Shown: piece by piece, positions 1 through 64,000 of the stretch
Position numbering within the stretch: position 1 is the first letter of the stretch
Layout of the letters: each line of letters opens with the position of its first letter
Assembly: GCF_054482595.1 (NCBI RefSeq)
Contig: NZ_CM137008.1
Direction: 5' to 3' (one strand)
DNA: 64,000 bases
Notes under the pieces: model-generated
The model's input: the letters and a program-made list of their open reading frames with translations, nothing else
Database searches by the model: none
Told to the model about the DNA's origin: nothing
Program-made: the position numbers and the translations under genes

Positions 1-12060: not shown

Positions 12061-14883
12061 ATGGATAAGATCGAAGTTCGGGGCGCCCGCACCCATAATC
12101 TCAAAAACATCAACCTCGTTATCCCCCGCGACAAGCTCATTGTCGTGACCGGGCTTTCGGGTTCTGGCAAATCCTCGCTCGCTTTCGACACCTTATATGC
12201 CGAAGGGCAGCGCCGTTACGTTGAATCCCTTTCCGCCTACGCGCGGCAGTTTCTGTCACTGATGGAAAAGCCGGACGTCGATCATATTGAGGGGCTTTCT
12301 CCTGCCATCTCAATTGAGCAGAAATCGACGTCTCATAACCCGCGTTCTACGGTGGGGACAATCACCGAAATCCACGACTATTTGCGTTTGTTGTTCGCCC
12401 GCGTCGGCGAACCGCGCTGTCCGGACCACGACGTCCCGCTGGCGGCGCAAACCGTCAGCCAGATGGTGGATAACGTGCTGTCGCAGCCGGAAGGCAAGCG
12501 TCTGATGCTGCTCGCGCCAATCATTAAAGAGCGCAAAGGCGAACACACCAAAACGCTGGAGAACCTGGCAAGCCAGGGTTACATCCGTGCTCGTATTGAT
12601 GGCGAAGTCTGCGATCTTTCCGATCCGCCGAAACTGGAACTGCAAAAGAAACACACTATTGAAGTGGTGGTTGATCGCTTCAAGGTGCGTGACGATCTTA
12701 CCCAACGTCTTGCGGAGTCGTTTGAAACCGCGCTGGAGCTTTCCGGTGGTACAGCGGTAGTGGCGGATATGGACGACCCGAAAGCGGAAGAGCTGCTGTT
12801 CTCCGCCAACTTCGCCTGCCCAATTTGCGGCTACAGTATGCGTGAACTGGAGCCGCGACTGTTTTCGTTTAACAACCCGGCAGGTGCCTGCCCGACCTGT
12901 GACGGCCTTGGCGTACAGCAATATTTCGATCCTGACCGCGTGATCCAAAACCCCGAGCTGTCACTGGCTGGCGGTGCGATCCGTGGCTGGGATCGCCGCA
13001 ACTTCTATTATTTCCAGATGCTGAAATCGCTGGCAGATCACTATAAGTTCGACGTCGAAGCGCCGTGGGGCAGCCTGAGCGCGAACGTGCATAAAGTGGT
13101 GTTGTACGGTTCTGGCAAAGAAAACATTGAATTCAAATACATGAACGATCGTGGCGATACCTCCATCCGTCGTCATCCGTTCGAAGGCGTGCTGCACAAT
13201 ATGGAGCGCCGTTATAAAGAGACAGAATCCAGTGCGGTACGTGAAGAATTAGCCAAGTTTATCAGCAATCGCCCATGCGCCAGCTGCGAAGGGACGCGTC
13301 TGCGTCGGGAAGCGCGCCACGTTTATGTCGAGAATACGCCGCTGCCTGCTATCTCCGACATGAGCATCGGTCATGCGATGGAATTCTTCAACAATCTCAA
13401 ACTAGCTGGTCAGCGGGCGAAGATTGCAGAAAAAATCCTTAAAGAGATCGGCGATCGTCTGAAATTCCTCGTTAACGTCGGCCTGAATTACCTGACACTT
13501 TCCCGCTCGGCAGAAACACTTTCCGGCGGTGAAGCCCAGCGTATCCGTCTGGCGAGCCAGATTGGTGCGGGCCTGGTTGGCGTTATGTATGTACTGGACG
13601 AGCCGTCTATCGGCCTGCACCAGCGCGATAACGAGCGCCTGTTGGGTACGCTTATCCATCTGCGCGATCTCGGTAATACCGTGATTGTGGTGGAGCATGA
13701 CGAAGACGCAATTCGCGCCGCTGACCATGTGATCGATATCGGTCCTGGTGCGGGTGTTCACGGCGGTGAAGTGGTCGCAGAAGGTCCGCTGGAAGCGATT
13801 ATGGCAGTGCCTGAATCGTTGACCGGGCAGTACATGAGCGGTAAACGCAAGATTGAAGTGCCGAAGAAACGCGTTCCGGCGAATCCAGAAAAAGTGCTGA
13901 AGCTGACAGGTGCACGCGGCAACAACCTGAAGGACGTGACGCTCACGCTGCCAGTCGGTCTGTTTACCTGCATCACAGGGGTTTCAGGTTCCGGTAAATC
14001 GACGCTGATTAACGACACACTGTTCCCGATTGCCCAACGCCAGTTGAATGGTGCGACCATCGCCGAACCGGCACCGTATCGCGATATTCAGGGGCTGGAG
14101 CATTTCGATAAAGTGATCGATATCGACCAAAGCCCAATTGGTCGTACTCCACGTTCTAACCCGGCGACCTATACCGGCGTGTTTACACCTGTGCGCGAAC
14201 TGTTTGCGGGCGTACCGGAATCCCGTGCGCGTGGTTATACGCCAGGACGTTTCAGCTTTAACGTCCGTGGCGGGCGCTGCGAAGCCTGTCAGGGCGACGG
14301 TGTGATCAAAGTGGAGATGCACTTCCTGCCGGATATCTACGTGCCGTGCGATCAGTGCAAAGGTAAACGCTATAACCGTGAAACGCTGGAAATTAAGTAC
14401 AAAGGCAAAACCATCCACGAAGTGCTGGATATGACCATCGAAGAGGCGCGTGAGTTCTTTGATGCGGTGCCAGCTCTGGCGCGTAAGCTGCAAACGTTGA
14501 TGGACGTTGGTCTGACGTACATTCGCCTGGGGCAGTCCGCAACCACACTTTCTGGTGGTGAAGCCCAGCGCGTGAAGCTGGCGCGTGAGCTGTCAAAACG
14601 CGGCACCGGGCAGACGCTGTATATTCTCGACGAGCCGACCACCGGTCTGCACTTCGCCGATATTCAGCAACTCCTCGACGTGCTGCATAAACTGCGCGAT
14701 CAGGGCAATACCATTGTGGTGATTGAGCACAATCTCGACGTGATCAAAACCGCTGACTGGATTGTCGACCTGGGACCAGAAGGCGGCAGTGGCGGCGGCG
14801 AAATCCTCGTCTCCGGTACGCCAGAAACCGTCGCGGAGTGCGAAGCTTCGCATACGGCACGCTTCCTCAAGCCGATGCTGTAA
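12061..14883 (+). CDS. uvrA: Excinuclease ABC subunit A
   Basis: 940-aa ORF with two ABC ATPase modules (Walker [15 protein letters not shown] and [13 protein letters not shown]) and zinc-finger cysteines. Confidence 0.98.
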
Positions 14884-14888
14884 TCGTT

Positions 14889-14918
14889 AAGGCCGCTTTC
14901 TGAGCGGCCTTTTCCTTT
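14889..14918 (+). terminator. Rho-independent terminator after uvrA (overlaps yjbR stop)
   Basis: AAGGCCGCT-TTCTG-AGCGGCCTT hairpin followed by T-rich run. Confidence 0.65.
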
Positions 14919-15274
14919 CAGAGTTGTACCAGCAATTTACGCTTTTCTTCCGGTAGTAAATTCACTGCCTGCTGATAAGACGCATCCACCAGATAATAGA
15001 TTTGCGAATCCGGCAGCGAACCGTCGAGATACACGGTGCTCCAGTGCGCTTTATTCAGATGGCGGCTAGGACGCACATCGCTGTGCTGCTGACGTAGCAG
15101 CTCCGCCAGCTCCGGGCTGGTTTTCAGCGAAACAGCTGGGCGATTTTCTACTTCTTTCACCATCGCAAACAGTACATCTTCCACTTTGATCTGCGTCGCT
15201 TTCCAGTCGTTATGCACGCTCTGTTCTGCGCCTGGTTTTGCCATGCAATATTGTAGCAACTCCGAAATGGTCAT
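14918..15274 (-). CDS. yjbR: Uncharacterised protein YjbR
   Basis: 118-aa ORF in the conserved position next to uvrA. Confidence 0.75.
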   Translation of the reverse strand: MTISELLQYCMAKPGAEQSVHNDWKATQIKVEDVLFAMVKEVENRPAVSLKTSPELAELLRQQHSDVRPSRHLNKAHWSTVYLDGSLPDSQIYYLVDASYQQAVNLLPEEKRKLLVQL

Positions 15275-15277
15275 TTT

Positions 15278-15694
15278 TTACTCCCCTTGTAGTGTCGCGA
15301 TGATGCGACGCGATCCGCCGTGGATGCGATGTTCCCCCAGCCAGATGCCTTGCCAGGTGCCGGTCTGAATACGCCCTTTATGTAACGGCAATACAAGCGA
15401 TGTTCCCAGCATTGAGGATTTGATATGAGAAGGCATATCGTCTGCTCCCTCATAGTCATGCTCATAATTTCCGTTGTCGGGAACGGTGCGGAGGAAAAAA
15501 CGCTCCATGTCGTGGCGTACGGTGGGATCGCAGTTCTCATTAAGTGTCAGAGAGGCGGAGGTATGTTGCAGCAACAGATGCAGTAAGCCGATGTTAACGC
15601 GCGGCATATCAGCCAGCTGATTCAGAATTTCATCCGTTACCAGATGAAACCCACGAGATTTGGCGCTAAGCGTGAGCGTCTTTTGATACCACAT
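15278..15694 (-). CDS. yjbQ: UPF0047-family protein YjbQ
   Basis: 138-aa ORF, 3 bp from yjbR, suggesting an operon. Confidence 0.78.
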
Positions 15695-15761
15695 GTGCTG
15701 CTCCTTGATAAAACTCTCTTAATCAGTTTGCAGCAAGACAGCGAAAGGATAAAGGTGTGAT

Positions 15762-15799
15762 TAAAAAAACAGCATTCGGGAGAGTGTCACGCTCTCCCG
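15762..15799 (-). terminator. Rho-independent terminator after aphA
   Basis: CGGGAGAG...CTCTCCCG hairpin followed on the minus strand by a U-run (plus strand AAAAAAAC). Confidence 0.65.
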
Positions 15800-15804
15800 C
15801 TCTG

Positions 15805-16797
<993 letters not shown>

Positions 16798-16935
16798 TTA
16801 ATGAACTTAATGATACAGCATTACAAAAACAATCGAAGTTTATAAAATAACATTTTTATAAAGATGATTTCTGATTGACCAGAACCCTACCCTACAATGG
16901 TGACTAATTTTATTACTCCCGAAGGAGATGATGAC

Positions 16936-17439
16936 ATGAATATATCATATGTGAATAGCAACAAAACGACATCTTTACCTGTAGAGCTAGATACACTAAA
17001 TAACAAAGATATCTCTTATGCCAAAGATTTCTCTTATGCCAAAGATCTCTTTTTATATATAGAAACACAGTTAAAAATTGCAAAAGATTTTTGTAGACCT
17101 GGAGAAGAAGCATCAAGTTCTATTGCAAGTACAGTTTTTCACGCATTTATTGATTTAGTTAACAAAATCAGGGGTAAGAAAGATTTTATGTATATTTGCA
17201 CGCTTTGCTGTTTTGCCGAGGAGGTTAAAGGTGATTATTCTCATTACAGGACCTTTTTATTTGATATTGGTAATCAATATAAGGTTAAACTTACACAAAG
17301 CGGAAAAAAAGAGTTCTCTTTAACTTTAGAATTTAACGATACTATAATTGAATCTCAGAAAGTCACAGGCAATAAGGCAAAGCATATTCTTGAGGATATA
17401 GAAAAATTCTATCGTAACAAACCCGGCACTTATTATTAA
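16936..17439 (+). CDS. AT-rich hypothetical protein (orphan)
   Basis: ATG at 16936 with GGAG at 16924-16927; about 168 aa, no obvious TM segment or known motif; contains an 18-bp direct repeat x2 (17011-17046) encoding ISYAKD/FSYAKD. Confidence 0.5.
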   Translation: MNISYVNSNKTTSLPVELDTLNNKDISYAKDFSYAKDLFLYIETQLKIAKDFCRPGEEASSSIASTVFHAFIDLVNKIRGKKDFMYICTLCCFAEEVKGDYSHYRTFLFDIGNQYKVKLTQSGKKEFSLTLEFNDTIIESQKVTGNKAKHILEDIEKFYRNKPGTYY

Positions 17440-17662
17440 ATTTAATAATGGTTAGATGTGCAGAAATTATTACTCCACACGAAAAAAACAGGGAAAGGAA
17501 TTCCAGATAATTGGGATAAACTTAACAATAAAAGAACTAACAACGTTTATTATCTCTCACGTAGAACGATGGCATCAAAAAAAATCATCTATAAAGAAAG
17601 AGTGAAAGCGACGACAGTTTAATTTCACTGCAGGCTGGGTAACTCCAGCCTGCTTTCCTGCA

Positions 17663-18856
17663 TTACATCACCGCAGCAAACGCCTTTGCCACACGTTGTA
17701 CATTTGCCGTATTTAACCCGGCGACACACATGCGACCGCTGGCGATGAGATAGACACCAAATTCTTCACGTAGTCGGTCAACCTGAGCGGCACTTAAACC
17801 GGTATAACTGAACATGCCGCGCTGATTAAGCAGATAATCGAAATTGCGTTCTGGCATCTCTGTGCTCAATACCTTCACCAGTTCCTGACGCATTGCCAGA
17901 ATGCGAGTACGCATCTCTTCTACTTCCGCCAGCCAGCTGGCTTTCAATGCCTCGTCATTCAGCACCGCAGCCACCACCTGCGCACCAAAATTCGGCGGGC
18001 TGGAGTAGTTGCGGCGAACTGTTGCTTTCAATTGCCCCAGTACGCGGCCTGCAGCTTCGGCATCTTCACACAGAACAGAAAGTCCGCCAACGCGCTCGCC
18101 GTAAAGGGAGAAAATTTTCGAGAACGAATTGCTCACCAGAGCGGGTAATCCAGCGCTGGCAATGGCGCGAATGGCGTAGGCATCCTCTTCCATACCGGCA
18201 CCAAATCCTTGATAGGCAATATCAAGGAATGGGATAAGCTCGCGGGCTTTGAGAATTTCAATCACCGCATCCCACTGGTCATTAGTGAGATCGGCACCCG
18301 TTGGGTTGTGGCAACATGGATGCAGCAACACAATACTGCGGGCAGGTAATGTTTTCAGCATCGCCAACAGGTCATTAAAGCGCACGCCGTTAGTCGCTTC
18401 GTCATACCAGGGGTAAGTACTTACTTCGAATCCAGCCCCGGCGAATATTGCTACGTGGTTTTCCCAGGTAGGATCGCTGACCCAGACGCCTGATTCCGGA
18501 AAGTAGCGTTTCAGGAAATCCGCGCCCACTTTCAATGCCCCTGAGCCGCCAAGGGTTTGAATGGTTGCTACGCGCTGTTGTTGCAGTACCGGATGGTCGG
18601 CACCAAACAGCAGCGGCGCAATGGCATGGCGATAGCTGTTAAGCCCTTCCATCGGTAAATAAAGCGAAGCGCCATGAGGCACCGCATTCAGGCGCGCTTC
18701 TGCATCAGCCACGGCTTTCAATTGTGGAATAATTCCGTCTTCGTTGTAGTACAGACCGATACTTAAATTCACTTTGTCGCTGCGAGGGTCTTCTTTAAAA
18801 CGCTCCATAAGCGTAAGAATCGGGTCGCCAGCGTAGGCGTCAACTTTTTGAAACAC
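17663..18856 (-). CDS. tyrB: Aromatic-amino-acid aminotransferase
   Basis: 397-aa product from a GTG start ([16 protein letters not shown]...), class I aminotransferase PLP-lysine region [16 protein letters not shown]. Confidence 0.93.
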
Positions 18857-19051
18857 GCGATGGTTCTCCAGGTTTACGGGCAGGTGGTTAAAACACAATA
18901 AACCGGAAGAAGGCGAAGATCGAGTGGATGTTCAGGGGCGAACGGCAATTAGCAACAGAGTGAGACTCATGACAAACGTACATCCGCCAGAGGTACGACC
19001 TTTATAAGAGCATGAAAGAATATCAACTTATTGAATTGGTAGGATTTTATT

Positions 19052-19086
19052 GGCCGGATAAGGCATTCACGCCGCATCCGGCACAG
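19052..19086. repeat. REP element
   Basis: GCCGGATAAGGCATTCACGCCGCATCCGGCA between alr and tyrB. Confidence 0.7.
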
Positions 19087-19108
19087 ACAATCAAATATTA
19101 CAGAACGA

Positions 19109-20188
19109 TTAATCCACGTATTTCATCGCGACCCTTGAAGTCAGGCGCGTAATAAGTTCGTAAGCGCTTACTTTCGTCATTTCAGCGATACGTTCTACGG
19201 GCAAACCTTCACCCCACAAAATGACCGGGTCCCCGGCTTTATCCTGTGCCTGTGGACCTAAGTCTAAGCAGATCATATCCATCGCCACGCGCCCGACAAT
19301 CGGCACTTCGCGACCGTTCACCAGCACTGGCGTACCGGACGGCGCGGCGCGCGGATAACCATCGCCATAGCCCATCGCGACTACGCCAAGGCGGGTATCA
19401 CGTTCGCTTACCCAGGTTCCACCATAACCGACAGGCTCTCCGACTTTATGCTCACGCACGGCAATCAGGCTGGAGGTTAGTGACATCACTGGCTGACAGC
19501 CAAAATCGGCACCGGTGGAGCGATCTTCCAGCGGCGAGACGCCATAAAGAATGATGCCCGGGCGCACCCAGTCAAAATGCGACTGTGGCCACAGCAGAAT
19601 GCCACCCGACGCGGCAATGGAACGTTGACCTGGTTTGCCTTCGCAAAAGGTATTAAAGATAGCGAGTTGTTTCTCGGTTGCGCCACATTTTGGTTCATCC
19701 GCGCGCGCAAAATGGCTGACGATATTCACCGGCTGACGAACGTTTTTGCACTGGGTCAGGCGATGATAAAACGCCTCAGCCTGTTCCGGCCTTACGCCCA
19801 GACGGTGCATACCGGTATCGAGTTTCATCCAGACGGTAACCGGCTCGTCCAGGCTAGCCTCTTCCAGCGCAGCCAGCTGTTCTTCGTTATGCACGGCGGT
19901 ATGAAAATGTTGCGCAGAAATCGTCGGCAGATCTCTGGCATCAAAAAAGCCTTCGAGTAACAGTACAGGTTTGGTGATTCCCCCCGCACGCAGTCGCAGA
20001 GCTTCTTCGAGACGGGCTACGCCAAAGGCGTCAGCATCGGGGAGCGTTCGCGCGGTCTCAAGAAGACCGTGACCATAAGCGTTCGCTTTCACCACCGCAA
20101 CCATTTTACTGGCAGGAGCCAGTTCACGAAGACGTTGCAGGTTGTGTCGCAGAGCGCGGCGGTTAATCACAACAGTTGCCGCTTGCAT
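19109..20188 (-). CDS. alr: Alanine racemase (biosynthetic)
   Basis: 359-aa ORF with PLP-binding [10 protein letters not shown] motif. Confidence 0.96.
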
Positions 20189-20240
20189 TTGTGTTCCTTG
20201 ATAAGTGTTTGCTTTAATTACCTAATTCATAAAATAATTA

Positions 20241-21656
20241 TTATTCGTCGTCGTACTGCGGCCCCGCATAGTTGTCGAAGCGCGACCATTGACCGTTAAA
20301 GGTCAGGCGTACCGTCCCGATTGGGCCGTTACGTTGTTTACCGATAATAATTTCCGCGATGCCTTTTAAATCACTGTTTTCGTGATACACCTCATCACGA
20401 TAGATAAACATGATCAAGTCCGCATCCTGCTCGATAGAGCCAGATTCACGCAGGTCGGAGTTGACCGGGCGTTTGTCGGCACGTTGTTCCAGAGAACGGT
20501 TCAACTGGGACAGCGCCACCACCGGCACGTTCAGTTCTTTCGCCAGTGCTTTCAGCGAGCGGGAGATTTCTGCAATTTCCAGCGTACGGTTATCGGAAAG
20601 CGCCGGTACGCGCATCAGTTGCAGGTAGTCGATCATGATAAGCCCGATGCCGCCGTGTTCACGGGCAATACGGCGTGCGCGGGAACGCACTTCCGTTGGC
20701 GTCAGGCCGGAGGAGTCATCGATATAGATATTGCGTTTTTCGAGCAAAATACCCATGGTGCCGGAAATGCGCGCCCAGTCTTCGTCATCGAGCTGCCCGG
20801 TACGGATTTTAGTCTGGTCAACGCGCGACAGCGACGCCAGAGAACGCATCATGATCTGTTCTGATGGCATCTCCAGCGAGAAGATAAGTACCGGTTTATC
20901 CTGCAACATCGCCGCGTTTTCGACGAGGTTCATCGCAAATGTTGTTTTACCCATCGACGGACGCGCGGCGACGATGATCAAATCCGACGGCTGCAAGCCA
21001 GCGGTTTTTTTGTTGAGATCGTCATAACCGGTGTTTACCCCGGTAACGCCATCGTGTGGCTGCTGAAACAACTGCTCAATACGCGCCACGGTTGCGTCGA
21101 GCACATCGGCGATGTTCTTCGGCCCTTCGTCTTTGTTCGCACGACTTTCGGCAATTTTAAAGACGCGGGATTCAGCCAGATCCAGCAGATCTTCGCTGGT
21201 ACGCCCCTGCGGATCAAAACCGGCTTCGGCAATCTCATTCGCAACCGAGATCATCTCACGGACAACGGCACGTTCACGCACGATGTCCGCATAGGCACTG
21301 ATGTTCGCCGCACTTGGCGTATTTTTTGACAGCTCTGCCAGATAAGCAAAACCACCGACGCTATCGAGTTGCCCCTGGCGTTCCAGCGATTCCGCAAGAG
21401 TAATCAGATCGATAGGACTACCGCTTTCCTGCAAACGCGCCATTTCAGTAAAGATATGACGGTGTGGGCGGGTGTAAAAATCGTCTGCTACCACACGCTC
21501 GGCTACATCATCCCAGCGTTCGTTATCCAGCATTAAACCGCCCAACACCGACTGCTCCGCTTCGATCGAGTGCGGAGGCACTTTCAGCCCGGCAACTTGT
21601 GGATCGCGTTCGCGGGGTTCAGCCTGCTGTTTGTTGAAGGGTTTATTTCCTGCCAT
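20241..21656 (-). CDS. dnaB: Replicative DNA helicase
   Basis: 471-aa ORF with Walker A (GARPSMGKTTFAMN) and DnaB-family motifs. Confidence 0.98.
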   Translation of the reverse strand: MAGNKPFNKQQAEPRERDPQVAGLKVPPHSIEAEQSVLGGLMLDNERWDDVAERVVADDFYTRPHRHIFTEMARLQESGSPIDLITLAESLERQGQLDSVGGFAYLAELSKNTPSAANISAYADIVRERAVVREMISVANEIAEAGFDPQGRTSEDLLDLAESRVFKIAESRANKDEGPKNIADVLDATVARIEQLFQQPHDGVTGVNTGYDDLNKKTAGLQPSDLIIVAARPSMGKTTFAMNLVENAAMLQDKPVLIFSLEMPSEQIMMRSLASLSRVDQTKIRTGQLDDEDWARISGTMGILLEKRNIYIDDSSGLTPTEVRSRARRIAREHGGIGLIMIDYLQLMRVPALSDNRTLEIAEISRSLKALAKELNVPVVALSQLNRSLEQRADKRPVNSDLRESGSIEQDADLIMFIYRDEVYHENSDLKGIAEIIIGKQRNGPIGTVRLTFNGQWSRFDNYAGPQYDDE

Positions 21657-21738
21657 AGTGAATGGAGTTACCGAGATAAAGAATGGGTCGAAACTTTACC
21701 ATATGAAGCAGACCCTGACGATACGTTCTGGAGGACAC

Positions 21739-22722
21739 ATGGCAACACGAATTGAATTTCACAAGCACGGTGGCCCGGAAGTACTTCAAGCCGTAGAGTT
21801 CACTCCTGCCGATCCGGCGGAGAATGAAATCCAGGTCGAAAATAAAGCCATCGGCATCAATTTTATCGACACATATATCCGCAGCGGCCTTTACCCGCCG
21901 CCATCGCTACCCAGCGGATTAGGTACCGAAGCGGCAGGCATCGTGAGTAAAGTCGGCAGTGGTGTAAAGCATATTAAGGCAGGCGATCGTGTAGTCTATG
22001 CGCAGTCGGCGTTAGGCGCTTACAGCTCTGTGCATAACATTATTGCGGATAAAGCGGCGATTCTGCCTGCGGCAATTTCTTTTGAGCAAGCTGCGGCATC
22101 CTTCCTGAAAGGCTTAACGGTTTATTATCTGCTGCGCAAAACCTATGAAATTAAACCCGATGAGCAGTTCCTGTTCCACGCAGCAGCTGGCGGCGTTGGC
22201 TTGATTGCCTGCCAGTGGGCAAAAGCCCTGGGCGCGAAACTTATCGGCACCGTAGGAACTGCGCAAAAAGCGCAGAGCGCGCTAAAAGCGGGCGCGTGGC
22301 AGGTTATTAACTATCGTGAAGAGAATCTGGTCGAGCGGTTAAAAGAGATCACCGGTGGTAAGAAAGTGCGCGTAGTGTACGATTCCGTGGGCAGAGACAC
22401 CTGGGAACGGTCGCTGGATTGCCTGCAACGCCGCGGCTTAATGGTGAGTTTTGGCAACTCATCAGGTGCGGTTACCGGTGTGAACTTAGGCATTCTCAAT
22501 CAGAAAGGCTCGTTGTATGTGACACGCCCTTCCCTGCAAGGCTATATCACCACGCGGGAGGAATTAACCGAGGCCAGTAATGAACTGTTCTCTTTGATTG
22601 CCAGCGGTGTGATTAAGGTCGATGTCGCCGAGCAGCAGAAATATCCGCTGAAGGATGCGCAGCGTGCGCATGAGGTTCTGGAAAGCCGGGCGACGCAAGG
22701 TTCCAGCCTGTTGATTCCATAA
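21739..22722 (+). CDS. qor: NADPH:quinone oxidoreductase (zeta-crystallin-like MDR)
   Basis: 327-aa product from ATG at 21739 (MATRIEFHKHGGPEVL...), GGAGGA RBS; GxGxxG nucleotide motif AAAGGVG. Confidence 0.93.
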   Translation: MATRIEFHKHGGPEVLQAVEFTPADPAENEIQVENKAIGINFIDTYIRSGLYPPPSLPSGLGTEAAGIVSKVGSGVKHIKAGDRVVYAQSALGAYSSVHNIIADKAAILPAAISFEQAAASFLKGLTVYYLLRKTYEIKPDEQFLFHAAAGGVGLIACQWAKALGAKLIGTVGTAQKAQSALKAGAWQVINYREENLVERLKEITGGKKVRVVYDSVGRDTWERSLDCLQRRGLMVSFGNSSGAVTGVNLGILNQKGSLYVTRPSLQGYITTREELTEASNELFSLIASGVIKVDVAEQQKYPLKDAQRAHEVLESRATQGSSLLIP

Positions 22723-22761
22723 AAGAAATAGGGCTTCCACCTGGGAAGCCCTTTCTTTTTA
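22722..22761 (+). terminator. Rho-independent terminator of qor
   Basis: AAAGAAATAGGGCTTCC-ACCTG-GGAAGCCCTTTCTTTTT. Confidence 0.8.
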
Positions 22762-22887
22762 TAGTTCGGCTGTATGTAGGGTACAGCACGATGAATCTGT
22801 TAGAGGCGCAATAGTGACAGATTTGATTATCAATTCCTATTTTGTTCTAAGGATAAAACCTTAGGTTGTGATCATCCGCACAATCCC

Positions 22888-23130
22888 TTAGTAACGCCAG
22901 CGGTCATAACGCTGATATTTAGGCACTTTTGGTGCTTTAATCGCCTTAATAACCCACACCACCGCAATCGCCAGGAGTAACCACGGCAGCAACTTAATCA
23001 TCAATGCCAGCATACCGCCGAGGAACATAATGGCCGTCGCCACAACCAGCGCGGCGATAATGCCCAGCAACGAAACGCCGGTGACCATCAGCATGACAAA
23101 AAAGCCAATCACAAAAAGTAGTTCCAGCAT
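22888..23130 (-). CDS. pspG: Phage-shock protein G (small membrane protein)
   Basis: 80-aa hydrophobic product from internal ATG (MLELLFVIGFFVML...); the 150-aa track ORF is an extension. Confidence 0.85.
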   Translation of the reverse strand: MLELLFVIGFFVMLMVTGVSLLGIIAALVVATAIMFLGGMLALMIKLLPWLLLAIAVVWVIKAIKAPKVPKYQRYDRWRY

Positions 23131-23160
23131 GATGCTCTCCCAAATATGAAATCTCTTGCA

Positions 23161-23181
23161 GGCATTACAAGAATCATGCCA
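23161..23181 (-). promoter_or_regulatory. Sigma54-type (-24/-12) promoter upstream of pspG
   Basis: Minus-strand TGGCATG-ATTC-TTGT matches TGGCACG-N4-TTGC at 13 of 15 positions, about 30-50 bp upstream of the pspG ATG. Confidence 0.5.
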
Positions 23182-23263
23182 AAAATAATCTATTGATTTA
23201 ACAGCAAAACGCCCCGCGAATTTGCGCAGGGCGTGGTGAATTTGACTACTTTTTGGTGAAAAG

Positions 23264-24307
23264 TTAACGCTTATCCGCCACCAGTTTGAGCGCGTGTTCC
23301 AGCACGTTAATGTCAGCACCCGCTTTATGGGCATTTTCACTTAAATAACGCCGCCACTGCCGCGCGCCAGGAATACCCTGGAACAAGCCCAGCATATGCC
23401 GGGTAATATGACCGAGATACGTCCCCTGGCTGAGTTCACACTCAATGTACGGATACATGGCGCGCACTACCGCCACCGGATCGGCATCGGTATCCGAGGA
23501 ACCAAAGATCTCCCGGTCTACCGCCGCCAGAATACCCGGATTCTGATACGCCTCGCGCCCGACCATCACGCCATCCATATGTTGCAAATGCGCTTTAGCT
23601 TCTTCCAGCGACTTGATGCCACCGTTAATGGACATTGTCAGATGCGGAAAGTCACGCTTCAGTTGATACACACGCGGATAATCGAGCGGCGGGATTTCAC
23701 GGTTTTCTTTCGGGCTTAACCCCGAAAGCCAGGCTTTACGTGCATGGATGATGAACATCTCACACTCGCCTTTGCCGGAAACGGTGTTGATGAAATCGCA
23801 GAGAAATTCATAGCTGTCCTGGTCATCGATGCCAATACGCGTTTTCACCGTCACCGGAATCGACACCACATCGCGCATCGCTTTCACGCAGTCGGCAACC
23901 AGCTGCGCATTACCCATCAGACACGCACCAAACATGCCGTTCTGCACCCGGTCAGACGGGCAGCCGACATTCAGGTTGATCTCATCATATCCGCGCGCTT
24001 CTGCCAGCTTCGCACACTGTGCCAGCGCCGCCGGATCGCTACCGCCCAGTTGCAACGCTACCGGATGTTCTTCTTCACTGTACGCCAGATAATCACCTTT
24101 ACCGTGAATAATCGCCCCTGTGGTCACCATTTCGGTATACAGCAACGTATTGCGGGAAAGCAGACGCAAGAAATAGCGGCAATGTCTGTCCGTCCAGTCG
24201 AGCATTGGTGCAACGCTAAACCGACCACTCCAGTGAACGTCAGTTTTTTCAGGCATTGCGCTGGTTTGGTTGATTTTTTGCATTTCAGAATTACCGTGCA
24301 TTTTCAA
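23264..24307 (-). CDS. dusA: tRNA-dihydrouridine synthase A
   Basis: 347-aa ORF with Dus-family FMN-binding motifs (…[14 protein letters not shown]…, …INLNVGCPS…); exact start uncertain. Confidence 0.88.
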
Positions 24308-24590
24308 ATGTAGAGATTATTTTATCGATATATCATTGAGTTATGTTATTCAGCATCACTGTTCAGGAGGCTCAATAGCGGGGTACTATACCATAACAAC
24401 AGGAAGCGCCTGTCTCATTGCAAAAGAAAATTGAGATCCTCTCAAGGCATGAAGCTCTCACGAAGTGATGGAAATAATCTTATTAGCCGTTAGCTTTGTT
24501 AAGGCCAATGATAAACAATCCAGGTTCGACGATAAATAAAAATCACACATTAAACTCCGGTGATATCTCTCCCTGCTAATAGCACTGATA

Positions 24591-24622
24591 GAGAAAAAAA
24601 GAACCCAATAAGCATTGGGGCC
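24591..24622 (-). terminator. Rho-independent terminator downstream of the 340-aa orphan gene
   Basis: Minus-strand hairpin CCCAAT-GCTT-ATTGGG followed by UUCUUUUUUUCUC. Confidence 0.55.
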
Positions 24623-24663
24623 TTTTATATAATGCCTTCCATACTATCGAAGAACCTCACATA

Positions 24664-50446: not shown

Positions 50447-51081
50447 TGTTTTGCCGCCTTGATGAGAGTGGTTTTCACCGGGAAATAATCTGCGCCGAGA
50501 TACTGTTCCGACTGGCGAATTTGCCCTTCGCTGTCGATCCAATAGCGGTTATGCCAGCGCGCCTGGTCGGTGGAGACTTCTTCGTCCAGCACGCGAACCG
50601 CGGTTTCATCGCTGCCGACCTTAACGGTACCGGTGCCATCCCATTTGAAGACTGAGCGTGCGGTGGCGTAGCGTACCTGCTGGTACTCGGTCCAGCCCAT
50701 CGTGCGCATCCAGGTTGCGCCATCAATGATTTGTGCGGGTTTAATCAGCGGGTCGGCGGCAAGGTTATTCACTTCAATCAGGTTGTCGCCGCCAAGCAAA
50801 GTCTTCACCAGACGACCATGTTGTGTGACGAGAGTAGCCTGATCCTGAGTGACCCATTTTTGTTGTCCGTCTTCAGCGAAGGCCAGCACCACAAATAACT
50901 GCGGCCCGCCATTAAGCTGCATGTACTGGCTGGCGTAGGGCATATTTTGAATATCATCATCCGTCAGCTGTACGCCTGGCGTACCGAACAGACTGTCCCA
51001 CAGTGAATTGCCCAGCTCTTTCGTCGTGGCTGAACAGGCCTGTAATAGCAGGCAGATAAGAATGAATGCAGGTCGCTTCAC
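50443..51081 (-). CDS. yjbF: Lipoprotein YjbF
   Basis: Lipobox LLQAC-S near the N-terminus; start taken as a GTG 10 codons into the track ORF (about 212 aa). Confidence 0.75.
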   Translation of the reverse strand: MKRPAFILICLLLQACSATTKELGNSLWDSLFGTPGVQLTDDDIQNMPYASQYMQLNGGPQLFVVLAFAEDGQQKWVTQDQATLVTQHGRLVKTLLGGDNLIEVNNLAADPLIKPAQIIDGATWMRTMGWTEYQQVRYATARSVFKWDGTGTVKVGSDETAVRVLDEEVSTDQARWHNRYWIDSEGQIRQSEQYLGADYFPVKTTLIKAAKQ

Positions 51082-51194
51082 GACTCTTCTCCAGAGGGGC
51101 AGAATAACCACACCGGAGTGTGGTTATGGTAAATCCCTTCATACTTCTAGCCACAGATGCAATGACTCGAATTATTTTGGGGATACATACTTTA

Positions 51195-51437
51195 TTACTG
51201 GGTACTGGTGGTTGTGGTTGTTGTGGTCCCGGTATTAGAACCATCACCGCCACCGGTTGCCGCGAGCGCGACACCCACCGCCGAGCTTACGGTGCTGACG
51301 CTGGTCGCGGAGGAACTCCCCGCCGAAACCGACGTTGCTGCCGACCCTGCCGCTTCGCCCACCTGTACAGGTGCAGCCCACGCAGAAGTCGCCGCAAGCG
51401 CAGATATGGCAAAAATGCCATACAGAACTTTTTTCAT
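51195..51437 (-). CDS. yjbE: Small secreted Ser/Thr/Gly-rich protein YjbE
   Basis: 80-aa ORF with signal peptide [21 protein letters not shown] and a poly-Thr C-terminus. Confidence 0.8.
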
Positions 51438-51747
51438 AACAATTTCCCTTCATTGAATGAATGGAGATTTACCCAAAAACATTTCGGGCGGGATCGAGTA
51501 TACACAACTAAAGCATACGAATTACGGCGCGGGGAATTAGCGATGGCGTTTTAGGATAATTGGAATGAATATCAAATATAAGTTTCAACTTATATTTAAA
51601 TAACAATAAAAATCATAAACTTAAAATAAAAACAAAAGTAATTAATCTGCGTATTTTCCGAAATAAACAACGATTAAAAATCTATTTTAGGATTAACCTC
51701 ACGGTATGATTTCCGTTAAATCACAGACAAGGGGATTTATCTGATAA

Positions 51748-51776
51748 AACAATGCCGACATAACGTCGGCATTGTT
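51748..51776. terminator. 12-bp perfect palindrome; possible pgi terminator or protein-binding site
   Basis: AACAATGCCGAC-ATAAC-GTCGGCATTGTT; on the minus strand followed by UUAUCAGAUAAAUC. Confidence 0.4.
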
Positions 51777-51839
51777 ATTAAGGTTATTTAATCAATCGTG
51801 CTATGCATTAATTGCCGAATACGATGTACATATCGGCAT

Positions 51840-51945
<106 letters not shown>

Positions 51946-51949
51946 ATGA

Positions 51950-53599
51950 TTAACCGCGCCACGCTTTATAGCGGTTAATCAGACCATTGGTCGAGCTATC
52001 GTGGCTGCTGATTTCTTTATCATCTTTCAGCTCTGGCAGAATACGGTTCGCCAGCTGTTTACCCAGTTCCACGCCCCACTGGTCGAAGGTGAAGATGTTC
52101 AGGATCACGCCCTGAGTAAAGATTTTGTGCTCATACAGCGCAATCAACGCACCCAGGCTGAACGGAGTGATTTCACGCAGCAGGATGGAGTTGGTCGGGC
52201 GGTTACCTTCGAACACTTTGAACGGCACCACGTAGTCAAGCGTTGCCGGATCTTTACCCTGATCGCGATATTCCTGCTCAACCACTTCGCGGGATTTACC
52301 AAACGCCAGCGCTTCGGTCTGGGCAAAGAAGTTAGACAGCAGTTTCTGGTGATGATCAGAGAGCGGGTTATGGGTGATAGCCGGGGCGATGAAATCGCAC
52401 GGTACCATTTTAGTTCCCTGGTGGATCAGCTGGTAGAACGCGTGCTGACCGTTAGTACCTGGTTCCCCCCAGATAATCGGGCCAGTCTGGTAATCCACAA
52501 CATTACCGTTACGGTCAACATACTTACCGTTGGATTCCATATTGCCCTGCTGGAAGTACGCCGCGAAACGGTGCATATACTGGTCATACGGCAGAATCGC
52601 TTCAGTTTCCGCACCAAAGAAATTGTTGTACCAGATGCCAATCAGCGCCAGCAAGACAGGCAGGTTTTTCTCGGCAGGCGTGGTGGAGAAATGCTTGTCC
52701 ATCGCGTGTGCGCCAGAAAGCAGTTCAACGAAGTTATCAAAGCCGATGGAGAGAACAATCGACAGGCCAATCGCTGACCACAAAGAGTAACGGCCGCCGA
52801 CCCAGTCCCAGAACTCGAACATGTTGGCAGTATCAATACCAAACTCGCCAACGGCTTTGGCATTGGTTGAGAGCGCCGCAAAGTGTTTCGCAACGTGTTT
52901 TTCATCACCTGCCGCTTTCAGGAACCAGTCACGCGCGCTATGGGCGTTGGTCATGGTTTCCTGAGTGGTGAAGGTTTTAGATGCTACCAGGAACAGCGTG
53001 GTTTCCGGGTTTACTTTTTTCAGCACTTCCGCGATGTGAGTCCCATCGACGTTAGAAACAAAGTGCATGTTCAGGTGATTTTTGTACGGACGCAGTGCTT
53101 CGGTCACCATGTACGGGCCGAGGTCAGAACCACCGATCCCGATGTTCACTACGTCAGTGATTGCTTTGCCGGTATAACCCTTCCACTCACCGGAGATAAT
53201 CGCTTCCGAGAAGGCTTTCATCTTCTCCAGCACCGCGTTGACTTCCGGCATTACGTCTTTGCCATCAACCAGAATCGGGGTATTGCTACGGTTACGCAGC
53301 GCTACGTGCAGCACGGCGCGGTTTTCAGTGCGGTTGATCTTCTCGCCAGAGAACATCGACTTAATCGCGCCCGCCAGATCGCACTCTTTCGCCAGATCTT
53401 GTAATTTCGCCAGCGTCTCTTCAGTGATGCGGTTTTTGGAGTAATCCACCAGCATCTGATCGTCGAAGGTTGCGGAGAACTTAGAAAAACGATCGCCGTC
53501 TTTAGCAAAAAGATCGGCGATCGTAACGTCTTTCATTTCATCGAAGTGTTTCTGTAGTGCCTGCCAGGCAGCGGTCTGCGTTGGATTGATGTTTTTCAT
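51950..53599 (-). CDS. pgi: Glucose-6-phosphate isomerase
   Basis: 549-aa product [38 protein letters not shown]... Confidence 0.98.
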
Positions 53600-53839
53600 T
53601 AGCAATACTCTTCTGATTTTGAGAATTGTGACTTTGGAAGATTGTAGCGCCAGTCACAGAAAAATGTGATGGTTTTAGTGCCGTTAGCGTAATGTTGAGT
53701 GTAAACCCTTAGCGCAGTGAAGCATTTATTAGCTGAACTACTGACCGCCAGGAGTGGATGAAAAATCCGCATGACCCCGTCGTTGACAACCGCCCCGCTC
53801 ACCCTTTATTTATAAATGTACTACCTGCGCTAGCGCAGG

Positions 53840-54060
53840 CCAGAAGAGGCGCGTTGCCCAAGTAACGGTGTTGGAGGAGCCAGTCCTGTGATAACACCTG
53901 AGGGGGTGCATCGCCGAGGTGATTGAACGGCTGGCCACGTTCATCATCGGCTACAGGGGCTGAATCCCCTGGGTTGTCACCAGAAGCGTTCGCAGTCGGG
54001 CGTTTCGCAAGTGGTGGAGCACTTCTGGGTGAAAATAGTAGCGAAGTATCGCTCTGCGCC
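53840..54060 (+). promoter_or_regulatory. lysC leader, expected lysine riboswitch (boundaries approximate)
   Basis: About 300-nt structured leader upstream of lysC containing GAGGCGC and GGAGGAGC segments; E. coli lysC is known to carry a LYS riboswitch here. Confidence 0.5.
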
Positions 54061-54123
54061 CACCCGTCTTCCGCTCTTCCCTTGTGCCAAGGCTGAAAAT
54101 GGATCCCCTGACACGAGGTAGTT

Positions 54124-55473
54124 ATGTCTGAAATTGTTGTCTCCAAATTTGGCGGTACCAGCGTAGCTGATTTTGACGCCATGAACCGCAGCGCTGATAT
54201 TGTGCTTTCTGATGCCAACGTGCGTTTAGTAGTCCTCTCGGCTTCTGCTGGTATCACTAATCTGCTGGTCGCTTTAGCGGAAGGGCTGGAACCTGGCGAG
54301 CGATTCGAAAAACTCGACGCTATTCGCAACATCCAGTTTGCCATTCTGGAACGTCTGCGTTACCCGAACGTTATCCGTGAAGAGATTGAACGTCTGCTGG
54401 AGAACATTACTGTTCTGGCAGAAGCGGCGGCGCTGGCAACGTCTCCGGCGCTGACAGATGAACTGGTCAGCCACGGCGAGCTGATGTCGACCCTGCTGTT
54501 TGTTGAGATCCTGCGCGAACGCGATGTTCAGGCACAGTGGTTTGATGTACGTAAAGTGATGCGTACCAACGACCGATTTGGTCGTGCAGAGCCAGATGTA
54601 GCCGCGCTGGCGGAACTGGCCGCGCTGCAGCTGCTCCCACGCCTCAATGAAGGCTTAGTGATCACCCAGGGATTTATCGGTAGCGAAAATAAAGGTCGAA
54701 CAACGACGCTTGGCCGTGGAGGCAGCGATTATACGGCAGCCTTGCTGGCGGAGGCTTTACACGCATCTCGTGTTGATATCTGGACCGACGTCCCGGGCAT
54801 CTACACCACCGATCCACGCGTGGTTTCCGCAGCAAAACGCATTGATGAAATCGCGTTTGCCGAAGCGGCAGAGATGGCAACTTTTGGTGCAAAAGTACTG
54901 CATCCGGCAACGTTGCTACCCGCAGTACGCAGCGATATCCCGGTCTTTGTCGGCTCCAGCAAAGACCCACGCGCAGGTGGTACGCTGGTGTGCAATAAAA
55001 CTGAAAATCCGCCGCTGTTCCGCGCGCTGGCGCTTCGTCGCAATCAGACTCTGCTCACTTTGCACAGCCTGAATATGCTGCATTCTCGCGGTTTCCTCGC
55101 GGAAGTTTTCGGCATCCTCGCGCGGCATAATATTTCGGTAGACTTAATCACCACGTCAGAAGTGAGCGTGGCATTAACCCTTGATACCACCGGTTCAACC
55201 TCCACTGGCGATACGTTGCTGACGCAATCTCTGCTGATGGAGCTTTCCGCACTGTGCCGGGTGGAGGTGGAAGAAGGTCTGGCGCTGGTCGCGTTGATTG
55301 GCAATGACCTGTCAAAAGCCTGCGGCGTTGGCAAAGAGGTATTCGGCGTACTGGAACCGTTCAACATTCGCATGATTTGTTACGGCGCATCCAGCCATAA
55401 CCTGTGCTTCCTGGTGCCCGGCGAAGATGCCGAGCAGGTGGTGCAGAAGCTGCATTTTAATTTGTTTGAGTAA
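54124..55473 (+). CDS. lysC: Lysine-sensitive aspartokinase III
   Basis: 449-aa ORF MSEIVVSKFGGTSVADFDAMNRSADIVLSD... with C-terminal ACT domains. Confidence 0.98.
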   Translation: MSEIVVSKFGGTSVADFDAMNRSADIVLSDANVRLVVLSASAGITNLLVALAEGLEPGERFEKLDAIRNIQFAILERLRYPNVIREEIERLLENITVLAEAAALATSPALTDELVSHGELMSTLLFVEILRERDVQAQWFDVRKVMRTNDRFGRAEPDVAALAELAALQLLPRLNEGLVITQGFIGSENKGRTTTLGRGGSDYTAALLAEALHASRVDIWTDVPGIYTTDPRVVSAAKRIDEIAFAEAAEMATFGAKVLHPATLLPAVRSDIPVFVGSSKDPRAGGTLVCNKTENPPLFRALALRRNQTLLTLHSLNMLHSRGFLAEVFGILARHNISVDLITTSEVSVALTLDTTGSTSTGDTLLTQSLLMELSALCRVEVEEGLALVALIGNDLSKACGVGKEVFGVLEPFNIRMICYGASSHNLCFLVPGEDAEQVVQKLHFNLFE

Positions 55474-55725
55474 ATACTGTATGGCCTGGAAGCTATATTT
55501 CGGGCCGTATTGATTTTCTTGTCACTATGCTCATCAATAAACGAGCCTGTACTCTGTTAACCAGCGTCTTTATCGGAGAATAATTGCCTTTAATTTTTTT
55601 ATCTGCATCTCTAATTAATTATCGAAAGAGATAAATAGTTAAGAGAAGGCAAAATGAATATTATCAGTTCTGCTCGCAAACGAATTCCCGTACACTGAAC
55701 TCTCTGGCTCACTGAGGGCACCATC

Positions 55726-55998
55726 ATGGCACTCCCCCGTATTACCCAAAAAGAGATGACTGAGCGCGAGCAGCGTGAACTTAAAACACTGCTGGATCGG
55801 GCGCGGATTGCGCATGGTCGCGTACTGACCAACTCCGAAACCAACAGCATTAAGAAAGAGTACATCGATAAATTAATGGTCGAGCGTGAGGCTGAAGCGA
55901 AAAAAGCCCGCCAGTTAAAGAAAAAGCAGGCTTATAAACCGGATCCTGAAGCGTCATTTAGCTGGTCAGCAAATACGTCGACGCGCGGCAGGCGCTAA
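55726..55998 (+). CDS. yjbD: Small basic protein YjbD (DUF3811)
   Basis: 90-aa ORF in the conserved position between lysC and rluF. Confidence 0.7.
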   Translation: MALPRITQKEMTEREQRELKTLLDRARIAHGRVLTNSETNSIKKEYIDKLMVEREAEAKKARQLKKKQAYKPDPEASFSWSANTSTRGRR

Positions 55999-56130
55999 TG
56001 AACAATCAACGCCTGAGATTTTCACTCGTCTGTGTGGACACAATCTTCCCCTCAACCTAACCCTCTCCCCGAAGGGGCGAGGGGACTGTCCGAGCACTTT
56101 TTGGACGTTTTCATCAGTCTGAGGCGTTAA

Positions 56131-57003
56131 TCAGCGTCCCTTCTTTTTACGCCCCGGCGAGGTAAAACGCTTACCGTTGGACGCCGGGCGACCGCCTTTT
56201 TCCGCCGTTTTTTCCATCTTAACGACTGGACGTTTGATGCCCGCCGTTTTCGGTTTAGCCTTCGCTTTAGGTTTTGCCTCGGAAGAGGAATTTTCAATGA
56301 GCTTAAAGAGGTCGATTAACTCATCGTCGGTTAAATCGCGCCACTCCCCCAGTGGAATGCCGCTTAAGCTGACGTTCATAATGCGCGTACGTTCCAGCTT
56401 TTTCACTTCGTAACCAAAGTGCTCACACATGCGACGGATCTGACGGTTCAACCCCTGCACCAGGGTAATGCGGAAGACAAACGGTGCTTCTTTTTTGATT
56501 TTGCACTTTTTCGTCACCGTCCCGAGGATCGGCACTCCCGCCCCCATACCACGAATAAATTCATCGGTAATCGGTTTATCGACCGTTACCAAATACTCTT
56601 TTTCATGATCATTGCCAGCACGCAGGATCTTATTCACCAGATCGCCGTGATTGGTGAGGAAAATCAGCCCCTGGGAGTCTTTATCCAGGCGGCCAATCGG
56701 GAACACGCGTTTGCTGTGGTTAACGAAATCGACAATGTTATCGCGCTCGCCATCTTCGGTGGTGCTGACAATACCGACGGGCTTGTTCAGGGCGATAAGT
56801 ACCAAATCTTCGGCTTCCCGAGGCTCAATCAACTGACCGTTTACTTTCACAACGTCGCCGGGTTTCACCTGATCGCCAATGGTGGCTCGCTTGCCATTAA
56901 GGAACACATTGCCTTGCTCGATATAGCGATCCGCTTCGCGGCGTGAGCAAATTCCGCTTTCGCTGATGTATTTATTTAAACGGACTGATGAGTCGGGCAG
57001 CAT
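56131..57003 (-). CDS. rluF: 23S rRNA pseudouridine synthase F
   Basis: 290-aa ORF with S4 domain and RsuA-family catalytic region (…[13 protein letters not shown]…), Lys-rich tail. Confidence 0.93.
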
Positions 57004-57350
57004 AAATTCTCCTGTAAAACGCGGAATATACCGTACCTCTTAGCAGGGAAAAACAGAGTTATGCGGCAACGTCGAAATTAAATGTGATCTGCCGCGCCTT
57101 TTATCACAAAAGTGTCTCCGGAAGTACAATGCAAATTTGCGTGGCAAAATAAGGATAATCAACATATTACGAATCGCTGCACACCTGTGCTGATAACTAC
57201 TACGCAGAGAAACAAATGTGCAAGAGAAAGCGCTATTTCTCCCCATGCAAAGAGTGAAAAATCGCTTTGAAAGGCCATCATGATGGGGTTATATCAGATC
57301 AAGCGGTGAGAAAGCGTATTTGCACAAATGTGCAGAACCAGGAGGCGGCA

Positions 57351-58298
57351 ATGGAAAACAGTGACGATATCCGTTTGATTGTGAAGATTGCCCAACTCTA
57401 TTACGAACAGGATATGACGCAGGCGCAAATCGCGCGCGAACTGGGTATTTACCGCACCACCATCAGCCGCTTGCTTAAACGAGGCCGCGATCAGGGAATT
57501 GTCACCATCGCCATCAACTATGACTACAACGAAAATCTCTGGCTGGAGCAGCAACTGAAGCAAAAGTTTGGCCTGAAAGACGTTGTGGTGGTGTCGGGAA
57601 ATGATGAGGATGAAGAGACTCAACTGGCGATGATGGGGTTACACGGCGCGCAACTGCTGGATCGCTTGCTGGAGCCTGGCGATATTGTCGGTTTTTCCTG
57701 GGGTCGCGCGGTGAGCGCACTGGTTGAAAACTTGCCGCAGGCGGGGCAATCGCGGCAGTTAATCTGCGTACCAATTATTGGCGGACCGTCCGGTAAACTC
57801 GAAAGCCGCTATCACGTAAACACATTAACCTACAGCGCGGCAGCGAAGCTGAAAGGGGAATCGCATCTCGCGGATTTTCCGGCTCTACTGGATAACCCAT
57901 TAATTCGTAATGGGATCATGCAGTCTCAGCACTTTAAAACCATCTCTGCCTACTGGGATAATCTGGATGTCGCCCTGGTGGGAATTGGCTCACCGGCCAT
58001 TCGCGACGGCGCTAACTGGCATGCGTTTTATGGTGGTGAAGAGAGTGACGACCTGAATGCCCGCCAGGTTGCTGGCGATATTTGCTCGCGCTTTTTTGAT
58101 ATTCACGGCGCAATGGTTGAAACGAATATGAGCGAAAAAACACTCTCTATCGAAATGAATAAATTAAAGCAGGCGCGGTATTCCATTGGCATTGCCATGA
58201 GTGCAGAAAAATACAGCGGAATTGTTGGTGCACTGCGTGGAAAATATATTAATTGTCTGGTAACGAATAGCAGCACAGCTGAACTATTACTGAAATAA
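57351..58298 (+). CDS. sorC: SorC/DeoR-family transcriptional regulator of the sorbose operon
   Basis: ATG at 57351 with AGGAGG RBS; N-terminal HTH (…MTQAQIARELGIYRTTISRLLKRGRDQGIVTI…) plus sugar-phosphate-binding domain. Confidence 0.85.
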   Translation: MENSDDIRLIVKIAQLYYEQDMTQAQIARELGIYRTTISRLLKRGRDQGIVTIAINYDYNENLWLEQQLKQKFGLKDVVVVSGNDEDEETQLAMMGLHGAQLLDRLLEPGDIVGFSWGRAVSALVENLPQAGQSRQLICVPIIGGPSGKLESRYHVNTLTYSAAAKLKGESHLADFPALLDNPLIRNGIMQSQHFKTISAYWDNLDVALVGIGSPAIRDGANWHAFYGGEESDDLNARQVAGDICSRFFDIHGAMVETNMSEKTLSIEMNKLKQARYSIGIAMSAEKYSGIVGALRGKYINCLVTNSSTAELLLK

Positions 58299-58367
58299 AA
58301 ATCTTCCCGATGTTTACCGTAATAAAAATTACGGCGGGTCCCTATTATCTAAAATCAGGAGTCTGTT

Positions 58368-59174
58368 ATGCAAACGTGGTTAAATTTGCAGGATAAAATC
58401 ATTATCGTCACCGGCGGCGCATCCGGTATTGGTCTGGCGATTGTAGAGGAATTATTAGCACAAGGCGCAAACGTACAGATGGTAGATATTCACGGTGGCG
58501 ATGGTCAATATGAAGGTCATAAAGGCTATCAGTTTTGGCCGACCGATATTTCCAGCGCCAAAGAGGTAAATCATACGGTAGCGGAAATTATCCAGCGTTT
58601 TGGTCGCATCGACGGTCTGGTCAATAACGCCGGGGTCAATTTCCCGCGTCTGCTGGTCGATGAGAAAGCGCCTGCCGGGAAGTATGAACTCAACGAAGCT
58701 GCATTCGAAAAAATGGTCAATATCAACCAGAAAGGCGTTTTTCTGATGTCGCAGGCGGTGGCGCGACAGATGGTCAAACAACATGATGGCGTGATTGTGA
58801 ATGTTTCCTCAGAAAGTGGACTGGAAGGCTCAGAAGGACAAAGCTGTTACGCCGCTACCAAAGCCGCGCTCAATAGCTTCACGCGCTCCTGGTCGAAAGA
58901 GCTGGGTAAACACGGTATCCGTGTGGTCGGTATCGCGCCGGGGATTCTGGAAAAAACAGGACTGCGCACGCCGGAATATGAAGAAGCGCTGGCGTGGACG
59001 CGCAATATCACCGTCGAGCAGCTGCGTGAAGGCTATACCAAAAACGCCATTCCTATTGGGCGCGCCGGAAGATTAGCAGAAGTCGCTGATTTTGTTTGTT
59101 ATCTGCTGTCTGAACGCGCCAGCTACATCACCGGAGTAACCACTAACATTGCGGGCGGCAAAACGCGCGGATAA
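58368..59174 (+). CDS. sorD: Short-chain dehydrogenase (sorbitol-6-phosphate dehydrogenase type)
   Basis: 268-aa ORF with TGGASGIG Rossmann motif and SDR catalytic YxxxK (YAATKAAL). Confidence 0.85.
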   Translation: MQTWLNLQDKIIIVTGGASGIGLAIVEELLAQGANVQMVDIHGGDGQYEGHKGYQFWPTDISSAKEVNHTVAEIIQRFGRIDGLVNNAGVNFPRLLVDEKAPAGKYELNEAAFEKMVNINQKGVFLMSQAVARQMVKQHDGVIVNVSSESGLEGSEGQSCYAATKAALNSFTRSWSKELGKHGIRVVGIAPGILEKTGLRTPEYEEALAWTRNITVEQLREGYTKNAIPIGRAGRLAEVADFVCYLLSERASYITGVTTNIAGGKTRG

Positions 59175-59183
59175 GGAGGCTTT

Positions 59184-59591
59184 ATGGTCAACGCCATTTT
59201 TTGTGCCCACGGCAAATTAGCTTGCGCCATGCTGGAATCGGTTCAGATGGTTTACGGCAACACCAATGTTGAAGCCGTTGAATTTGTGCCCGGTGAAAAC
59301 GCCGGAGACATCGTAGCAAAGCTGAAAAAGTTAGTAAGCATTCACAATCAAGATGAGTGGCTGATTGCCGTGGATTTACAGTGCGGCAGCCCGTGGAATG
59401 CGGCAGCGATGCTTGCGATGCGCAATCCTCGTCTGCGGGTAATCAGCGGACTTTCTCTGCCGCTGGCGCTCGAACTGGTTGATAACCAGGACAGCATGAA
59501 TGTTGATGAACTGTGTGAACACCTGACGCAAATCGCAAAGCAAACCTGCGTTGTCTGGAAACAACTGGCAACGACAGAGGAGGATTTCTGA
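59184..59591 (+). CDS. sorF: PTS sorbose-specific EIIA (mannose family)
   Basis: 135-aa ORF with AAGGAGG RBS; stop overlaps sorB start. Confidence 0.85.
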   Translation: MVNAIFCAHGKLACAMLESVQMVYGNTNVEAVEFVPGENAGDIVAKLKKLVSIHNQDEWLIAVDLQCGSPWNAAAMLAMRNPRLRVISGLSLPLALELVDNQDSMNVDELCEHLTQIAKQTCVVWKQLATTEEDF

Positions 59592-60085
59592 TGAACATTA
59601 CGCTCGCCCGCATTGATGACCGCCTGATCCATGGTCAGGTCACTACCGTCTGGTCGAAAGTGGCTAACGCCCAGCGCATTATTATCTGCAATGACGAAGT
59701 TTATAACGATGAAGTTCGCCGGACATTATTGCGTCAGGCTGCGCCACCGGGAATGAAGGTTAACGTGGTCAATATTGAAAAAGCCATCGCGGTTTATCAC
59801 AACCCGCAATATCAGGACGAAACCGTTTTTTATCTTTTCACTCGCCCACAGGATGCCTTAGCGATGGTTCGCCAGGGGGTAAAAATAGGCACCCTGAATA
59901 TTGGCGGCATGGCCTGGCGGCCCGGTAAAAAACAGTTAACCAAAGCGGTTTCATTAGATGATGATGATATTAACGCATTTCATGAGTTAAATAATCTTGG
60001 CGTCATATTGGATTTACGCGTCGTAGCGTCAGATCCCTCAATCAATATTATCGACAAAATAAACGAACAGTTAATCGCAAATTAA
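59591..60085 (+). CDS. sorB: PTS sorbose-specific EIIB (mannose family)
   Basis: 164-aa ORF with phosphorylatable His in RIDDRLIHGQV. Confidence 0.88.
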   Translation: MNITLARIDDRLIHGQVTTVWSKVANAQRIIICNDEVYNDEVRRTLLRQAAPPGMKVNVVNIEKAIAVYHNPQYQDETVFYLFTRPQDALAMVRQGVKIGTLNIGGMAWRPGKKQLTKAVSLDDDDINAFHELNNLGVILDLRVVASDPSINIIDKINEQLIAN

Positions 60086-60150
60086 ATAATAGCGCCTGTG
60101 TACATATGCTTTAACAGGCAGGGATGACGACACTTAAAAGGTGACAAATC

Positions 60151-60948
60151 ATGGAAATAAGTACCCTACAAATTATTGCTATATTTCTTTTTTTCTGTAT
60201 TGCCGGAATGGGCAGCGTGCTGGATGAATTTCAGACTCATCGCCCGTTAATTGCCTGTACGGTGATTGGTTTAATTCTCGGTGATTTAAAAACCGGAATA
60301 ATACTCGGTGGTACGCTGGAATTGATAGCTCTCGGCTGGATGAACGTCGGCGCGGCGCAATCTCCGGACTCTGCACTCGCCAGCATAATCTCCGCCATTC
60401 TGGTTATCGTTGGTCAGCAAAGCATCGCCACCGGAATCGCCATCGCGTTGCCTGTGGCTGCGGCAGGCCAGGTGCTGACGGTGTTTGCCCGTACCATCAC
60501 CGTAGTGTTCCAGCACGCGGCGGATAAAGCAGCGGAAGAGGCGCAGTTTCGCACTCTCGATATTCTGCATGTCTCCGCGCTTGGCGTGCAGGCGCTGCGC
60601 GTTGCTATTCCGGCACTGATTGTCTCGCTGTTCGTCAGCGCCGATATGGTGAGCAATATGTTAAACGCCATTCCCGAATTTGTGACCCGAGGACTACAGA
60701 TTGCTGGCGGTTTTATCGTGGTGGTCGGTTACGCCATGGTGCTACGTATGATGGGCGTGAAATATTTGATGCCTTTCTTTTTCCTCGGTTTCCTCGCAGG
60801 TGGCTACCTCGATCTCAGTCTGCTGGCGTTCGGTGGCGTCGGCGTGATCATGGCCCTGGTCTACATCCAGCTAAATCCACAGTGGCGTAAAGCTGAACCT
60901 CAACTCCAGGCCACCGCCTCCACCGCCCTTGACCAACTTGACGATTAA
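60151..60948 (+). CDS. sorA: PTS sorbose-specific EIIC (mannose family)
   Basis: 265-aa polytopic membrane ORF. Confidence 0.85.
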   Translation: MEISTLQIIAIFLFFCIAGMGSVLDEFQTHRPLIACTVIGLILGDLKTGIILGGTLELIALGWMNVGAAQSPDSALASIISAILVIVGQQSIATGIAIALPVAAAGQVLTVFARTITVVFQHAADKAAEEAQFRTLDILHVSALGVQALRVAIPALIVSLFVSADMVSNMLNAIPEFVTRGLQIAGGFIVVVGYAMVLRMMGVKYLMPFFFLGFLAGGYLDLSLLAFGGVGVIMALVYIQLNPQWRKAEPQLQATASTALDQLDD

Positions 60949-60958
60949 CGGAGCCATC

Positions 60959-61783
60959 ATGGAACAGAGAAAAATTACACGCAGCGATCTGGTGAGCATG
61001 TTTCTGCGCTCCAACCTGCAACAGGCGTCCTTTAACTTTGAACGTATTCACGGGCTGGGTTTTTGCTACGACATGATCCCCGCCATCAAGCGACTTTACC
61101 CATTAAAAGAGGATCAGGTTGCGGCGCTCAGGCGACACCTGGTGTTCTTCAATACCACGCCAGCCGTATGTGGCCCGGTCATCGGCGTCACTGCCGCCAT
61201 GGAAGAGGCGCGGGCCAACGGCGCGGAAATTGATGACGGTACCATTAACGGCATCAAAGTCGGTCTGATGGGACCATTGGCAGGAGTTGGCGATCCACTG
61301 GTCTGGGGAACGCTGCGCCCGATTACCGCCGCGCTCGGCGCATCTCTGGCACTTTCGGGCAACATTCTCGGCCCGCTGCTGTTCTTCTTTATTTTCAATG
61401 CGGTGCGTCTGGCGATGAAGTGGTATGGCCTACAGCTCGGCTTTCGCAAAGGGGTGAATATCGTCAGCGATATGGGCGGGAATGTGCTGCAAAAACTCAC
61501 CGAAGGCGCGTCGATTCTCGGACTGTTTGTGATGGGCGTGCTGGTCACCAAATGGACGTCAATCAACGTACCGTTGGTGGTTTCACAAACGCATGCCGCC
61601 GATGGCTCCACCGTCACCATGACCGTGCAGAACATTCTCGACCAACTTTGCCCTGGTTTGCTGGCGCTCGGTCTGACGCTACTAATGGTTCGTCTGCTCA
61701 ACAAAAAAATTAACCCGGTATGGCTGATTTTCGCCCTGTTTGGCTTAGGGATTATCGGCAATGCGCTGGGCTTCCTGTCCTGA
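60959..61783 (+). CDS. sorM: PTS sorbose-specific EIID (mannose family)
   Basis: ATG at 60959 after ACGGAG RBS (track ORF begins at an upstream TTG); membrane protein. Confidence 0.85.
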   Translation: MEQRKITRSDLVSMFLRSNLQQASFNFERIHGLGFCYDMIPAIKRLYPLKEDQVAALRRHLVFFNTTPAVCGPVIGVTAAMEEARANGAEIDDGTINGIKVGLMGPLAGVGDPLVWGTLRPITAALGASLALSGNILGPLLFFFIFNAVRLAMKWYGLQLGFRKGVNIVSDMGGNVLQKLTEGASILGLFVMGVLVTKWTSINVPLVVSQTHAADGSTVTMTVQNILDQLCPGLLALGLTLLMVRLLNKKINPVWLIFALFGLGIIGNALGFLS

Positions 61784-61834
61784 TTCTTCGCCCCGGCACG
61801 ACTGCCGGGGCCATCGCTCAACATAAGGTGGTTT

Positions 61835-64000: not shown

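Follow-up and report, generated by a model that had tools for sequence, protein, structure and literature searches.

A full-length form of yjbS in the AT-rich islet between aphA and tyrB of Escherichia coli

The aphA-tyrB islet and its open reading frame

The DNA analysed here (the window) is a stretch of 64,000 nucleotides from contig NZ_CM137008.1 of RefSeq assembly GCF_054482595.1. Between aphA and tyrB, it carries a 167-aa ORF preceded by a Shine-Dalgarno sequence, the GGAG of which is retained in the O111 and K-12 alleles (Table 1). Counted mechanically from an upstream ATG at 16897, the product would have 180 aa; the start codon chosen by PGAP/RefSeq, in a strain that matches the window at every one of the 1,401 bases compared, is the equivalent of the ATG at 16936. 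The haplotype of the window is identical to that of strain XH990, and the position of the ORF between these two genes, divergent from aphA, is the same in XH990, in O111:H8, in an MG1655 derivative and in 14 other loci.

The region stands apart in base composition, with a GC content of 0.29-0.33 across ~16600-17600 vs 0.46-0.58 in the flanks (200-bp windows). Taken as the whole interval from 16519 to 17662, the islet has 32.3% GC and the ORF 30.8%. The frame is nevertheless long: it lies in a stop-free run of 186 codons, while dinucleotide shuffles of the islet gave runs of 74 +/- 16 codons and reached 167 or more in 1 of 2000 cases, so that such a run is not a product of chance in DNA of this composition. 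Coordinates, AGGAG sequence and GC profile thus bear out the preliminary description of this DNA, which had reported an AT-rich orphan ORF with a good ribosome binding site between two core genes.

Table 1. Features of the aphA-tyrB region, in positions of the window.
Feature	Position	Strand	Remarks
aphA	15805..16518	-	RefSeq annotation of a 100% identical strain
5' intergenic region separating the divergently oriented starts of aphA and the ORF	16519..16935		most conserved part of the islet
Variable AT-rich islet	16630..17664		about 1.03 kb, about 32% GC; homology breakpoints vs Ecol_745
Shine-Dalgarno sequence AGGAG	16923..16927	+	8 nt 5' of ATG 16936; read from the sequence
Protein-coding ORF, full-length form of yjbS	16936..17439	+	167 aa, 19.3 kDa, pI 7.6
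In-frame 18-bp tandem repeat	17004..17050	+	period 18, 2.6 copies (Tandem Repeats Finder)
Base G lost in K-12-type alleles	17093	+	TTTTTGTAG to TTTTTTAG; the frame shifts, giving the 67-aa YjbS
Frameshift hotspot around the A7 tract (17304-17310)	17301..17315	+	allele alignment
3' non-coding AT-rich spacer	17440..17629		small ORFs unconserved; frames and stops shift among alleles
GC-rich hairpin where the ORF and tyrB converge	17630..17653		-19.2 and -19.4 kcal/mol for the two strands, z = -4.5 and -3.4
tyrB	17663..18856	-	RefSeq annotation of a 100% identical strain

We searched 5,426 complete E. coli genomes by BLAST with positions 16400-17800 of the window. In 4,331 of them the islet was covered to at least 80%, and its place was invariably between aphA and tyrB. 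The ORF alone was matched in 4350 genomes and the 5' flank in the same 4350, so the islet behaves as one unit. The haplotype found in the window is rare, since only 62 genomes match its 5' flank at 99% or more. About 20% of the genomes lack the islet and keep both aphA and tyrB. Comparison with Ecol_745 located the breakpoints, as homology to this genome ends ~110 bp upstream of aphA (window position ~16629) and is found again from 17665 onwards, at the stop codon of tyrB. The segment that replaces the islet, as it does in B2-type genomes, measures 13.7 kb, has 49% GC and encodes a sensor kinase, a sigma-54-dependent regulator, a DASS transporter and an Ldh-family oxidoreductase, together with a second set of sucCD/lpdA/odhB/E1 genes. 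The KguS/KguR alpha-ketoglutarate island of UPEC strain CFT073 is known to be inserted between tyrB and aphA (PMC3694859). This island (c5032-c5041) occupies exactly the same site as the islet and therefore represents the alternative state of the locus, but it is unrelated to the islet in sequence and function, as it consists of a two-component system plus metabolic enzymes.

Outside the ORF, the islet is made up of non-coding DNA. Its 5' intergenic region presumably holds the promoters of both aphA and the ORF; a 16-bp insertion within it (16839-16854) is common only to the window and one further locus, L007, among the aligned alleles. In the 3' spacer, the small ORFs gave no family match above threshold. 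One candidate in this flank, a relic of an integrase (lambda Int arm-binding domain, PF09003), was rejected: it scored 13.7 bits vs a cut-off of 22 (E 0.068), the frame of the ORF concerned varies among alleles, tblastn returned no phage match at E values up to 10, and there was no PHROG or NCBIfam integrase match. The hairpin at the end of the spacer probably terminates transcription of the ORF, of tyrB or of both, and was missed by a consensus terminator scan because its U-tract is weak. We count it as part of the islet because B2 strains carry a different hairpin there; the kguSR island has its own hairpin beside the tyrB stop codon. On the other side of tyrB, a second presence/absence polymorphism adjoins the one described here. 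Some strains (L007, L010 and L015) have a gene for an AAA-family ATPase between tyrB and alr, followed in L007 and L015 by pnuC, and the window has at this point (~18900-19100) only a spacer of ~250 bp.

Relation to yjbS of K-12 and state of the frame among alleles

K-12 holds the same islet, with about 94-96% DNA identity and an aphA-tyrB spacer of 1,108 bp vs 1,146 bp in the window; over the 504 bp of the ORF the identity is 93.8%. The gene annotated there, yjbS (UniProt YJBS_ECOLI, b4621), codes for an uncharacterised protein of 67 aa and begins at the same ATG as the ORF. Its product corresponds to the first ~46 codons of the ORF followed by an out-of-frame tail, and over these residues the two proteins match except for allelic substitutions and for one repeat unit, the K-12 allele having one 18-bp unit fewer. 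The ORF is thus the orthologue of b4621 by both sequence identity and chromosomal position, with the difference that the product in K-12 is frameshifted and truncated, whereas that of the window is an uninterrupted protein. The frame is lost in K-12 with the G at 17093, and a second lesion lies downstream, where 1 bp is missing from the A7 tract at 17304-17310 (A7 to A6). Given the common ATG, the lost G and the lost A, K-12 yjbS appears to be a truncated remnant of a longer gene and not a separate small gene. It had been suggested in the preliminary description that the locus may vary among strains, and that K-12 carries only the small gene yjbS at this position. The first part holds, and the variability is of two kinds: the integrity of the ORF and the number of repeats differ among carriers, and the islet is swapped for the kguSR island in ~20% of genomes. 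The second part has to be amended, as what K-12 has is the same islet with a frameshifted ORF.

The locus is not new to the databases, where the K-12 form is listed as yjbS and other forms as "hypothetical protein". The exact protein of the window is already public under the latter name (BBW72721.1 and others; 473 contigs), and there are related entries for Shigella flexneri and S. sonnei. The labelling of intact copies, though, does not agree with their sequence. At 11 loci that we checked by translation, RefSeq/PGAP marks open copies of 161, 167 or 173 aa as "frameshifted" or "incomplete", and some intact copies are split into a pseudogene and an 83-aa "hypothetical protein". This apparently stems from the use of the truncated K-12 protein as the reference in RefSeq.

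We assigned allele classes in 60 evenly spaced matching records. In-frame matches of 504 bp were found in 27 of them, and in-frame matches of 522 bp and 486 bp in one each. The K-12 type, with a match of 484 bp (483 bp in one record), accounted for 22 records and the O157:H7/O55:H7 type, with 476 bp, for five; three more records had a frameshifted match of 503 bp, and the remaining one had a partial match from which the allele was not resolved. About half of the carriers in this sample are therefore in frame, ~37% are of the K-12 type and ~8% of the O157 type, but these fractions are only rough, since laboratory and outbreak strains are over-represented in the collection. Each of the 11 alleles of in-frame length that we fetched could be translated without a break, and the open form occurs, for example, in B1 strains such as O111:H8, O103:H2 and O104:H4. 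The preliminary description had allowed that the case for the ORF would fall if the DNA and not the frame were conserved across strains; this is indeed the situation in the K-12 type and in O157, but not in about half of the carriers.

In every case, the disrupted alleles were disrupted by indels, and all of these except the loss of G17093 in K-12 cluster in the hotspot around the A7 tract. The tract is reduced to A6 in K-12 and in TUM18781, the latter having additionally lost a T, strain A28 has lost a G at the hotspot, and O157:H7/O55:H7 have a 10-bp deletion there; the O157:H7 allele examined is frameshifted. Altogether, the alleles account for at least four independent frame-breaking events. 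Moreover, one genome carries IS1 within the islet, and IS1 insertions in yjbS have been recorded during evolution experiments (PMC4999529). The frame-breaking events, the share of K-12-type and O157-type alleles and the IS1 in the islet all speak for a dispensable gene.

The predicted product, its constraint and its distribution

The 18-bp repeat noticed in the preliminary description at 17011-17046 was recovered with slightly wider limits (Table 1). Its unit encodes the hexapeptide K-D-x-S-Y-A, which lies within the predicted disordered N-terminus of the protein. Strains differ in having one, two or three units, and since the in-frame alleles translate without interruption to 161, 167 or 173 aa, respectively, we regard the unit as a copy-number-variable, in-frame mini-repeat. 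Neither a transmembrane helix (maximum Kyte-Doolittle value of 0.89 over 19 aa) nor a signal segment was found in the 167-aa product, and searches of Pfam, NCBIfam, PADLOC and PHROGs gave no family for it, which upholds the earlier statement that it has no recognisable motif and no transmembrane helix. The sole matches in the family searches, BamG (E 0.031) and an unnamed PHROG (E 0.07), were dismissed as noise. On the opposite strand, a 67-aa ORF inside the gene (16916-17116, minus strand) has a sub-threshold match to Colicin-K immunity proteins (PF17500; 16.7 bits vs a cut-off of 27, E 0.011), which we regard as noise driven by composition.

AlphaFold2 modelled the full protein, from a shallow alignment, with a pLDDT of 63 and a pTM of 0.62, leaving residues 1-36 disordered; for residues 38-167 the values were 77 and 0.73. 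In the predicted topology, residues ~38-160 comprise three helices, then a five-strand antiparallel beta-meander and finally a C-terminal helix. We found no convincing fold relatives for the predicted domain, and a sequence search of the PDB returned only SipA, at E 0.7. The structural matches that recurred best, though weakly, were CdiI-type immunity proteins (PDB 6cp9_B and 5ffp_A), which are also small alpha+beta proteins. The likeness of the ORF product to them is below any accepted threshold and sequence similarity is absent, so we did not assign it to the CdiI or other polymorphic-toxin immunity proteins. Nor did its fold or sequence show similarity to a family of type III effectors (EspG/VirA-like or other). 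No cognate toxin gene (CdiA-CT, Rhs-CT) is adjacent to the ORF, whose sole neighbours are aphA and tyrB and whose flanks hold no conserved ORF. As a guess of low confidence, the product might be a stand-alone protein of a binding or inhibitor type, rather than an enzyme, a membrane protein or one secreted in a Sec-dependent manner.

An alternative that we consider highly unlikely is that the gene belongs to a conflict system, as an orphan immunity protein or inhibitor or as a type III substrate, in which case its fast evolution, its variable repeat number and on/off frameshifts at the A7 tract would be signs of an arms race. As to phase variation, A7-to-A6 alleles arise in the tract and nearby deletions cluster around it; however, the tract is short, the off alleles seem to be fixed across whole lineages, and the allele of K-12 has a second lesion. 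The changes in the 18-bp repeat keep the frame. An equally long shot, in our judgement, is that intact YjbS is a functional protein of new fold, silenced by H-NS and with a role in conflict or in a niche (immunity, inhibition or host interaction), which is toggled by slippage at A7 and whose repeat number is under diversifying selection.

The pattern of substitutions is that of a fast-evolving gene. Pairwise dN/dS ranges from 0.13 to 0.73 and is typically 0.2-0.45, vs mostly 0.03-0.15 in aphA and tyrB, and dN reaches 0.078, which is 5-15 times that of these two genes. Variable sites make up 8.4% of the 5' intergenic region, 14.5% of the ORF and 17.9% of the 3' flank. If all alleles are counted, frame-breaking indels are about as frequent per base in the ORF as indels are in the flanks. 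High dN and dN/dS, a site variability near that of the non-coding flank, an overall indel rate equal to that of the flanks, recurrent independent frameshifts and the lack of any homologue or family would all be expected of a non-functional relic of an acquired fragment that drifts neutrally and whose intact copies are simply those of lineages not yet hit. Nevertheless, several observations argue for some selection on the protein. Not one nonsense substitution was found in any fetched allele, though 5.4% of random substitutions make stops. The 11 in-frame alleles, with dS up to 0.2, have no indels other than multiples of 18 bp, and the 223-bp 3' flank alone has four positions with single-base indels. 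Synonymous changes are in excess, with 23 synonymous vs 43 non-synonymous variable sites for an expected neutral synonymous fraction of 0.21-0.26; this excess gives p = 0.006 without transition bias and becomes borderline, 0.04-0.08, when the bias is included. The distribution of variable sites over the three codon positions (15, 22 and 29) is not significantly uneven (p = 0.11). Finally, AlphaFold2 modelled the domain with moderate confidence even though the alignment was shallow. The evidence is mixed and points to a weak constraint on the amino-acid sequence, and we consider a neutrally drifting relic unlikely, although less so than the other alternatives.

We did not detect homologues of the protein outside Escherichia/Shigella among 5.8 billion clusters with a word-seeded search, which returned 64 proteins, all of them alleles or fragments of yjbS. 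With HMMER, a profile was compared exhaustively with 1.84 billion representatives, which yielded only 27 fragments of the same gene, and phages gave no match to the ORF. A degenerate codon pattern for the peptide FHAFIDLVNKI was also run against the species representatives of GTDB, one genome for each species, and the only hit was a contaminant, a K-12-like contig in the assembly of Flavobacterium paronense; the E. coli representative in GTDB is a strain that we take to be of the B2 type, without the islet. The contig in question (NZ_JAUFQN010000013.1, strain CECT 8460, 9.5 kb) contains aphA of E. coli together with yjbS in its frameshifted K-12 form and is almost certainly E. coli K-12 contamination.

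An origin from a mobile element gained no support either, as the plasmid matches turned out to be mislabelled chromosomes, chromosome-sized replicons or contaminants. Several E. coli "plasmid" records with the yjbS locus, of 0.37-4.9 Mb, are chromosomes or chromosome fragments, and the 17,275-bp "plasmid" NZ_CP069917.1 of Klebsiella oxytoca (PLSDB), which has a K-12-type yjbS islet, is probably the result of contamination or misassembly. Two candidates for divergent orthologues (P0063 and P0054) were discarded, given that their assemblies are error-ridden and all the neighbouring genes are fragmented too. An ENA metagenome contig of 898 bp (P0064) encodes a predicted protein of 106 aa that joins the initial ~39 residues of the upstream-extended ORF to a C-terminal segment of the HlyE/ClyA haemolysin (PF06109); this is probably a chimeric short contig.

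Proposed silencing by H-NS and significance of the locus

The published H-NS and transposon data on this region are for K-12 only, that is, for the truncated allele. The K-12 tyrB/yjbS spacer has been described as a "promoter island" that is bound by H-NS in the ChIP data sets of Kahramanoglou and Oshima and that overlaps a predicted genomic island (PMC3661553). By GC divergence, the tyrB/yjbS region also ranks in the top 20 kilobase segments of the K-12 genome (PMC2575891), and Tn5 insertions are unusually infrequent in yjbS of K-12, as they are in other AT-rich genes such as ygeF, ygeG, ygeN and safA (PMC5821084). We read this low frequency as occlusion by nucleoid proteins rather than as essentiality. 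Our search of the literature on yjbS found no functional study. The two traits that we looked for in a target of xenogeneic silencing are present at the locus: the islet is AT-rich with respect to its host (32.3% GC, and 30.8% for the ORF, vs 46-58%), and its distribution is patchy and restricted to a lineage (4350 of 5426 genomes, with absence where the kgu island sits). In these respects it resembles other AT-rich orphans silenced by H-NS, such as those of the ygeF/ygeG/ygeN and yjbL regions, which have a GC content ~20 points below that of the genome, are likewise lineage-restricted and have no homologues. Unlike such regions, the islet consists of a single gene, has no mobility, secretion or prophage genes, and its H-NS data concern the K-12 allele only. 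No mobility genes or notable repeats were seen flanking it.

The H-NS data could also be read in a different manner, with the AT-rich DNA itself as the functional unit, which would serve as a nucleation site for H-NS or as a promoter island and thereby insulate aphA and tyrB or modulate them, the ORF being an incidental passenger. The classification of the spacer as an H-NS-bound promoter island would favour this idea, as would the conservation of the 5' flank beside aphA, which exceeds that of the rest of the islet, and the retention of the DNA where the ORF is broken. Yet the ~20% of genomes without the islet retain aphA and tyrB, and an open frame of 167 codons at 31% GC is unexpected in non-coding DNA. 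Furthermore, promoter-like hits in a scan of the sequence were no commoner than in shuffles (six found, 4.5 expected), and Rfam gave no match on either strand. We therefore give very little credence to a role of the DNA independent of the ORF.

In our best reading, the ORF is a real but weakly constrained gene exclusive to E. coli, an ordinary AT-rich orphan that reveals no new system, and the islet is most likely a single-gene element of ~1 kb, limited to Escherichia/Shigella and horizontally acquired. More specifically, we propose, with a probability of roughly 0.7, that intact yjbS is a horizontally acquired, H-NS-silenced, weakly selected and dispensable orphan that is decaying in several lineages. 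By extension from the K-12 data, the islet would be coated and silenced by H-NS also where the allele is intact. A gene silenced in this way would be rarely expressed and dispensable, and it would be under weak purifying selection; this would explain its independent inactivation by frameshifts in the K-12/phylogroup A type, in O157:H7/O55:H7 and in others, with the frame still intact in about half of the carriers. Judging from the features of the predicted protein, the product would be soluble and cytoplasmic, of 161-173 aa, with a disordered, repeat-containing N-terminus followed by an alpha+beta domain that has no detectable relatives.

The main value of these results is for annotation, and they do not open any long-standing question. 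What they add to a locus that was already catalogued is that the reference form of the gene, that of K-12, appears to be broken, and that in the RefSeq records examined copies with an open frame bear the label frameshifted or incomplete. Because RefSeq models the gene on the K-12 protein and thereby mislabels or splits intact copies, pan-genome and pseudogene counts are distorted at yjbS. As for the biology of E. coli, the aphA-tyrB site offers a clean example of a two-state locus, home either to the orphan islet, AT-rich and 1 kb long, or to the kguSR island of 13.7 kb, and yjbS would illustrate how a silenced orphan gene decays through recurrent frameshifts in a homopolymer.

Follow-up and report, generated by a model that had tools for sequence, protein, structure and literature searches.

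How pspG is switched on, and whether its expression is independent of the upstream gene dusA, is the question raised by a short spacer within a 64,000-nt stretch of DNA (hereafter, the window). An original prediction, made from the letters of the window, had placed a sigma-54-type promoter for pspG in this spacer, together with a short start of PspG and an enhancer-dependent expression not relying on dusA. The locus belongs to the Escherichia coli chromosome, where the RefSeq annotation of an identical strain gives the gene order dnaB-qorA-pspG-dusA-DUF2713 gene. The open reading frame named dusA in that annotation (23264..24307, minus strand) ends at 23264, and the ATG of pspG occupies 23130-23128 on the minus strand; hence, 23131-23263 is the exact 133-bp dusA-pspG spacer. 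In 5,424 of 5,426 E. coli genomes, a 601-bp query around it found a match spanning 80% or more of the query, with 100% identity to several complete genomes, e.g., strain XH990. The strain of the window is not K-12, and it differs from MG1655 at only 7 positions in the interval that begins 36 nt before the dusA stop codon and takes in the whole pspG-qorA spacer. Within the control region, these differences comprise three terminator-loop bases and one base at -5, while every motif is identical—so that experiments performed in MG1655 carry over directly to the window. The features of the region are listed in Table 1, with spacer positions numbered relative to the predicted transcription start on the minus strand. 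The promoter of E. coli pspG (yjbO) was reportedly described by Lloyd and co-workers in 2004. A sigma-54-, PspF- and IHF-dependent pspG promoter has been known since that year and was confirmed by genome-wide binding maps, and we are highly confident that the spacer constitutes the complete known control region of pspG, which belongs to the phage-shock (PspF) regulon. The value of the present analysis for annotation lies in placing the promoter, IHF site, terminator and candidate enhancer to the base in this strain, and in fixing the start of the 80-aa PspG against a misleading 150-aa open reading frame.

Table 1. Features of the dusA-pspG spacer and its borders (coordinates in the window; positions relative to the predicted +1)
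Feature	Coordinates	Strand	Position	Basis or remarks
dusA stop codon TAA	23264..23266	(-)		Upstream spacer boundary; open reading frame and RefSeq
Candidate PspF enhancer (UAS)	23234..23258	(-)	-103 to -79	Three half-sites 10 bp apart
Half-site CACCA	23258-23254	(-)	-103 to -99
Dyad TAGTCAAATTCACCA	23248-23234	(-)	-93 to -79	Half-sites TAGTC (23248-23244) and CACCA (23238-23234)
dusA intrinsic terminator	23199..23234	(-)		10-bp G+C-rich stem (23234-23209), loop CAAATT, tail TTTGCTGTTA
IHF core consensus AATCAATAGATTA (WATCAANNNNTTR)	23186..23198	(-)	-43 to -31	Exact consensus match
Sigma-54 -24/-12 promoter 17-mer TTGGCATGATTCTTGTA	23166..23182	(-)	-27 to -11	Pattern, PSSM, ChIP-seq identity
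Predicted transcription start	23155..23155	(-)	+1	-24/-12 geometry; 25 nt before ATG
Shine-Dalgarno GGGAGAG	23135..23141	(-)		Sequence; near-universal at the same place in orthologous loci
pspG CDS (80 aa and stop)	22888..23130	(-)		Open reading frame, RefSeq, tblastn

The core of the promoter motif, TGGCATGATTCTTGT, was found once, on the minus strand at 23167-23181. The original prediction had drawn it at 23161-23181, correctly as to its presence and strand but 6 nt too long on the 3' side. Compared with YTGGCACGrNNNTTGCW, where GG and GC doublets stand 10 bp apart, the motif displays GG at 23180/23179 (-25/-24) and GT, instead of GC, at 23168/23167 (-13/-12), with the canonical 10-bp spacing kept. 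The close fit to the -24/-12 consensus claimed for it was borne out by this geometry and by a scan with a position-specific scoring matrix (PSSM), the check proposed along with the original prediction. Trained on 41 further intergenic sigma-54 sites taken from the ChIP-seq data of Bonocora et al. 2015 (their Table 1), the matrix scored the pspG motif at 17.2 bits—rank 1 of approximately 128,000 positions, with a training median of 15.7 bits. Taken alone, the motif is only suggestive and does not exceed chance: the pattern TGGCAYN5TTGY has 0.87 matches expected per 64 kb and occurred at least once in 63 of 100 shuffles, and a score of 17.2 bits was reached somewhere in 11.5% of shuffled windows (20.5% when pspA was also omitted from the PSSM). 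What lifts the motif beyond chance is its placement, its orientation, its conservation in all 80 orthologous loci examined and the published binding data. The second and third PSSM matches, at 4123-4139 (-) and 14476-14492 (+), scored 14.9 and 14.4 bits, both lie within long open reading frames and are probably chance matches. Four candidates elsewhere in the window (these two, 32240-32256 and 31546-31562) were rejected as real sigma-54 sites, as none of them appears in the ChIP-seq tables.

The published binding data bear directly on this promoter. Letter for letter, the 17-mer is the sigma-54 site OS40 identified by ChIP-seq in MG1655 (Bonocora et al. 2015), and the surrounding region is identical to that of MG1655 bar 4 bases, which confirms the sigma-54 promoter assigned to pspG. 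The OS40 entry names pspG as the downstream gene, predicts a start 25 nt before it and describes the promoter as 'experimentally confirmed in EcoCyc'; OS40 is also the sole high-stringency site in the MG1655 interval matching the window (Bonocora et al. 2015). The start in Table 1 was placed by the same rule, which sets it 19 bp past the centre of the motif (Bonocora et al. 2015). The orthologous site of Salmonella Typhimurium, TGGCATGATTTTTGTAAG, was bound by sigma-54 in ChIP-chip experiments (Samuels et al. 2013), and in vitro SELEX with the sigma-54 holoenzyme yielded a peak within the dusA-pspG spacer. Moreover, overexpression of sigma-54 induces few genes, pspG among them, and pspG is listed as PspF-regulated.

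A PspG scan of a species-representative genome collection gave access to 80 loci in more than 20 genera, including Escherichia, Citrobacter, Salmonella, Enterobacter, Klebsiella, Raoultella, Kluyvera, Leclercia and others, as well as Yersinia, Rahnella, Biostraticola and Brenneria. In every one of these loci, a sigma-54-type 17-mer on the same strand was the best PSSM match upstream of pspG, with scores of 15-19 bits in 79 of the 80; the exception, Citrobacter werkmanii, scored 10.4 bits, with TTGTCA replacing TTGGCA. Both the orientation of the promoter and its distance to the gene are conserved among orthologues; in nearly all Enterobacteriaceae, 34-46 nt separate the 3' end of the 17-mer from the ATG. 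The gap is 35 nt in E. coli, whereas it extends to 68-69 nt in two sampled Salmonella subspecies, S. enterica subsp. arizonae and subsp. diarizonae. A 33-sequence alignment at the level of genera contained the invariant promoter columns TGGCA.G..T.TTG, in addition to invariant CA....TA in the IHF core and C, T.GT and C.A in the three half-sites of the candidate enhancer.

These results bear on a first alternative, namely that the site is inert or a product of chance and that pspG owes its transcription to dusA read-through or to a sigma-70 promoter that escaped recognition. Most of the 135 sigma-54 sites detected by ChIP-seq are indeed intragenic and obscure in function (Bonocora et al. 2015), and the motif as such falls within chance, as indicated above. 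We nevertheless regard this alternative as very improbable: the site is correctly oriented at a conserved distance from the ATG, the IHF and UAS elements are co-conserved with it at fixed spacing, pspG responds to sigma-54 overexpression, and a covarying terminator (see below) separates dusA from pspG. Likewise, promoter prediction found no sigma-70-like site on the pspG strand between 22700 and 23700.

A sigma-54 promoter that answers to PspF would be expected to carry an upstream activator sequence, and the search for such a UAS and for an IHF site, also proposed with the original prediction, returned both: a UAS-like block at -103 to -79 and an IHF consensus at -43 to -31. The UAS was located in the spacer, starting 5 nt past the stop codon (23258-23234), and not inside the 3' end of dusA as had been anticipated. 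With a UAS-like element in the spacer, the absence of a PspF-type UAS, which would have counted against the original prediction, does not apply. Within the block, TTCACCA forms a direct repeat with 20-bp spacing. A pattern derived from the pspG orthologues alone, CRCYA-N5-TVGTB-N5-SRCYA, had a single match in the 3-kb MG1655 pspF-pspA locus—CGCCACTTGTTAGTGTAATTCGCTA, which spans the interval from 89 to 65 nt upstream of the 17-mer of the pspA sigma-54 promoter. A narrower pattern, CRCYA-N5-TRGTS-N5-CRCYA, was unique in the window against 0.01 matches expected, a figure that is partly circular since the pattern was derived from both the pspG and pspA promoters. By pattern, a PspF-type UAS is thus present in the range of approximately 80-130 bp upstream, with a single match in each of the two loci against 0.00-0.01 expected. 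A fourth PspF half-site at the dusA stop codon was considered and rejected, as GTTAA (23268-23264) matches 0 of 5 positions. From its conservation and its similarity to the pspA upstream region, we infer which bases of the block PspF contacts.

This reading agrees with the literature, in which the UASs bound by PspF are those of pspA and pspG, its only two targets, with one UAS and a 20-fold induction for pspG, and two UASs and a 100-fold induction for pspA. Deletion of the pspG promoter region was found to alter PspF dynamics; the limits of the deleted regulatory region are not given as coordinates in the supplementary material of Mehta et al. 2013. The comparison with the pspF-pspA intergenic region of E. 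coli is instructive in several respects. The sigma-54 promoter of pspA, TTGGCACGCAAATTGTA, shares the unusual TTGT at -12, an AAATCAA-type IHF site precedes its 17-mer by 18 nt, and half-sites of the CRCYA and TRGTS types recur at 10-bp spacing. However, pspA possesses four half-sites (TGATG-CGCCA-TAGTG-CGCTA) making up two dyads, whereas pspG has three, i.e., one dyad plus an extra half-site—a difference in line with the 'two UASs versus one' of the literature. The dyad-to-promoter distances also differ, with 79 and 99 nt in pspA versus 66 nt in pspG, and the enhancer of pspA also serves as operator for the divergent pspF, whereas that of pspG would lie in the 3' untranslated region (UTR) of dusA. 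The pspG promoter of E. coli MG1655 itself is the same element as that of the window, with an identical 17-mer and nothing functional differing.

Two other explanations of the conserved block were weighed. Firstly, it could be the target of another enhancer-binding protein, e.g., NtrC, and not of PspF. The CACCA half-sites may loosely resemble the NtrC motif TGCACCA. In a published genomic SELEX screen, NtrC as well as the sigma-54 holoenzyme gave a peak in the dusA-pspG spacer. Against such a role, the same arrangement of three half-sites with 10-bp spacing exists upstream of pspA, the other PspF target, and the literature has PspF binding the pspG UAS and describes the induction as PspF-dependent; hence, we consider an NtrC-type target highly unlikely. 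Secondly, the block could act as an RNA element of the dusA 3' UTR, contributing to stability or giving rise to a small RNA, instead of as a DNA enhancer. It is transcribed within the dusA mRNA, 5' of the terminator, and a small A/U hairpin (ACUUUU...AAAAGU) is predicted there in this strain. This hairpin is lost in other genera, and was rejected as a functional RNA for that reason; an Rfam search likewise gave no match in the block. Furthermore, three conserved 5-bp blocks with a 10-bp period are the usual mark of a protein touching DNA along one face of the helix, and the block resembles the pspA upstream region, which does not lie in a 3' UTR. We therefore attach hardly any weight to a function of the block at the RNA level, and retain its reading as a PspF enhancer.

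Between this candidate enhancer and the promoter lies the predicted IHF site, an exact and conserved match at a fixed distance. The consensus WATCAANNNNTTR occurs 8 times in the window versus 3 expected, a count that is weak alone. For both the sigma-54 and the IHF motif, the individual consensus statistics are unconvincing, and it is their conservation and position that carry the case. In 75 of 81 sequences, 66-67 nt separate the start of the dyad from the 17-mer, despite the turnover of the terminator stem sequence in between; for the start of the IHF core, the corresponding distance is 16-17 nt in 63 of the 81. Five sequences from outside the Enterobacteriaceae (Yersinia, Rahnella, Biostraticola and Brenneria) show an IHF-to-promoter distance of 26-27 nt, longer by 10-11 bp, i.e., one helical turn. 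In Yersinia and Rahnella, the dyad-to-promoter distance grows to 88 nt (+22 nt), corresponding to two more turns. An activation loop bent by IHF predicts that helical phase is preserved, and the spacing data fit this expectation. The whole architecture is kept at near-fixed spacing from Escherichia to Klebsiella. Taken together, the pspA-like upstream sequence and the IHF consensus, both conserved, speak for the enhancer dependence that had been proposed for pspG.

The spacer also harbors a rho-independent terminator of dusA, with the hairpin ACGCCCTGCG-CAAATT-CGCGGGGCGT followed by TTTGCTGTT. A terminator scan recovered a stem of 10 pairs (8 of them G-C) with a T run after it, and RNA folding returned -21.5 kcal/mol (z = -3.2). 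The stem sequence turns over across genera while its pairing is kept: 87% of the cells in the alignment are paired, falling to 31-49% in controls with the partner slid, and compensatory changes affect 9 of the 10 stem pairs—a value that none of 500 shuffles equalled. The terminator is situated between the enhancer and the IHF site, with the final base of the UAS included in the 5' arm of its stem. With a covarying terminator ahead of the pspG promoter, dusA transcripts are expected to end upstream of that promoter, which supports, on sequence grounds, the proposed independence of pspG expression from dusA.

The resulting arrangement is peculiar in that the candidate PspF enhancer would lie within the dusA 3' UTR, 5' of the dusA terminator, with the terminator located inside the enhancer-promoter loop. 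Because the enhancer is part of the transcribed 3' UTR, polymerases completing dusA must traverse it. They might displace enhancer-bound PspF or, conversely, a PspF roadblock might aid termination, in which case the overlap would be more than compaction. We deem this improbable; if true, transcription of a tRNA-modification gene would be coupled to the membrane-stress response.

Combining these elements with the literature, the standard model of such promoters may be proposed for the spacer. The sigma-54 RNA polymerase would sit on the 17-mer as a closed complex that cannot open the DNA alone. The AAA+ activator PspF would bind the three half-sites (around -90), exposed on one helix face, and IHF would bend the DNA at AATCAATAGATTA (around -37), thereby carrying PspF to the polymerase. 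PspF would then hydrolyse ATP and open the promoter, with transcription beginning at about 23155 and producing a 25-nt leader with a strong Shine-Dalgarno sequence ahead of the 80-aa PspG. In the absence of membrane stress, PspA would keep PspF inactive and pspG silent; under stress, PspA would release PspF. Transcripts of dusA would stop at the hairpin inside the enhancer-promoter loop, leaving pspG insulated from dusA. The motifs, their conservation and spacing, and the covariation of the terminator derive from this analysis; sigma-54 occupancy, induction by secretin or membrane stress, the dependence on PspF and IHF, and repression by PspA come from the literature. For the dependence on PspF and IHF, including IHF-assisted activation at the psp promoters, we draw on papers citing the work of Lloyd and co-workers.

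The start codon of pspG could likewise be settled. RefSeq annotates the gene as 243 nt (80 aa), the conserved GGGAGAG is positioned 5-11 nt before the ATG, and tblastn matches to orthologues begin at PspG residue 1. An in-frame extension of 70 codons upstream is open in the window; almost every other locus carries a stop codon in this frame, 4-47 codons ahead of the ATG. The 150-aa open reading frame starting from GTG at 23340 was accordingly discarded as an open-frame artefact, being interrupted elsewhere, with both the Shine-Dalgarno sequence and the similarity fitting the 80-aa product. The short start advanced in the original prediction is upheld by all of these lines of evidence.

The -12 doublet of the promoter deserves separate mention. 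It reads GT in 76 of 81 pspG promoters, including that of the window, and the consensus C is found in just one, that of S. enterica subsp. diarizonae, which stands alone among the 81 in carrying TTGC at -12. The same GT is present in E. coli pspA and, by our own reading of the table, in only 4 of the 135 ChIP-seq sigma-54 sites, with both PspF-dependent promoters belonging to these four. GT at -12 may be a regulon-specific feature of the core promoter, and there is a small chance that the conserved, non-consensus T tunes the responsiveness to PspF specifically.

Finally, we recorded other features in the window. The small RNA PspH (b4758 in MG1655) maps to 22721-22831 (-), just downstream of pspG, with a sequence identical to that of MG1655; the literature describes it as sponging Spot 42 (Spf), possibly with its own promoter. 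PspH ends in a bidirectional terminator (22730-22752) that is common to the convergent qorA. Rfam matches at gathering score comprised the sraL sRNA (7866-8006), a lysine riboswitch (53836-54032), STnc430 (51634-51783) and four REP-derived naRNA4 elements (557-628, 37949-38019, 42178-42248 and 51849-51920). Upstream of dusA, the 340-aa open reading frame at 24664-25686 (-) is annotated in the identical strain as a DUF2713 family protein, and its N-terminal region contains short repeats of the DATKDKLDN, DATNDKLDN and GTIKDKLNN type.

Follow-up and report, generated by a model that had tools for sequence, protein, structure and literature searches.

The leader of lysC in this stretch of DNA is, we have scarcely any doubt, the lysine riboswitch of the Escherichia coli lysC mRNA, an RNA that starts at about position 53818 and would work by an ON/OFF scheme in which the folded aptamer and a competing helix lay claim to the same nucleotides. 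That riboswitch is already known, and its description in E. coli calls for no revision. In what follows, we set out how the element is recognized, how its parts could fit together, and in which relatives of E. coli we found it present or absent.

The window, by which we mean the whole stretch of 64,000 nucleotides, belongs to the E. coli chromosome. A query of 751 nt spanning pgi-lysC matches many RefSeq genomes at 100% identity, and 5425 of the 5426 complete genomes of E. coli contain the region; the lysC promoter, leader and gene start (window 53780-54135) show 100% identity to K-12 MG1655 and at least 99% identity in 5420 records. The one remaining complete genome gave no match there, and an additional copy of the region sits on a record labelled plasmid. 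Two divergent genes flank the intergenic region (53606-54123) that concerns us here:

51950-53599, minus strand: pgi (glucose-6-phosphate isomerase), divergent from lysC
54124-55473, plus strand: lysC coding sequence, lysine-sensitive aspartokinase III, an open reading frame matching NCBIfam NF006570

The lysC product scores 766.9 bits against that family (lysine-sensitive aspartokinase 3). Past the 3' end of lysC, the window has open reading frames of 90 aa (55726-55998) and 290 aa (56131-57003), which we take to be yjbD and rluF by comparison with the gene order of E. coli strain EECO1006, where yjbD and rluF come after lysC. In E. coli strain 120899 (L001:4619-5751, against window 55474-56130), the genes that come next after lysC are one of the zeta-toxin family and one with a nucleotidyltransferase domain, and because this content differs from that of the window, the DNA 3' of lysC is variable between strains. 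Elsewhere in the window, further Rfam matches above the gathering score are sraL (7866-8006, plus strand, 153 bits), STnc430 (51634-51783, plus strand, 75.8 bits, between yjbE and the pgi 3' end) and four naRNA4/REP-type elements, all on the minus strand, at 557-628, 37949-38019, 42178-42248 and 51849-51920 (67-81 bits).

Where does the leader begin? We mapped positions numbered by Ghosh et al. 2024 (PMC10946432) onto the window, and five of the five checkable positions agree: G309 of the AUG is 54126, Site1 (250-253) is the UCUU at 54067-54070, G349 is the g at 54166, U354-357 is the tttt at 54171-54174 and A364 is the a at 54181. The promoter elements and the start are then as follows:

53783-53788, plus strand: lysC promoter -35 hexamer TTGACA, read from the sequence, 35 nt upstream of the probable start
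about 53805-53817, plus strand: A/T-rich -10 region TTTATTTATAAAT of the lysC promoter, in which the exact -10 hexamer is putative
53818, plus strand: lysC transcription start (+1), mapped from the numbering of PMC10946432

A start at 53818 gives lysC a leader of 306 nt, 53818-54123, which bears out the proposal of the first-pass annotation that more than 300 nt precede the lysC ATG. The span that it gave for the leader, 53606-54123, needs trimming: it stands for the 3' 306 nt but not for the 5' 212 nt (53606-53817), which are taken up by divergent promoters: that of pgi, together with its 5' UTR, on the minus strand, and that of lysC. A promoter-like site on the pgi side lies at 53670-53641 (minus strand). 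The TTGACA hexamer is invariant in 7 enterobacterial species (alignment A1) and present in five of the six rows of a second alignment (A2). A simple sigma-70 scan did not call the lysC promoter because its -10 is a poor match to the consensus.

Just 5' of the lysC -35 is a conserved block, ATGAAAAATCCGCAT (53758-53772), which is invariant in 7 species while its surroundings vary. The block has T-N11-A spacing, and such spacing is typical of the boxes of LysR-type regulators. To judge from its letters, the block is a candidate target of ArgP, to which the literature ascribes a control by lysine at the level of the promoter.

The identity of the aptamer is the firmest part of the argument. The lysine riboswitch had been proposed together with a way to check it, an Rfam covariance-model scan, and that scan (Rfam 15, 64-kb window) returns a full-length match to RF00168 (Lysine) at 53836-54032 on the plus strand. 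The match takes in all of the model (positions 1-182 of 182) and, at 99.5 bits, exceeds the gathering score of 30 more than threefold; its E value is 3.1e-25 over the 64-kb window and 3e-27 in a local scan. A permissive local scan (E <= 1) found no other Rfam family on either strand of 53550-54200, and the RefSeq annotation has a “riboswitch” feature covering the same span as the match. The other grounds offered at first—GC-rich paired segments in the sequence, to be followed by structure prediction—gave a reasonable hint, but when the whole leader is folded, its energy falls only mildly below that of shuffles and is not diagnostic (z = -1.78; 6 of 100 shuffles fold as well), so that visible GC-rich stems alone would prove nothing. 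A plain minimum-free-energy fold of the leader misses the aptamer, since ViennaRNA favors a competing fold, anti-P1, to which we return below. The parts of the aptamer, and the hairpin that precedes it, are these:

53836-54032, plus strand: lysine riboswitch aptamer (RF00168), helices P1-P5
53840-53846 paired with 54022-54028, plus strand: P1 of the RF00168 aptamer
53879-53883, plus strand: L2 loop GCCAG, complementary to the L3 loop CUGGC
53931-53935, plus strand: L3 loop CUGGC, partner of L2
53824-53839, plus strand: 5'-terminal hairpin, a perfect 16-nt palindrome CCTGCGCTAGCGCAGG (CCUGCGC-UA-GCGCAGG), predicted in every fold

In this sequence, 47 of the 51 RF00168 consensus pairs are canonical, P5 has an 18-nt extension relative to the model, and the aptamer ends 91 nt before the lysC ATG on the same strand. 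The joining segments that the family conserves—AGAGG (J1/2), GCCGA (J2/3), UGUCA before P5 and GGAG (J5/1)—all fall at upper-case consensus positions in the cmscan alignment. A search of the genome collection for the pattern AGAGGCGC..GCCGA..TGTCA matched at least 120 loci; those listed are mostly non-enteric, many of them probably match by chance, and they are of no use for comparing expression platforms.

By exact matches to the LysC protein, we collected the lysC loci of 11 Enterobacteriaceae, and five of them carry the aptamer (83-102 bits): two Kluyvera, Scandinavium, Cronobacter dublinensis and one further relative. Together with E. coli, they make an alignment of six sequences, against which we set an OFF-state structure composed of the aptamer, the 5' hairpin, a small hairpin downstream and a helix that sequesters the SD sequence. 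Across the six, pairing holds in 90.6% of the cells, and at 14 pairs both partners have changed, a number reached by none of 500 shuffles; sliding the partners drops the pairing to 37-48%. Covariation thus backs the five-way junction helices P1-P5, with the compensatory changes mainly in P2, P2b and P3, and the consensus bases of J1/2, J2/3, J5/1 and the segment before P5 are invariant in the alignment. L2 and L3 have five to seven complementary bases in E. coli, as a loop-loop (kissing) contact would need; most of the six sequences preserve the middle pairs, and at the first pair, both Kluyvera sequences have A-U in place of G-C. Taken as a comparison of sequences, this points clearly to purifying and compensatory selection on the aptamer.

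The 5' palindrome, which occupies +7 to +22 of the lysC transcript and adjoins P1, is kept in some of these relatives and not in others. Its pairs are 86.7% paired in the alignment, and its stem is kept, with a variable loop, in the two Kluyvera species and Scandinavium; in Cronobacter and in L133, the stem is not conserved. It could be a stem-loop that protects the 5' end or, in the DNA, an operator. The left half of the palindrome, CTGCGC, recurs at 54054-54059.

One might still imagine that the leader is incidental and that lysine controls lysC only through proteins at the promoter (e.g., ArgP) and through feedback inhibition of the enzyme. Promoter-level regulation of lysC does exist alongside the riboswitch (Liao and Hseu 1998, as cited in PMC10946432), lysine-bound ArgP represses genes of the lysine pathway (PMC6254735), the block just upstream of the -35 is strictly conserved and six related genera do without the aptamer altogether. 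Against this stand the purifying and compensatory selection on the aptamer, its near invariance over 5425 E. coli genomes and the behavior of reporter fusions driven by lacUV5, which keep a 2- to 8.5-fold riboswitch-dependent repression by lysine (PMC10946432). With such repression published for a foreign promoter, we reject control by proteins only, to which we would give hardly any credence.

We turn now to the expression platform of the lysC riboswitch. Its helices and sites are as follows:

54007-54031, plus strand: 5' strand of the anti-P1 (ON-state) helix, overlapping the P5 3' strand, J5/1 and the P1 3' strand
54061-54085, plus strand: 3' strand of the anti-P1 helix, inside a C-rich, G-poor tract
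54040-54053, plus strand: small hairpin AGCGA-AGUA-UCGCU, predicted in all folds, between the aptamer and the C-rich tract
54057-54090, plus strand: C-rich tract, with 17 C and 6 G in 34 nt (50% C, 18% G)
54067-54072, plus strand: UCUUCC, RNase E Site1, of which UCUU is published positions 250-253 (PMC10946432)
54075-54080, plus strand: second copy of UCUUCC, presumed RNase E Site2, a direct repeat of the Site1 hexamer
54080-54086, plus strand: 5' strand CCUUGUG of the SD-sequestering hairpin, overlapping the anti-P1 3' strand
54112-54118, plus strand: 3' strand CACGAGG of the SD-sequestering hairpin, holding the SD sequence GAGG at 54115-54118

Two exclusions would follow from this arrangement. 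Because 54007-54031 overlaps strands of P5, J5/1 and P1, the anti-P1 helix is incompatible with a folded aptamer, and because CCUUGUG overlaps the anti-P1 strand (54079-54085), with 54080-54085 common to both, the sequestering hairpin and anti-P1 would be mutually exclusive. Anti-P1 dominates the unconstrained ensemble, with a mean pair probability of 0.96. Its main helix, of 12 pairs, forms completely (100%) in each of the six species that bear the riboswitch, and the figure for its second helix, of six pairs, is 93.9%; these pairs are near-invariant, and we found no compensatory change in them among the six. The sequestering helix is 88% paired in the same alignment (the misses include a misaligned Scandinavium row), again with no compensatory change among the six sequences sampled. 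For these two helices, then, the support comes from conservation and from the literature—the published model likewise has an anti-P1 stem (PMC10946432)—and not from covariation. The small hairpin at 54040-54053 is 84.6% paired across the six species and has one compensatory pair.

How well is the SD sequence hidden? When the SD segment is folded alone, the hairpin forms in 12 of 12 species (E. coli and the 11 relatives), and the probability that the SD sequence is unpaired is at most 0.11 in 11 of them and 0.30 in Cronobacter. In the full-length model, the hairpin has a probability of 0.22 with the aptamer enforced and 0.00 without; the first figure is no higher because the SD sequence can also pair with the early coding sequence. 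The SD sequence is unpaired with probability 0.33 when the aptamer is enforced and 0.36 when P1 is barred, values that do not separate the two states. The loop of the hairpin measures 25 nt in E. coli and about 49 nt in Kluyvera (L125, L126:832-900); in Scandinavium (L127:717-900), it reaches about 165 nt, and folding predicts a highly structured insert there (the segment comes to -68.5 kcal/mol). Read from these lengths, the loop is tolerant of large insertions.

The switching region also carries the proposed sites for RNase E and for Rho. The published work names a Site2 for RNase E in addition to Site1 and proposes a rut site “around position 240” (about 54057), in the C-rich tract (PMC10946432), so that the switching region holds both the likely RNase E sites and a C-rich, G-poor tract of the kind expected of rut. 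In our model of the ON state, Site1 is in an internal loop between two helices, with a probability of 0.99 of being unpaired, which is at odds with the duplex in the published drawing. The second UCUUCC is unpaired with probability 0.18 in the ON-state model and 0.61 with the aptamer enforced.

These parts could be put together as follows. At low lysine, 54007-54031 would pair with the C/U-rich 54061-54085, and this anti-P1 helix would block P1 and P5, bury the second UCUUCC and the C-rich tract on which Rho may load, and occupy CCCUUGU (54079-54085), leaving the ribosome-binding site free of that partner and lysC open to translation. At high lysine, the ligand would bind the five-helix aptamer (53836-54032) and lock P1 (53840-53846 with 54022-54028). 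The C/U-rich tract would then be released, CCUUGUG (54080-54086) could pair with CACGAGG (54112-54118) and hide the SD sequence GAGG, the exposed UCUUCC sites would invite cutting by RNase E, and the exposed C-rich tract would let Rho load and terminate transcription at the start of lysC and inside the gene.

The placement of the features fits the published three-way scheme, in which translation is blocked, RNase E cuts the RNA and Rho ends transcription. In that scheme, lysine binding stabilizes P1, sequesters the SD sequence and opens up both the sites for RNase E and a rut site close to +240 (PMC10946432). Rho/NusG termination is reported at G309, G349, U354-357 and A364, i.e., at 54126, 54166, 54171-54174 and 54181 of the window, and the paper describes both termination in vitro and repression in vivo that depend on lysine (PMC10946432). 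The leader was also characterized experimentally by Caron et al. 2012, as summarized in PMC10946432. Our own contribution is the identity of the aptamer, the covariation, the absence of an intrinsic terminator, and the conservation of two helices predicted to be mutually exclusive; for lysine binding, RNase E cleavage and Rho termination, we rely on the literature, which deals with an identical sequence.

Could the switch be a simpler one, in which lysine lets an intrinsic terminator form before the gene, as it does in Bacillus subtilis lysC? The class of aptamer is the same, and many lysine riboswitches of Firmicutes act in this way (PMC10946432, PMC6614840). The plus strand between aptamer and lysC, however, has no stem-loop followed by a run of T: our terminator scan found no intrinsic terminator on that strand between 54033 and 54123, and terminator-like hits were otherwise inside pgi or on the minus strand only. 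What the platform holds instead is the hairpin that pairs with the SD sequence, and the termination published for this leader is Rho dependent (PMC10946432). An intrinsic terminator is thereby effectively refuted, and its chances are slight in the extreme. Leader-peptide attenuation fares no better: although a 57-codon TTG open reading frame does exist on the plus strand of the leader (53923-54096), it comes from a purely mechanical list and has its start within helix P3 of the aptamer, six relatives have lost most of the region and keep the lysC expression signals, and we reject this very improbable reading because substitutions track RNA pairing rather than codons and there is no terminator to attenuate.

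The lysine riboswitch that we favor is best seen against its kin. It is the same element as the E. coli K-12 lysC riboswitch (LYS element, or L-box; Caron et al. 2012, Ghosh et al. 2024), with no detectable difference. It has the aptamer family, the aspartokinase target and the OFF-switch logic in common with the L-box of B. subtilis lysC, which uses an intrinsic terminator and antiterminator (PMC6614840), whereas the E. coli leader is without an intrinsic terminator and acts by SD sequestration, RNase E and Rho. Closer to home, the E. coli riboswitches of thiM (TPP) and btuB (adenosylcobalamin) are likewise translational OFF switches that sequester the SD sequence, and their mRNA falls when the ligand is present. 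For thiM and btuB, however, decay of the mRNA merely follows the arrest of translation, while in lysC the ligand directly exposes RNase E and rut sites in the platform, among them the UCUUCC repeats at 54067-54080 (PMC10946432).

In one E. coli strain, the connection between aptamer and platform has been cut. EECO1006 (NZ_CP090319.1), a human blood isolate, has an IS1 element directly behind the annotated aptamer, between it and lysC, and this insertion physically uncouples the aptamer from the expression platform:

L122:3057-4121: IS1 insertion, with the transposase coding sequence at L122:3264-3961 and the insertion point at about window 54030

Another change separates E. coli from some of its relatives. 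Six of the 11 are without the aptamer—Citrobacter braakii, Salmonella enterica, [Enterobacter] lignolyticus, Trabulsiella, Enterobacter asburiae and one further—and give no match to RF00168 even at E <= 1. Their leaders lie here:

L123:780-900, L124:781-900, L128:787-900, L130:786-900, L131:788-900 and the same region of L132: leaders without the aptamer

The short leaders are 77-85 nt long (84 nt in Salmonella). The segment that they are missing, about 223 nt or roughly E. coli 53831-54053, comprises the aptamer and the 5' strand of anti-P1, and in E. coli, it is flanked by CTGCGC at 53825-53830 and at 54054-54059. All six retain the promoter block, the first 13 or so nucleotides of the leader, the SD hairpin CCUUGUG/CACGAGG and lysC itself. 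In these leaders, the SD sequence is predicted to be paired (probability of being unpaired at most 0.07), and no anti-sequestering partner is left.

Is this one event or several? The six short leaders align with each other end to end and appear to share one junction, a reading made by eye where automated pairwise alignments placed the gap differently from species to species. They also share substitutions foreign to the riboswitch-bearing alleles, for example GGTCGC..TTCATT in place of GGCTGAAAAT. Given the common end-to-end alignment and the linked substitutions, the short leaders look like one allele class. Carriers and noncarriers of the riboswitch are interleaved in a neighbor-joining tree of lysC, a tree of twelve taxa that is poorly resolved.

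Different parts of the E. coli pgi-lysC region resemble different relatives. The lysC promoter (67 nt) and the 3' remnant of the leader (56 nt) are closest to Kluyvera, at 91% and 95%; for the 95 nt near pgi and the opening 450 nt of lysC, the best matches are Salmonella and Citrobacter (82-87%). The spans compared are short ones, 53740-53830 and 54073-54123 against 53600-53700 and 54124-54573. On sequence grounds, the mosaic and the patchy distribution suggest an exchange of the regulatory region from genus to genus, or repeated loss, and unequal constraint, stronger on the leaders that bear the riboswitch, could mimic part of the mosaic. We therefore offer only tentatively, and as something more apt to be wrong than right, the idea that the E. 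coli leader is one of two old alternative regulatory alleles of lysC in the Enterobacteriaceae, exchanged or lost repeatedly. A limited search of the literature on aptamer loss in these relatives turned up nothing relevant.

Recognition of a textbook regulatory RNA from raw sequence, followed by its confirmation in the very test that had been named for it, serves as a positive control. Were the two-allele idea true, a regulatory region would have been swapped between genera or lost repeatedly at a hotspot bounded by repeats, and the SD hairpin of the short allele would have a role independent of any riboswitch. The short alleles are, in effect, natural “aptamer-deleted” controls for the E. coli mechanism, and compounds that target the lysine riboswitch would have no lysC target in the genera without the aptamer, Salmonella among them.
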